Made by a program: the position numbers and the translations under genes
Notes under the pieces: model-generated
Told to the model about the DNA's origin: nothing
The model's input: the letters and a program-made list of their open reading frames with translations, nothing else
Database searches by the model: none
Shown: positions 1-57,719 of the stretch, one piece after another
Layout of the letters: every line of letters starts with the position of its first letter
How positions within the stretch are numbered: position 1 is the stretch's first letter
IMG/VR virus record: IMGVR_UViG_3300030389_002117
Location: 1-57,719 of that record
Reading direction: 5' to 3' (one strand)
Source: a virus
Lineage: Duplodnaviria; Caudoviricetes
DNA length: 57,719 nt

Positions 1-510
1 CTACAGGTGCTACTACAGGTGTTCCTGCTGGTGCTACAGGTACTACTACAGGTACTACTACAGGTACTACTACAGGTACTACTACAGGTACTACTACAGG
101 TGCTACTACAGGTGTTCCTGCTGGTGCTACAGGTACTACTACAGGTGCTCCTGCTACTACTACAGGCACTACTACAGGTGTTCCTGCTACTACTACAGGC
201 ACTACTACAGGTGTTCCTGCTACTACTACAGGCACTGCTACAGGTGTTCCTGCTACTACTACAGGCACTACTACAACTACTGTTCCTACAATTACAACTA
301 CTGCCCCTACAACTACAACTACTGTTCCTACAACTACAACTACTGTTCCTACAACTACAACTACTGTTCCTACAACTACAACTACTGTTCCTACAACTAC
401 AGATACTACTACGGGTACTACTACGGGTACTACTACAGGTACTACAACCACGCCTACGCCAACACCTACGCCTACGCCTACGCCAACACCTACAACTACA
501 CCACAACCAG
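1..510 (+). repeat. Compound coding tandem repeats (12-, 33-, 21- and 6-bp units) encoding a mucin-like Thr tract
   Basis: (actacaggtact)n, 33-bp GVPATTTGTTT units, six 21-bp TTTTT(V/A)P units at about 270-392, and (acgcct/acgcca)n TP repeats. All unit lengths are multiples of 3. Confidence 0.95.
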
Positions 511-713
511 GAACACTTGATTTTCCTGATAGGTTAAACCAAGTATTATATGGAAGAAATGTAACTTTGAAAGAACCAGAATACGCAGATATAGGTCGAC
601 CCTATGACTTTAGAAGTATATTTGGTAATATTGATACACAAAATAGGTTTACTGGTACGCCTCAATATGGTACAACAGATCAACTTATTAGTCTTTTAAG
701 GAGTATATCGTAA
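1..713 (+). CDS. C-terminal part of a ~1364-aa Thr/Gly/Pro-rich putative internal virion (ejection) protein that starts at 54338 and crosses the window junction
   Basis: Frame 3 is open from base 3 (TGATTGVPAG...TPTPTP...DFPDRLNQVLYG...TTDQLISLLRSIS) to TAA 711-713, which overlaps the next ATG (TAATG). Base 57719 (A) plus bases 1-2 (CT) give ACT, in frame with the ORF from 54338. Confidence 0.8.
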   Translation, partial: TGATTGVPAGATGTTTGTTTGTTTGTTTGTTTGATTGVPAGATGTTTGAPATTTGTTTGVPATTTGTTTGVPATTTGTATGVPATTTGTTTTTVPTITTTAPTTTTTVPTTTTTVPTTTTTVPTTTTTVPTTTDTTTGTTTGTTTGTTTTPTPTPTPTPTPTPTTTPQPGTLDFPDRLNQVLYGRNVTLKEPEYADIGRPYDFRSIFGNIDTQNRFTGTPQYGTTDQLISLLRSIS

Positions 714-1561
714 TGCTTTCGTTTATCCAAGAACCCATATCTTCTTTTAACGATTTTTTGTCTGATTTAGCTTTTAATAAAAGCACACCTGCTTCTACTG
801 AACAAACCACTGAACAAAGTTTACAAACTAAAGACCCTTTTGCCGGTATTAACCCAAACTTTTTCTTGGGTGCTAGTGCGTTAGGAGGTGTAGGTCAACT
901 AATGGGGTTACCTGGTTTTACAAGACCTAGCAATGTAGGGTATCAAGGAAGTGTGCCAGATTATACAGCAGTGAGAGCAAGAGTTCCGAATACGTATGAC
1001 CCAAACCGTAGACCTGGAAGTGGAGGTTTGCGTTATTTTTCCGACACCACTTTTGTGCCATCAGATTCAGACGGTATTGCTGCAGCAAGAGCTGCTGCTG
1101 AAGAACAAGCAAAAAATATAGCAGCGACGAACTTAGCAAACCCGGCTAGAGCAGGTATTTCTTCTACATTACCCACTCCAGCTCCAGCTCCAGCCATTAC
1201 CCCTGCTATGGGTGCTAGCCCTGCATCAGGAGTTATAAATCTTCTTCCCGTGCCTAAACCCGAAGATTTAACAACCATGGCGGAGGGAGGCATAGCTGAA
1301 CTTCAAGAAGGGCGTTATTTACGAGGGAATACAGATGGTATGGCAGATGAGGTGCCTGCTATGATAGATAAAGAACAACCTGCCGCTTTGAGTGACGGTG
1401 AATATGTTATACCTGCAGATGTGGTTAGCCATTTAGGAAACGGTAATTCTGATGCGGGAGCAAAAGTTTTAGATAATATGATGGAAAAAGTTAGAAAAGC
1501 TCGAACAGGCAATAAAAAACAGGGTAAAGAAATAGACCCTAAAAAATTTCTACCGGTATAG
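713..1561 (+). CDS. Putative internal virion/ejection protein
   Basis: Translationally coupled (TAATG). Pro/Ala linker, MAEGG motif, and C-terminal GxxDGxxDxVPA..LSDGEYVIPADVV domain of a type seen in phage ejection and tape-measure-associated proteins. Confidence 0.6.
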   Translation: MLSFIQEPISSFNDFLSDLAFNKSTPASTEQTTEQSLQTKDPFAGINPNFFLGASALGGVGQLMGLPGFTRPSNVGYQGSVPDYTAVRARVPNTYDPNRRPGSGGLRYFSDTTFVPSDSDGIAAARAAAEEQAKNIAATNLANPARAGISSTLPTPAPAPAITPAMGASPASGVINLLPVPKPEDLTTMAEGGIAELQEGRYLRGNTDGMADEVPAMIDKEQPAALSDGEYVIPADVVSHLGNGNSDAGAKVLDNMMEKVRKARTGNKKQGKEIDPKKFLPV

Positions 1562-1570
1562 GAGATAAGC

Positions 1571-2410
1571 ATGAGTAATGGTATAGAAGATTTGGGAGAT
1601 TTAGCAGATCAGCAAACAGGAACTGTTGGTTCCTTATCTCCTTTCGCAGGGGAATATGTTACCGACATGTTGGGTAGAGGACAAGCTCTGTCAGAAATGC
1701 CTTTTGAACCTTACACAGGTCCTCTTGTAGCGGGTGCATCGGATTTACAACAAAAAGCTTTTGAGGGTCTTGGAAGTTTAAATATTCCTACAGACGAAAT
1801 TGGTCAATTTACACCTCAAGATTTCACTGCTGAAGCAGCTCAAGGGCTAATGAATCCGTACATACAAGCAGCGTTACAACCACAAATAGATGAAGCTAGA
1901 AGACAATCAGAGATATCCAGAGTTGCAGACGCAAGCAGACTTACAGAAGCCGGAGCTTTTGGGGGTGGTCGTCAAGCAATAATGGATGCGGAAAGGCAAA
2001 GAAATTTACTACAAAATCTTGCTGCTATAACAAGCACGGGATACAGAGATGCTTTTGACACTGCTAGACAACAATTTAATATTCAACAAGATAGAGATTT
2101 TAAGGCTGATGAAGCTAGAACTAGATTTGGGCTAGAAGCATTAGCTGACCAATCAGGTGTGGGAGCTATTCAACGTTCTATAGAGCAACAAGGTATTACT
2201 GCTGATAAATTACAATTTGATGAAGAACGAATGGACCCATATAAACAAGTTCAATTTTTACAATCCTTGTTACAAGGTTTACCTATAGGTACAAAAGAAA
2301 TAACATACACACAGCCCACAGGAATAGAATCTTTTAGACAAGGTGCTGGAAATATAATGGATATTCTTCAACAATTTGGTGCACTTAGACAAGCCATTCC
2401 AACAGGTTAG
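1571..2410 (+). CDS. Putative DNA-transfer/pilot ejection protein
   Basis: GGAG SD. Gln/Ala-rich helical protein with MNPY..(A)GAFGGGRQA motif. Lies in the ejection module. Confidence 0.55.
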   Translation: MSNGIEDLGDLADQQTGTVGSLSPFAGEYVTDMLGRGQALSEMPFEPYTGPLVAGASDLQQKAFEGLGSLNIPTDEIGQFTPQDFTAEAAQGLMNPYIQAALQPQIDEARRQSEISRVADASRLTEAGAFGGGRQAIMDAERQRNLLQNLAAITSTGYRDAFDTARQQFNIQQDRDFKADEARTRFGLEALADQSGVGAIQRSIEQQGITADKLQFDEERMDPYKQVQFLQSLLQGLPIGTKEITYTQPTGIESFRQGAGNIMDILQQFGALRQAIPTG

Positions 2411-2418
2411 GGTATAAA

Positions 2419-3753
2419 ATGAATTTAGGTTTAGGAAGTTTAAACAACGATATTAGCAAAAAAGAAACAGCTTTTACAGGTATGAGTCCTCAAGCTTTAC
2501 AAACAATAAAACAAGTGGGCACTCCAAGTATGAAATCTCCTACTAATCTTGCTAGCACAACAAGACCTATGCTTGGAGGTGTAACACCATCTCTTCTTGA
2601 CGCTCTTGTTGCAGAAAAAATTTTAAAAAATTATAAAGCAGCTGAGAGGGATATGATTTTAAAAACTAGTAACGATGCTCGAAGTGTTAAAGATAAAAAT
2701 ATAGAAGAAGTGTTTAGTAAAACTTTACTTGAAACTACGGAAGAAATAGCAAAAACAAATAGAGCACAAAAAGCAAAAGCAGACAAAAGATTACTAAATT
2801 TACTTAATCCTGAAGTTAGAAGTAAAGGTATAGCTAAAGCACCTATAAAAAAGCCTATGAAAATGTCGGCTCAAGGAGGTATTGTAGGGTATGCTTCAGG
2901 TGGATCACTTTCAGAAGAAGAAATATTACAACAACAAATAGAGAATATTAAAAAATTCGGGTCTCCAGGGACAGGAGCAGGAGCAAGCTTGTTTAAGTTT
3001 AGCGATTTTGCTAGGACGGCACCTGCACCAACGGCACCTGCACCAAAAGAATTTCAGTTATTAGAACGAAAGTTGCCTGTTGAGGTTGCGGCTGCACCTG
3101 TGGCTACACCTGCAACTACACCTGTGGCTACGCCTGCAACTACACCTGCAACTACACCTCGTTCAGTGATAGATGAATTTAACCTTAGACCATTTATAGA
3201 ATACAATCCTGTTACAGAAGCTGCCAGAGCTTTTAGTGCACCCATAGGACCTGGAAATGTGGGTAGAGCGGCACAAGCATATCGAGATAGTATTCTTGCT
3301 AAAAGGTTAGATGTTGCAGATAGGGCATTAAGAGAAGACGACCTAGAAGTGCGAAAAGACGAAGTTGCACTGAATAATGAACTAAAAAATTTACAAATTA
3401 ACTCACTTAATTATGATAAAATAAACCAAAGAAAATTTCAAGTTGATGAAACTTTGCAAGCGATATATCAAAATGTACTGACAACCACACTGGAGGGACA
3501 AACTCTTAGTAAATTACAAAAAGAAAGGGATGAACTGGTGGCTAACGGTCGTGAACCTTCAACTAAACTATTAAAACGGTTACAAAACGCCCAAGAAAGA
3601 TTTAATGAGAAGTTTAATGAAGCAGCTGGTGAAGGTCGAGAGTTTAATCTTATTGCTGAATCAAAAGCTCTTGGGACTGCTAGGAAAAATTTAGAGGAAA
3701 AATTAGGCTTCAATATGTTTGACCCAAATATGGGTGTTAAAAAATTAGATTAA
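2419..3753 (+). CDS. Putative internal virion/ejection protein
   Basis: 444 aa, helical, MSAQGGIVGYASGG motif, PVAT/PATT repeats (about 3097-3160). Lies directly before the giant ejection protein. Confidence 0.55.
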   Translation: MNLGLGSLNNDISKKETAFTGMSPQALQTIKQVGTPSMKSPTNLASTTRPMLGGVTPSLLDALVAEKILKNYKAAERDMILKTSNDARSVKDKNIEEVFSKTLLETTEEIAKTNRAQKAKADKRLLNLLNPEVRSKGIAKAPIKKPMKMSAQGGIVGYASGGSLSEEEILQQQIENIKKFGSPGTGAGASLFKFSDFARTAPAPTAPAPKEFQLLERKLPVEVAAAPVATPATTPVATPATTPATTPRSVIDEFNLRPFIEYNPVTEAARAFSAPIGPGNVGRAAQAYRDSILAKRLDVADRALREDDLEVRKDEVALNNELKNLQINSLNYDKINQRKFQVDETLQAIYQNVLTTTLEGQTLSKLQKERDELVANGREPSTKLLKRLQNAQERFNEKFNEAAGEGREFNLIAESKALGTARKNLEEKLGFNMFDPNMGVKKLD

Positions 3754-3754
3754 T

Positions 3755-6700
3755 ATGCCAATATATGAAATATATAAAAAAGATGGAACCCCTGTTAGAG
3801 TAGAAGGTCCCGAAGGAGCTACTTTTAATCAGCTGCGAGATATTGCTTTAGGAACTGCTCCTGCCCCTAAACCCACACTTGAAGAACAACAAGAACGACT
3901 TCGTTACCAAGCTTCTTTAGCCCCTAGAACAACTTTAGGAACTATTGGATCTGTTGGTCAAGGTATTGCTAGCGGACTTTTAGGAACTTTTGAAACAGGA
4001 TTGATTGGAGCAGCGACAGTTCTCCCTGAAGAAAGAGAAACTAAACTTAGAGGAGGAATAAAAAGATTAGCTGAAACTATCAGAGGTGCCGCTCCCAGAT
4101 TAACTTCGGCACCGTTGCAATATGAAGATAAAATACCTAAAAAATTTGGAGAAGCACTTGGTTCTTTTGGGGCTGTTTTAGGGACAGCTCTCATTCCAGG
4201 GGTGGGGCTTCCTGGAGCGATTGGGTTATCTGTTGGTCTTGGAGCTGGTGAAGCAAGTGAAAGAGCAAGAGCTGCTGGGGCTACACCTGAACAACGGACA
4301 CGAGCAGCTCGATACGGAGTTATTCCAGGGTTTCTTGAGGTGCTCCCGGCTGCTAGATTAACAAATAGAATTCGAAAAGGTTTAGGAGACAAAGCTTTTG
4401 AAGGAATGAAAGGTGCTGGATTACGTGTGCTAGGACAAGCAGGGGTTGAAGGGCTCCAAGAATTTGCATCTGGTGTAGCTCAAAATCTTATCGAACAAGG
4501 AATATATAATCCAGAAAAAGGCACGTTTACAAATACGGGGGAAGATCTTGGGCTCGGTGCGGGTGTAGGAGGGTTTGTACAAGCTATTGTTGAAGTAATC
4601 GCACCCGGTAGAGCTAGAGGAGGTGTAGACGCACCACAAGTGCCCCCTCCAGAGGAAACGGGTCCTGTAGAAACAACTAGAGCACAAGAAGAACAATTAT
4701 TGTTACCTGGTCCTCCACGACAGTTGCCGGGTCCTGTGGAAGATCGCCCATTCACAGTAACTCCAGAAGGTGTAGCAGAAAGAACAGACGATTTAACTCG
4801 TAGAAGTCAGTTTCTTAGAGATCAACTTGGACAAGAAGCAGCTAATCTAACCCCTAACAAGTTACAGATGATTAAAGACATAGATGAAGATATAAGATTG
4901 GTTGCGGCTAAAATCACTGAAACAGAAAAAAGCATGGCAAACGCTAGTGTGGCTGACCGTGTAAATGCTACAAATGAAGACGTAAACAAGATTAATGTTT
5001 TACGAAGACAGAAAGCGGGTATTCTATCGGGTATACCTGGTTCAAAAGAAGAAAAAGCAACTATAGAAGACGGTCCAAAGTTAATAAAAGAAAAAGATCG
5101 CCCAAAGTTAATAGAGGATCAAACAAAGCTAGACGTGCCAATAGTTACTTATGATGGTATAGTTATTCTTAGCGATCTTGATGGTAAAAAAGCTGAATTT
5201 AAAAAGAAAATAGGTGCTCCACTAACAAAGAAAAAACCCGAAGAAATTTTTGCTCCTCTTTCTAACGGCGTTGCATTCCAAAGTATTTTAAGATCTAACG
5301 TGGATAGCGGTTTTGGACCTTTTATCCCTACTTTAACAGAAAACGTAGATCCAGTTAAAGAAATTGCTAAGACTCCTAGTGGAAAAATACTAGCTGCAGG
5401 GATGGGACCAGAGGATATAAAGCGTATTGCTCAAGATGGTAGTAAAGAGAGAAGAGAATACACAAAAAATATACTTCAAAATCTTGGAAAAGAAGAAACA
5501 CAGGTTAAAGACGATATTCAAGAATCAGAACAAGATAGGCAACGAGAGGTAGATGAAAGACTTAAATTAACACAGCCTGAATTATCAAAAAGACAATTTG
5601 TTGACCTTAAAGATGATGTAATTAAACCTTTAACTACACAAGATTTTAATAAGACTGCAGACGGTGTGTATAAGTTTATAGTTGGAGAAGCAAAAGAATT
5701 AGACGTAAAATTACCGGCTAATTATTTAAACAATCTAAATAACTCAATTAACATCTTAAAAAATAAAAGAAAAAAATTAGGTGAAAAAGTTAATGATACA
5801 GAGTTGCAAAGAGAAGCTAGAAACTTATTAGATAAAAATTTAGAACGAATCCGAAATATTGCATTCAAAGATATTGACTTACTACCTTCCAGCCAAATAT
5901 CTAGTTTGGCAAACCCGTTGGTCCCTGAAGTGCAAGGTAATTTGAATGAAGGTAATTTGTTTAAGGCTCTATCAAATATGTCAAAAACTTCAAATTTATC
6001 CTCTGACATACTTAAATCACTAGCATACTTTTCTGGAGAGGTTGAGAAGAACAACACTAAAGTTGTTGTAAATCCGAACATGAACCCAAAAGTAGCGGGT
6101 AGTTTTAATAAATCTACAAATACAATAGAAATTAACCCTACCACAGGTTTTAATAACCACGTTCTTTTGCACGAAGTAATTCATTCTGTGGTGCAAAATA
6201 CTGTCAACAACAAATCTCACCCACTAAGATCTCAATTAAACACCCTTTTTAATGATGTAAAAAACAGTTTAAGCACAGCGTATGGCTCAACTTCTTTAGA
6301 TGAATTTATAGCAGAGACATTTAGTAACGTATCTTTTCAAAAAGAGTTAGCGACTATAAATTTAAAAGGTGAACCTGTTTCTGTATTACAACGGTTTTAC
6401 AACTCTATCGTAAATTTCCTTAACAACATTATATTTAAAAAGCCTAGTAAACCGTTAACAGCGTTAGATTCTGCAAATAGTGTCTTAGAGTCTCTAATAG
6501 TACCTACATCAAAAGACGTTGGTGCTAAAACTTTGTTACAAAACACTAGACTTTCTTCATTAAAAAATATATTCGACCCTATTTTACGTTCAAAAAAAAT
6601 TATTGAAGAAGATAATAGTTCATCAAAACCTAAATTTTTAGCTGATAAATTTCAGTTTTTAACTGATAACCAAGTTACAGAGTTAGCTAAAAACTTTTTA

Positions 6701-9649
6701 TTAGGGTTAGGTGATGGAGCTACTACTGCTCAGCTAATGAAATTCCAAGGTTTGGGAGATATAGGGCTACGAATAGATGAAGCTATGAGATATGCAAGAG
6801 GTAGTGTTGAAAAAACAAGGAATAGGTATAGGACAGTAGAAAAGGATTTACTTAACTTAGCAAAAACAATCGAAAAAATAGACGAAAATGGAATGAAAAT
6901 CTTAAATGATATTATTTATGGTGACGATTTTGGAGCCACCCTTTACCAGGTTGACCCGACTAAGCCGAGAGCAGAATATTTAAAAGAGAAAGATGGAACC
7001 CCTGTTACTGACACGAGTGGTAACGTTAAGGTAGAAATATGGGATAAAATACATGCGTATTTAGATGAAAATACTAAGTCTAAAAACCAAAAAAATCTTA
7101 CTCTTGCTATGTTTAACAAAATGAAAAATCATTATAGAGATGAGTATAGAAGACTATTAGATGTTATAAAAGGGCAATTAATAGAGCAAGATTTAAGCAC
7201 TGTTTCTCCAGAAGGAAGAAAAACAAAAAAAAGTTTAATTGAAAAAATATTAAACGATAGAGAACTTGAAGTATATTTTCCATTGGTGCGTCAGGGTAAA
7301 TTTGGTATAGCATACAGAATAGCAAACCCAGGACAAAATATTGTAAAAGAAGATGTAAATTATACAGCTGACCCGAATATATTCATAAAAGTAGACTCTC
7401 TAGCTTCAAAAAGAAGAATATTAGATGAACTAAGAGAAAGAGAAAGAAAGGGTGAAATAGAAAAAGACAGCATTCAAGACTTTGGAAGAGATAATGAATT
7501 ATTTCAAAAAGTAAATTTTAGAGAATCTGCCCCCACAAGTTTTGTGGCTAATCTATTAACATCAATAGAACAAAGTGAAAATTTGAATGTTCAAACAAAA
7601 GAAAGTTTAAAAAGAGATGTTCAAGACTTATACATGAACACGTTACCAGAAACATCTTTGGCTAGACAAGTACGAGAAAGAAAACAGATTGTAGGTTTTG
7701 AAAGAGATGCTTTAGCAGCTTTTAGAACAAAGGGTCTTGATTTAACTTTGAAAACAGACCAATTAAAAGGAAACGCACAACTAAGAGAGTTACAATCTGA
7801 GCTACTAAACAAAATAAGAAAGTTTAAACCAGAGGCACGGAGGGTTGGAACTGTAGCTTCTGTGGCAAAAACTGCCGCCCCAACAGCTACTCGACTTGCA
7901 AATGATATGCTCCTGCGTATGGATTTTGCCATGAACGGTGCAGCTAATAAATCTTTTGAAAAAGCTGTAAAAAGTTTAAACCAATCAGCTTTCCTTTTTA
8001 CTCTGGGGTTTAATGTTTCTTCTGCAATGGTGAATCTTAGTCAAATACCTTTAGTTGTATTCCCTTATTTCGGAGCAAGGTATGGTTATTCTAACACTGT
8101 GAGAGAAATAGGCAAAGCTAGTAAACTTGTATCCGGATCAAATATGTCCATAAGTAAATATTTTGATGAAAATAATAATTTAGAACCTAAATATGAAAAC
8201 CTTATAAGAAGAAGGTATAAAAATTATGGAGAAGAAAGAATACAAGAGGAGCTTGATAACATAAGAGAATACAATACGTTGGTGAGGGTTGCTGCAGATC
8301 AAGGGCAACTTACAAACTCTTACATTTTTGATGCTTTGGGGTTACAAGAAAAAAGAAATTTGCTTGATAAAATAACAGCACTTTCTGCTTTTGTTTTTAA
8401 TTATGCAGAACGTTTTAATAGACAATCAATTCTCATGGCAAGTTATAAATTAAATCTTCAACGATACAAAGACGCAAAAAATATGAGTGCTAGTGAATTT
8501 AAAAAGAAATATAAGCTAACACCGTTACCTGGAGTTTCAATTAACCCTCAAGATGTAATTAAAAAATATGGCGATAAACCAATCGAAGATGTGAAAGAGA
8601 TGATTGCCAAAGAGGCTATAGTTGAAACTCAAAAAGTTAATGCGGGCACACAGTTAGAAACAGGTCCAAGAGTTGCACAACAAGGAGTTGGTCGTTTAGC
8701 TTTTATGTATAAAGCTTTTGGGTTAAGAATGTATACAACTTTATGGACTTCTGTGCTTAAAACTATAAAGGCTGATCCAGATTTAACCAAAGAAGAAAGA
8801 ATAGTGGCGGCAAAAGAATTAGCAGGGGTATTAGGTACGTCTAGTATTTTTGCTGGGATACAAGGTGTGCCCATCTATGGAGCAATACAACTCTTTGCTA
8901 ACTTATTTTTGGACGACGAAGAAGATGATTTTGATACTCTTGTAAGACGACATTTTGGCGAGTTAGCGTATAAAGGTCCTATAAACCATCTAACAGGTTT
9001 AAATTTATCCGACAGAATACGTTTATCTGAGTTACTTATACAAGAAAATAAATTTAATACTAACCAAGGTTTAGAAGATTCTTTATTTAGGTATCTTGGT
9101 GGACCTTCTGCTAGCGTCCTAAAAAAAGGAGAACGTGCTGTTACACAGTTTTTAGACAAAGAGTATTTAGAATCGCTTGAAGCTTTACTTCCAGCATCAT
9201 TATTAGGCATTTTTAGAAGTAGTAATCTTGTATTTGGTGACGGAGCTTATAAAACTCAAAGAGGAGATATTATATATGATGATGTAACAGCCACAGAAGC
9301 TATTGGACAACTTTTGGGTTTTCCTCCAGCAGAGTATACCAGAATACAAGAGATGAATTTATACAGAAAAAGAATAGACAAAGCTGTTTCAAGAAGAAGA
9401 ACAAAGTTATTAAAGAAATATTATCTTTCTTTTAGAGAAGGAAAATATGACGAAATGCAAGATGCTTTGAATGATATAAGAAAATTTAACACAGATTATG
9501 CAAGGTTCCCAGATATAATTATTGACGATGATGCGATTGAGAGATCGGTAAAACGTCACGAAGAAACATCTGCCCAAATGAAAAAATATAACGGAGTCAC
9601 GATAACAAACAAACAACTTATTGATGACCTAACACTTTTCAGTCAATAA
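3755..9649 (+). CDS. Large polyvalent internal virion protein with zincin-like metallopeptidase motif and PLxRFG/LPD38-like C-terminal region
   Basis: 1964 aa. Gly/Ala hydrophobic N-terminal segments, HVLLHEVIH...LDEFIAE (HExxH...E) and YFPLVRQG motif. Last gene of the virion arm. Confidence 0.65.
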   Translation: MPIYEIYKKDGTPVRVEGPEGATFNQLRDIALGTAPAPKPTLEEQQERLRYQASLAPRTTLGTIGSVGQGIASGLLGTFETGLIGAATVLPEERETKLRGGIKRLAETIRGAAPRLTSAPLQYEDKIPKKFGEALGSFGAVLGTALIPGVGLPGAIGLSVGLGAGEASERARAAGATPEQRTRAARYGVIPGFLEVLPAARLTNRIRKGLGDKAFEGMKGAGLRVLGQAGVEGLQEFASGVAQNLIEQGIYNPEKGTFTNTGEDLGLGAGVGGFVQAIVEVIAPGRARGGVDAPQVPPPEETGPVETTRAQEEQLLLPGPPRQLPGPVEDRPFTVTPEGVAERTDDLTRRSQFLRDQLGQEAANLTPNKLQMIKDIDEDIRLVAAKITETEKSMANASVADRVNATNEDVNKINVLRRQKAGILSGIPGSKEEKATIEDGPKLIKEKDRPKLIEDQTKLDVPIVTYDGIVILSDLDGKKAEFKKKIGAPLTKKKPEEIFAPLSNGVAFQSILRSNVDSGFGPFIPTLTENVDPVKEIAKTPSGKILAAGMGPEDIKRIAQDGSKERREYTKNILQNLGKEETQVKDDIQESEQDRQREVDERLKLTQPELSKRQFVDLKDDVIKPLTTQDFNKTADGVYKFIVGEAKELDVKLPANYLNNLNNSINILKNKRKKLGEKVNDTELQREARNLLDKNLERIRNIAFKDIDLLPSSQISSLANPLVPEVQGNLNEGNLFKALSNMSKTSNLSSDILKSLAYFSGEVEKNNTKVVVNPNMNPKVAGSFNKSTNTIEINPTTGFNNHVLLHEVIHSVVQNTVNNKSHPLRSQLNTLFNDVKNSLSTAYGSTSLDEFIAETFSNVSFQKELATINLKGEPVSVLQRFYNSIVNFLNNIIFKKPSKPLTALDSANSVLESLIVPTSKDVGAKTLLQNTRLSSLKNIFDPILRSKKIIEEDNSSSKPKFLADKFQFLTDNQVTELAKNFLLGLGDGATTAQLMKFQGLGDIGLRIDEAMRYARGSVEKTRNRYRTVEKDLLNLAKTIEKIDENGMKILNDIIYGDDFGATLYQVDPTKPRAEYLKEKDGTPVTDTSGNVKVEIWDKIHAYLDENTKSKNQKNLTLAMFNKMKNHYRDEYRRLLDVIKGQLIEQDLSTVSPEGRKTKKSLIEKILNDRELEVYFPLVRQGKFGIAYRIANPGQNIVKEDVNYTADPNIFIKVDSLASKRRILDELRERERKGEIEKDSIQDFGRDNELFQKVNFRESAPTSFVANLLTSIEQSENLNVQTKESLKRDVQDLYMNTLPETSLARQVRERKQIVGFERDALAAFRTKGLDLTLKTDQLKGNAQLRELQSELLNKIRKFKPEARRVGTVASVAKTAAPTATRLANDMLLRMDFAMNGAANKSFEKAVKSLNQSAFLFTLGFNVSSAMVNLSQIPLVVFPYFGARYGYSNTVREIGKASKLVSGSNMSISKYFDENNNLEPKYENLIRRRYKNYGEERIQEELDNIREYNTLVRVAADQGQLTNSYIFDALGLQEKRNLLDKITALSAFVFNYAERFNRQSILMASYKLNLQRYKDAKNMSASEFKKKYKLTPLPGVSINPQDVIKKYGDKPIEDVKEMIAKEAIVETQKVNAGTQLETGPRVAQQGVGRLAFMYKAFGLRMYTTLWTSVLKTIKADPDLTKEERIVAAKELAGVLGTSSIFAGIQGVPIYGAIQLFANLFLDDEEDDFDTLVRRHFGELAYKGPINHLTGLNLSDRIRLSELLIQENKFNTNQGLEDSLFRYLGGPSASVLKKGERAVTQFLDKEYLESLEALLPASLLGIFRSSNLVFGDGAYKTQRGDIIYDDVTATEAIGQLLGFPPAEYTRIQEMNLYRKRIDKAVSRRRTKLLKKYYLSFREGKYDEMQDALNDIRKFNTDYARFPDIIIDDDAIERSVKRHEETSAQMKKYNGVTITNKQLIDDLTLFSQ

Positions 9650-9673
9650 AAAAATACCGCCCGAAGGCGGTAT
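9647..9673 (-). terminator. Rho-independent terminator at the convergence of the two arms
   Basis: Minus strand reads ATACCGCC-TTCG-GGCGGTAT followed by a T-run: an 8-bp stem with a C(UUCG)G tetraloop. Confidence 0.85.
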
Positions 9674-9714
9674 GAGAAGAGAGAATGTGCAGAATACACT
9701 GCATATCCCTCATA

Positions 9715-9948
9715 TCACATAATTCTCCACATGCGAACCCCTAATTTACCATTTTCTATACGAACATGCGTTTCTACTTGCCATTTTTTGTTTTTTGCAG
9801 TTGTTTGTAGCTGTTCAACTGCTTTACTTGTGTTGATACAAGGAATAAACACAGAAGAACTTGTTACCATACGGTCCCAGTTTACTATGATCCGAATGCC
9901 GTCGGGGTTCAAATCATGTATCTTTAATATTCCCTGCCTTATTCTCAT
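9715..9948 (-). CDS. Hypothetical protein
   Basis: 77-aa ORF overlapping the end of the primase gene. Ends in G.RxWR, as in small phage DNA-binding proteins. Confidence 0.55.
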   Translation of the reverse strand: MRIRQGILKIHDLNPDGIRIIVNWDRMVTSSSVFIPCINTSKAVEQLQTTAKNKKWQVETHVRIENGKLGVRMWRIM

Positions 9949-12670
9949 TATCTATTGAACAATCTACTACAATTACATGAGTTACGGGGAGTTTCATGCT
10001 AGTTCCTTTACTTAATCGCATCCTTGTTCTTTTAGCTCCAAATTTTGTTTTAAGATCTTGAACAAAAGCACTATAGTTAATCTGTTGCTCTCCACACCAG
10101 GCTTTGAGTGGTTTAGGTATTAAGTATGCACGCTGTAAATCAGTTTCGTATCGAGCAACAAGTTTTCCCCTCGGCAAAGATTCAGGGATAACGAGTTCTG
10201 CTGTGCCATCTTCTTGCCCACGAAGATCGTCCGTGCTTTTTATCCACAGCACGTTACCCCAATGTTCGTGTATGTAATCATTTAAAGTTTCTTCCACAGA
10301 TATGCTCATGTCTTCTACTTGCAACTTATTGTCTTTTAACCTCTGTATTGCCCAAGTAAATATTTTTTTGGTATCATAATTTATAAGTCCTACACGTTTG
10401 GCAATGATTAAACCTGTTAAAGTTGCAGATACAAGAATTGACCAGTATCTATTCTCAGCTGTAAGTCCTGCTTTTTCATCAACTCGTATCTGCACATCGG
10501 ATAAAAGTTTTTTCACCGTTTCTAAATTATTCATAATGTATTTCACATATATTTTCCCTGCGTGCCCATAGTTGTTTTTTAGGCAGGCACTAAACACATC
10601 TGTTTCTCCTTTTGTGTCAAAATAAGCACGATTTACACGACACTCCATAATTCTTTGAGCCTCTGCTTTTGGCATTGCTTTTATAATACTTATGCGTTCT
10701 ACCATGCTTGTGTTTCCGGTTGTTACAGCAAGTAAACTCCAAGGTTTACCTCTATGTCGTTCAACATTACTACTTGACGTCATACGACCACGCTGTCTAC
10801 CCCCTGTAAGTTGATATGCTAAATTAGATAATTCTTTACCACTCGTGTTAGTAAGTTCATCCATATAGAGTGGTAGGTTATGATAAACTTCGCCCCTATT
10901 CATCTTTGTGTTATACGTATCCCTCTCGATCATAACTAATTCTTCTGGGCTACCCCACACGGATACGGCGGCTAACATAGCTGTTGTTTTACCCACACCT
11001 GATTCTTTACTATAAATGTGAAGACCCGCACAGTTTATAGGGGACATCTCCATCAGGGGTGACCCGAAAGATGTACCCACTACAAATTGATGGAGTTCAA
11101 ACCCATCTCTGTTATAAAAATTAAGAGTGTCTTTCCAATCTTCTAAAGTTCCCTTGGGTTCAAACGAAGAAAATAAACCCGTTGTAGCCGCAGAGGGCGG
11201 GTTAAACTTCACGTCATCCTTACTAATCTCTTCGTTACCTAATACAAAACTATCAAAATTATCGTCCGTCCACCCGAACTGCCGACGTGCTTCATCAGCT
11301 TTATCTGTCATCTGTAAATGATTCACCCATGTTGTCGTGTATTTCATTATTTCTTCCATTCTCGTTACTGCTATGCCTTGTTCAGACAATTTCTTTCTAA
11401 GTTCTTCTTTTGAAGTAACAGCGGTTAGTTGCACTGTAAACTCCCTGACGCCGTCTTTTGGTAGATGTAATCGCATCACAATCGACTCTCCTAGTTCGAC
11501 ATCATGTGTACGTTTTACAACATATAAATCATTATGATATATTAATTTATCTTCGGGGTCACCATCTGCGTTAAGAAATCTTACATATACCCCTCCATTT
11601 GCTCCTCTGAAATAGGGTTGCGGGTATTTAGGCACTTGGTCACCTGATGATTTTTTTATAGTCTGTCCAAGCATTATCGGAGATGTAATTTTATCACTTT
11701 TATGGTGCATACAATTTTCGCAAAGGTCGGGGTTGTGTTCAAAAAAACGCTCACACCGATAAGGTCCTTTTATCAAATCAACCTTCTCTTGTGTTAATTG
11801 TTTATCGTAACCCTCGTGACCTATAGATATAATGTCTATTGCTTTTTTACTATCTTTACAAAACTTTGCTATAGATAAACCCGCTCTCCAAAGAGGTTCG
11901 CTTACATTTTCTTTGTTTTGAACAATATTCAATAGCTGGGCACAGCCGGTTCCTTTGATTGTTTTTTGTAGTATTTGTTTAAAAGAGTTTTCGTAGTTGC
12001 TATATAGTGCTTCTCGAAAAGCATTTTCTGCTGAATCCACTTTAACAGGTGTAGGTATAATGTTTCCACATATTAATTTAGAAAAATGTTCAAAACCCAC
12101 ACATTTAACATCTTCTTTACCTAATATAGTAACCTGTTTGGGTGTACCCCCTTTGTGGTTGTGTGTTCCAGGCACACGCAACACCCTTGCTGTATCTGCT
12201 GTAACTGCAGGGTCTGCCCTCAACCCATGAGTCACGCATACTTTTTTCAGTTGATTTGCAACGGGTAACCACTCATCAGGGTGAACAGCTTCTTTTAAAA
12301 CCCAGTACACATGTATGCCGTTACCTGAGTTTATCATAACAGGTTTAGGTAAAGATAGTTTAGCTACAAAACTTCGTAAGTCTTTTATAGCGTCTGTTTG
12401 GTTTTCGTAATCTTTGCCTTGCCCACAATCTAAATCTAAGAAAAAAGATTTAAGGCACTTTACATTCTCTTGTTTGCGGTTTTTGTTTGTGCTTAAAGTG
12501 GCTAAACCAAAAAAAGCATTTAATCCTCGGTTATCTAAATTAGTGGTTGCGTGAATAATAGAATCTATTGAGTCATATATTTTCTGAGTACCTCTTCCAC
12601 CATTAAACGCTAAAACACTATAAAACCCATCTTCTCCAAGCACACTCTCCAAAAATGTTTTTGTCTCCAT
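9914..12670 (-). CDS. Primase-helicase (AEP/RepB-like primase, Cys-rich domain, DUF927, SF3-type helicase)
   Basis: FFLDLD, SGNGIHVYW and RVLRVPGTHN primase motifs, then RRQFGW, Walker A SGVGKTT and Walker B LYMDE. Confidence 0.85.
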   Translation of the reverse strand: METKTFLESVLGEDGFYSVLAFNGGRGTQKIYDSIDSIIHATTNLDNRGLNAFFGLATLSTNKNRKQENVKCLKSFFLDLDCGQGKDYENQTDAIKDLRSFVAKLSLPKPVMINSGNGIHVYWVLKEAVHPDEWLPVANQLKKVCVTHGLRADPAVTADTARVLRVPGTHNHKGGTPKQVTILGKEDVKCVGFEHFSKLICGNIIPTPVKVDSAENAFREALYSNYENSFKQILQKTIKGTGCAQLLNIVQNKENVSEPLWRAGLSIAKFCKDSKKAIDIISIGHEGYDKQLTQEKVDLIKGPYRCERFFEHNPDLCENCMHHKSDKITSPIMLGQTIKKSSGDQVPKYPQPYFRGANGGVYVRFLNADGDPEDKLIYHNDLYVVKRTHDVELGESIVMRLHLPKDGVREFTVQLTAVTSKEELRKKLSEQGIAVTRMEEIMKYTTTWVNHLQMTDKADEARRQFGWTDDNFDSFVLGNEEISKDDVKFNPPSAATTGLFSSFEPKGTLEDWKDTLNFYNRDGFELHQFVVGTSFGSPLMEMSPINCAGLHIYSKESGVGKTTAMLAAVSVWGSPEELVMIERDTYNTKMNRGEVYHNLPLYMDELTNTSGKELSNLAYQLTGGRQRGRMTSSSNVERHRGKPWSLLAVTTGNTSMVERISIIKAMPKAEAQRIMECRVNRAYFDTKGETDVFSACLKNNYGHAGKIYVKYIMNNLETVKKLLSDVQIRVDEKAGLTAENRYWSILVSATLTGLIIAKRVGLINYDTKKIFTWAIQRLKDNKLQVEDMSISVEETLNDYIHEHWGNVLWIKSTDDLRGQEDGTAELVIPESLPRGKLVARYETDLQRAYLIPKPLKAWCGEQQINYSAFVQDLKTKFGAKRTRMRLSKGTSMKLPVTHVIVVDCSIDNENKAGNIKDT

Positions 12671-12691
12671 AATTATTTCCTAAATTAAAGA

Positions 12692-12727
12692 CACCACGAC
12701 TAAGCTCCCACTTACCCAGTCGTGGTG
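12692..12727 (-). terminator. Stem-loop (possible weak terminator) between SSB and primase genes
   Basis: Minus strand CACCACGACTGGG-10 nt-CTTAGTCGTGGTG followed by TCTTT. Confidence 0.55.
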
Positions 12728-12738
12728 AGGTGCTAGTT

Positions 12739-13434
12739 TTATTCGTCGTCATCGTCCCATTCGTCTACAATTTTCGATATTTCATCATCTGTAGATTTTG
12801 TTTCTGGGGGAGGTGTTTTCTTTGCGACCTTTTTTGGTTCTTCTATTTCCTCCTCTTCCACTGCGGTTGATTCGTTACTCTTAAACATATCGGAGTCGTT
12901 TTCCATAGTAAAGCCATCTTCAACAACATCGAATGGATTTTTGTCTTCTAATGGAATATACTTAACAACTTGCACACCTTTTAATCGAAGATTCACACTC
13001 TCTTTCCCATACCCTTTATAAGGATTAAAAGTTACGGCAATGTTTACAGTGCTACCTGTTGTTAATAGAAAATCTTCCGGCAATCTTGTACCTTTAGAAT
13101 CTACTTGCAGTGGAGGTGACGTTTTTTGTTTGTTATACGCACCTTTTAAGTTTGCTTTGTACAAATATGTGCCTTCGTCTTCTTTAGTAAAAAGACCTTG
13201 CCTTTCCAACCTATCACCCCATTTTTCTTTTTTATTGGCTTGATAAGAAGCTTGCATTGCTTTGTACAAAGCTTTTGCAGTGGGTTCGTCCATACGAAAA
13301 GAAATCGAATAACTTGCTCCGTCATCTAAAGCGTTGCAAGGCATTGATCGGTTTAATTTTTCGTCAAACTTGTACGGCTGGTTTATTTTTGGATATAAAG
13401 CCGTTACATTTTTTATTATATATGATTCCATCAC
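12739..13434 (-). CDS. Single-stranded DNA-binding protein (T7 gp2.5-like)
   Basis: Y-P-K-I N-terminus, GSTVN..V...Y and LRLKGVQV OB-fold strands, acidic tail DEWDDDDE. Confidence 0.7.
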   Translation of the reverse strand: MMESYIIKNVTALYPKINQPYKFDEKLNRSMPCNALDDGASYSISFRMDEPTAKALYKAMQASYQANKKEKWGDRLERQGLFTKEDEGTYLYKANLKGAYNKQKTSPPLQVDSKGTRLPEDFLLTTGSTVNIAVTFNPYKGYGKESVNLRLKGVQVVKYIPLEDKNPFDVVEDGFTMENDSDMFKSNESTAVEEEEIEEPKKVAKKTPPPETKSTDDEISKIVDEWDDDDE

Positions 13435-13446
13435 ATTCTCCTTTTA

Positions 13447-13719
13447 TTATATATTTTCATCTAAGGCTTCAAAAAAATCTGGTTGTTCTGATTCTTTTTT
13501 AACTAAAACTGTATCCATAGATGTATCTATTTTACTATCTTCACTTTTTACTTTTACTAAAGCAGAGGTTACATCACTAATCCTAAAACGTAACACGTTG
13601 TTAATAGATATGTATGTATCTTCTGGTATATATTTCTGACGTATCCAACCACGCACGGTCGAAATGGACACACTAAAGTGTTTAGCTACGTCTTCAATCG
13701 TTACATAAGGTTCATTCAT
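13447..13719 (-). CDS. Excisionase/MerR-like helix-turn-helix DNA-binding protein
   Basis: YVTIEDVAKHFSVSISTVRGWIRQ..IP.....RFRISDV winged-HTH pattern. Confidence 0.8.
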   Translation of the reverse strand: MNEPYVTIEDVAKHFSVSISTVRGWIRQKYIPEDTYISINNVLRFRISDVTSALVKVKSEDSKIDTSMDTVLVKKESEQPDFFEALDENI

Positions 13720-14114
13720 TATTTCTTCCTAACACTTACGACACGTTCCTTTTCAATATTAAGTGAGTTTGGAACTCTGTCTGGGTTTTCTTCTAAGAAC
13801 TGTTTCATGTTACTTTTGTTTATACGCTTATCGAGAAGCTCTGGCACGTCATGCTCTTTAATAAAATTGTGCATGGATTCCCAGTCATCTACCCAATAAT
13901 TCGTTTTCTCTGAAACAAAAAATATACCTTCAACAGTCTTTACACTTGTTTGTCTTGTTTCGTCACAAAAGTCTAACATTGCATGTTTAATCTTTTCTTG
14001 TTGACGTAACAAAACGCCGTCCTCTTCTTTATACTTACTCGATAAAGCGGCACGTTCTGCTCGTATTTTGATGTAAGCTTTTGTTAGCTTATCTGGCGTT
14101 ATATTCTTTTTCAT
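13719..14114 (-). CDS. Hypothetical replication-module protein (coiled coil plus beta domain)
   Basis: GGGAG SD, TAATG coupling to the HTH gene, N-terminal coiled coil, SVKTxxG and DW..F motifs. Confidence 0.7.
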   Translation of the reverse strand: MKKNITPDKLTKAYIKIRAERAALSSKYKEEDGVLLRQQEKIKHAMLDFCDETRQTSVKTVEGIFFVSEKTNYWVDDWESMHNFIKEHDVPELLDKRINKSNMKQFLEENPDRVPNSLNIEKERVVSVRKK

Positions 14115-14160
14115 AACATTCTCCCGTTTTATATAATTATATATAAGGGTGTTTAATTAC

Positions 14161-15696
14161 TTAGTCAAGTATTTCTTTGTATAAATCTATTAATTTTGTG
14201 TGTACGTCTATTCTTCTATCTAATAACCTGTAAACGTGTTTTTCTGCAGCAGATCCTTGTAACTGAACAACTGTACACTTATGTTTCTGTCCTGACCTAT
14301 GCACTCTGGCATTTGCTTGGTCGTATGTTTCTAAAGAACTTGTTGGACCCCACCACACAACTGTATTGGCGGCGGTCAAAGTTACTCCATGCGATGCGGC
14401 TTGCGGTTGAATAACTAAGACTTTTGGGTCTGATGATTCTTGAAAACTTTTAAATATGGCTGTTCTTTTATGAGCTGACACGTCTCCTCGAATAACATCA
14501 GTAGTTATTCCCTCTAGTCTTAACTTCTTTGTAAGTATATCTATGACGTGCTTAAAAGGCACAAACACTAATATCTTTTGGCTTGACTCATCAATCACTT
14601 CTCGCAAGACTTTATATCGGTGCTTTATGTCGAACTCTAACACGTCGCCGTCATCCGTGTATACGGCACCCGCAGATAGTTGTAGTAACTTGTTAAGGCT
14701 TACTGCGGCATTCATAGCTGTAACTTGTTCTCCTGTGATGTCCATGACCATTTTATCTTTGAGTTGTTTATAATATTTTTTCTGTTGAGCTGTCAGCTCC
14801 ACAGACCGTTTGGAAAAAACCATATCGGGTAAGTCCAAGCACTCTTCTTTTGTAAAACGTATAGCGGGTTGTAAAGCTCTAAACACCGTGTCTGTTGCTG
14901 TTTCACGCACCTTCCATGTAAATTGAGATACTTTAAACATTAACATGTCTTTAAATGACCCAAAGAACCGAGGTACACCGTTTGGGTTAACAAGTTTAGC
15001 TAAACCGTATGCGTCCACGGGACTTTGTGCAGCCGGTGTACCCGTCATCATCCACAACCACGTATTCTCGGACATAAGTAATCTTAAATTTTTCCAACGA
15101 GTTGTTCGAACATTTTTATAGTGTGTAGCTTCATCTACAATAATTAAATCAAAGCCTCCTTTTTGTAGCTCATCACGCACAACACCTATGCCATCATAAT
15201 TAATAATCACATATTCTTTGCCTTCTTTAATTATGTTCTTTCTCTTTTCAGATGAGCCATACGCAACAGAAACAGTTCTATGCGTTGCAAAAGTAAACAA
15301 GTCATCACGCCAAGCACTATCCATAATTGATAAGGGGCAGACCACTAGCACCCGTTTGATTGCACCTTGCTTCAGTAAATAGTCAGACGCCCAGATTGCA
15401 CTCGCTGTTTTACCTGTGCCTTGCTCGTTAAAACAAAACGCTCTTTTGTTTAAAGTAAGAAACGAAGCTGTTGATATTTGGTGTTTAAAAGGTTTGTGTT
15501 GACCTGTCCACACGTAGTTTTTTTCTATAGGTGAAGGAGCTTTAATATTCAATGCGTTAAGGCTCATTGCTTCATGTAGTCCCCAGTTTACAAGCACATT
15601 GTTATTACTTATTATTTTACTTTTTGGGATATTGTTTACAACTCTGTCAGGGTCACGTAGTTTGAATAACAAAGCTTTGTTATCTATAATCTGCAT
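14161..15696 (-). CDS. SNF2-family (SF2) helicase
   Basis: EQGTGKT, IIVDEATH, MTGTP and QANARVHRSGQ helicase motifs. Confidence 0.9.
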   Translation of the reverse strand: MQIIDNKALLFKLRDPDRVVNNIPKSKIISNNNVLVNWGLHEAMSLNALNIKAPSPIEKNYVWTGQHKPFKHQISTASFLTLNKRAFCFNEQGTGKTASAIWASDYLLKQGAIKRVLVVCPLSIMDSAWRDDLFTFATHRTVSVAYGSSEKRKNIIKEGKEYVIINYDGIGVVRDELQKGGFDLIIVDEATHYKNVRTTRWKNLRLLMSENTWLWMMTGTPAAQSPVDAYGLAKLVNPNGVPRFFGSFKDMLMFKVSQFTWKVRETATDTVFRALQPAIRFTKEECLDLPDMVFSKRSVELTAQQKKYYKQLKDKMVMDITGEQVTAMNAAVSLNKLLQLSAGAVYTDDGDVLEFDIKHRYKVLREVIDESSQKILVFVPFKHVIDILTKKLRLEGITTDVIRGDVSAHKRTAIFKSFQESSDPKVLVIQPQAASHGVTLTAANTVVWWGPTSSLETYDQANARVHRSGQKHKCTVVQLQGSAAEKHVYRLLDRRIDVHTKLIDLYKEILD

Positions 15697-15712
15697 TTTC
15701 TCTCTCTTAAAT

Positions 15713-15841
15713 TTATTTTTTCTTTTTCTTTTTTGCTTTGCTAGGAAGAATGCCTTTGTTTACTGCTCTGGCTCTTTCACTAAAACCTAACTTCTTACCT
15801 TGCTTTACTTTTTTTCTAATTGTTTCTAATTTAGCGACCAT
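15713..15841 (-). CDS. Small basic protein (42 aa, not in ORF track)
   Basis: MVAKLETIRKKVKQGKKLGFSERARAVNKGILPSKAKKKKKK. Fills the gap between neighbouring genes. Confidence 0.65.
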   Translation of the reverse strand: MVAKLETIRKKVKQGKKLGFSERARAVNKGILPSKAKKKKKK

Positions 15842-15842
15842 A

Positions 15843-16130
15843 TTATTTTTTCCCTCGTTTTGCCCTCAACCTCTCTTTTGCCCTCTTGGCTATTTGTGCT
15901 TGTTCGGTTTTACCAGATACTTTTGCTCTTTGTTCCATAACCGTAAGTATCTGTATTTTCCGTGCAAAAGGTTTGTTTACGTTCATCACCTTCCTTGCCG
16001 TATCTCTTGCGTCTTGAACAGTTGCATATTTAATACCTACTGTATCTTTAGGATTCTCGTCTGTATAAAGTCTGCGACCAGAACCTTTGGGTTTTTTACC
16101 CGTACCTACTTTTGGGTCTTTTTTCTTCAT
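15843..16130 (-). CDS. Small basic hypothetical protein
   Basis: 95 aa, Lys/Arg-rich, LYTDENPKDTVGIK core. ATGA overlap with the upstream gene. Confidence 0.7.
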   Translation of the reverse strand: MKKKDPKVGTGKKPKGSGRRLYTDENPKDTVGIKYATVQDARDTARKVMNVNKPFARKIQILTVMEQRAKVSGKTEQAQIAKRAKERLRAKRGKK

Positions 16131-16375
16131 TTTTTCTTTTTCCTTCCATTTCTGGCACGGTTCTTTGAAGGACTTTCTAGCCTTGTGCCGTCCTTGTTAG
16201 AACCACCTTTACTTAACATCTTATTGTGTGATACATCTTTACCTTTTCGGCTAATTCCCTTTTTATCGTATGCACGTCTAGCACGTTGACGCTCCATGCG
16301 ATCTGGATGTTCACCACGTTTTTTCTGTTGTTGATATTCTTTTTTGTAGGGTCTAGGGGATTTAGTGTATGCCAT
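16127..16375 (-). CDS. Small basic protein with degenerate HNH-like motif
   Basis: GKDVSH...LSKGGSN....R......NR pattern. Confidence 0.55.
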   Translation of the reverse strand: MAYTKSPRPYKKEYQQQKKRGEHPDRMERQRARRAYDKKGISRKGKDVSHNKMLSKGGSNKDGTRLESPSKNRARNGRKKKK

Positions 16376-17040
16376 CAGTTACTCCCATTATGTACACATT
16401 CGAGAACGGCACAATGGTTTCTACATAAACCACTTGGACGTGCGTTCCATATATCTTCTTCGTAAGCGACTTCCATGCGTTTATAATTCGCTATCCATTT
16501 ATCGCACAAATCTTGAATCATGTCATCTGTATATTTATGTTTGATGAGTTTTTTTGCGACAACGAACAACAACCCCGCATGTATTTTTGTTACTTGAGGG
16601 AAGTGTTTAAACGTGGCAATCGCCATCAATTCTAACTGCCCTTTATCTGCATACTTTGCAGATTTACTTGTTTTATAGTCTACAACAAATGCTTTACTAT
16701 TATTTATAATTATCAGGTCTGCTATCCCCCTCCACCAAACTTCTTTCGCTTTAAAGGTGCATGGTTCTAAATCGTCCGTAAGTCCCATGCGAACTTCTGT
16801 TAACTTCTTACCTTGCTTTGAATTTAGTGGTTTTAACAGCTTATCCATAAAGATGTATTTGTCAGGAACTGGTTTCCCATCACGAATATATTCTTCAGCA
16901 ACGAGATGAACTTTTGTTCCGTAGTCCATAGCTTCAGTATACCCTTGTTTATAATCTTTTGCTATTCGCAAATGATAAAACTGTTTGGGACATTGCTCAA
17001 ACGACTTTATAGAACTATATGACCATGGAGTTATACTCAT
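16375..17040 (-). CDS. PD-(D/E)XK exonuclease (Cas4/RecB-like)
   Basis: SYSS..F.QCP, GTKVH, GIADL, VDYKT, QL motifs and C-terminal C-x3-C-x4-C. Confidence 0.85.
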   Translation of the reverse strand: MSITPWSYSSIKSFEQCPKQFYHLRIAKDYKQGYTEAMDYGTKVHLVAEEYIRDGKPVPDKYIFMDKLLKPLNSKQGKKLTEVRMGLTDDLEPCTFKAKEVWWRGIADLIIINNSKAFVVDYKTSKSAKYADKGQLELMAIATFKHFPQVTKIHAGLLFVVAKKLIKHKYTDDMIQDLCDKWIANYKRMEVAYEEDIWNARPSGLCRNHCAVLECVHNGSN

Positions 17041-17252
17041 GTACCTTTTGGTCTCCCATATATTTTTTTCCTGACATCAACCACATCACGCCTTCTACCT
17101 TTTTTATTGCAGTAAACTTCGTCATACTCCCTTCTTTCAAAAGGAGCAGGTATATTTAAACGATAAAGCCAATCATCAACTTCTTCGTCTAAAATTGATA
17201 TGTCTTGCCACCCAGTTTCGTATTCGTCATTTGCTTCTTTAAAAGTGCTCAT
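17037..17252 (-). CDS. Hypothetical protein
   Basis: 71 aa, ATGA overlaps at both ends. Confidence 0.6.
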   Translation of the reverse strand: MSTFKEANDEYETGWQDISILDEEVDDWLYRLNIPAPFERREYDEVYCNKKGRRRDVVDVRKKIYGRPKGT

Positions 17253-19054
17253 TCACAGCCTCCGTATGATTTACCTATACCCGATTCGCAATCAATCGGC
17301 AAACCTTTTGCCCAATCGGGTGTCCAACGCATACTCTCTTCTATAAATTTTCGAGCCTTTTCTGATTCGTTATCTTCAACGCAACATACTATCGAATCGT
17401 GAACTGTTAAAACTACTCTATATCTTTTTGCTATCTTCAACATCTGCTCACCAATAATACAACGTGCAATCGCTTGGCATACATTTTCTATTATCTTACC
17501 ACCATAAATACGGTTACGTCCACGTCTAACTTTATAAGTAAACTCTAAACCTTTCTCCCCTTGTATGTACTGCAAGTCATCATATTTTAAATACAATCCT
17601 GATGGTAACAATAACATGTTACCCTGTGCTTTTAATACACCAGGTAGACCAAAACAAATACCTGTTGATAAAAACTGTTGTGCATCTCTCCACAACTTAT
17701 TTATCTTATAATTTGTTTCTCTGTATATCTTAATGACCCGCCGTGCTTCATGTAAGTCCATAGCAAAACCAAAAGACTGAAGTTGGTCTTGAAACTTCAA
17801 AGCACCCATACCATACCCCGCCCCCAAGATTGTGGTTTTACCTACAAATCTCTGTTCTTTAGTCACATTTTCTTCGGCAACATTATAAATACGAGATGCC
17901 ATTTTTTTATAAACATCTTCTCCATTTCGAAAAGATTTTGTCAAATCATTTTGCTCTGCGAGCCAAGATAAAACCCGTGCTTCAATTTGAGAAGAGTCAG
18001 CATCTATAAGAACATGACCTTCAGGAGCGAGAATACTTTGTTTTAATTTGTTACCATTTAATCCACGGCTAGGTAAATTTTGTAAATTAATTTTGTCGTC
18101 ACCACCCCAACGTCCCGTATGAGCAGAATAATATCTTATGGGAACAGGGAGTAAACCTCTGTTACCAATGTCTATAAATCGTTGAGTTCTTGTTTCTTCT
18201 AATGTGCTTTTGTTTGCTAGTCGAGCTTCTATAAGTTTACGCACCTTTGCATTAGAGTGTTTTTCTAAATTCTTAAATCCTTCATCAGACTTAGCAAAGG
18301 CATAGGCTTCCTTGCCTGTCGTTGGACTTATTTTTGTTGGGGGTTCTACACCAAGACCTCTAAGCAATTCAGCAAATTTATCATTGCTCATCAAATCTTC
18401 TCGTTTGGTATTTGACTCCTGTAACAACTTTGCCTTACGTTCACACGTTTCCTTGTGATGTTGTCTTAACAAGTCCATGTCTAAATCTAGTTTAGGTTCT
18501 ACAAACATTCGCAACGTCAAGTCTATCAGCTTAAGTTCTTTCTTTGGAAAGCCTTTTACCATTTTAAGGAATAGTTTGTAAGTTAACTCGACATCGTTTA
18601 TACAATAATCTCCAAACTTAGACAGTTCTTCTTCCGTAAAATCTATACGTTTTTTACCCGACGTATTTGTAACCTCGTCACCTTTTTGCCCAAGGGCATA
18701 CATCTCGGATAAAGCATCTAAACTCAAAGAAACTTCAACACCATGTATAGCTCTAGCAATACATAAAGTGTCAGTAAAAGCACGTGGACAAATACCAAAA
18801 TGCCAATTAAGTATAGCAAAATCAAAGATGCCGTTGTGAGCGACAACCATTGCATCTGCCCAATTATAAGTTTGTAAATAGTTTTTAATTTCTGAAAATG
18901 TACCACTCGCCCACTCCACCTCTCCACCATTTAGTTTAACACCAACCCCAATCACTTCAAACATAGGGTCACGCACATATTCTTCTGTTGTCATCTTTTT
19001 TAAAGAAACATCTTTGTCGTAGTACGTTTCGAAGTCGAGGGTAATTAAATCCAT
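17249..19054 (-). CDS. polA: Family A DNA polymerase with 3'-5' exonuclease
   Basis: LDFET exonuclease I, motif A DSSQIEAR, motif B RFVGKTTILGAGYG, motif C TVHDS. Start moved to ATG 19054, which is TAATG-coupled. Confidence 0.92.
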   Translation of the reverse strand: MDLITLDFETYYDKDVSLKKMTTEEYVRDPMFEVIGVGVKLNGGEVEWASGTFSEIKNYLQTYNWADAMVVAHNGIFDFAILNWHFGICPRAFTDTLCIARAIHGVEVSLSLDALSEMYALGQKGDEVTNTSGKKRIDFTEEELSKFGDYCINDVELTYKLFLKMVKGFPKKELKLIDLTLRMFVEPKLDLDMDLLRQHHKETCERKAKLLQESNTKREDLMSNDKFAELLRGLGVEPPTKISPTTGKEAYAFAKSDEGFKNLEKHSNAKVRKLIEARLANKSTLEETRTQRFIDIGNRGLLPVPIRYYSAHTGRWGGDDKINLQNLPSRGLNGNKLKQSILAPEGHVLIDADSSQIEARVLSWLAEQNDLTKSFRNGEDVYKKMASRIYNVAEENVTKEQRFVGKTTILGAGYGMGALKFQDQLQSFGFAMDLHEARRVIKIYRETNYKINKLWRDAQQFLSTGICFGLPGVLKAQGNMLLLPSGLYLKYDDLQYIQGEKGLEFTYKVRRGRNRIYGGKIIENVCQAIARCIIGEQMLKIAKRYRVVLTVHDSIVCCVEDNESEKARKFIEESMRWTPDWAKGLPIDCESGIGKSYGGCE

Positions 19055-19485
19055 TATTCTTCTTCCTTCATGGCACATTCATATTCTATCCCAACGTATG
19101 CCATGTTATCAACGTAATGGTCTTTAACTTTAGGACTCGTTTGCCTTCTTGCTAACTTTGTGGCTTGGTGCAATATCGCTACATCTCTTGCCGTAATATC
19201 TTTACCTGTGATTGCATTAAATATTTCCGCAATATGTTTATGGTTATCGACAGGGTTGCCATAGTTTTTTAACCTTGTCCCATTCGTAAGGCTCAATGCT
19301 TCCCGTAGTAAGTCACAACGGTTTTCTATTGCTTCTTTCTCAAAAACTTGTTTTGGTGTGCCTATCTTTGTTATTAATTTTTTAGCATAACTTGTTGACA
19401 CGTTACAATTTTCTGCCACTTCTTTTGCAGTTGCTAATTTATTATTTACTAAGTATCTCCAAACTTTCTCTTCTTTCGTTCCCAT
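19054..19485 (-). CDS. HTH plus DUF6378-like protein
   Basis: N-terminal ATAKEVAENCNVSTSYA HTH, then R...YG.P..NH..IA and KLAR...D.YVD...Y. Confidence 0.65.
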   Translation of the reverse strand: MGTKEEKVWRYLVNNKLATAKEVAENCNVSTSYAKKLITKIGTPKQVFEKEAIENRCDLLREALSLTNGTRLKNYGNPVDNHKHIAEIFNAITGKDITARDVAILHQATKLARRQTSPKVKDHYVDNMAYVGIEYECAMKEEE

Positions 19486-19945
19486 TCTCTTCTTCTTTCT
19501 TTATTAATTGTTCAAAATTATCAGGACGTGGCAACGGTTTACCAGAAAAATTCCTGTAAAATACATGGTTGCCCACTATGTTTATAAATTCATAATTGTC
19601 TTTCCAATAAGGACTAACCTCAAGAGTATGATAATGTAAGGCATCATTCCCTATGACTGTGATATAATCCCCATCTCGTAACATTAGTTCCGCTATGGCT
19701 TTTGCTCTTTGGAAAGCAAAGTCGTCAGTAACTATATCTGGTTTTCCATCGCACCACCACGAAAACTGACAACCTTCAGAGTTCTCTTGAAGAACCACTG
19801 AACAAACGTCGTCTGGGTAGTCGTCACTCCTCACTCTATTTAACGTCACCTCTGCTACTGCAATTTGACCGTCCACCTTTTCACTTCTAGCTTCAAAGTA
19901 GATATTTGCCGACAGACATAGTAGTGCAGTTGTTTCTAATATCAT
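19442..19945 (-). CDS. Cell wall hydrolase (SleB/Hydrolase_2 family)
   Basis: CL..NIYFEAR.E...GQIAVA.V.LNRV....P..VC.VV.Q...QFSW and IVGNHVFY. Confidence 0.88.
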   Translation of the reverse strand: MILETTALLCLSANIYFEARSEKVDGQIAVAEVTLNRVRSDDYPDDVCSVVLQENSEGCQFSWWCDGKPDIVTDDFAFQRAKAIAELMLRDGDYITVIGNDALHYHTLEVSPYWKDNYEFINIVGNHVFYRNFSGKPLPRPDNFEQLIKKEEENGNERRESLEILSK

Positions 19946-19972
19946 GTTCTCTCCTTAACTATTTTTATTGTC

Positions 19973-20143
19973 GCTCCCCACAATGAGGTCAGACATCGTG
20001 AGGAGCTTTGAAAGTTAACGTGTTTCTACACGGTTAGGTCACAAATGAGGTAGTTTCAATGAAACATGAAAGGAAATTTTTGCCCTAACGGTAGTGGATA
20101 ATGGCACAATGTTAAATACCGACGCTCTCACTACTTACGCCCC
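19973..20143 (-). ncRNA. Candidate multi-hairpin structured RNA in a 216-nt intergenic gap
   Basis: Four adjacent stems (19973-20006 of 13 bp, 20019-20032, 20033-20089, 20091-20134). G-U pairs favour the minus strand. Confidence 0.4.
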
Positions 20144-20162
20144 AACAAGCCAAAAACAACAA

Positions 20163-20465
20163 CTAAAAAACTTGTTGGTTATCCTCTAATATTTGTTTTA
20201 TGTTTTTCATATTTTCCTCGTTTACAACGACGGCAATGCCGTCAGATAATTTAATGTCTGTTAAGTTCTTTTGTTGTAGTGCCGTAGGCACATTGCGACC
20301 CGCTTTACATTCAATACCAAAAAATTTACTTTTGTAGCAACCCACAATGTCAGGCACTCCAGATGCACCATAACCACTCGTCACTGGATAAAAGTAATAA
20401 GCTCCAAGCTCTTTAAGTTGAGCCACAACGACTTTTTTTACTTTTGCTTCAGGTGTCATAGGCAT
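20163..20465 (-). CDS. VRR-NUC nuclease
   Basis: TPEAKVK, G.SGVPD, FFGIECKAG and PT.LQ motifs. Start placed at MPMTPE. Confidence 0.85.
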   Translation of the reverse strand: MPMTPEAKVKKVVVAQLKELGAYYFYPVTSGYGASGVPDIVGCYKSKFFGIECKAGRNVPTALQQKNLTDIKLSDGIAVVVNEENMKNIKQILEDNQQVF

Positions 20466-20616
20466 CTCTAAAATTTCCTCTCTCTTCGGTATCAATTTCC
20501 CACGTCCCGTCGTAGATGTCTACATGTCTTTTTCCATATTTAGCAATCCACTCATCTCGTGCCATGTATTCGGCATCTCCTTGCATATCAATTAACAAAT
20601 CTTTAAGCCTTCCCAT
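20449..20616 (-). CDS. Hypothetical protein (55 aa, not in ORF track)
   Basis: MGRLKDLLIDMQGDAEYMARDEWIAKYG... Fills the gap and overlaps both neighbours. Confidence 0.6.
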   Translation of the reverse strand: MGRLKDLLIDMQGDAEYMARDEWIAKYGKRHVDIYDGTWEIDTEERGNFRDAYDT

Positions 20617-20770
20617 TTTCATTCTCCATCTCAGTTAAATAATTATCTATTGTGTCAGCCACGTCATTAGGAATATCGACAATGTCCTCGTCAATATTAT
20701 TATCCCATGTGACTACAATTTTCCACGCAATTATGTTTTTCTTTTCTGTTTTATTTTTTAGCAAATCCAT
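20603..20770 (-). CDS. Hypothetical protein
   Basis: AAGGAG SD precedes ATG 20770 (MDLLKNK...). The longer track start runs through the palindrome. Confidence 0.6.
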   Translation of the reverse strand: MDLLKNKTEKKNIIAWKIVVTWDNNIDEDIVDIPNDVADTIDNYLTEMENENGKA

Positions 20771-20803
20771 TCTCCTTTCAAAAAAACTGGTATCTTGAGC
20801 AAA

Positions 20804-20821
20804 GGGGTAACATGTTACCCC
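20804..20821. promoter_or_regulatory. Perfect 18-bp palindrome GGGGTAACATGTTACCCC (putative operator)
   Basis: Self-complementary and intergenic. The same motif recurs at 23086, 25931, 26829, 27089, 27682, 27738 and 27801. Confidence 0.7.
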
Positions 20822-20839
20822 GATACCCAAAACTTTAAT

Positions 20840-21079
20840 TCACTCTTCTACATAATATCTTCCATTAAACTTATAGCCTAATCCTTTAATCAATGAACTA
20901 TCTGCGTCCATACAATGTAAAGCATAAACTTTATTTTGTAACCACGTCGGCAAATCGTCAAGACTATCATAGCTATCATTTAATTGGTTGTCAACACAAT
21001 CTATTCCTATACATTGTAAACTAACTTGTCCACTATGTTTATCTATGTCAACACAGTATAACTTGTTATAGTATGACAT
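20840..21079 (-). CDS. Hypothetical protein, paralog of the C-terminal domain of 21066-22136
   Basis: Shared Y.S.D.LP....N.VYAL...G....G.YYV pattern. Confidence 0.7.
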   Translation of the reverse strand: MSYYNKLYCVDIDKHSGQVSLQCIGIDCVDNQLNDSYDSLDDLPTWLQNKVYALHCMDADSSLIKGLGYKFNGRYYVEE

Positions 21080-22136
21080 AGTATATTCCTTCGCCTATGT
21101 GTAAACCCATACTACTACTAAAACAATCTGCAAATGTTTCTTCTGCTTTCCACGGGGACACATTACTAAATTCTTTATGCCAATGACTATCTTTCCTTTT
21201 TGAAATAACAGAAGGAAGAACAGATAAAGCATAAACACGATTTAATATTTCTTCTGGTAACGCATCAACAGAATAAATTGTTTTGGGTTCAACAAATTTC
21301 CAAGAGGTTTCTGTGAACTCTATCTGTTGCGTTTGAAACCTTTGAAAATTGTTTTGGTCAGTTTTTGTATAAACTAGAAAACTTTTAAGGTTTGTAAGAT
21401 TCGTGCTACAATTATCATAATCGTTAAAAGCATCAATATATTCTCTTATCGCAACGTGTTGTGCTGAATGGTGTATATCATTCTCCAAAATATTTTTGAA
21501 AGTATCCATCAAAGGGTGTGACTCAACAATACTCGATACTTTACGACGGAAACCAATATTTTCTTCTGCACGTTTTAATTTTACATAGGCAACATCAATT
21601 ATATCTCTCGCACACAGTTTATGAAAACACCTTATGCCGTCCCAAAGCCTAGACATATCTGTTAACGTGTACTCACGCAAACAATCTTTCATCTTGGTTA
21701 TGACACGAGAAGTGTGTTTTGAATAATGCCCACCCAAATGAGTAAAAGCTGAATCAAATTGTTTGTTTATAACTGTAGGTTTTTCGTGGTGGGTTTGAAC
21801 ATCTACACTAACATTGACAACAGGGAAAGGGTCATTATTAATACATAAAAACACCTTACTTGTGCTCAAGTTTCCAATATTTTTCTTTGCAGATTCTAAA
21901 CTATCTTTATCAAAACCACAAAACTTTAACCCACTAACTTTAAATTGCAATTTATCTTCTATGGCACGTATGTAGTTTTTAAACTCTATATTTATGTCAT
22001 CGTCTAAATGATGAGCAAAAGTTTCGTCATACATTTTGCATATTGTTTCTGCATCACAAGGTTGTGATAACTTGTTCATATGTAGTAGTTCGCTAGTTGT
22101 GTAAGGGACAAAGTCCCAATTTACTTCTGTATACAT
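21066..22136 (-). CDS. Hypothetical early protein
   Basis: 356-aa ORF in the operon with an AAGG-type SD. Confidence 0.75.
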   Translation of the reverse strand: MYTEVNWDFVPYTTSELLHMNKLSQPCDAETICKMYDETFAHHLDDDINIEFKNYIRAIEDKLQFKVSGLKFCGFDKDSLESAKKNIGNLSTSKVFLCINNDPFPVVNVSVDVQTHHEKPTVINKQFDSAFTHLGGHYSKHTSRVITKMKDCLREYTLTDMSRLWDGIRCFHKLCARDIIDVAYVKLKRAEENIGFRRKVSSIVESHPLMDTFKNILENDIHHSAQHVAIREYIDAFNDYDNCSTNLTNLKSFLVYTKTDQNNFQRFQTQQIEFTETSWKFVEPKTIYSVDALPEEILNRVYALSVLPSVISKRKDSHWHKEFSNVSPWKAEETFADCFSSSMGLHIGEGIYYVIL

Positions 22137-22137
22137 T

Positions 22138-23064
22138 TTATTTCCCTTTCTTTACAGGTTCAGGGTAAGTTGTTTTCACGAGATTTAAATACTTGTTAAC
22201 AAAATCGTTCCATTGTCTTTTAAGTTTAGACATGTCGTCGGGTCTTTCCTGTATTCGATACAAAAACTCTACCATCAATACTTCAGCAAGGTCATGTTCA
22301 AAACCTTTCTTAAATATTTCACCAACGAGAGAAAATGTAGGTATTGGAAAGTTTTTAGCTTTTCTTATTCCGTTGTAGTGAGAAAATGGGAGAATGGGTT
22401 TATCCTTCCAACGGTGTTCCTCGTAAGGTTGCAGTGGGATAAGAGGTAGCATCCACTCAAAGAAAGCATCTGCGTAAGGTTTCCATGTAGCTTTCTCTTT
22501 TTTGTTAACACGTTTTTGTGGAAACTTATGTTGGTACGTATGCCCAAGAACTGTCCAAGTTCTAGTTCCAACTTTTCTTCCGAACTTTAAGAAATAGTCA
22601 TTTTTATCTGTAGTTTTTGGTAGGTAATGACCATCAATAAATTGTCTACCTCCATGATAAGATTGTTCAAATCGTAAATTACTTGGTAATATGTTATCAA
22701 GGAATGTGTACCTCGACGTGTTTGCTCCTTGCCCTCCGTTCCGAATAGTTATTGTTTCGTGGTCTTTTAGAGGTGATAACTCCCATATGATTGCAGAATA
22801 ATTAGTGTCGGAAGCGATACCATTTCTTGTAAATCTATTATAATAGCTATCCGAATCATAATCATGGATTACAATTTTTCTTGGGTTAACTTGTTTTATT
22901 ATCTCCCAATACCGATACCTCTCTCCAACAGGTATTGTACCATATACTTTAATATATGCTTTTTCTCTATCATTGGGGTTTCTTCTATTGAGTGGCTTTA
23001 CTGTGTCGCATCTCTTTTTTGCGTCTGCAAAACTTTCTACTCTGTGCTTTGTATGTCTATACAT
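22138..23064 (-). CDS. Hypothetical early protein
   Basis: 308-aa ORF preceded by the palindrome leader cassette and AAGGAG SD. Confidence 0.75.
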   Translation of the reverse strand: MYRHTKHRVESFADAKKRCDTVKPLNRRNPNDREKAYIKVYGTIPVGERYRYWEIIKQVNPRKIVIHDYDSDSYYNRFTRNGIASDTNYSAIIWELSPLKDHETITIRNGGQGANTSRYTFLDNILPSNLRFEQSYHGGRQFIDGHYLPKTTDKNDYFLKFGRKVGTRTWTVLGHTYQHKFPQKRVNKKEKATWKPYADAFFEWMLPLIPLQPYEEHRWKDKPILPFSHYNGIRKAKNFPIPTFSLVGEIFKKGFEHDLAEVLMVEFLYRIQERPDDMSKLKRQWNDFVNKYLNLVKTTYPEPVKKGK

Positions 23065-23106
23065 TGTTTTCTCCTTTGGTTAATAGGGTAACGTGTTACC
23101 CCGTTG
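23062..23106 (-). repeat. Leader cassette copy 1 (palindrome + ATTAACCAA + SD + AAAACAATG)
   Basis: CAACGGGGTAACACGTTACCCTATTAACCAAAGGAGAAAACAATG. Confidence 0.85.
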
Positions 23107-23107
23107 A

Positions 23108-24289
23108 TTAATTTTTTATGTGAATTGTTTTTCCAATAGGTGCGATACATCTTTTATTGTTGAGTATACACCAGAGAGTTGGGCAGTTCCAATTACCGAA
23201 TGAACCACCCAAGTAACCATCAGTAAAGATAATTGTGGCTTCGGGTTTGATGCCATGTTGTGACATATATTGTGGAACACATTCAACAAGTGTACCTCCA
23301 CCACCCATGGGTTTAGTAGATTTAGTAATGTCGTCAAAGTTGTTATCATATATTTCTTCTCGACAAACTTGTGTATCCCAATACAACAACCTAACACGTT
23401 TAGGTGTAACTGCTCGGCATATAGATGATATCTCCGTTAAGAATAAAGTTAATTCTCTTTGACCGATTAGACATGATGCTGATGCGTCGCCTGCAAGGAC
23501 AAGTTCTTCCACCGACTCTGAAAAAGAACTTGGCATATAAATGCCATCACCGATAAAACGTCTGTTAGGTTTTGCCCATGTCGAATAATCTTTACCAGAA
23601 CATTTATTAGTAACAAAATCTCTGAGTTGGTCTTGCCATCTAACTTGTGGTTCTAATAAAGCATCAATGTTTCGGTTGATGCCACCCGAACCTGTTTTAC
23701 CCGCCATGATTGTACCTTGTCGCAAGTGTCCATCAATCTGCTCTTCAAGTTCTTGCACCTCTGCATCGGTGAGTTCTTGTGCTTTATCCCAATCATGTTC
23801 ATCAAAACCACCTGTGCCACCTTGTTTGTCTTGGTCTTGTTTAATGATGTCATAGACTTGTTTAGTATCCATACCAAGATACTTCGTATCATAACACCCC
23901 TTAACAAGTTCACCTGTCATGGTCGCAAAATTGTCGGGTTTGTTTTCTTCGACAAGCAACCCATTGATAACATAATCCATCGCCATGTTACTTGTTTGTG
24001 GGTTTTCTTTGGCAATATCTCGCCACGTTGTGAAGTGTCTTAACATCTTATGGTAACACTCGTGTAAGATAAGAAAGCGTAGTTCTGCATCATTGAGTTT
24101 TGATACAAACTCTCGACCATAAAATTCATCAATACCATTAGTACAAGCGGTTGGCATATCGTCAGTGACTTCTTTCTTACCCATCATCAACACACCTGTT
24201 AACGCAACATAACGTGGGTGGTTTAGGATATCGACAACACATTTATGTAGTCGTTGTTCTTCGGTTAGTGGTTTAAATAACATTTTCAT
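23108..24289 (-). CDS. DUF2201-like metallopeptidase plus vWA-domain protein
   Basis: PTACTNG, LILHECYH (HExxH), N.AMDYVIN, MIDAS-like DASAS, GGGGT and IFTDGY. Confidence 0.85.
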   Translation of the reverse strand: MKMLFKPLTEEQRLHKCVVDILNHPRYVALTGVLMMGKKEVTDDMPTACTNGIDEFYGREFVSKLNDAELRFLILHECYHKMLRHFTTWRDIAKENPQTSNMAMDYVINGLLVEENKPDNFATMTGELVKGCYDTKYLGMDTKQVYDIIKQDQDKQGGTGGFDEHDWDKAQELTDAEVQELEEQIDGHLRQGTIMAGKTGSGGINRNIDALLEPQVRWQDQLRDFVTNKCSGKDYSTWAKPNRRFIGDGIYMPSSFSESVEELVLAGDASASCLIGQRELTLFLTEISSICRAVTPKRVRLLYWDTQVCREEIYDNNFDDITKSTKPMGGGGTLVECVPQYMSQHGIKPEATIIFTDGYLGGSFGNWNCPTLWCILNNKRCIAPIGKTIHIKN

Positions 24290-24501
24290 TCCTCCTTAGT
24301 TGTTTTCTTTCTACAAGAACTTATTTTACAATTAGCTATGGCTTGTTCAGTTCTTTCCATTACATTCATTACAGTTTTTGAATGATAACCATCTTCCTCA
24401 AATTGATTAATCACTAGCAATCCATATTCATGCATGGCTTCATTTACAAAATCATATTGTGCTTCTGTTAGTGTTATTGTGTAGTACTTAGCCATTTTCA
24501 T
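24286..24501 (-). CDS. Hypothetical protein (tandem paralog B)
   Basis: MAKYYTITLT..Q...A...YG, shared with 24488-24736. Confidence 0.7.
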   Translation of the reverse strand: MKMAKYYTITLTEAQYDFVNEAMHEYGLLVINQFEEDGYHSKTVMNVMERTEQAIANCKISSCRKKTTKEE

Positions 24502-24736
24502 TCTTCTTTCTTAGTTGTTCTCTTTCAAATAGATTAACCAGCTTTCTTTCTTCTGCTTGTAACATCTTTCTACGAGAACTTACTTCATAGTTATCTACAG
24601 CTTTAACTGTTGCATTATGTAACTGTATTTCCCCAGGTAATTTATTTTTTTCAACATCATACCCATAAAAATCCAAAGCATTACTAATATGCTCTAGTTG
24701 TTTTCCTGTTAATTCTATTGTGTAGTATTTAGCCAT
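24488..24736 (-). CDS. Hypothetical protein (tandem paralog A)
   Basis: AAGGAG SD, MAKYYTIELT..Q...A...YG. Confidence 0.7.
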   Translation of the reverse strand: MAKYYTIELTGKQLEHISNALDFYGYDVEKNKLPGEIQLHNATVKAVDNYEVSSRRKMLQAEERKLVNLFEREQLRKKNENG

Positions 24737-24746
24737 TTCTCTCTCC

Positions 24747-24818
24747 TTATAAAAACATTACTACGATTATTATGGCAACAAGGACTAATGTTGCCACGAG
24801 GTCTTTTAATAATTCCAT
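24747..24818 (-). CDS. 23-aa single-transmembrane peptide (not in ORF track)
   Basis: MELLKDLVATLVLVAIIIVVMFL. Starts 2 nt after the AAA stop and ends at the next SD. Confidence 0.5.
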   Translation of the reverse strand: MELLKDLVATLVLVAIIIVVMFL

Positions 24819-24820
24819 GA

Positions 24821-25909
24821 TTACACCTTATCTGCTTGGAACATATAGTTGTTCTCTCTTGCCCATTCTCCAAACTTTGGGTGCTTGAAAACAAGTTCTC
24901 TTGCGTGATACTTCGCAGGCATAACACCTTTGATAAACATGGCTTGAAACTCTTTGTCTAGTCTTATGAAGTAGTCAAACCATGGGGTCACAAACTCTTT
25001 ACTCATTGATGCCAACGCATTGAACACCACCATCGCCTTGATGCTTGGGTTGTCGGGGACAATCGTTTCTTTTGGTTTGGCAATAATATCTGCACGTCTA
25101 GGCATCTGGTCTGCAAGTTCAATAAATGCCATCAAGTCAACTGCGCCACGTTGACCGATTGTACCCATCAATACTATCTTCATAACACCTTTTGGTATGT
25201 TATATTCTTCGCATCTGGTGATAACTTTACTTGCCATTTCTAAACTACGACCTGTTACAAAACATTCTCTTTGTAGGTTTGGGTGGTAGATGTACGGGTT
25301 GTCATTTGCTTCTTTTACTTCCTCATGTGCTTGGAAGATTTGTGGAAACTCTTTGGCAAATCCTAATACCGAGGAATGAATATTGTTGCTTATTGCCCAA
25401 TCTATCCATTCTTCGTTGGTGGGTTTTCTTAGATTGATAACCACAACCCTATCTCGGTGGTGGTCTTGTAGTAAATCGCCAATACCTTCGTTGGCTTTGT
25501 TGGTCGTTGCAAACACGATACTGCCTTCTGGTAACTTGTAACCACCTATTTGTCGTTCCAACATTATTCGCATCAACGCATTTTTAACTGACGTGTTTGC
25601 CTTGCCTATCTCGTCTAACATCAAGATAATCGGTTTGCCTGTGTGCAATCCAAACTCTTCGTTTGGTGCAAAACTTACATAGTCAACCTCTGATTGACTT
25701 TTTATCTTGGGTATCAACATATCGCCAACATCTTTTGTTGTGCAATCAAAGTATGCAAGGTGGTGACTAGGAAATGCTTCCCCCAACTCTTTGAGTGCTG
25801 ACGTTTTGCCAAACCCTTTGTCACCTACTACCAACGGTGTGACTTGGTCACCAACTGCTCTGGTAAATTCAATCGCTTGTGGTAAATTTATTGTTGTATT
25901 GTTTTCCAT
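24821..25909 (-). CDS. MoxR-like AAA+ ATPase
   Basis: Walker A GDKGFGKT, Walker B ILMLDE, FATTN sensor, TGRS. Start moved to ATG 25909 (GAGGA SD). Confidence 0.85.
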   Translation of the reverse strand: MENNTTINLPQAIEFTRAVGDQVTPLVVGDKGFGKTSALKELGEAFPSHHLAYFDCTTKDVGDMLIPKIKSQSEVDYVSFAPNEEFGLHTGKPIILMLDEIGKANTSVKNALMRIMLERQIGGYKLPEGSIVFATTNKANEGIGDLLQDHHRDRVVVINLRKPTNEEWIDWAISNNIHSSVLGFAKEFPQIFQAHEEVKEANDNPYIYHPNLQRECFVTGRSLEMASKVITRCEEYNIPKGVMKIVLMGTIGQRGAVDLMAFIELADQMPRRADIIAKPKETIVPDNPSIKAMVVFNALASMSKEFVTPWFDYFIRLDKEFQAMFIKGVMPAKYHARELVFKHPKFGEWARENNYMFQADKV

Positions 25910-25952
25910 TGTTTTATCCTCTTGGTTAATGGGGTAACATGTTACCCTGTTG
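25907..25952 (-). repeat. Leader cassette copy 2
   Basis: CAACAGGGTAACATGTTACCCCATTAACCAAGAGGATAAAACAATG. Confidence 0.85.
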
Positions 25953-25958
25953 TTTAAA

Positions 25959-26867
25959 TTAGAAGTCAAGTGTTTTGATTTGCTTGATTGCTTCGTCAAC
26001 CTTTGTCTTAACTTGTTTGCGTAAGGTTGCATCTTTACGTAACCCATCAGGTGTTACGTCCTTAAATAACTCTTGTAAACTTTTACGTAACTTTGTTATC
26101 TCAGGGTCATCTGTTATACCCAGAAGAGAGATTGCATTGGTCACATTCGATACAAGAGTATCTCGGAAAGTCTTTTTGGATTCGTTGTCCTTGAAATCCA
26201 GACGTTCCGACATTCTTTGCAAAGGGTCAACCATGGATATGATTGCCTTTGTGAACATACGATTATAATATTCCTCGAAATTTTTCTTTATAGCATCTTC
26301 TTGCTCTTTGCCTATATCAACTCTGAAGTCTGGTGCTGACGGCAAAGCCATGACGTTTAGTCGCCAACTAAATTTATCTCGTAACGTGTTTGCGTCGGGA
26401 TAATCGTTTTGGTTGAACAAGTCACCGAGTTTTGTTTGTGCTTCGATAACTGCCCAATCGTATGACTTCAAAAATGTCTCGACTAATTTCCAATATTTTT
26501 GTTCAAGTTCTGACAGTTTGTTTGTAAAAGATAAAAACTCGCCGTTGGGTATTATACGCAATCCGTTGTCTGACCATGGCAAAGTTAATTGATAAACTGT
26601 ACTGCGTGCTAAACCTACAAACTTTTTTATTGCATCTAAGTTTGGGTTATTACCGAGTAATGACTTGTAAACACTCGCCACGTTGACATCTGCGTTATTA
26701 CTTGCCGTGACTTGAGAACTTGCTCCTTTATCTTGGCAACGTCCTGTCCATTGTGAGATATTAAACTCAACCAAAGAACAAGCTCCTGTTAAACTTGGGT
26801 ATGTGTTTTGTTGTGTTGTTGAGTAATCGGGTAACGTGTTACCCTGTTGTGTTGTTGTATCTTTCAT
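25959..26867 (-). CDS. DUF3150-like hypothetical protein
   Basis: W.G...D, TLPW...G.R..P, LGDLFN..DYP and DFRV motifs. Adjacent to AAA and vWA genes. A palindrome lies in its 5' coding part (26829-26844). Confidence 0.6.
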   Translation of the reverse strand: MKDTTTQQGNTLPDYSTTQQNTYPSLTGACSLVEFNISQWTGRCQDKGASSQVTASNNADVNVASVYKSLLGNNPNLDAIKKFVGLARSTVYQLTLPWSDNGLRIIPNGEFLSFTNKLSELEQKYWKLVETFLKSYDWAVIEAQTKLGDLFNQNDYPDANTLRDKFSWRLNVMALPSAPDFRVDIGKEQEDAIKKNFEEYYNRMFTKAIISMVDPLQRMSERLDFKDNESKKTFRDTLVSNVTNAISLLGITDDPEITKLRKSLQELFKDVTPDGLRKDATLRKQVKTKVDEAIKQIKTLDF

Positions 26868-26876
26868 TTTATTCTC

Positions 26877-27065
26877 CTATTGTTTGTTAAGTTGTTGTAG
26901 TTCTTTTGTATTGCTGATACGTGTGTACCCTTGCTTGTGTGCAATCGGTGCAATCGTCCAACCTTGCCTTGTTTCTTGTGCTAACGTGTCACCACAAGAT
27001 AGACAAGTTTTGTATCCTAACTCGTAACGTCTTGGGTTAATATCTTCGCCACATTTACATAACAT
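26877..27065 (-). CDS. Small C4 zinc-finger protein (DksA/TraR-like finger)
   Basis: CKCGEDINPRRYELGYKTCLSCG. First gene after the consensus promoter. Confidence 0.65.
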   Translation of the reverse strand: MLCKCGEDINPRRYELGYKTCLSCGDTLAQETRQGWTIAPIAHKQGYTRISNTKELQQLNKQ

Positions 27066-27110
27066 ATTGTTTTACCTCTTTGGTTAATGGGGTAACACGT
27101 TACCCCGTTG
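27063..27110 (-). repeat. Leader cassette copy 3
   Basis: CAACGGGGTAACGTGTTACCCCATTAACCAAAGAGGTAAAACAATATG. Confidence 0.85.
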
Positions 27111-27171
27111 GTTAAATCTTTGTAGTAACGTGTTATCATATGACGTTATACGATAACTTGAAACCACTTAC

Positions 27172-27200
27172 AGTATAGCAAATTACAGGGCTTGTGTCAA
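27172..27200 (-). promoter_or_regulatory. Sigma70-type early promoter
   Basis: TTGACA (27200-27195), 17-bp spacer, TATACT (27177-27172) with extended -10 TGn. Confidence 0.8.
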
Positions 27201-27256
27201 GAAGTGTTACTCAAGAGTTTTTAGTATCACATGGTGTTACATAAGTTTTTTGAGTA

Positions 27257-27603
27257 TAATGTTACCCTAATGTTACCCTAATGTTACCTTTTATTTTAGT
27301 GTAAGTCATTGAAAATAAAAGAATGTTACTTTGTTACCTTTTTATCGGATAGGAGAGAGTTTTAAAAAAGCGGTGGTTGTGGTGGTGGAAAAGGTAACAA
27401 AACCCTAACAAACTAAAATGTTTCTTTATAATTTTTAAAAAGGTAACATTATAAAAAATATAGTAAAAATAATAAAATTCTTATGCTTATAAATAACTAT
27501 ATACAACTATATACAACTAGGTACAACCAAAATCAAATGTTACCTTTTGCCTGAAAAAAAGGTAACATTAGGGTAACATTAGGGTAACATTAGGGTAACA
27601 TTA
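27257..27603. repeat. Inverted arrays of 11-bp iterons around an AT-rich core (candidate replication origin)
   Basis: (TAATGTTACCC)x3 at 27257-27289 and (GGGTAACATTA)x3-4 at 27560-27603. Further half-sites, an AT-rich core and AACTATATAC 10-mers at about 27495-27527 lie between them. Confidence 0.7.
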
Positions 27604-27612
27604 TAAAACTAC

Positions 27613-27816
27613 GTCATAACGTGTTATCACAAGATTATCATGTCATAACGTGTTGTCACAAGATTACTTGGTTACTCAACGGTGTAACATGTTACACAGA
27701 AGCTCAACGCAGACCAAAAAACTGGTTTCGATTAAACGGGTAACATGTTACACAGATACTCAAAGCACAATGCGGAAGTAAAAGACTTGTTTAATCAAAC
27801 GGGTAACGTGTTACAC
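27613..27816. repeat. 25-bp direct repeat pair plus three further GTAACnnGTTAC palindromes
   Basis: GTCATAACGTGTT(A/G)TCACAAGATTA at 27613 and 27642. Palindromes at 27682-27697, 27738-27753 and 27801-27816. Confidence 0.8.
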
Positions 27817-27896
27817 TGTGAGTAGCTAAGTAACATCAAGGCATATTATCTGAGGCACAACGCAGAACATACAACTGGCATCATAAAAAATTTTTA

Positions 27897-27920
27897 GAGG
27901 TGACTCCTTAGAGCCACCCC
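27897..27920 (-). terminator. Stem-loop downstream of 27931-28518
   Basis: GGGGTGGCTC-TAAG-GAGTCACCTC (10 bp with G-U pairs), but the U-tract is offset by 6 nt. Confidence 0.5.
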
Positions 27921-27930
27921 TTGTTTTTTG

Positions 27931-28518
27931 TTAAGACATATCTTTTATCTGTTTGATTATATCTTGTAGTGTTTTGATAACTTTTGAATAATCAGCATTG
28001 TTATCACTTTCTTTAGTAGCCCTTGTTTTTGCTTTAGTTAGAAGATTGAGCAAATATTCACTGGCTGGTTTATTTGCACCTTTTTTAGTCTTTCTTTCTA
28101 CACCTTGTACAATCATTAAAGCGTTTCTTATTCTAGTAAAGTAACTAGTGTAACTTCTAACTTCCTTTACTTTATCGATGCCTGCTGGGTATACTTTAGC
28201 AATAGCTTTGTTTCTTTTAGCCGGGTCAGATATTGTATTAAATATTTGACACAAAGATACTTTAACCTCTTCTGGTGTATGACCTTTAAATAACTTAGGG
28301 AATTTACTAGCTTGTATTCCAATCCTATGTAAATGTACCGCTTTAGTCATAGCATTAGTTGCTTCCTTATTAACACTATCAGCGGGTTTTACTGCCATAT
28401 CATGTGTAAAACCTGCCTCAAAAAGCGCTTGGGCATTATCCAAAACTTGCGAGTCCGCTTTATCAAATGTTTTTAAAAGCTTATTTGCGTTAGTAGTTAT
28501 TTTTTCAAGATTTAACAT
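27931..28518 (-). CDS. Hypothetical protein, first gene of the early arm
   Basis: 195 aa, basic and helical, AAGGA SD, with its own candidate promoter and terminator. Confidence 0.75.
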   Translation of the reverse strand: MLNLEKITTNANKLLKTFDKADSQVLDNAQALFEAGFTHDMAVKPADSVNKEATNAMTKAVHLHRIGIQASKFPKLFKGHTPEEVKVSLCQIFNTISDPAKRNKAIAKVYPAGIDKVKEVRSYTSYFTRIRNALMIVQGVERKTKKGANKPASEYLLNLLTKAKTRATKESDNNADYSKVIKTLQDIIKQIKDMS

Positions 28519-28575
28519 ATTTTTTCCTTTATGTTTAAGTTTGTTTACACAAATCGTTATTGATTTGATGAATTA

Positions 28576-28604
28576 TTTATGGCATATCTATTTACATTTG
28601 TCAA
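28576..28604 (-). promoter_or_regulatory. Possible sigma70 promoter
   Basis: TTGACA (28604-28599), 17 bp, TGn-CATAAA (imperfect -10). Confidence 0.4.
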
Positions 28605-28647
28605 GTACCTAATAATACTTTATGATACTTTATGATACTATAGGCAC

Positions 28648-28781
28648 GGGGGGTGTACCCCCCTTTGTGTGTGTAGCTGTGTGCTATATGTATATATATT
28701 ATTTTCCATAAATAAATTCAGTTTTCTTCAGTTTAGACCCCCCACCCCCCTATATATAGAAACACCCCCCTTTGGAGTCCC
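28648..28781. other. G/C homopolymer tract cluster at the divergence point (candidate genome-end/packaging region)
   Basis: GGGGGG-TGTA-CCCCCC (28648-28663) and CCCCCCACCCCCC-TATATATAG-AAACACCCCCC within AT-rich non-coding DNA just upstream of terS. Confidence 0.4.
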
Positions 28782-28788
28782 AAACTAC

Positions 28789-28818
28789 TTTACAAAATAT
28801 TTTTTTGTGCTATATAAT
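28789..28818 (+). promoter_or_regulatory. Sigma70-type promoter for the packaging/virion arm
   Basis: TTTACA, 18 bp, TATAAT. Confidence 0.6.
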
Positions 28819-28911
28819 GGTTTTGCGTGGTCGCACATAACGGATTCCCAATAATGTACTCATACTTGTCCTGCGGCTACGCCCCAACCGGTTTAGAACC
28901 TGCGAGTTTAT

Positions 28912-29505
28912 ATGACGATGATAGTAGAGCCCGAACTGGGCGTACCGATGAAAAAAGAAAAGGCACCGATTGATTTTAAAGATCGGGTCGAGTCGGCTGC
29001 AAATACAGCGAGTGAGCTCGAAGAACATGGGCTTGATCTTGAACCGTCTAAAGAAGATAAAGATATTGCAGCTAAACTTGTGACCTCCTATGCAGAAAAC
29101 TCTGAAAAAACATCAAATAAAGTAACAGATAAGAAGATTGCGACTCTTACACCGGCTTCTTTGAGGCTCACAGATAGTATTTTAAAAGAATTTGGACGCT
29201 CTGTTGTCGAAAGTTCGGTGCAAATACGTCATTTGGTGACCAACAAACTTCTTTTAGAAACTGATAACCCTGATCCACGGGTAAGAATCCGTGCTTTGGA
29301 GCTTTTAGGAAAGATTTCTGACGTCGGATTGTTCACAGATAAGTCAGAAGTTACTATAACACATCAATCTACAGCCGATTTACGTGAAAAACTTCGTTCG
29401 AAGTTGTCAAAACTTGTTAATCCGCCAGAAGAAGCGGTAATTTTGGACGGAGAACCCGTAAATGTGGACGAAGAACTCGGATTAAACGAGGAAAAAGATG
29501 AATAA
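28912..29505 (+). CDS. terS: Terminase small subunit (putative)
   Basis: Directly upstream of and overlapping terL. RIRALELLGK..DVGLFT helical motif. Confidence 0.65.
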   Translation: MTMIVEPELGVPMKKEKAPIDFKDRVESAANTASELEEHGLDLEPSKEDKDIAAKLVTSYAENSEKTSNKVTDKKIATLTPASLRLTDSILKEFGRSVVESSVQIRHLVTNKLLLETDNPDPRVRIRALELLGKISDVGLFTDKSEVTITHQSTADLREKLRSKLSKLVNPPEEAVILDGEPVNVDEELGLNEEKDE

Positions 29506-31051
29506 ACCCGTTTTAGACTTCACGGAGGAGGAAATACAGCTGATGTTGGACAATTTAGACCAATATACTCCTGAAGAAGTTGCAGAAATTGACAGAATGG
29601 TCGATGAATTGGCTATTCGCAATAAAAATCAGGCATCTTACGACGATTTAATTGCTTTTTGTAGAGCGATGCAGCCTGATTACATCGTAGGTAAGCATCA
29701 TCGCATGCTGGCAGATATGCTCATGGGGATTGAAAGAGGAGAAAAGGACCGTATTTGCGTGAATATTCCTCCTCGACATGGCAAATCTCAGCTTGTTTCG
29801 ATTATGTTTCCTGCATGGTTTCTTGGACGAAACCCAACAAAAAAGGTTATGATGGTGTCCCATACGACTGATCTTGCAGTCGATTTTGGGCGTAAAGTTC
29901 GTAACTTAATAGCCACAGAGGCTTATGAGGCAATCTTTCCAACCGTTAAATTAGCAGTAGACTCAAAATCAGCAGGACGGTGGAATACAAATACAGGAGG
30001 TGAATATTATGCGTGTGGTATTGGTTCTTCTATTGCTGGGCGGGGGGCTGATCTCTTGCTCGTCGACGACCCACACTCTGAACAAGACGTCATTAATGGA
30101 AACTTTGAAGTGTTCGAAAAAGCTTACGACTGGTTCACTTTCGGGGCTCGTACCCGTCTTATGCCAGGAGGTAGCGTTGCCATAATCCAAACCCGTTGGC
30201 ACATGGACGACTTGACAGGACGTGTTGTAAAAGACATGTCACAGAATGATCGGTCTGATCAGTATGAAGTTGTAGAGTTTCCAGCGATTATAGACACAGT
30301 AGATAAAGAAACAGGACTATCTGTTCAAAAACCTTTATGGGCTGAGTTTTTTGACCTGGAAGCTCTACTACGTACAAAAGCATCTATGCCGGTGTTTCAG
30401 TGGAATGCTCAGTATCAACAAGAGCCAACCGCTGAAGAAGCAGCTTTGGTTAAACGAGAGTGGTGGCAAAGATGGAAGAAAGAAAACCCACCCCTTTGCG
30501 AATATATTATCATGTCTTTGGATGCTGCAGCTGAAACGCACAACCGGGCAGACTACACTGCTTTGACGACTTGGGGCGTTTTTTTGAACGAAGAGGTAGA
30601 CAACTACAATATTATTCTGTTAAATAGTATAAAGAAGCGGTTAGAGTTTCCTGAGCTTAAACAAACAGCGATGGATCAGTACAGTGAATGGGAGCCCGAC
30701 TCGTTTATCGTAGAAAAGAAAAGTGCAGGTACAGCCCTGTACCAAGAAATGAGGAGAATGGGAATCCCTGTATCAGAGTTTACTCCACACAGAGGTTCTG
30801 GAGATAAGATGGCAAGACTTAATTCTGTGACAGATATCGTAGCATCAGGGCTTGTATGGATACCTGAAACACGTTGGGCAGAAGAAGTCGTAGAAGAAAT
30901 AGCAGGATTCCCGTTTATGAGTAATGATGACCTCGTAGACGCAACCGTCATGGCTCTTATGCGATTTAGGCAGGGCGGCTTTATAAGACTACCAAACGAT
31001 GAACCAGACGAGGTTCAATATTTTAAACGTAGAAAAAATGGATTTTACTAA
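29498..31051 (+). CDS. terL: Terminase large subunit
   Basis: Walker A PPRHGKS, Walker B LLLVDD, QTRWH, and RNase H-like SLD..DYTA..DDLVDA. Confidence 0.95.
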   Translation: MNKPVLDFTEEEIQLMLDNLDQYTPEEVAEIDRMVDELAIRNKNQASYDDLIAFCRAMQPDYIVGKHHRMLADMLMGIERGEKDRICVNIPPRHGKSQLVSIMFPAWFLGRNPTKKVMMVSHTTDLAVDFGRKVRNLIATEAYEAIFPTVKLAVDSKSAGRWNTNTGGEYYACGIGSSIAGRGADLLLVDDPHSEQDVINGNFEVFEKAYDWFTFGARTRLMPGGSVAIIQTRWHMDDLTGRVVKDMSQNDRSDQYEVVEFPAIIDTVDKETGLSVQKPLWAEFFDLEALLRTKASMPVFQWNAQYQQEPTAEEAALVKREWWQRWKKENPPLCEYIIMSLDAAAETHNRADYTALTTWGVFLNEEVDNYNIILLNSIKKRLEFPELKQTAMDQYSEWEPDSFIVEKKSAGTALYQEMRRMGIPVSEFTPHRGSGDKMARLNSVTDIVASGLVWIPETRWAEEVVEEIAGFPFMSNDDLVDATVMALMRFRQGGFIRLPNDEPDEVQYFKRRKNGFY

Positions 31052-33435
31052 TGGCAGTTGAAAAAGGGTTATACCAAGCACCAGAAGGTTTATCAGAAGC
31101 ATCTGTTTCTGAATTAGAAGTTGAAATCGTTAATCCTGAAAGTGTTACACTTGATGATGGCAGTATGGAAATTACTCTCGTACCTGAACCCGAAGGGAAA
31201 ACAACAGGTAACTTTGATGAGAATATTGCTGAAATTATTGATGAGTCTGTTCTTGGTACTCTTGCCGATGATATTTTAGCAGCTGTTGACTCTGATACAT
31301 ACAGTCGGAAAGACTGGGCGGATACATTCGTTAAGGGACTCGATGTGTTGGGTTTTAGATACGAAGAACGCACAGAACCCTGGGAGGGAGCTTGTGGAGT
31401 TTATTCTACAGTGCTTGCTGAAGCAGCAATCCGGTTCCAAGCAGAAACCATGAGCGAAACATTTCCGTCAGCTGGACCGGTTAAAACTAAGATATTAGGT
31501 GAAGACACAAGGGAGAAAGAAGAATCAGCAAAACGTGTACAAGCAGACATGAATTATCAGCTGACAGAGAACATGGTTGAGTATAGACCAGAACATGAAA
31601 GACTGCTTTACAGCCTAGGACTCGCCGGGTCAGCATTTAAAAAAGTATATTACGACCCAAACATGGGACGACAGATGGCAGTATTTATTCCTGCCGAAGA
31701 TGTAATTGTGCCTTACGGGGCTTCGCATGTTGAGACAGCCGAGCGGGTTACTCATGTCATGCGTAAAACAAAGAACGAACTAAAGAAATTACAGGCTAAC
31801 GGGTTTTACCGTGATGTTGAACTTGGAGAGCCTGAAGCTTATCACAGTGACATTGAGAAAAGAAAAGCAGAAGAAGGTGGGTACTCTCTTACAAGTGATG
31901 ACCGCTATAGTATATACGAAGTACATGCTGATCTTGTTATTGAAGGAGTTGATGATTCCGACGAAGGAATCGCTAAACCCTACGTGGTGACTATTGAACG
32001 TGGGTCATACGAAGTTTTAGCCATCCGTAGAAACTGGAACGCTGATGATGAGTTGATGTTGAAACGACAGCATTTCGTGCACTACGTCTATGTGCCGGGA
32101 TTTGGTTTCTATGGGCTTGGGCTTATTCACATTATTGGGGGGTATGCGAGAGCCGGGACATCTCTTATCCGTCAACTCGTAGACGCAGGAACTTTGGCAA
32201 ACTTGCCTGGAGGTCTAAAAGCTCGTGGGTTACGTATCAAAGGAGATGACACACCCATAGAACCAGGATCATTTAGAGATGTTGATGTACCGTCAGGCAG
32301 TATTAAAGATAACATTATGACTTTGCCTTATAAAGAGCCAAGTCAAACACTCTTACAACTTCTCGATAGAATAACAAAAGAGGGGCGAAGACTTGGAGCA
32401 ATCAGCGATATAAACGTCTCCGATATGTCTGCAAACGCCCCCGTAGGAACAACACTTGCTTTATTAGAGCGAACACTTAAACCCATGGCGGCGGTACAGG
32501 CTCGTGTTCACTATGCGATGAAGCAAGAGTTTAAATTATTAAAGACTTTGATGGCTGAGTATGCACCGATGAATTATTCTTACTCTCCCATCAGAGGCGA
32601 GGTAGATGCACGTCGGTCGGATTACATGACCACCGATGTCATTCCTGTGTCAGACCCTAATAGTTCTACTATGGCACAGAGAGTGGTGCAGTATCAGGCA
32701 GTTCTCCAGATGTCCCAGACTGCACCACAGATATATGACCTGCCACAATTACATAGGCAGATGGTAGAGGTATTAGGTGTGAAGAATGCAGAAAAACTAA
32801 TACCACTAAAAGAAGATATGCGTCCGCAAGACCCGATAAGCGAGAACATGGCAGCTTTGAGAGCCAAGCCAATGAGAGCGTTTATATATCAAGATCACGA
32901 GTCACATATTGCAACGCACATGTCTTTTATACAAGATCCGATGGTTATGCAGATGATAGGGCAAAACCCACAAGCCAAACAAATTATAGCGTCTTTACAG
33001 GCACATATAGCTGAACATCTAGGGTTTAAATATCGTAAAGATATTGAAGAACGTTTGGGTGTTGAGCTCCCAGCACCAGAGTCTGAATTACCTGAAGAGA
33101 TTGAAGTTAATCTTTCAAGCCTCGTAGCAAAAGCTGCAAGAGAACTTACACAATCAAATAAAAAACAAGCGGCTCAACAAGAGGCAATGAAAAAAGCACA
33201 AGACCCTGTTGTTCAAATGCAGCAAGCTGAATTGCAGATAAAGAAAGCAGAAGTAGATCGTAAAGCTCAAAAAGATAAAACAGATGCTTTACTTGATTTG
33301 GAAAAGTTGAAGTTAGATAAAGCTGAGTTAGAAATTAAAACACAGCGAGATAATGTAAAACTAGCAGCTGAAAAGAGACAAGCAGATAATAAATTAGATT
33401 TAGATGTGTTTAAAACAACGACAGGTAAAAAATAA
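31051..33435 (+). CDS. Portal protein
   Basis: 794 aa directly after terL, GSAFKKVYYD, GFYGLG, and a long C-terminal Gln/Lys coiled coil (P22-like barrel). Confidence 0.85.
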   Translation: MAVEKGLYQAPEGLSEASVSELEVEIVNPESVTLDDGSMEITLVPEPEGKTTGNFDENIAEIIDESVLGTLADDILAAVDSDTYSRKDWADTFVKGLDVLGFRYEERTEPWEGACGVYSTVLAEAAIRFQAETMSETFPSAGPVKTKILGEDTREKEESAKRVQADMNYQLTENMVEYRPEHERLLYSLGLAGSAFKKVYYDPNMGRQMAVFIPAEDVIVPYGASHVETAERVTHVMRKTKNELKKLQANGFYRDVELGEPEAYHSDIEKRKAEEGGYSLTSDDRYSIYEVHADLVIEGVDDSDEGIAKPYVVTIERGSYEVLAIRRNWNADDELMLKRQHFVHYVYVPGFGFYGLGLIHIIGGYARAGTSLIRQLVDAGTLANLPGGLKARGLRIKGDDTPIEPGSFRDVDVPSGSIKDNIMTLPYKEPSQTLLQLLDRITKEGRRLGAISDINVSDMSANAPVGTTLALLERTLKPMAAVQARVHYAMKQEFKLLKTLMAEYAPMNYSYSPIRGEVDARRSDYMTTDVIPVSDPNSSTMAQRVVQYQAVLQMSQTAPQIYDLPQLHRQMVEVLGVKNAEKLIPLKEDMRPQDPISENMAALRAKPMRAFIYQDHESHIATHMSFIQDPMVMQMIGQNPQAKQIIASLQAHIAEHLGFKYRKDIEERLGVELPAPESELPEEIEVNLSSLVAKAARELTQSNKKQAAQQEAMKKAQDPVVQMQQAELQIKKAEVDRKAQKDKTDALLDLEKLKLDKAELEIKTQRDNVKLAAEKRQADNKLDLDVFKTTTGKK

Positions 33436-33632
33436 TGGCTAAAACCGTCTTTGACGTGCTAAAAGAAAAAATCGAAGCTGACAAAGCTTCTGCAACAGAT
33501 TTTCTTGCTGGAGGGGGAGCAAAAGACTTTCCGCAGTATAGAGAAACGGCTGGCTTGATCCGAGGTCTTGAAGCTAGCTTGTCACACATAGAAGACCTTT
33601 CGCAAAATTATTTGAGAGAAGATGATGACTAA
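33435..33632 (+). CDS. Hypothetical protein
   Basis: 65 aa, TAATG-coupled to the portal gene. Confidence 0.7.
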   Translation: MAKTVFDVLKEKIEADKASATDFLAGGGAKDFPQYRETAGLIRGLEASLSHIEDLSQNYLREDDD

Positions 33633-33999
33633 AATAGAAAAATTAACTGACCAAGAACTTGAAGTACAATTACCCAAACCTGTGGGGTATAGAGTGCTTG
33701 TTGCATTACCACAAATCGAAGAAAACTACGAAAATACTAGCGTGTTGAAAACGGCAAAGGAAATGCAGAACGAACATATTATGTCAATTATTGGACTTGT
33801 TGTCGATATGGGCGACCAAGCGTATGTTGACAAAGAACGATTTGGCGATACACCTTGGTGTAAAGCAGGTGATTACGTGATGTTTCGTGCAAATACGGGC
33901 ACACGTTTTAAAATTGACGGTGTTGAGTATCGTTTGATGAACGATGATTCAATCGAAGCAGTTGTAGCAGACCCTCGTGGCGTAACGAGAGCAATTTAA
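33622..33999 (+). CDS. groES: Co-chaperonin GroES-like protein
   Basis: PVGYRVLV, GLVVDMG, WCKAGDYVMF, G.E.RLMNDDSIEAVV. Confidence 0.8.
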   Translation: MMTKIEKLTDQELEVQLPKPVGYRVLVALPQIEENYENTSVLKTAKEMQNEHIMSIIGLVVDMGDQAYVDKERFGDTPWCKAGDYVMFRANTGTRFKIDGVEYRLMNDDSIEAVVADPRGVTRAI

Positions 34000-34009
34000 G
34001 GATTAAAAT

Positions 34010-35071
34010 ATGACATTTCAAAAAGTTGAGTATACTTTTCCTGATGAAAAGAAAGAATTAGATACAAATATAGACGTAGAAAAATCAAGTGCATTAGAAG
34101 TCGATATTTCCGGGGATAAAAATGGTGCTAAAAATATTGAAGAAAAAGTTGAAGCCAAAGCAACTACCCCTGTTAATGGAAGTACATCTGATAAAAGTGA
34201 TATTGAAATTGAGGTATATGATGATACACCAGAAGCTGACAGAAATAGGAAACCTTCTAAACCGCCTGAAGACATCACTGATGAAGAACTTGAAGATTAT
34301 TCTGAAAAAGTTCGAAAGCGAATCCAACACTTCAGCAAAGGTTACCACGACGAAAGAAGAGCCAAAGAAGCGGCGTTCCGTGAAAAAACGGAACTCGAAA
34401 ACTTCTCAAAAAAGCTCGTCGAAGAAAACAAAAAATTAAAATCTGACGTTAGTAAAAATCAAGAAGCTTTGCTTGAACAAGCAAAGAAAACAGTGGCAGC
34501 TGAACTTGCTCAAGCTAAAAAGGTATATAAAGAAGCCTATGAAGCAGGAGATTCGGAAGCAATCATAGCCGCTCAAGAAAGTTTAACAAATGCTAACATT
34601 AAGACAGATAAGTTAAATGATTTTAAAATATCTCCTTTACAGGAACAAGAAACTACTGTAGAAGAGAATAAAGAGGTTCCTGCTACTCAACCACCTAAGG
34701 TGGACCCAAAAGCAGCAGCATGGGCTCAAAAGAATACTTGGTTCGGGCAAGATGACGAAATGACAAGTCTTGCGATGGGCATACATAATAAGCTAGCAAA
34801 TCAAGGAATTGATTTGCAAAGCGATGAATACTACGAGAAAATAGATACTCGTATGCGTCAAGTTTTTCCAGACTATTTTGGAGAAGCTGAAGAATCAGAG
34901 GCTGAAAAGCCAAAAAGACAAGCTAATGTGGTTGCACCAGCGACTCGGAGCACAGCTCCAAAAAAAATACGGTTGACCAAAACTCAGTTAGCTTTAGCGA
35001 AGAGATTAGGAGTAACACCCGAACAATACGCCAGACAGGTTGCAATAGACATGGGGAAAGAAAATGGCTGA
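34010..35071 (+). CDS. Putative scaffolding protein
   Basis: Acidic N-terminus, coiled coil, W...N.WFG, and C-terminal LT..Q..LA.RLGV..E.YA. Lies upstream of the capsid genes. Confidence 0.7.
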   Translation: MTFQKVEYTFPDEKKELDTNIDVEKSSALEVDISGDKNGAKNIEEKVEAKATTPVNGSTSDKSDIEIEVYDDTPEADRNRKPSKPPEDITDEELEDYSEKVRKRIQHFSKGYHDERRAKEAAFREKTELENFSKKLVEENKKLKSDVSKNQEALLEQAKKTVAAELAQAKKVYKEAYEAGDSEAIIAAQESLTNANIKTDKLNDFKISPLQEQETTVEENKEVPATQPPKVDPKAAAWAQKNTWFGQDDEMTSLAMGIHNKLANQGIDLQSDEYYEKIDTRMRQVFPDYFGEAEESEAEKPKRQANVVAPATRSTAPKKIRLTKTQLALAKRLGVTPEQYARQVAIDMGKENG

Positions 35072-35513
35072 AAATAGAATAAATAGAGAACTTGAAACTC
35101 GTGAAAAAAATGTGCGAAAGCGTGCTTGGCAACGTCCTGAAGTTTTACCTTCACCAAATCCGGAGCCAGGATACACATACCGTTGGATACGAACAAGTAA
35201 TCAAGGTCTAGTTGATGCTACGAATGTTTCCTCAAAATTACGTGAAGGTTGGGAACCTGTAAAAGCAAGCGACCACCCAGAAATAAGTCTTGTTACCATA
35301 GAGAATGAACGCTTTAAGGATAACATCGTTATTGGTGGTTTAATGTTGTGTAAGGCTCCTGTTGAGTTAGTCAATGAACGTTCTGAATATTATAAAACTC
35401 AGTCCGAGAATCAGATGAACTCAGTTGATAACAACCTCATGCGAGAAAACGATCCTAGAATGCCGTTATTTAATGATCGGAAGTCTAAGGTCACTTTTGG
35501 AAAAGGTAATTAA
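35064..35513 (+). CDS. Hypothetical head-module protein
   Basis: 149 aa between scaffold and capsid genes, YRWIR and EGWEPV motifs. Confidence 0.7.
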   Translation: MAENRINRELETREKNVRKRAWQRPEVLPSPNPEPGYTYRWIRTSNQGLVDATNVSSKLREGWEPVKASDHPEISLVTIENERFKDNIVIGGLMLCKAPVELVNERSEYYKTQSENQMNSVDNNLMRENDPRMPLFNDRKSKVTFGKGN

Positions 35514-35536
35514 TATAGATCAAAGGAGAACTGGAT

Positions 35537-36172
35537 ATGGCTTATCCAAATTTAGACGCCCCTTATGGGCTCGTTCCCGTTGGCTTGATTGGTGGTCGTA
35601 CTTTTACAGGTGCTACTCGACAAATGAAAATAGCTAGTAACTACGGCACAGCTATTGGAAAAGGCGATTTAGTAAAGCGTGTAAATGACGGGACTATCGA
35701 GCGTGACGGAAGTACATCTGCTCTTCCCGCTACTGGCACATTAGGTGTCTTTATGGGATGCCGATATACTGATCCGAACACTAACCAACTAACATTTAAC
35801 AACCAGTATCCTGGAAGTATTGTAGCTAGTGACATTCATGCGTTTGTCGCTGATGACCCTGATTTAATAATGAAGGTAGCTATATGCTCATCAGGCACAA
35901 CAATGGCAACATTGGGAAGAACTGCGATTGGTAATAAAACAGCTATTATTAGTAACACGTTAAATACTACTAATGGCACATCGAAGTTAGCTGCTAATAA
36001 TAGTGTAGCCACAACTTCAACATTACCACTTCAGGTTATTGATGTAGTTGATAGTACAGCGACTGGAAGTGATACCTTCCAAGAACTGTTAGTTATATTT
36101 AGTACGCATACTGATAACGGTAGTAACGTGTTCATCGGCGGACATGCTTACCGTAACCCAGTTGGCATATAA
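35537..36172 (+). CDS. Putative capsid decoration/cement protein
   Basis: AAGGAG SD, beta-rich, I.KGD.V and GVF.GC.Y..DDP motifs. Directly upstream of the MCP. Confidence 0.6.
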   Translation: MAYPNLDAPYGLVPVGLIGGRTFTGATRQMKIASNYGTAIGKGDLVKRVNDGTIERDGSTSALPATGTLGVFMGCRYTDPNTNQLTFNNQYPGSIVASDIHAFVADDPDLIMKVAICSSGTTMATLGRTAIGNKTAIISNTLNTTNGTSKLAANNSVATTSTLPLQVIDVVDSTATGSDTFQELLVIFSTHTDNGSNVFIGGHAYRNPVGI

Positions 36173-36184
36173 AGGAGATAAATA

Positions 36185-37093
36185 ATGGCAATATCAAGAG
36201 CACAACTCCTTAAAGAACTACTTCCTGGGTTAAACGCATTATTCGGTTTAGAGTATGCAAAATATACCGAGGAGCACGCAGAAATTTTTGAAGCAGAAAC
36301 TTCTGACCGTTCTTTTGAAGAAGAAACCAAGCTGTCAGGCTTTTCAGCGGCACCAGTCAAAGACGAAGGTACAGCCATCGAATATGACAATGCACAAGAA
36401 GCTTTTACAGCTCGTTATAACCATGAAACAGTGGCAATGGGTTTTTCAATTACTGAAGAAGCTATTGAGGATAACCTGTATGATTCTTTATCTGCACGTT
36501 ATACAAAAGCACTCGCTCGTGCTATGGCGTATACAAAACAAGTTAAGGCAGCTTCTATTTTGAACAATGCCTTTGACTCAGGCACTACCTACGGCGATGG
36601 AGTAGAACTTTGCTCTACTGCACACCCGCTTGTAAGTGGTGGCACAAACTCCAACGAACCAGCAACAGGGGCTGACTTAAATGAGACTTCTCTCGAAGCT
36701 GCGATCATACAGATTTCGCAGTGGACTGATGAGAGAGGACTTTTGATTGCATCAAGAGCTCGTAAGCTGATTGTTCCACCCGACCTACAATTTGTAGCAA
36801 CAAGACTGCTTCAGACTGAAGGAAGAACCGGAACAGCAGACAACGACCTCAATGCGATACGTACTATGAGCTCGGTGCCTGAAGGATTTTCTGTTAACCA
36901 TTATTTAACAGATACTGACGCATGGTTCTTAATGACAGACATTCCTAACGGTCTGAAACACTTTACACGTACACCAATGTCAACATCTATGGACGCTGAC
37001 TTTGATACTGGTAATAGTCGTTATAAGGCTAGAGAAAGATACTCATTTGGTGTATCTGATCCTCTAGGAATATTTGGCTCACCAGGAGCGTAA
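36185..37093 (+). CDS. Major capsid protein (HK97 fold)
   Basis: 302 aa, strong SD, K.EG..I.YD, ITEEAIEDNLY and LIVPP.L motifs, followed by a terminator. Confidence 0.85.
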   Translation: MAISRAQLLKELLPGLNALFGLEYAKYTEEHAEIFEAETSDRSFEEETKLSGFSAAPVKDEGTAIEYDNAQEAFTARYNHETVAMGFSITEEAIEDNLYDSLSARYTKALARAMAYTKQVKAASILNNAFDSGTTYGDGVELCSTAHPLVSGGTNSNEPATGADLNETSLEAAIIQISQWTDERGLLIASRARKLIVPPDLQFVATRLLQTEGRTGTADNDLNAIRTMSSVPEGFSVNHYLTDTDAWFLMTDIPNGLKHFTRTPMSTSMDADFDTGNSRYKARERYSFGVSDPLGIFGSPGA

Positions 37094-37100
37094 AAAAATT

Positions 37101-37130
37101 AAAGGGGTGGCTTGAAAACCGCCCCTTTTT
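37101..37130 (+). terminator. Rho-independent terminator after the MCP
   Basis: AAAGGGGTGG-CTTGAAAA-CCGCCCCTTTTT. Confidence 0.8.
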
Positions 37131-37140
37131 ACTTTATACT
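37112..37140 (+). promoter_or_regulatory. Sigma70 promoter overlapping the MCP terminator
   Basis: TTGAAA (37112-37117, in the hairpin loop), 17 bp, TATACT (37135-37140). Confidence 0.65.
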
Positions 37141-37146
37141 AGAGAT

Positions 37147-37192
37147 ACCTTGACAGTTACACAGTGTAACTGACATTTGCCAAGACAAGGAG
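37147..37192 (+). ncRNA. Candidate cis-regulatory 5' leader RNA sequestering the SD
   Basis: CCTTG (37148-52) pairs with CAAGG (37186-90), which overlaps AAGGAG. Inner inverted repeat CAGTTACAC-A-GTGTAACTG. Confidence 0.5.
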
Positions 37193-37198
37193 ATTAAC

Positions 37199-37933
37199 AT
37201 GGGCAATACAACATTTAACGGTGCAGTCCGCTCCGAAAACGGATTTAAAACAATTTCAAGAGCTACAGGGACCGGCATAGATACTGAGCATATCGTTGCT
37301 ACAAGCGGCGGTGTTTTAGAAGTTCAGAAGGTAGCAACATCTGGAAGAGATAATATTGTTGCTGCAGGTACAACTGTAGGTTCTAATAATGCAAGTCTTG
37401 GTACAGCAGCTACAATTTTTAACATTACTCCGAACGCACATGGTTCTGGAATAGCTGACGCCGCAATCAATACTTTTGTCAACAAGATTGGTGGCGATAT
37501 TGTTACTACTATTTTAGTTGACTTACATGGTGGGTTGGCTTCTGGTGGTTCAGCCGATGATGTTATTGGTACAGATGGTGGAGCTGCAAATGCTTATATT
37601 GCAGAACTTACAAGTGCCGTAAACGGTATCCCGTACAAGCTAGAGTTCATTTGTTTAGAAGTTCCGACAGGTGGTGACCCAGACATCAATTTAGTTTGTT
37701 CTGCAACGGGAACAACTGCTGAAAATGCTGCTGTGACAAGTGGAACTGTTTTGTTTAATAATGGAGATTTGACATTAGGTCTTCATAATGAAGCAGATGC
37801 AGGGGCTACTTTAGCAGCTTTAAGTAAAAAGTTTCTATATTTAACTAGTGGAGACGCTACTGAAGCAGCGTATACTGCAGGTAAACTTGTTATTAAGATA
37901 CATGGTGCAGCCTTTGATTTTGAAAATGGCTAA
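37199..37933 (+). CDS. Virion structural protein (putative head decoration/fibre)
   Basis: MGNTTFNGAVRSENGF N-terminus, small-residue beta-rich body. Follows the MCP. Confidence 0.6.
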   Translation: MGNTTFNGAVRSENGFKTISRATGTGIDTEHIVATSGGVLEVQKVATSGRDNIVAAGTTVGSNNASLGTAATIFNITPNAHGSGIADAAINTFVNKIGGDIVTTILVDLHGGLASGGSADDVIGTDGGAANAYIAELTSAVNGIPYKLEFICLEVPTGGDPDINLVCSATGTTAENAAVTSGTVLFNNGDLTLGLHNEADAGATLAALSKKFLYLTSGDATEAAYTAGKLVIKIHGAAFDFENG

Positions 37934-37980
37934 TTAACCAGGTGGGGCTAACGCCCCACTCCCTAAAATAGGAGATTAAT

Positions 37981-38583
37981 ATGGGATTATCAGACGTACA
38001 AGCACTTACCATAAATGATGAAAACGCATCTGACGATGACAGAATTGTTACGGCAGCAAGACCAAATACAACAGCCACTTTAGCAAACACGACGTTTGCG
38101 GGAGGTGCGGCTAGAAACATTATTGTTACAACGACTGGCACTGGCGATAATAGTAAAACAACTACAATTACCGGCACCGATGTTTTTGGAGATTCTTTGA
38201 GTGAAACAATCACTTCAACTGGATCAGCAGAAGCTGTTGCAGGTACAAAGTTATTTTTAACTGTTTCAGCCGTAGAGTGTTCTGAACAGTATGCAGCTAA
38301 TATTAAAGTTGGTTCTGGTACATTGTGTGCTCAAGCTGTCAATGGTAGTAATCGTGTTAGATTAAAAGGCATGTCTATTACATCTGGTGGCACAGCTGGA
38401 GATGTAGAGTTTATTGATGGAGCACCTGAAGATGGAACAACTTTATTTAAGTCTCGCACGATTGGGACAGCTAATACAGTAATTGACAGGACAATACCAT
38501 CAGAAGGAGTTGTTTTTAGGAGCGGGTTATCTGTTAAGTACACGGTAGATGTAGCTGACATGATAACAATTTTCCATGCGTAA
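37981..38583 (+). CDS. Virion structural protein
   Basis: AGGAG SD, Thr/Gly-rich beta protein with ITGTD..G..E.I and IP.EGV.F motifs. Confidence 0.6.
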   Translation: MGLSDVQALTINDENASDDDRIVTAARPNTTATLANTTFAGGAARNIIVTTTGTGDNSKTTTITGTDVFGDSLSETITSTGSAEAVAGTKLFLTVSAVECSEQYAANIKVGSGTLCAQAVNGSNRVRLKGMSITSGGTAGDVEFIDGAPEDGTTLFKSRTIGTANTVIDRTIPSEGVVFRSGLSVKYTVDVADMITIFHA

Positions 38584-38887
38584 GTATTACAAAAGCGGTC
38601 GCAGAGTAAAAGGAAAAGGCATGAAAGGCATGTCCATCAGAAGTGGAGACAAAAGACCCACAAAAGCTGGTGCGGGCATGACCGCTAAAGGTGTAGCTAA
38701 ATATAGGAGACAAAATCCTGGGTCAAAACTTCAAACAGCTGTAACTGAGAAGAAACCCACAGGCAAACGAGCTGCTCGCAGGAAGTCTTTTTGTGCACGA
38801 TCAGCGGGGCAAATGAAAAAGTTTCCAAAGGCAGCTAAAGATCCAAATAGTCGTTTAAGACAAGCCCGAAGAAGGTGGAGATGTTAA
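38576..38887 (+). CDS. Small basic protein (DUF6321-like)
   Basis: GMTAKG..Y...NPGSKL, RRKSFCARS and ARRRWRC. Very Lys/Arg-rich. Confidence 0.7.
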   Translation: MRKYYKSGRRVKGKGMKGMSIRSGDKRPTKAGAGMTAKGVAKYRRQNPGSKLQTAVTEKKPTGKRAARRKSFCARSAGQMKKFPKAAKDPNSRLRQARRRWRC

Positions 38888-39007
38888 GTGGCAATATCGA
38901 GAGCACAAATGGGAAAACAAATAGCAAATCCTCCTCAAAAGAGGAAGTTTTCCAAATTATCACAACAAAGAAAAAAAGTAGCAAAAAAGAAGAGAGAGAA
39001 AAAGTAA
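38888..39007 (+). CDS. 39-aa basic peptide with MCP-identical N-terminus (not in ORF track)
   Basis: GGAG SD 7 nt before GTG. MAISRAQMGKQIANPPQKRKFSKLSQQRKKVAKKKREKK. Abuts the upstream stop and is TAATG-coupled to 39007. Confidence 0.7.
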   Translation: MAISRAQMGKQIANPPQKRKFSKLSQQRKKVAKKKREKK

Positions 39008-39711
39008 TGGCATATTTAATAAGTAATATACCGCATTTTAAATGCTGGGTTCGAAAAGAATACACAAATAATCACGAGAACTATCATGGAGATTATATAC
39101 ATGGTTTGGCGATTGCTGTTAACACGATACCAGACAGATGTTTAAGTTTTCAAGTTGTCTTTACGGGTTGCGAATCAGATGACACTGATGAAGAAAATGT
39201 ACATGGAGGAGCTATGTGGGCTCGTATGCCTATCACAGCTTTAGTTGCTGACCAATGGTATGAAGAGTTCCCTGAAAGAATGGAGACACACTTAGCACAG
39301 CCCTGGGATTGTAGTTCTCATCACCATTCTGTGGTTGTTTTAGAGCGTGTAAGTTCTAGCCCATGGATATGTAAAATAGATGGAGAATTTTATCAAGGTA
39401 AATACTTATTTACCGTAGACTACACAGAGAATCACATAGCTGATGATCCTGCTCAACACAAACAAAGTCATGTGTTGCAGTTAACAGATGCAGGAGAATG
39501 GACAGGCAATATTGTTGCCTTGCCCAATAATAGAGTCAGGGCGACAAGTCCTGCGTTATGGGAGACTGGCGAGGGACCACCAGACTTTAAACCAAGTCAA
39601 TATCTACACGCCGCAGAAATACACAGTAGTTACCTTGACCCAAGTGTAACTTTTGATAATCTATACGCATCACAAGAAGGAGACTCAGAAGATGAAAATG
39701 AAGAAGGATGA
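39007..39711 (+). CDS. Hypothetical globular His/Cys/Trp-rich protein
   Basis: Start moved to ATG 39007 (MAYLISNIP). GGAMWARMPI, QPWDCSSHHH, QHKQSH and ALPNNR motifs. Confidence 0.7.
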   Translation: MAYLISNIPHFKCWVRKEYTNNHENYHGDYIHGLAIAVNTIPDRCLSFQVVFTGCESDDTDEENVHGGAMWARMPITALVADQWYEEFPERMETHLAQPWDCSSHHHSVVVLERVSSSPWICKIDGEFYQGKYLFTVDYTENHIADDPAQHKQSHVLQLTDAGEWTGNIVALPNNRVRATSPALWETGEGPPDFKPSQYLHAAEIHSSYLDPSVTFDNLYASQEGDSEDENEEG

Positions 39712-40204
39712 AAAAAAGAAAAAAAATAAAAAAGGCATGGCTGCCGGTGGTAAAACAAAAAAAGGTTTTGCTATGGGTAAAACTGTTAACATGAAGAAAA
39801 AAGGCATGGCTGCTGGAGGTGAATTAAAAAATGTTGATTCCTCTAAAAACCCTGGGTTAGCCAAGTTACCTGAAGATGTTAGAAATAAAATGGGTTTTAA
39901 GAAAGCAGGGGGTTCTATTAAAAAGAAAAAAGGCATGGCTGCTGGAGGCATGATGAAGAAAAAAGGCATGGCTGCCGGTGGTAAAACGAAAAAAGGTTTT
40001 GCCATGGGTAAAACAGTCAACATGAAGAAAAAAGGCATGGCTGCTGGCGGTAAGATGAAGAAAGGTTTTGCCATGGGCAAAGCTGTTAATATGAAGAAAA
40101 AAGGTATGGCTGCTGGTGGTAGAATGAAGAAAGGCTACGCTAATGGAGGTCAGATCCGGGGAGCTGGTATGGCTCGTGGGGTTAAACCTACATTAATGAG
40201 GTAA
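39692..40204 (+). CDS. Highly basic repeat protein (KKGMAAGG x6, KKGFAMGK x3)
   Basis: AAGGAG SD before ATG 39692. Repeats are visible at DNA and protein level. Confidence 0.8.
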   Translation: MKMKKDEKKKKNKKGMAAGGKTKKGFAMGKTVNMKKKGMAAGGELKNVDSSKNPGLAKLPEDVRNKMGFKKAGGSIKKKKGMAAGGMMKKKGMAAGGKTKKGFAMGKTVNMKKKGMAAGGKMKKGFAMGKAVNMKKKGMAAGGRMKKGYANGGQIRGAGMARGVKPTLMR

Positions 40205-40206
40205 TC

Positions 40207-40380
40207 ATGCGTAGGTATTACAAAGGTGGAGGTAAGATTTGCCCAGCAGGAAAAGCCTGGGCAAAACGAACCTTCGATACGTATCCTAGTGCTTATGCAA
40301 ATATGGCTGCGTCTAAGTATTGTAAGGACCCTAACTATGCTAAAGGTAGCAAAAAGAAAAAAAAGAAAAAGAGGAGCTAA
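40207..40380 (+). CDS. Small basic protein (57 aa, PSAYAN motif, not in ORF track)
   Basis: GAGG SD. MRRYYKGGGKICPAGKAWAKRTFDTYPSAYANMAASKYCKDPNYAKGSKKKKKKKRS. Confidence 0.7.
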   Translation: MRRYYKGGGKICPAGKAWAKRTFDTYPSAYANMAASKYCKDPNYAKGSKKKKKKKRS

Positions 40381-40547
40381 TGCCACATTATACTAAGAAA
40401 TTAACTAAAGTAATTAAAGGTCTAAAGAAAGCATCTAAATTACATGCAGGACAAGCTAAAACTTTAAGTGGTATAAAAAAAGACCAAAAGACTAGATATA
40501 CTATGAATAAACATACCGCTAAAAAACCTGCAAAGAAAAAAAGGTGA
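40380..40547 (+). CDS. Small basic protein (55 aa, not in ORF track)
   Basis: GAGGAG SD, TAATG coupling. MPHYTKKLTKVIKGLKKASKLHAGQAKTL... Confidence 0.7.
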   Translation: MPHYTKKLTKVIKGLKKASKLHAGQAKTLSGIKKDQKTRYTMNKHTAKKPAKKKR

Positions 40548-40551
40548 TCTC

Positions 40552-40821
40552 ATGGGGGCACTTAAAGATTGGGTTAAACAAGATTGGGTTCGTATTGGAA
40601 CTGACGGTAAAATAAAAGGTAAATGCGGGACTTCTAAAGATAAAAAGAACCCTGATAGATGTTTGCCTAGGAGTAAAGCTAATAGTTTGACAAAATCTCA
40701 AAGAGCTCAAACTGCTCGAAAAAAGAAGCGAGAGGGAGCAAAAGGAAAAACTGTGGTAAAAAATACAAAACCTGCTACAGTAAAAATGCGTATAGGTGGA
40801 TTAGCAAGGAGAAAAAGATGA
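40552..40821 (+). CDS. Small basic protein (DUF5872-like)
   Basis: LKDWVKQDWV, KCG and RCLP motifs. Ends MRIGGLARRKR. Confidence 0.65.
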   Translation: MGALKDWVKQDWVRIGTDGKIKGKCGTSKDKKNPDRCLPRSKANSLTKSQRAQTARKKKREGAKGKTVVKNTKPATVKMRIGGLARRKR

Positions 40822-41033
40822 CGCAAAAAGAGATAGCAGACTTGAGAGCAGAATATTTTGATGGTCCTGCTTCTGATTTTCAGGGGTTTTTTGATTTTTT
40901 AAAGTCTAAAGGAGTTGACCCTAAAGATTTTAAAAAATTTAAAAGTGGTGAGCTTGTTAGAAAAAAACGTAAGATTGCTAGAGGTTGTGGTGCGATCATG
41001 GAAAAAAGAAGAAAGAAAACTTTATATATTTAG
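40818..41033 (+). CDS. Small protein with basic C-terminus
   Basis: AAGGAG SD, ATGA overlap. Ends ...IARGCGAIMEKRRKKTLYI. Confidence 0.65.
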   Translation: MTQKEIADLRAEYFDGPASDFQGFFDFLKSKGVDPKDFKKFKSGELVRKKRKIARGCGAIMEKRRKKTLYI

Positions 41034-41041
41034 GAGATGGT

Positions 41042-41374
41042 ATGGCAGATTTAAAAATGGTAGAAGTAGGCACGGATAAAAATGGTAATTCTTTATACAA
41101 TGTTCGTGATAATAGTAGGGGTGGTGAGTTAGTAACCACTGATAAATTAACAGAGTCTGAAGCACTTAGTATGATTATGGGTAGCAACCCAGATAGAAGT
41201 GTTGTTAATACAGAAGTCGCAGAACCCGCTAAAAAAGTTACAATTACCCCAAAATATAAATACATGTCTAAATTAGAGTTAGAGGCTATGATGCGAACTC
41301 ATGGTGTAGAATTAGATAGACGTAAAAGCAAAAAAGCTTTATTAGAAGAAGTAGATAATTATTTTAAAGGATAA
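41042..41374 (+). CDS. Hypothetical protein with C-terminal HeH/Rho-N-like domain
   Basis: AGGAG SD, start moved to 41042. MSKLELEAMMRTHGVELDRRKSKKALLEEV. Confidence 0.65.
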   Translation: MADLKMVEVGTDKNGNSLYNVRDNSRGGELVTTDKLTESEALSMIMGSNPDRSVVNTEVAEPAKKVTITPKYKYMSKLELEAMMRTHGVELDRRKSKKALLEEVDNYFKG

Positions 41375-41377
41375 GTT

Positions 41378-42067
41378 ATGACCACTTCTGGCACTACCGC
41401 ATTTGACATGGACTTTACAGAGATTGCAGAGGAAGCATGGGAACGTGCGGGACGAGAAATGCGATCAGGTTATGATTTAAGAACAGCTCGTAGGTCTATG
41501 AATTTATTAACTATAGAGTGGCAAAACAGAGGTATTAATCTTTGGACTATAGACAGTCAAAGTCAAACTTTAACTGCGGGCACAGGTCAATATACTTTAC
41601 CTGCAGATACGATTGATTTACTCGACCAAGTTATACGAACAAATGCGGGTAATGCTGCTACACAATCTGATCTTACAATTAGTCGTATAGGAGTTACTAC
41701 TTATTCTTCTATCCCTAATAAATTAGTTCAAGGACGACCCATACAAGTTTTTATCGAACGTTTGCGAGACGCTCCTCGAATTAATCTTTACCCTGTACCT
41801 GATTCTTCTACTACATATACATTTGTGTATTTTAGATTACGTAGAATCGAAGACGCAGGGAATGGGGTTGAAACAGCTGATATGAATTTTCGTTTTTTAC
41901 CCTGTTTAGTAGCAGGGCTTGCTTACAACATTGCTATGAAAACACCCGAACTCACTGATCGTGTTGCTATGTTAAAAGCTGATTATGAAGAACAGTATAA
42001 TTTAGCGGCAGGAGAGGACAGAGAAAAAGTATCTGAACGTTTTGTTCCTCGTGTTGGGAGAATCTAA
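41378..42067 (+). CDS. Head-tail adaptor/tail tubular protein A-like
   Basis: G..QYTLP, GRP, YPVPD and CLVAGLAY motifs. Neck-module position. Confidence 0.6.
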   Translation: MTTSGTTAFDMDFTEIAEEAWERAGREMRSGYDLRTARRSMNLLTIEWQNRGINLWTIDSQSQTLTAGTGQYTLPADTIDLLDQVIRTNAGNAATQSDLTISRIGVTTYSSIPNKLVQGRPIQVFIERLRDAPRINLYPVPDSSTTYTFVYFRLRRIEDAGNGVETADMNFRFLPCLVAGLAYNIAMKTPELTDRVAMLKADYEEQYNLAAGEDREKVSERFVPRVGRI

Positions 42068-42420
42068 TGTCTATGAGATTTGCATCAAATAAAAGAGCCA
42101 TAGCTGAGTGTGATATTTGTGGTTTTCAATATAAATTAAAAGAGTTAAGAAGTTTAATTGTTCGGGGAAGAGATACAAATATTCTTGCATGCCCTACTTG
42201 TTGGGGTCCTGACCACCCTCAAAATAAACAAGGTCTTTTTCCTGTGCACGACCCTCAAGCTATACGAAACCCTAGACCAGATTTTGCTGGACGTGCTAGT
42301 AGTAGGAATATACAGTGGGGGTGGAATCCCGTAGGAGATGCTAAAAACTTTTATGGGTTGTCGGTCAATAATCTACAAGCCGTTGGTTCGGTTGGCGAAG
42401 TAACAGTGAGCACGAGTTAA
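42067..42420 (+). CDS. Zn-finger neck-module protein
   Basis: CDICG...CPTCW..DHPQ and DPQA..NPRPD. Confidence 0.65.
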   Translation: MSMRFASNKRAIAECDICGFQYKLKELRSLIVRGRDTNILACPTCWGPDHPQNKQGLFPVHDPQAIRNPRPDFAGRASSRNIQWGWNPVGDAKNFYGLSVNNLQAVGSVGEVTVSTS

Positions 42421-42423
42421 AAT

Positions 42424-43068
42424 ATGAATTACACATCTTTAAAAGCTAATATACAAGATATATGCGAAACAACTTTCACAGACGATCAACTTGCGTTATT
42501 TACACAGCAGGCAGAACAAAAAATATATAATTCCGTACAGTTTCCTGCTTTACGAAAAATAGATAGTGGACCTATAACAGCAACTAATAAATTATATACT
42601 ACCCCAAGCGATTATCTTTATACTTTTAGCATAGCTATAATTGATAGTAACACAACACATTATTTATTAAATAAAGATGTTAACTTTTTGCGGGACGCAT
42701 ACCCTATAACTACAAGTGCAAAACAAGGTCGCCCTAAGTTTTATGCTTACCATACAACAACAGGGTCTACTGTTAATTTAATGTTTGCCCCTACACCAGA
42801 CCAAAACTATGAAATAGAACATATATACGGACACTACCCTACTTCTATTGTTACTTCTGGAGGGACTTATCTGGGGGATCATTTTGATTCTGCGTTATTA
42901 AACGGAGCTTTGGTTGAAGCCATACGGTTTCAAAAAGGAGAACCAGACGTTGTTGCTATGTATAAAGAACAATATGTTTTATCCATGAGCTTGTTAAAAC
43001 AATTTGGTGATGGTAAATTAAGACAAGATTATTATCGTTCAGGGCAGTTTAGAACAGATGTTGGTTAA
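42424..43068 (+). CDS. Second adaptor/connector-like protein
   Basis: MNY..L...I, GRPKFY, FAPTPD..Y and LL.G.LVEA motifs. Resembles 41378-42067. Confidence 0.6.
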   Translation: MNYTSLKANIQDICETTFTDDQLALFTQQAEQKIYNSVQFPALRKIDSGPITATNKLYTTPSDYLYTFSIAIIDSNTTHYLLNKDVNFLRDAYPITTSAKQGRPKFYAYHTTTGSTVNLMFAPTPDQNYEIEHIYGHYPTSIVTSGGTYLGDHFDSALLNGALVEAIRFQKGEPDVVAMYKEQYVLSMSLLKQFGDGKLRQDYYRSGQFRTDVG

Positions 43069-43077
43069 GGAGATAAA

Positions 43078-43518
43078 GTGGCTTTTACAGGTAATTTTTT
43101 ATGCACATCTTTTAAGGTAGCTCTTTTAAATGGAGAGATGGACTTCAGCAGTGATACCTCTCAAACATTTAAAATTGCTTTGTATACCAATAGTGCAAGT
43201 TTTGATGCATCTACTACAGCCTATACAACAACAAATGAAATAAGTGGCACAGGATATACTGCGGGTGGAAATACTTTAACCATAGCAACTAACCCTACAA
43301 GCGATACTGGCGGCACTGTAGCATATTTAGATTTTTCTGATACAACTTGGACGAGTGCAACTATTACAGCTAGAGGAGCTTTAATATATAAATCAGGAGG
43401 TACAAATCCAGCCATAGCTGTTTTAGATTTTGGAGCCGACAAGTCAACAATTTCTGGAACGTTTAAGGTTGAATTTCCTGTTTCAAACGCCACCACCGCA
43501 ATATTACGAATAGCTTAG
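43078..43518 (+). CDS. Tail-associated structural protein
   Basis: AAGGAG SD before GTG. FKIALY, E.SGTGYTAGG and ARGALIY motifs. Confidence 0.65.
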   Translation: MAFTGNFLCTSFKVALLNGEMDFSSDTSQTFKIALYTNSASFDASTTAYTTTNEISGTGYTAGGNTLTIATNPTSDTGGTVAYLDFSDTTWTSATITARGALIYKSGGTNPAIAVLDFGADKSTISGTFKVEFPVSNATTAILRIA

Positions 43519-43529
43519 AGGAATAAAAT

Positions 43530-45506
43530 ATGGCAAGTGTATATACAAATGACCTTAGATTAGAAGAGATAGGCACTGGAGAACAGTCCGGTACATGGGG
43601 TGATACAACAAATACAAATTTAGAACTTATTGCAGAGGGATTTAGTTACGGAGCTGAAGCCATAGCAAATGCTTCTACACATACAATTACACTCGCAGAC
43701 GGGACAAGTGACGAAGCACGTTCTTTATTTTTAAAATGCACTGGTGGTGGACAAGCGTGCACAGTTACTTTAGCCCCTAATACAATATCTAAGGTTTGGA
43801 TCGTTGAAAATGCTACAAGTGCTACGTTAACTTTTACCCAAGGTTCTGGTGCGAATGTGGCTGTTGCGGCAGGTAAAGTAAAAGCTATAGCGACGGATGG
43901 TGGAGGTTCAGGGGCTATTGTTTACGATTTATTTACTGATTTATCATTAGCAGGATCTACTAGTTCAGCTACATCCATACAGACTCCTTTAATAGAATTT
44001 ACAGATGGTGATGATGCGATTACAATAGCTGATGGTGGTGGCGTAACCATGGCAAACGGGATTACATCTACAGCCGCAGCCAATACATTTGGTGCTACTA
44101 GTTTTAATGATGCAGACATTACAAATGTTGGAAGTATACAGCTAGATTCGATAGCCGGTGATGGAGATACGAATACAAGTATTACTTTTTCAGGTTCAGA
44201 TGTTATTACGGTTGCAACAGGCGGTACAACTGCCATGACTATAGATGCTTCTCAAAACGTGACAATCGCTGGGGACTTAACAATAACTGGCGATGATCTT
44301 GTTATGGGCACTAACACAGCAGGACACTTACTTATTGCTGACGGCACAAACTTCAACCCAACAGGTGTAGGTGATTTATCAGAAATATCTACTGTTGCAA
44401 ATGATGACGTGTTATTAGCCGTTGACACGTCTGGTGGTGGTTTGAAAAAGGTAACTCGTAGCACGTTAGTCGCAGGGCTTGCGACTTCTTCTGGAATATC
44501 TAATATTGTGGAGGATACTTCTCCTCAGCTTGGAGCTAATTTAGACACTAATTCTCATAATATTTTAATTGACGATGCACATTTTATAGGTGATGAGAAT
44601 GGTAACGAACAGATAATATTTCAAACTACAAGTTCTGCGGTTAATCAGTTTGATGTTACAAACGCTGCCACAGGTAGCCCACCAAAAATATCTGCTACCG
44701 GTGGGGACTCTAATATTGATTTTGATTTAGAAGCAAAAGGCACAGGACATGTAACGGTTAGAGGTAACTCTAATTCTGGGGCAATACAGTTTAATTGTGA
44801 AGCTAATACTCACGGTCAAATTGTTATAGCTCAACCTCATTCTGCTGGCGTTACTAACACACTTACCTTACCTGCAGGAAGCAGTTCTACTTTGGTATCT
44901 CTTGTTTCTACAGATACACTAACAAACAAAACTTTAACAGAACCTAAATTTGCTGATGGTGGCTTTATTGCTGACGCCAACGGGGCAGAAATGTTAGTGT
45001 TTCAAACAGTTAGTTCAGCAGCTAATGCCGTTGAAATAACAAACGCAGCAGCAAGTGGTGCAGTTGTTATAGGAGCCATGGGTAGTGACAGTAATGTAGA
45101 TATTGATATTACACCAAAAGGCACAGGTGAGATAAATATTGCAGCAGGTAATTTAAACTATGCAAGCACCGCTATAACTTCTACAGGTGCTGAACTCAAT
45201 TTAGTAGACGGATCAAGTGCAGGGACGATTGTTAATAGTAAAGCAGTTATTTATGGTTCTTCTGGTGAAGTAAACGCTACAACATTACAGATAGGTGGCA
45301 CGTCAATCACAACCACAGCAGCCGAGATAAATCTAATCGACGGCGGTACATCCAGGGGTACGACTGCATTGGCTGACGGGGACGGTATACTTGTTAATGA
45401 TGCAGGCACAATGAGAATGACCACCGTAGAAACAGTAAGGACTTATATGTCAGCTAATTCAGCAACAACAGGAAAAGCAATCGCTATGGCTTTGGTTTTT
45501 GGATAA
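43530..45506 (+). CDS. Tail fibre protein
   Basis: N-terminal G..SGTWG..TN.N anchor, mosaic Thr/Gly/Ser-rich segments, C-terminal TTGKAIAMALVFG. Confidence 0.8.
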   Translation: MASVYTNDLRLEEIGTGEQSGTWGDTTNTNLELIAEGFSYGAEAIANASTHTITLADGTSDEARSLFLKCTGGGQACTVTLAPNTISKVWIVENATSATLTFTQGSGANVAVAAGKVKAIATDGGGSGAIVYDLFTDLSLAGSTSSATSIQTPLIEFTDGDDAITIADGGGVTMANGITSTAAANTFGATSFNDADITNVGSIQLDSIAGDGDTNTSITFSGSDVITVATGGTTAMTIDASQNVTIAGDLTITGDDLVMGTNTAGHLLIADGTNFNPTGVGDLSEISTVANDDVLLAVDTSGGGLKKVTRSTLVAGLATSSGISNIVEDTSPQLGANLDTNSHNILIDDAHFIGDENGNEQIIFQTTSSAVNQFDVTNAATGSPPKISATGGDSNIDFDLEAKGTGHVTVRGNSNSGAIQFNCEANTHGQIVIAQPHSAGVTNTLTLPAGSSSTLVSLVSTDTLTNKTLTEPKFADGGFIADANGAEMLVFQTVSSAANAVEITNAAASGAVVIGAMGSDSNVDIDITPKGTGEINIAAGNLNYASTAITSTGAELNLVDGSSAGTIVNSKAVIYGSSGEVNATTLQIGGTSITTTAAEINLIDGGTSRGTTALADGDGILVNDAGTMRMTTVETVRTYMSANSATTGKAIAMALVFG

Positions 45507-45519
45507 AAAGGAGTAAAAA

Positions 45520-45894
45520 ATGTCAGCACCAAATTTAGTCAATGTAGCAACGATAACAGCCAAATCAGATTCTCTGTTACTAACTGGAACAAGTGCTACA
45601 AAATTATTAGAAAACACGGCAAGTTCAGGAAAAGTAATTAAAGTAAATTCACTTGTTGTAGCAAACGTAGATGGCTCAAGCGCAGCTACGATTACAGTTG
45701 GGATTTATCCCCAAGATGATATAGCAGGTACACCTGTTCTTATTGCTTCAACAATATCTGTCCCTGCTGATGCTACTTTAGTTGTTATTGATAAAAACAT
45801 GGGTTATTATTTAGAAGAAGACACTTCAATAGGTGTCACAGCAAGTGCAGCAAATGATTTAACTTGTCACGTTACATATGAAGAGTTGTCCTAA
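45520..45894 (+). CDS. Tail-fibre-associated small beta protein (putative adaptor)
   Basis: V.KVNSL.VANVDG, ISVPADATL and YEEL motifs. Similar to 53552-53872. Confidence 0.6.
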   Translation: MSAPNLVNVATITAKSDSLLLTGTSATKLLENTASSGKVIKVNSLVVANVDGSSAATITVGIYPQDDIAGTPVLIASTISVPADATLVVIDKNMGYYLEEDTSIGVTASAANDLTCHVTYEELS

Positions 45895-45905
45895 AGGAGC
45901 AATAA

Positions 45906-46931
45906 ATGGGAACTCGTTATCTAGGTGGATACATAACAGCTACCGAACAAACACCTTCATCATCTTCTGCCACTGGAGTGTGGGATTTAAGAACTCATTC
46001 TAAAGAACTTGTAGCAGACGCTTGGCAAAACCCTACCCCAGCTGGTAGAGCTTTATTTGGTGGTGGTTACGAGTCTGCTGTGGTTAATACAATAGATTTT
46101 GTTGACATAGCCACAACAGGAAACGCTGCTGATTTTGGAGATTTATCAACTGCTGTTTATTACATGGATGCTGTTTCCTCTTCAACAAGAGGAGTTTGGG
46201 GTGGAGGATTTAATGCTGCTGGTTCAACGGTAAACGAGTTGCAATATGTTTCTTTGGGAAGTGCTGGCAATTCACAAGATTTTGGAGATTTAGAAGCAGC
46301 AAATAGACAGCCTATGGCACTTAGTAACAGTACTAGAGGAGTATTTGCCGGTGGACTAAACCCAGGATACTCTAATATTATTCAATATATTACTATAGCA
46401 AACACTGGCAACACTACAGATTTTGGTGATTTAACAGCGTCAAGATTTGGTGGAGCTGGAACAAGTTCATCTACAAGAGGATTATTTATGGGTGGTTGGG
46501 TAGGAGATGCTACTAATGTAATAGATTACATTACGATAGGATCGACAGGAAATGCTACTGACTTTGGTGATTTAACAACTGGTAAGGGTACTTATTTTGG
46601 TGCAACAGGTTCAAGCACTAGAGGTTTAAGCATGGGTGCAATGAGAAGTTCTACTTATTCATACGATAAAGTTGATGTAATTGATTATGTCACAATAGCT
46701 TCAACTGGAAATGCTTCTGATTTTGGAGATTTAAGTTCAGCAAGACACTATAACAGTGCAACTTCTAATAATACAAGAGGTTTGTCAGTTGGAGGTTCAG
46801 ATAGTTCAAATGTTGATATTGTTGAATATGTAACTATAGCGTCTACTGGAAATGCAACAGATTTTGGTAATTTATCAGCTGCTCGAAATGGTTTAGCAGC
46901 TGTTTCAGCAAGTCACGGAGGACTTCAATAA
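45906..46931 (+). CDS. Six-repeat beta-propeller protein (putative receptor-binding/tip)
   Basis: Six ~46-aa repeats I(D/Q)Y(V/I)TIASTGNxxDFG(D/N)L...SSTRG.F.GG. Confidence 0.75.
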   Translation: MGTRYLGGYITATEQTPSSSSATGVWDLRTHSKELVADAWQNPTPAGRALFGGGYESAVVNTIDFVDIATTGNAADFGDLSTAVYYMDAVSSSTRGVWGGGFNAAGSTVNELQYVSLGSAGNSQDFGDLEAANRQPMALSNSTRGVFAGGLNPGYSNIIQYITIANTGNTTDFGDLTASRFGGAGTSSSTRGLFMGGWVGDATNVIDYITIGSTGNATDFGDLTTGKGTYFGATGSSTRGLSMGAMRSSTYSYDKVDVIDYVTIASTGNASDFGDLSSARHYNSATSNNTRGLSVGGSDSSNVDIVEYVTIASTGNATDFGNLSAARNGLAAVSASHGGLQ

Positions 46932-47926
46932 TGGTCAGATATGTTGGAGGAATTATTACAACAGCAAATACTGACCCTACTACTTCTGCATCTAGTGGAG
47001 TGTGGCAGATACAAGAAGCGTTAACGAATATTCAAGGAGAAACTTGGCAAGTTCCTTTACCAGCAGGTAGAGCATTATTTGGTGGTGCTGTTCCAAACGC
47101 ACATAAAACTGATATTGATTATATTGATATCAACACTACTGGTAATGCTCAAGATTTTGGAAACTTAACAGAGGGTGCTTATTATATTACGGCTGTTTCT
47201 TCTTCTACTAGAGGTGTTTGGGCAGGTGGATATCATCCTAGCCGTAAAGACGTTATTCAATATGTTACGATCGCAAGCACTGGTGATTCAACTGATTTTG
47301 GAGATTTAAGTGAAACTGCTTATCTTGGAAATGGTTTTTCAAATACCACAAGAGGAGTGATGGCTCTTGGAAATACTGGTAGTGCTACCAATATCATAGA
47401 ATATATTACGATCGCAAGCACTGGTAATTCAACTGACTTTGGAGATACCACTGAGGCTCGTTTTGGTATGGGTGGCTTTAGCTCACCAACAAGGGGTATA
47501 TTTTCAGGTGGTAATTCTGGTAGTAGAGTTAATACTATTGATTATGTCACTATTGCTTCAGCAGGTAATGCAACTGACTTTGGCGATTTATTAGCAGTAA
47601 ACAGTAGAGGTGATGGAACAAGTTCTAGCACCAGAGGGTTACATCTAGGAGGAAATACTGGAAGTTATTCAAACGTAATACAATATGTAACGATTGCTTC
47701 TACTGGTGATGCCACCGACTTTGGTGATTTAAGTGCAGCAAAAGAAGAAAACTCAGCAACATCTAATGGAATAAGAGCTGTAAATGCAGGTGGTGAATAT
47801 GCTTACACTAGAACAATCGATTATGTGACAATCGCTTCAACAGGAAATGCTCAAGATTTTGGTGATTTAACAACAGATAAAAGTTCGCATGGAGCTTGTT
47901 CAGAAGGTCATGGAGGATTAGGATAA
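46931..47926 (+). CDS. Second six-repeat beta-propeller paralog
   Basis: Same repeat six times, same N-terminal RY.GG.IT..GVW and C-terminal HGGL. Confidence 0.75.
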   Translation: MVRYVGGIITTANTDPTTSASSGVWQIQEALTNIQGETWQVPLPAGRALFGGAVPNAHKTDIDYIDINTTGNAQDFGNLTEGAYYITAVSSSTRGVWAGGYHPSRKDVIQYVTIASTGDSTDFGDLSETAYLGNGFSNTTRGVMALGNTGSATNIIEYITIASTGNSTDFGDTTEARFGMGGFSSPTRGIFSGGNSGSRVNTIDYVTIASAGNATDFGDLLAVNSRGDGTSSSTRGLHLGGNTGSYSNVIQYVTIASTGDATDFGDLSAAKEENSATSNGIRAVNAGGEYAYTRTIDYVTIASTGNAQDFGDLTTDKSSHGACSEGHGGLG

Positions 47927-48270
47927 TGGCGTATAAAGTGATAAAATATAGATTAGAAGCAGATGGTACGATACCAACTTATTTAAAGTTTGGTGTCACT
48001 CAATTAACAGGAGGAATGTACCCTGTTTTTGATAGTGGCACGGCTAGTCCAAGAGATTATGTTATGCTTGGTATAGCAGATGATGGAGCTGATATATCAA
48101 CATCAGAAGGAGAGATAGCTAGTAAAGATGACTTAACAAGTTACCTTACAACAGCAAGTAATGGCAAAGGTTGGAAGCAAATCGCAAGCGATGGAAGTGA
48201 AGAAAATTTTGTACCTGCTGATGCTTCTACAGCAATATGGAACGATTTAACAACCTTAAATGGTGGATAG
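47926..48270 (+). CDS. Hypothetical protein
   Basis: Start moved to the TAATG-coupled ATG 47926 (MAYKVIKYRL..DGTIP). Confidence 0.7.
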   Translation: MAYKVIKYRLEADGTIPTYLKFGVTQLTGGMYPVFDSGTASPRDYVMLGIADDGADISTSEGEIASKDDLTSYLTTASNGKGWKQIASDGSEENFVPADASTAIWNDLTTLNGG

Positions 48271-49099
48271 TATGAAAAATAGTTTAACTGTTAAAAATTT
48301 AGAAAACACACTTACAGATGTAAAACCTGAATATAGAACTATGTTGAAAAACATAGAAGATAAAATGCCTGCCGTGCAACAAGCATCAAGTAATTTTTAT
48401 AAATCCCACTCACAGTTTATGAATGTTATGCTTGACGTTACAGCTATCACACCAATACGTTCAATCAAACATTCTTTAGCTGAAATAGAAAAAACAAAAA
48501 GTGCTTTGCAAGAAGCTCAAATTAATATGGAAAAACAAAAGATAAAAATTAAAAAGAAACAAAGAAAATTATTAAAGTGTAAAGATGATTTAGATAGAGA
48601 GATGCTACAGGTTAAAATATTTGAAGCTCAAACAGGTTTGGCAAACTCTCAAAATAATGTTCAAGCTGCAATAAGAAAGTTGAACTTTTTTGTTAATCAA
48701 TATGAAAGTTTGCTTGAGCATCTTGGGGTTACAGAAATTACAGAAGAAATGTACGAAAAAGAGGAATATAAATATCATATTATGACTTGCATGAAACAAG
48801 CCTTAAACTCAGCTCGACCAAGAGGAGGTATGATTGACGAAGGTAATATGATTTATATATTTGATTTAGGTATTAATGGTGCTCAAGCACAACTTGAAGT
48901 TATAAATTATTTAGAAGCTGAAAACGAAATTGTTAAGAGTGGCAAAGAGCCAACACATGAAATGACGATGAAATGGTTAGAAGCTTGTGCAGAGAGATGG
49001 GCAAATGATTCTAAAGTATTTGCAGAACGTAGGGGATTTAAACTACTTGACGAAGAATCTTTAACTAATAAACCGAAAATAACATATGCAGCTGAATAA
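48260..49099 (+). CDS. Coiled-coil protein (possible assembly chaperone)
   Basis: 279 aa with a long heptad region, SHSQF and G.IDEGN motifs. Confidence 0.65.
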   Translation: MVDSMKNSLTVKNLENTLTDVKPEYRTMLKNIEDKMPAVQQASSNFYKSHSQFMNVMLDVTAITPIRSIKHSLAEIEKTKSALQEAQINMEKQKIKIKKKQRKLLKCKDDLDREMLQVKIFEAQTGLANSQNNVQAAIRKLNFFVNQYESLLEHLGVTEITEEMYEKEEYKYHIMTCMKQALNSARPRGGMIDEGNMIYIFDLGINGAQAQLEVINYLEAENEIVKSGKEPTHEMTMKWLEACAERWANDSKVFAERRGFKLLDEESLTNKPKITYAAE

Positions 49100-49107
49100 G
49101 GAGTATT

Positions 49108-49539
49108 ATGCCTGATCCATTAACAATAGGACTCGCTGCATTTGCAGCCATAAAAAAAGGTATTGAGATAGGAAAAGACCTTTCTCAAATGTCCAAAGAT
49201 TTTGGGCAGCTGTATGATTTCATTGATGAACAAAAAGAAATAAAGAAAAAAGGTAGCAAGAACGATGTCTTAGCTAATTACATCGCTTATGAAAAAGCAA
49301 TGGATATGGAGAGGGAGCTTACTCGAATTATACAACAAACGAGAGGAGCTTCTGGTCTTAGAAAATTTAAACAAATGCAACAACAGGCAAAAGAGCAAGA
49401 AAGACAAAGTAAATATGCAGCTATGCAACGTGCAGAAAATATTAAACAAATTTTAGGAATTACTTTTGGTGCGTTATTATTTATAGGAGCTTTGGCTGCA
49501 TTAATATATTTTGCTGTTAAATATAGTGATAAGGTATGA
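49108..49539 (+). CDS. Membrane-anchored hypothetical protein
   Basis: AAGGAG SD, DP.T...A.F..IKKG N-terminus, coiled coil, C-terminal transmembrane helix. Confidence 0.7.
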   Translation: MPDPLTIGLAAFAAIKKGIEIGKDLSQMSKDFGQLYDFIDEQKEIKKKGSKNDVLANYIAYEKAMDMERELTRIIQQTRGASGLRKFKQMQQQAKEQERQSKYAAMQRAENIKQILGITFGALLFIGALAALIYFAVKYSDKV

Positions 49540-49631
49540 TTAATAATATTAACATATTTCTAGTAATGATTTTAGCCGCCGCTTGGCTTGTTGCTATTTA
49601 TTTTCCCCCTAAATGGTTAATAATAAAATGA
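49536..49631 (+). CDS. 31-aa transmembrane peptide (not in ORF track)
   Basis: MINNINIFLVMILAAAWLVAIYFPPKWLIIK. ATGA overlaps at both ends. Confidence 0.55.
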   Translation: MINNINIFLVMILAAAWLVAIYFPPKWLIIK

Positions 49632-50035
49632 TAGATAGTTTTCATGTTGATAGAAGAAAAAATAAAATGAAAAAATTAGATCCCGATAGCGAGTTTAACA
49701 AAGCAGATAAAAATGGTGACGATGTAATAAGTCATCAAGAATTAGAAGATGAAATCCTTCGAAAGAATGCTTCTCTTGATAGAGAAGAGCGTAGAATACG
49801 CATGGAAAATGCTGACAAGAAAGAAGATCAGCAACGCTACATGGTTTGGTTTTCTATGCTTACAGTAACAATTTTAATTATTGTCGTTCTTATACCAGGT
49901 TTAATACCTGTTGAAAGGCTCGATCATATTGGACCGATACTAAGTACATTTTTAATTTCGAATATGGGTGTGATTGGCACATTCTTTGGTCTTTCTGCAT
50001 GGACTAAAAATAAAACAATGGAAAATGGTAAATGA
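49628..50035 (+). CDS. EF-hand plus two-transmembrane protein
   Basis: DKNGDDVISHQE matches the canonical 12-residue EF loop. Two hydrophobic helices. Start at 49628 (ATGA-coupled) or 49667. Confidence 0.65.
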   Translation: MIDSFHVDRRKNKMKKLDPDSEFNKADKNGDDVISHQELEDEILRKNASLDREERRIRMENADKKEDQQRYMVWFSMLTVTILIIVVLIPGLIPVERLDHIGPILSTFLISNMGVIGTFFGLSAWTKNKTMENGK

Positions 50036-50196
50036 GATGTTGGCATTGTAAAACAGAACTAATTTGGGGTGGAGATCACGATATTGAGGAAGAAGAAGAT
50101 TACTATGAGATGGTAACAAATTTAAGCTGCCCAAAATGTGATACTCATGTTGACGTTTATTTACCTAAAAAACACTTTAGGGAGAGAGAAGAATGA
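50032..50196 (+). CDS. 54-aa Zn-ribbon protein (not in ORF track)
   Basis: MRCWHCKTELIWGGDHD...NLSCPKCD... ATGA overlaps at both ends. Confidence 0.7.
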   Translation: MRCWHCKTELIWGGDHDIEEEEDYYEMVTNLSCPKCDTHVDVYLPKKHFREREE

Positions 50197-50594
50197 GTTT
50201 GATAGGACAACTAGTAGGACCAGTAAGTAGCATTCTTGATAAAGTTATTGAGGATAAAGATCAGAAAGCAAAACTCGCACATGAGATTGCAACGATGTCT
50301 GATACTCATGCTCAACAAGCTTTACTGGCACAACTTGAAATTAATAAAGCTGAAGCACAATCAGGTAGTTTATTTAAGGGCGGCTGGCGCCCCGCAGTTG
50401 GTTGGATTTCTGCGCTTGCGTTCCTGTACCATTTTATACTACAACCTTGTATTATTTTTTTAGCTACTTTATTTGGTGCAGAAATACCTGAACTTCCAGA
50501 GTTTGAAATGGGAACTCTCTTAACTGTATTGGGAGGGATGCTTGGTATCGGTGGTTTGAGGACCTATGAAAAACAAAAAAAACTTACAAAGTAA
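50193..50594 (+). CDS. Holin (3TM/GTA-holin-like)
   Basis: Q.EINK.EA, GWRPAVGW and GMLG.GGLRTYEK motifs. Upstream of the endolysin. Confidence 0.8.
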   Translation: MSLIGQLVGPVSSILDKVIEDKDQKAKLAHEIATMSDTHAQQALLAQLEINKAEAQSGSLFKGGWRPAVGWISALAFLYHFILQPCIIFLATLFGAEIPELPEFEMGTLLTVLGGMLGIGGLRTYEKQKKLTK

Positions 50595-50730
50595 AAGTGT
50601 TTGCGAGGTATGTAAAACAGAAAAAAATAAATATTGGGTTTATAAAATAAATAAAACTTGGGTAGAAATGGATGAAGTTTGTCTAGCGTGTTTAAAAAAA
50701 GAAAGAGAAAAAAATGGAAAAAAACTTTAA
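50566..50730 (+). CDS. 54-aa CxxC...CxxC protein (not in ORF track)
   Basis: GAGGA SD. ...VCEVCKTEK...VCLACLKK... Fills the holin-endolysin gap. Confidence 0.55.
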   Translation: MKNKKNLQSKSVCEVCKTEKNKYWVYKINKTWVEMDEVCLACLKKEREKNGKKL

Positions 50731-51223
50731 TTTATCTCTAAGAATGTTATTAAAACATGAGGGAGGTTATGTTAATCACCCACGAGACCCTGGAGGAGAA
50801 ACTAATCATGGCGTGACTCGTAACGTGTGGGAACGATGGGTAGGACGACCCGTAAAAGATGGAGAGATGAAAAATTTAACGCAAGAAGATGTTGCACCTG
50901 TGTATAAAGAGCAATACTGGAATCGACTCAAAGGAGATTTACTTCCTGGCGGGTTAGACTTTTTTCTTTTTGATTGGGGCGTAAACAGCGGAACAAGTCG
51001 TAGTGCAAAAGCTTTGCAGGGGATTATAGGGGCAACTCAAGATGGAGGAATAGGTCCTAATACGTTGAAAAAGCTAAGTGACTATGATACAAAAGAAGTA
51101 TTACACAAGATGCACGACAAAAGACAGGGGTTTTATGAGGGATTAAACACATTTGATACCTTTGGAAAAGGTTGGACAAGACGTAACAAAGAAGCATTAG
51201 AACAATCACTTGAATTAATTTAG
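50714..51223 (+). CDS. Endolysin, glycoside hydrolase family 108
   Basis: HEGGYVNHPRDPGGETNHGVT, FDWGVNSG, DG.IGP.T and FGKGWTRR. Confidence 0.92.
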   Translation: MEKNFNLSLRMLLKHEGGYVNHPRDPGGETNHGVTRNVWERWVGRPVKDGEMKNLTQEDVAPVYKEQYWNRLKGDLLPGGLDFFLFDWGVNSGTSRSAKALQGIIGATQDGGIGPNTLKKLSDYDTKEVLHKMHDKRQGFYEGLNTFDTFGKGWTRRNKEALEQSLELI

Positions 51224-51231
51224 AGAATACT

Positions 51232-53367
51232 ATGCCCATAAGAAAGTTAACATTTAGACCTGGAGTTAATAGAGAAAACACTCGGTATGCTAGTGAGAAT
51301 GGTTGGTACGAGTGCAATAATGTTAGGTTTAGACAGGGTAGTCCTGAGAAAATAGGTGGTTGGAAACAGATAAATTCTACTACATTTGATGGGATAGCAA
51401 GATCTCTTCATAATTGGATTACGTTAACAGGGCAAAACTTAATAGGTGTGGGCACTAACCTTAAATTTGTTATTGAAAATGGTGGAGCTTACAATGATGT
51501 TACTCCTATACGAACAACGACATCTGCAGGCGATGTAACTTTTAGTGCTTCGAATACAACATTAAGTGCAGACGTTACTTCCGCCAGTGCAACCACCATA
51601 GCGATAACAGATGCTACGGGGTTTCCTATATCTGGGAAAGTTTTAATAGGTAGTGAAATTGTAGATTACACAGGTATAACTGATAACACGTTAACAGGCT
51701 GCACAAGAGGGGCATCTAAGTTGGTTGATGATGTGTCAACAAGTACAACTGCAGCTACGCACAGTTCTGGAGCAGCTGTAACGTGTTTTACTATATTAGT
51801 AACAGATTCAAATCATGGGGCAACTGAAAATGATTTTGTAACTTTTAGTGGGGCAGCTACTTTGGGTGGTAACTTCACAGCTTCTGTTTTAAATCAAAAT
51901 TATCAAGTTGTAGCTGTGGAAACAGCAGACACATACACTATAACCGCTAAAAGTTTTAGTGAAGATACTTTAAAATTTACAAACGTGGCTTCTACTTCGT
52001 CAGACTCAGGGAACGGAGGAAGCAGTGTAGTTGGAGCGTATGAATTAACAACAACGGCAACGTCATCTACAGAGTTGACGGGTTGGGGTGCCGGTGGCTG
52101 GGGTGCAGGACCTTGGAGTTCTGGAGAACAAAGCACAGAAGTTCTTCGTTTATGGGCACAAACTAATTTTGGAGAAGATTTAATTTTTGGTCCAAGAGGA
52201 GGACGTTTATATTATTGGGACGCAAGTGTAGAAACTCCGTTTAGCACAAGAGCTGTCGAGCTATCTACACGAGCAGGTGCTTCAGACGTACCTGTGGTGC
52301 AGAATAACATTCTTGTATCTGATATAAATAGATTTGTTTTTTGTTTTGGAACAAATAGTATTGGTTCCTCTACTCGTGACCCCATGTTAATACGTTGGTC
52401 AGACCAAGAAAGTGCTGTAAACTGGACACCGGCTGCTACAAACCAAGCAGGTAGTTTACGTTTATCTCGTGGAACAGAGATAGTAACAGCATCACAAGCT
52501 CGACAAGAGGTTCTTGTCTGGACGGATTCTTCTTTATATTCTTTACAATATGTGGGTATAGGTTCAGGTGTATGGGGCGCTCAACTCGTAGGTGAAAAGA
52601 TATCCATAGCTTCTCAAAACTCTGTTGCTTATGCTAACGGTGTTGCGTATTGGATGGGCACAGATAAATTTTATCAGTATGATGGTCGTACACGCACACT
52701 GCCTTGTGATATTCGTAGGTATATTTTTACCGACATAAATGCAGAACAATACACTCAAGTTTTTGGAGGCAGTAACGAAGGGTTTAATGAAGTTTGGTGG
52801 TTTTATTGTTCGGCTAATTCTAGTAACATAGATAGATACGTTATCTATAATTACGCAGAAAACATTTGGTATTATGGAAATATGGCACGTTCTGCATGGT
52901 TAGACTCAGGGCTACGTGACTTTCCATTAGCAGCCACATATAACTCCAGATTAGTAAACCATGAAGAGGGTGTAGATGACAATGAAACAGGCACAGCAGC
53001 TGCCATATCCTCTTTTATTACTTCTGCTGAGTTTGATTTAGATGATGGGCACCAATTTATGTTGACTTCTCGCATGGTGCCTGATGTATCTTTTGAAGGG
53101 TCCACGGCATCAAACCCTGTCATAGATATGACTTTATTTGGTTTAAGTTTTTCAGGTTCTGGGTTCAATGACCCTGCCTCAGAGAGTGGAGTAAACACAG
53201 GTGCAGTAACTCGCACAGCTACGTCACCTGTAGAAGTTTATACTACGCAAATACACACGAGAGTTCGAGGTCGCCAAATGGCTATGAAGATTGAATCTTC
53301 TACCACAGGTGTACAATGGCAGTTGGGTAGTCCTCGAATAGATGTTCGTCCAGACGGGAGAAGATAA
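51232..53367 (+). CDS. Tail tubular protein B/nozzle-like (P22 gp10-like) protein
   Basis: 711 aa, beta-rich, IRWSDQE, YWMG..FY.YDG and EVWWFY motifs. Precedes the ejection genes. Confidence 0.7.
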   Translation: MPIRKLTFRPGVNRENTRYASENGWYECNNVRFRQGSPEKIGGWKQINSTTFDGIARSLHNWITLTGQNLIGVGTNLKFVIENGGAYNDVTPIRTTTSAGDVTFSASNTTLSADVTSASATTIAITDATGFPISGKVLIGSEIVDYTGITDNTLTGCTRGASKLVDDVSTSTTAATHSSGAAVTCFTILVTDSNHGATENDFVTFSGAATLGGNFTASVLNQNYQVVAVETADTYTITAKSFSEDTLKFTNVASTSSDSGNGGSSVVGAYELTTTATSSTELTGWGAGGWGAGPWSSGEQSTEVLRLWAQTNFGEDLIFGPRGGRLYYWDASVETPFSTRAVELSTRAGASDVPVVQNNILVSDINRFVFCFGTNSIGSSTRDPMLIRWSDQESAVNWTPAATNQAGSLRLSRGTEIVTASQARQEVLVWTDSSLYSLQYVGIGSGVWGAQLVGEKISIASQNSVAYANGVAYWMGTDKFYQYDGRTRTLPCDIRRYIFTDINAEQYTQVFGGSNEGFNEVWWFYCSANSSNIDRYVIYNYAENIWYYGNMARSAWLDSGLRDFPLAATYNSRLVNHEEGVDDNETGTAAAISSFITSAEFDLDDGHQFMLTSRMVPDVSFEGSTASNPVIDMTLFGLSFSGSGFNDPASESGVNTGAVTRTATSPVEVYTTQIHTRVRGRQMAMKIESSTTGVQWQLGSPRIDVRPDGRR

Positions 53368-53552
53368 TGCCTACAGAATATACAGTACAATTTAAAGCTC
53401 CGGCTTTACCATATCCTCCAGAAGAATATGACGCTGCTAGCTTTAATCAATTTAACAGTGTTTTACGTTTATATTTTGAACAGCTAGACAACACATTAAG
53501 AGATACTAGCATTATAGATAAATCAGATGCTCAAGGGTGGTTTTTAGGATAA
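53367..53552 (+). CDS. Hypothetical protein
   Basis: 61 aa, P.LP.PP.EY..LRLYF..LD, ends WFLG. TAATG-coupled on both sides. Confidence 0.7.
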   Translation: MPTEYTVQFKAPALPYPPEEYDAASFNQFNSVLRLYFEQLDNTLRDTSIIDKSDAQGWFLG

Positions 53553-53872
53553 TGGCAAACACATTTGTAAACGCAAAAGTAGATTTAACATCCACAAGTG
53601 TAACAACTTTATATACTTGTGCTGCGAGCACTACTGCTATCGTTAAATCTATACTTGTTTCAGAAGACTCAGGCAATGCAGATACAATAACAGTTACCTT
53701 AACAAGCGACTCGAACGTGTTTAGTCTGTTTAAAACTAAATCTGTGAGTGCAAACGGCACAGTTGAATTGCTATCTGCTCCTTTAGTTGTACAAGCAACT
53801 GAAATATTAAAAGTTACAGCCGCTTCAGCTAACAGGCTACATGTTGTTGCGAGTATATTGGAGCTGACATGA
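53552..53872 (+). CDS. Small beta protein similar to 45520-45894
   Basis: Start moved to 53552 (MANTFVNA). TLYTC..TAIVKSILV and LHVVASILE motifs. Confidence 0.7.
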   Translation: MANTFVNAKVDLTSTSVTTLYTCAASTTAIVKSILVSEDSGNADTITVTLTSDSNVFSLFKTKSVSANGTVELLSAPLVVQATEILKVTAASANRLHVVASILELT

Positions 53873-54354
53873 CCCAGTTAATCGACAGTAAAAAACAAAA
53901 GTTAACGCTAAACCAAGTTATTCTTTTATCTTTGTCTAATTTAAGTAGTATAGGGGCATTAGAAACAGACATTAAAACAGCGAGCGATAGACTAATAGGG
54001 ATGCTTTCTAATAAAGAAATAAAAGGTATGCAAATAGGAAATACTTTATTTGTAATGGGTAAAGACGAGGGTAAAAATAATAAAAAGATGCAAGGTGAAG
54101 TTTATAACGCAGATGCAAGAATAAATTTTATGGATAATCTTGTTAAACACATGGCATATCTACAGGAAATGGGTGTGACTGATTATAGACTAGAGATAAA
54201 AAATAATAGATTAATTAGGGCGTACAAAGCTTTAAATAGTCGTCTTAAAAAATTTGGCACTCGATCAGCTGTGATGCCAGTTGAAGGTTTAAATAATCTT
54301 TTAGTAAAGTTTGGTAAAAAACCCATAAAGGTAGAAGATGGCAAACGTAGGTAA
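53869..54354 (+). CDS. Hypothetical protein between tail and ejection genes
   Basis: GGAG SD, ATGA overlap, 161 aa. Confidence 0.65.
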   Translation: MTQLIDSKKQKLTLNQVILLSLSNLSSIGALETDIKTASDRLIGMLSNKEIKGMQIGNTLFVMGKDEGKNNKKMQGEVYNADARINFMDNLVKHMAYLQEMGVTDYRLEIKNNRLIRAYKALNSRLKKFGTRSAVMPVEGLNNLLVKFGKKPIKVEDGKRR

Positions 54355-57300
54355 ATTTACAAAAGCAGACCCAGAATATTTTTTAATTACCGAATATGGG
54401 TATGAGTTAGGTGATGATGGCGGAATAGTTGACCCGACCACCGGGGCTGTTTTTGGAGAAAAAGCTTTAGACGCCGCACTTGGTACCACACCCGCAACCA
54501 CTGTTGAAGATTTACAAGATGCTGTTGAAGAGCCTTACGCTCCTGAGTTGTATGAAAAACCTGATCCGGGCACTGGAAATATTTATTATTACTATAAAGA
54601 TGAATTTGGTGATGAGATAGACACCGGAACTAGAGATATAGATAGGGCAACTCAGTCTATGAATTCTTACGAAAACGTTGTTAATAATAATTTAACTCCT
54701 GTTATTAATTCAGAAGTATATAAAGAGTTAGCTAAAACAGATGACACTTATAAAATATCTGAGGACGGTGCTGTATTTAAAGATACAGGCAATACATGGA
54801 GTCAAGTATATCTTGGAAAGAATGCATCTGGAATTCCTACAGTAAATTTTGTTGACACGGGTAAAACAAAAATAGACCAAGCTGAAATTTGGGAAATAGG
54901 AGCAGAGGGAGCAAGAAATGAAGGTCTTGGGGGGTTAATAAACACAATTATTGGTAATCCAATTATTAGAGCAGGACTATCATTTATAGCTCCCGGAGCA
55001 ACACCTTTTTTACAAGCCGCATCGGCAGCACAAAATGTTTACAACGGACAAAATGCTTTCGCTGCTGCCGCTGGTCTAGGTCTTTTTGATGGACCTGCTC
55101 AAGTTATATCAGATAAACTATCAGACGCCGTTGGTAGCACAGCTGCGAATACAGTCGTGCAGTCAGGAGTTGATCTTTTAATAAGTGGGGGCGATATTGG
55201 AACTGTGGCACTAGGAGCAGCATACGACCAAGTGGGTGCTCCTGTAACAAAAAATATAGTGACAGATGCTTTGGGTTTATTAGGCATAGATTCTGGTAGT
55301 GCAGCAGGTCAAAATATAATAAATTCTTTTAATACTGGGATTAAAACAGAACTCCTTGGAGGAGATGGATTAACCACTGCAGCTGTCGCAGCGATAAATA
55401 CCGCAGCGGCACAAAACGCTGCAGCGGCGGCGGGAGGTGATGATGTGGCGGGCACAGATGAACTCCCTAAAATAAGTGAGACAGACCAAGTATTAGTTGA
55501 TATGTTAGGTTATACAATCAACCCTGACGGAACCGTATCTCCCCCAACAAACGTTGGATCAACAGGTGCAATGGGTCCTCCTCCCTCAGGTAAAGTTGAG
55601 TTTACAGGTGGTGCTCCATTTCCACCATCAACAGGAGGAGCGGATGGTACTATAACGGGAACTCCAATAATAAGTCCTGAAGGTAGCCCTGTGTTTGGAC
55701 CTAGCGGGTTAGCATCAGCTGAATCTCAAGACGTGTATGCAGGAGCTTTTGGAAATCAATCAACGGACACATTACCACCAGCAGGTGATGCTCAACCGTT
55801 GGGAGCTGCCGCTGCTAGTGATTTACCACCAGAACCGTCGCAAGAGAGTAAGAATTTAGTTAATAAAATATTGCAGGAAGAAACAGATTTTAACCAACCA
55901 GGTAACGTGATTTCAGGAGGGGAGGGAATGTTCCCTGAGAACCTTGGCGGGGCTCTACCTTCTGTCAGTGATACTTTAACTGATTCAAGTAAAAAGTTAT
56001 TTGCACACGTTGTAGATAAAACAGGTGTAACCAATACTGAACAGCTTGCAGAAGTTGCCCGCATTTTTCTTTCAGGCGGTTTCCAAGATGCTTCATCAGT
56101 AATAAATGCTAGCAATAGTCTTCTTGATAAATTTATAGATAATTTTGTAACAGATGATGAAGGTATAATAAAAAATAATTTAAAACTTCTTGATGCTGAA
56201 AAATGGCTTATAGATAACGCAGTAGAAATAAAATCAAATGTATCCCCTGAAACATTAGTAGCTATGGATAATGCACAACCTGCTCCAGGACAAAGTTTGA
56301 AGGACGTATTATCAGGTAATGCGATAACTAAAGATGGAAAACCTTTTGGGACGGATAAGTTTGCTACTTTTTTAAACGGCGTAGAGGAGTCTGGGGACAT
56401 ACTTGTTGACACGGCTATAATTGGTATAGCTAAGCTAGTGCGGTCTCCAGGCGCATTAGCTGTGGGCACGGGTGTTTCTGCTGGGCTGTCTTTTCTTGAG
56501 GGGTATGGAGCCACTTCACAACAAATAGAAGCTGAATTAAAAAATGCGTATAAGAATAATGAAGAGTTTCAAAATGTTCCTGAATTTAAAGCTTTAGTCG
56601 ATAAATATGGTTTAGATATAGCCGCAAAAAGTTTTGCTGATAAGGCTTCTACATATTTAGTAACTGGAGGGTTATCAGAATCAGCAACTGATACAGCAGC
56701 AGCCGTAATGACTAGTAAGGCGGCTAATAAAATAGTAACTACTATAGCATCTAATATGATTGCTGAAGGTGTTGGAGAGGCGCTTTCAGATGCAAATGCT
56801 ACAGCGGCTCTTAGATCATTAGGTTTTGAAATTGAAGGTTCTGAAATAGGTACAGCTGTTGTGAGAGGAGTAACAACAGGTGGAGTCGCATCAACAGCCA
56901 CTACAGCAGTCACTTCAACAAGTAACATACTTGCAAATTTATATAATAGAGGTTTTCTTACAGACTACCCTGGTGCTAAACAACATATGGAAAAAAATTA
57001 CCCTGATTTAATAAATACGGGGGTATATGTTGGGCAACCTGCTCTAGGTCCTGAGGCTACAACAGGTCCTCTACCACCGCCGCCGGGAGGTACAGGCACT
57101 TCACCTGTGACAGGGGGACCGGGTACAGGTGCTCCTACAAGTATCACAGAAATTTCAGGGTTAGTACCACCATTAGGAGGGACGGGCACGATACCTGCAA
57201 TAGGAGGACCGGGTACAGGTGCTCCTGCTACTACTACAGGCACTACTACAGGTGCTCCAGGCGGTGTTTCATTTTCTCAAAGTTCATCCTTTCCTTTACT

Positions 57301-57719
57301 CGGTGGTGCAACTAGCACTCCTGTTACTGTTACTGGTACTGGTACTGGTACAAATCTCGTTACAGGCACCACTCCCACAATAAGCCCAACAGACCAAGTG
57401 CTTATTGACTTGTTAGGTTACGAAATTGGTCCTGATGGAACCGTAAGACCGCCAGCGCCAGCTGCTAAAACTGGAATAAGTGAAACCGATCAGGTTTTAA
57501 TTGATTTATTAGGCTATAAAATTGGGTCTGATGGGAAAGTTTATGCTCCTGGGACTCAACCAGCAGGTGTGACTCTTGTGGATGCTCCTCCTCCTGCTGG
57601 TGCTACAGGTACTACAGATATTACTACGGGCACTATTACAGGTCCTCCTGCTGGTGCTACAGGTACTACAGATATTACTACGGGCACTATTACAGGTCCT
57701 CCTGCTGGTGCTACAGGTA
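54338..57719 (+). CDS. N-terminal 1127 codons of a large putative ejection protein continuing at 1-713 (not in ORF track)
   Basis: ATG 54338 (MANVGKFTKADPEY...). I found no in-frame stop up to the window end, which explains its absence from the track. Gly/Ala hydrophobic segments, then Pro/Gly/Thr low complexity. Confidence 0.85.
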   Translation, partial: MANVGKFTKADPEYFLITEYGYELGDDGGIVDPTTGAVFGEKALDAALGTTPATTVEDLQDAVEEPYAPELYEKPDPGTGNIYYYYKDEFGDEIDTGTRDIDRATQSMNSYENVVNNNLTPVINSEVYKELAKTDDTYKISEDGAVFKDTGNTWSQVYLGKNASGIPTVNFVDTGKTKIDQAEIWEIGAEGARNEGLGGLINTIIGNPIIRAGLSFIAPGATPFLQAASAAQNVYNGQNAFAAAAGLGLFDGPAQVISDKLSDAVGSTAANTVVQSGVDLLISGGDIGTVALGAAYDQVGAPVTKNIVTDALGLLGIDSGSAAGQNIINSFNTGIKTELLGGDGLTTAAVAAINTAAAQNAAAAAGGDDVAGTDELPKISETDQVLVDMLGYTINPDGTVSPPTNVGSTGAMGPPPSGKVEFTGGAPFPPSTGGADGTITGTPIISPEGSPVFGPSGLASAESQDVYAGAFGNQSTDTLPPAGDAQPLGAAAASDLPPEPSQESKNLVNKILQEETDFNQPGNVISGGEGMFPENLGGALPSVSDTLTDSSKKLFAHVVDKTGVTNTEQLAEVARIFLSGGFQDASSVINASNSLLDKFIDNFVTDDEGIIKNNLKLLDAEKWLIDNAVEIKSNVSPETLVAMDNAQPAPGQSLKDVLSGNAITKDGKPFGTDKFATFLNGVEESGDILVDTAIIGIAKLVRSPGALAVGTGVSAGLSFLEGYGATSQQIEAELKNAYKNNEEFQNVPEFKALVDKYGLDIAAKSFADKASTYLVTGGLSESATDTAAAVMTSKAANKIVTTIASNMIAEGVGEALSDANATAALRSLGFEIEGSEIGTAVVRGVTTGGVASTATTAVTSTSNILANLYNRGFLTDYPGAKQHMEKNYPDLINTGVYVGQPALGPEATTGPLPPPPGGTGTSPVTGGPGTGAPTSITEISGLVPPLGGTGTIPAIGGPGTGAPATTTGTTTGAPGGVSFSQSSSFPLLGGATSTPVTVTGTGTGTNLVTGTTPTISPTDQVLIDLLGYEIGPDGTVRPPAPAAKTGISETDQVLIDLLGYKIGSDGKVYAPGTQPAGVTLVDAPPPAGATGTTDITTGTITGPPAGATGTTDITTGTITGPPAGATG
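57590..57719 (+). repeat. 54-bp tandem repeat (2.4 copies) encoding PPAGATGTTDITTGTITG
   Basis: Identical units at 57590-57643 and 57644-57697, partial unit at 57698-57719. Confidence 0.95.

Follow-up and report, generated by a model that had tools for sequence, protein, structure and literature searches.

A short N-terminal box common to the coat protein and small basic proteins of pelagiphage relatives: a candidate address tag for the procapsid

Background

The internal proteins of phage T4 are described as a diverse set that shares only an N-terminal capsid targeting sequence (CTS), which takes them into the scaffolding core (PMC3012670). A comparable role is reported for phage P1, where roughly the first 30 residues of DarB are enough to bring a foreign protein into the capsid (PMC9024508). 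Encapsulins load their cargo by way of terminal peptides of 10-20 residues. According to the account in PMC11664910, these peptides bind a site made by the N-terminal helix and the P-domain of the shell protein, on the inner face of the HK97 fold, during self-assembly. Contacts of a coat protein's own N-terminus are described for phage P22, where the helix-turn-helix of the scaffolding protein binds the N-terminal helix (N-arm) of the coat protein in the procapsid (PMC9965877). The capsid protein and scaffolding protein of the staphylococcal phage 80alpha and the host ribosomal protein L27 carry a common N-terminal motif, which on the scaffold is essential for assembly. This motif is reported to be the cleavage site of the host protease Prp of Firmicutes, copying L27 (PMC5744158).

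The window examined here is an entire virus record of 57,719 bases with an estimated completeness of 93%. Its closest named kin are the Pelagibacter phages HTVC023P and HTVC027P, at about 65% DNA identity across the capsid gene, and the window phage is a relative of the HTVC023P type. A sequence-only reading had pointed to a small open reading frame (ORF) behind the gene for the major capsid protein (MCP). It proposed that the start of the ORF reuses the N-terminus of the coat protein, either as an address tag or mimic that docks a DNA-binding tail on the scaffold or the inner face of the capsid, or as a competitor that regulates assembly.

Results and discussion

Late genes of the window

The late block lies on the forward strand (Table 1). 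In PHROGs and Pfam searches it runs from the terminase through the portal, a GroES-like gene and three ORFs of unknown family to the MCP. Two acidic ORFs, a series of small and very basic ORFs and, from position 41378, two paralogues of an SU10-type adaptor lie 3' of the MCP. The small basic genes behind the coat gene are wholly unannotated. They form the surroundings of the peptide described below; the run at 39737..41033 has net charges of +38, +16, +18, +23 and +9 in order, and matches phrog_27331 and phrog_23735, both of unknown function.

The coat protein is recognized by phrog_371 'major head protein' (E 5.9e-21) and by PF25209 (E 1.7e-12; 48.7 bits, cut-off 27). Its structural model has the HK97 fold. 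The best Foldseek match is the SU10 capsid 7z48_F (E 4.5e-7), and there are 70 PDB matches at E<=0.001, with the SU10 and lambda capsids at the head of the list and encapsulin shells among the neighbours. Comparison of its sequence with those of solved structures gives only a chance match, to PrgA at E 0.31. Across 121 unique MCPs, residues 1-24 are the most conserved 24-residue stretch (rank 1 of 279; entropy 0.257 versus 0.736 bits). I3, R5, K10 and L12 do not vary, and A2, Q7 and E11 hardly vary. The model has a helix at residues 5-20, with a low-confidence pLDDT of about 50 for the N-arm. The same N-terminus is conserved in HTVC027P and in Roseobacter phage CRP-901, where no peptide match was found at E<=10, so its conservation is independent of the peptides.

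Table 1 Features of the late region of the window and the grounds for each assignment
Feature	Position	Strand	Basis or remark
Large terminase	29498-31051	+	PHROGs/Pfam
Portal	31051-33435	+	PHROGs/Pfam
GroES-like gene	33622-33999	+	PHROGs/Pfam
Scaffolding-like protein, 353 aa, net -14	34010..35071	+	predicted annotation
C-terminal helix-turn-helix, residues 324-352	34979..35065	+	putative; candidate partner of the MCP N-arm
MCP gene, HK97 fold	36185..37093	+	phrog_371, PF25209
MCP N-arm tip, counterpart of the N-box, MAISRAQLLKEL	36185..36220	+	15.6 bits on the peptide-family matrix
DUF6321 basic protein, 103 aa, net +32	38576..38887	+	PF19846, E 8.1e-14
Shine-Dalgarno-like GGAGAT, 5 nt 5' of the GTG	38877..38882	+	within the last codons (..RRWRC*) of the DUF6321 gene
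Gene for the 39-aa basic mini-protein	38888..39007	+	ORF list, family profile, dN/dS
N-box, first 12 codons of the peptide, MAISRAQMGKQI	38888..38923	+	35.8 bits on the family matrix
Downstream acidic gene	39007..39711	+	phrog_3704, E 4.8e-33, match from residue 1
Further small basic ORFs: K/G-repeat protein, then 57-, 55-, 89- and 71-aa ORFs	39737..41033	+	

A gene beneath a false extension

The small ORF starts with GTG and encodes 39 residues, MAISRAQMGKQIANPPQKRKFSKLSQQRKKVAKKKREKK (GTG read as Met), with a net charge of +14 and a pI of 12. The MCP begins MAISRAQLLKELLPGLNALFG, and the first seven residues of the two proteins are the same. The corresponding DNA of the peptide and the MCP, ATGGCAATATCAAGAGCACAA and GTGGCAATATCGAGAGCACAA, is identical at 19 of 21 bases; the two exceptions fall in the start codon and at a synonymous Ser position (TCA/TCG). 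When up to three mismatches are allowed, the pattern RTGGCAATATCRAGAGCACAA is found at these two starts only, and two matches occurred in none of 100 shuffles. The likeness of the proteins extends past the seventh residue to about the twelfth, as MAISRAQ-[L/M]-x-K-[E/Q]-[L/I].

The ORF exactly occupies the space that separates the DUF6321 gene from the gene after it. The TAA of the former (38885-38887) directly adjoins the GTG, and the TAA of the peptide overlaps the ATG of the latter (TAATG). All of this agrees with the sequence-only reading, which had described a GTG ORF with a Shine-Dalgarno sequence, a coupled stop and a start identical to that of the MCP, and which is correct on each point by the sequence and the ORF list. 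The same context, RRWRC or RRWKC followed by a stop, is found 5' of the homologues in loci L081, L091 and L028. The occurrence of GGAGAT at both the peptide and the MCP starts is meaningless, because at the peptide these bases are part of the conserved RRWRC codons.

The peptide is concealed in ORF lists by an overlapping ORF of 278 aa (38875..39711) that is read from another GTG. In loci L081, L085 and L091, the frame of this extension has stops 5' of a conserved MAYL.. start, and the peptide frame is open there. These stops indicate that the 278-aa ORF from GTG 38875 is a false extension and that the true start of the downstream gene is the ATG at 39007. The suspicion that the peptide had been hidden by a spurious N-terminal extension was thus well founded.

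Conservation and distribution of the peptide family

In L081, L085 and L091 a homologue of the peptide follows the MCP gene at a distance of 2-3 kb, and these MCP genes share 89-93% identity with that of the window. Peptide alignments give 74-79% identity to these three homologues and to several database clusters. Indels among four close homologues are in frame only. The dN/dS ratio is 0.06-0.17 (0.063-0.168) in four of six pairs; dS is saturated in the other two, both of which involve the window. All 12 of the N-terminal residues that form the N-box (see below) are kept in L085, where nine of the 12 codons are changed.

A family profile made from the window peptide and four natural homologues was searched against 5.8 billion proteins. 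Out of 274 candidates it returned 68 clusters at E<=10, with 66 of these clusters at E<=1e-3. The number of clusters and the dN/dS values, which reflect purifying selection, support the ORF as a real gene. Two subfamilies can be described from 57 of the 68 cluster sequences. Members of the first, to which the window peptide belongs, have 37-46 aa and consist of the N-box, NPP.K and SKLSQKRKK, often ending in ..DGVSTK; the window peptide conforms to the pattern M[AT]ISRAQMGKQIxNPPxK..SKLSQKRKK of this type. Members of the second have 51-56 aa, in which the N-box is followed by SKPPQKRKWS and then by KRKxINCxRPxGFSEKAHCA. Conservation and gene context together mark 38888-39007 as a true late gene, translationally coupled, whose product is a polycationic protein of 39 residues.

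The family occurs in relatives of the HTVC023P type. HTVC023P itself, a phage in culture on Pelagibacter HTCC1062, carries an annotated 46-aa ORF with the N-box, gp50 (E 0.002). The transcriptome of HTVC027P is uninformative on this point because that phage does not carry the peptide. Pfam and PHROGs hold no family that covers the 39-aa peptide, and its matches in the ESM Atlas are to unnamed clusters of 41-43 aa only. In a full-text search of the literature on HTVC023P or on DUF6321, DUF5872 and DUF5824, which was not exhaustive, the peptide family and the N-box were nowhere described.

Specific likeness of the N-box to the coat protein

The N-box comprises about 12 residues and can be written M-a-I-S-R-small-Q/S-[MIL]-x-K/Q-Q/E-[ILV]. 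An alignment of 36 family members shows no variation at R5 and Q11, hydrophobic residues at positions 3, 8 and 12, and small ones at positions 4 and 6. The likeness of the N-box to other protein starts was scored with a log-odds matrix derived from residues 1-12 of 36 distinct members of the peptide family in the database, which makes the scores independent of the coincidence in the window. Among 1852 starts on both strands of the window, the peptide reaches 35.8 bits, the MCP 15.6 and the next start 1.1. Within its own genome, the N-box of the window phage is found on the MCP and the peptide only.

The same matrix was applied to all loci. ORFs of at least 80 aa (4736 in total) have a mean score of -20.2 bits (sd 9.1), and the top ranks are taken by longer N-box proteins and MCP variants, most of them at 9-21 bits. 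An adaptor-like family starting MTISHSNFLTQV scores 2.5-11.2 bits and overlaps the lowest MCP variants, one of which scores 3.9. On the forward strands of 240 related loci and the window, 230 of 39,034 starts reach at least 10 bits; 129 of these are MCPs and 101 are other ORFs (81 unique). None of 28,146 starts on the reverse strands do so.

Synonymous codons vary freely in the N-box of both the peptide and the MCP, and Rfam has no RNA family over the peptide ORF. Selection on the N-box therefore appears to act on the protein and not on the mRNA, and an RNA-level element was rejected on the same two grounds. Recent duplication of DNA was also rejected as the source of the likeness, in view of the synonymous variation and of the sequences flanking the two starts, which are unrelated apart from GGAGAT. 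The combination of S-x-x-Q with an amphipathic helix after it is a generic pattern of helix capping.

Tails behind the N-box

About ten unrelated types of small basic tail follow the N-box among the 101 non-MCP ORFs. This figure comes from reading the sequences by eye; automatic clustering by blastp, with no correction for composition, merged the Lys-rich sequences into nine groups. The two peptide subfamilies are two of the types. Others are poly-Lys stubs of 27-35 aa, KKKGYARGG repeats (L013-L015), a DUF5872 domain that begins at residue 14 (L028; 28.1 bits, cut-off 27.5) and a 37-aa ..GCGVVM..RRKKT protein (L076). Longer proteins include those of 92-97 aa (L012, L024), of 104-158 aa with the ending RGYGMARGGKxCKMR (L106, L113, L128) and of 146-156 aa (L029, L036, L077). 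Another has 196 aa (L101), and its residues 17-55 match phrog_16759 and two 'virion structural protein' PHROGs, in each case from profile position 1. In addition, the DUF6321 proteins of L029 and L077 have a degenerate N-box, MAINRKEK.., read from a GTG start.

These observations lend weight to the earlier idea that an MCP-like N-terminus is a reused motif, since the same box heads about ten unrelated basic tails and the MCP start stands out when scored with a matrix to which only the peptide family contributed. Judged by these comparisons, the N-box is a genuine and portable module that acts at the protein level and resembles the nearly invariant tip of the coat N-arm.

Co-variation of the two N-termini

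Co-variation of the peptide with the MCP N-terminus, proposed earlier as a check on the relationship between them, is almost nil. The sample consists of 38 loci that have both a family member and an MCP start. Identities at positions 2-12 average 4.13 of 11 for pairs from the same locus and 4.00 for pairs across loci, with a permutation p of 0.05 that ignores shared ancestry. The corresponding DNA identities are 10.39 and 9.99 of 18 (p 0.014, which likewise ignores shared ancestry). The MCP is almost always MAISRAQL[LVA]KEL.., and peptides begin, for example, with MVMGRSQM, MTMGRSQM, MAISRGSM, MTISRSSI or MPIGRSQM. Single pairs are suggestive: MAISRANIRQQV with MAINRGNIAKQL in L234, M-ISRASIRQQI with MAINRASISKQL in L043 and ..RSSASKQV with ..RSSISKEL in L215. 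With an effect this marginal over the 38 loci, strict co-variation was rejected, and the result speaks against tight mimicry of the MCP by the peptide. The window is the most extreme of the set, sharing 17 of the 18 bases of codons 2-7, and its seven identical residues are best read as the extreme of a looser family likeness.

A separate observation concerns the coat protein. Its tip is so conserved that little variation exists for a peptide to track.

A candidate scaffolding protein

The acidic ORF at 34010-35071 encodes a putative scaffolding protein, judged by its make-up. In the structural model, a disordered acidic N-terminus is followed by two long and confident helices (residues 99-179 and 182-203) and a small helical domain. 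A disordered linker then leads to the C-terminus, where helices 324-333 and 337-352 form a block with a pLDDT of about 85-89. The last 40 residues carry a charge of +5 in a protein that is acidic overall. Pfam has no family that matches this protein, and 95 distinct homologues are located upstream of MCP genes. The motif of the C-terminal helix-turn-helix, L-T-x-x-Q-V-x-x-A-K-x-L-G-V-P-L-E-x-Y-A-K, is kept across scaffolds of 30-72% identity.

The start of the C-terminal scaffold helices (L-T-R/K-T-Q-V/L) bears a slight likeness to the N-box core (I-S-R-A-Q-L). The likeness was set aside as generic helix capping; across the scaffolds, K, Q, R, P, E or N can stand at the Arg position.

Comparison with described systems

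One short N-terminal peptide common to otherwise unrelated late proteins is found here on the 101 non-MCP ORFs. The CTS of T4 is described in the same terms, as one short N-terminal peptide common to diverse and mostly basic head-internal proteins (IPI-III, Alt). The T4 tag is removed by the prohead protease. PHROGs and Pfam detected no protease family in the structural region from terminase to tail (26 ORFs) or in the three ORFs that separate the GroES-like gene from the MCP. In the aligned family, the N-box shows neither a conserved cutting motif nor a conserved acidic position for cutting. Since neither a prohead protease nor a cutting motif was found, the N-box does not seem to be a cleaved tag of the T4 type. 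To our knowledge, the T4 CTS does not resemble the N-terminus of the T4 coat protein, whereas the N-box resembles that of its own coat protein. The phages differ as well: T4 is a myovirus, and the window phage is a podovirus-type pelagiphage relative of about 58 kb. The N-box is proposed to work most like the T4 CTS, yet one defining feature is missing and it is not filed as a member of that class.

No consensus is reported across the N-termini of the P1 Dar proteins (PMC9024508), in contrast to the single box found here on many proteins and on the coat. The DarB cargo is a 250-kDa enzyme, whereas the putative cargoes of the N-box are polycations of 3-20 kDa. We know of no documented case other than 80alpha in which the MCP and another phage protein start with the same short motif. 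The partner in 80alpha is the scaffold, whereas the partners here are tiny basic proteins. In addition, Prp is described for Firmicutes (PMC5744158), and the cultured relatives of the window phage infect SAR11.

Encapsulins are related through the fold of the shell, as their shells are among the structural neighbours of the MCP model. However, the peptides of Family 1 encapsulins are almost always C-terminal and unlike the terminus of the shell protein itself, their cargoes are enzymes and not polycations, and they have no sequence likeness to the N-box. P22 is alike in layout. As modelled, the window phage has an HK97-fold coat protein with an N-terminal helix and a separate scaffold that ends in a basic helix-turn-helix. 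The proteins have no sequence relation to those of P22, and we infer the contact between them from this layout. No mimic of the N-arm on other P22 proteins is known to us.

Proposed role and alternative explanations

We infer each step that leads from a conserved portable module to an address tag. The N-box may be a portable, uncleaved tag that acts at the protein level, resembles the tip of the coat N-arm and carries polycationic mini-proteins into the procapsid; we hold this reading tentatively, at a little short of an even chance. Owing to its likeness, the N-box would make the contact that is normally made by the N-arm tip during procapsid assembly. The partner in this contact could be the helix-turn-helix at the C-terminus of the scaffolding-like protein, on the P22 pattern, or else an adjacent coat subunit at the inner surface. 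In this way, mini-proteins with the tag would be built into the procapsid. Once DNA has been packaged and the acidic scaffold has left, their Lys/Arg tails could stay on the DNA as internal counter-ions or as ejected proteins.

Several results favour the address tag. These are the reality of the gene, the specific likeness to the MCP, the portability of the box over about ten tails and the position of its counterpart in the most conserved 24-residue stretch of the coat protein. A plausible partner is also at hand in the acidic scaffolding-like protein with its conserved basic C-terminal helix-turn-helix, and the N-arm contact of P22, the CTS of T4 and DarB of P1 serve as precedents. Other results weaken it. 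Co-variation of peptide and MCP is almost nil, and peptides are absent from HTVC027P and CRP-901 despite the conserved MCP N-terminus in these phages. The candidate helix-turn-helix is basic (+5), which is unfavourable beside a peptide of +14, the N-arm is modelled with low confidence and S-x-x-Q with an amphipathic helix is a generic capping pattern.

A wider form of the proposal seems to us rather doubtful. It holds that, in the SAR11 phage group that is the most abundant known, the tip of the coat N-arm has a second role as a transferable 'pack me' signal that needs no protease. Any small polycation with a copy of its ~12 residues would co-assemble into the procapsid through the tip contact and then serve as a DNA counter-ion or injected protein. 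If true, this would be capsid loading by self-mimicry of the shell protein, unlike the cleaved T4 tag or the cargo peptides of encapsulins. Should the N-box be an address tag, the unannotated genes behind the coat gene would be explained as head-internal polycations, and a simple sequence rule would predict which proteins are packaged in those uncultured podoviruses that have no head protease. Foreign proteins could also be loaded into such capsids by means of a 12-residue handle. Even if the tag reading fails, the annotation is corrected for a 39-aa gene under the false 5' extension of its neighbour, and a family of 66 clusters is defined.

An accidental origin, in which the ORF is a chance frame in an intergenic spacer with a start that happens to resemble the MCP, is scarcely credible. 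The ORF does have features that suit an accident, being short, Lys-rich, of low complexity, opened by GTG and without a Pfam or PHROG family. Set against them are the 66 homologous clusters, the low dN/dS with in-frame indels, the closure of other frames in relatives, the failure of shuffled DNA to reproduce the match and the absence of reverse-strand starts above the matrix threshold. The box might instead aid expression or stability, as a neutral, helix-capped leader that allows extremely Lys/Arg-rich mini-proteins to be initiated, to pass the ribosome exit and to persist in the cell. Convergence on a favourable late-gene N-terminus, or old copying, would then account for the likeness to the MCP, and the box would have no role in the capsid. 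This explanation, which we regard as unlikely, fits the restriction of the N-box to very basic proteins and to the late protein with the highest expression, the loose tracking of the MCP sequence and the absence of peptides from HTVC027P and CRP-901 even though the MCP N-terminus is conserved there. However, many equally basic neighbours in the window manage without the box (scores of -16 to -28 bits for the DUF6321 protein and the ORFs of 57, 55 and 89 aa), the invariant R5 and Q11 with their fixed hydrophobic spacing look like a binding surface, and the freely varying synonymous codons imply that there is no effect on initiation at the level of codons.

The peptide might act as a regulator of assembly and not as cargo, competing with the N-arm tip for its partner and so tuning the timing or geometry of the procapsid or the release of the scaffold. 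The likeness data that favour an address tag apply equally here, and molecular piracy offers a precedent in the SaPI proteins that are reported to redirect capsid assembly of 80alpha (PMC5744158). We nevertheless judge a regulator very unlikely: a competitor should track the coat sequence closely and the peptide does not, a mix of long and short basic tails is ill suited to a single regulatory role and the gene is dispensable in relatives. Quite unlikely, in our view, is a relic of gene shuffling, in which the cluster between the MCP and adaptor genes is assembled from recombining mini-modules. The N-box would have originated as a copy of the start of the MCP gene and would now be one such mobile module, kept for its fold or for a function such as nucleic-acid binding, with no present link to the coat. 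Such an origin leaves unexplained why, of all proteins in these genomes, the copy has stayed nearest to the MCP tip after long divergence, and no duplication remains at the DNA level around the two starts. Yet modules at these loci are evidently mobile. Members of the same tail family occur with or without the N-box, as in the DUF6321 proteins, which are N-box-like in L029 and L077 and not in the window. Gene order around the downstream gene differs among 80 loci, and the KWS..INC..GFS..AHC module is found alone, fused or at the end of long proteins, with 1657 representatives at E<=0.001.

Recurrent modules and small basic proteins

Members of the 51-56-aa subfamily, the second type of the peptide family, carry a widespread tail module, ..KWSxKYKxSINCxNPKGFSQKAHCAGKKK. 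A profile search recovered 1657 representatives at E<=0.001, and in the majority of these the match is confined to the KWS..INC..GFS..AHC tail module itself. It is often terminal, at the extreme C-terminus or at the N-terminus, in proteins that can be as long as 1260 aa; one protein combines two copies with a DUF6321-like start. Two C-terminal endings are also each shared among otherwise dissimilar basic proteins. These endings may themselves be additional portable tags.

In the window, the stretch that separates the head genes from the adaptor gene contains seven small ORFs with net charges of +9 to +38. Mini-modules of this run recur in related phages, where their order and fusions differ. 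The acidic phrog_3704 gene sits amid these basic ORFs. Its homologue in the HTVC023P record is annotated PurM. The product matched no Pfam family, and the gene is very common (>600 IMG/VR stretches), with neighbours that vary from place to place; the 'ferredoxin' and PurM labels therefore both look doubtful.

Features of the window and of related loci and proteins
Feature	Position	Strand	Remarks
GroES-like co-chaperonin gene	33622-33999	+	PF00166, E 2.9e-8
C-terminal helix-turn-helix of scaffolding-like protein	34979-35065	+	
Terminator-like hairpin, strong	37101-37128		5' of Mu-gpT-DE RNA match
Mu-gpT-DE RNA (RF03012)	37148-37201	+	Rfam match, full-length, 67.5 bits vs gathering score 49
Second Mu-gpT-DE RNA match, weak	37961-37983		20.8 bits (gathering score 49); upstream of 200-aa ORF
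Run of small basic ORFs	38576-41033	+	
phrog_3704 gene, acidic	39007-39711	+	Directly after peptide gene; PHROGs label 'ferredoxin'
KKKGMAAGG / KKGFAMGK repeat protein	about 39692/39737-40204	+	One of the seven small basic ORFs
Ending 1	Window 71-aa ORF 40818-41033; related loci L028 1992-2276, L076 3044-3157		..(R/K)GCG(A/V)xM..(K/R)RKKT..
Ending 2	Related loci L101, L106, L113, L128		..RG(Y/C)G(M/K)ARGGxxxCKM..
~142-aa structural-region protein	43078-43518	+	Starts MAFTGNFLCTSFK.. from GTG
Tail-module examples	Proteins P0078, P0084, P0086, P0087, P0091, P0106; related locus L236 6216-6560		

Resemblances to the N-box

The scaffolding-like protein and its homologues share a C-terminal helix-turn-helix whose first helix starts L-T-(R/K/Q)-T-Q-(V/L). 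This start is similar to I-S-R-A-Q-L, the core of the N-box (the N-terminal module common to the peptide family and the major capsid protein). Because the Arg position is not conserved, the likeness probably reflects a generic helix-capping pattern. The ~142-aa structural-region protein provides an additional 'MAIS' start within this phage group; in many related phages it begins MAI(S/T)QAMCTSFK.. (for example, related loci L119 8270 and L109 10704). Its start falls below the N-box threshold of 10 bits on the family matrix.

Neighbouring genes and RNA elements

The GroES-like gene is flanked by the portal and scaffolding-like genes, the same placement as in HTVC023P, HTVC027P and CRP-901. The full-length Mu-gpT-DE RNA match is found a short way 3' of the major capsid protein stop codon.
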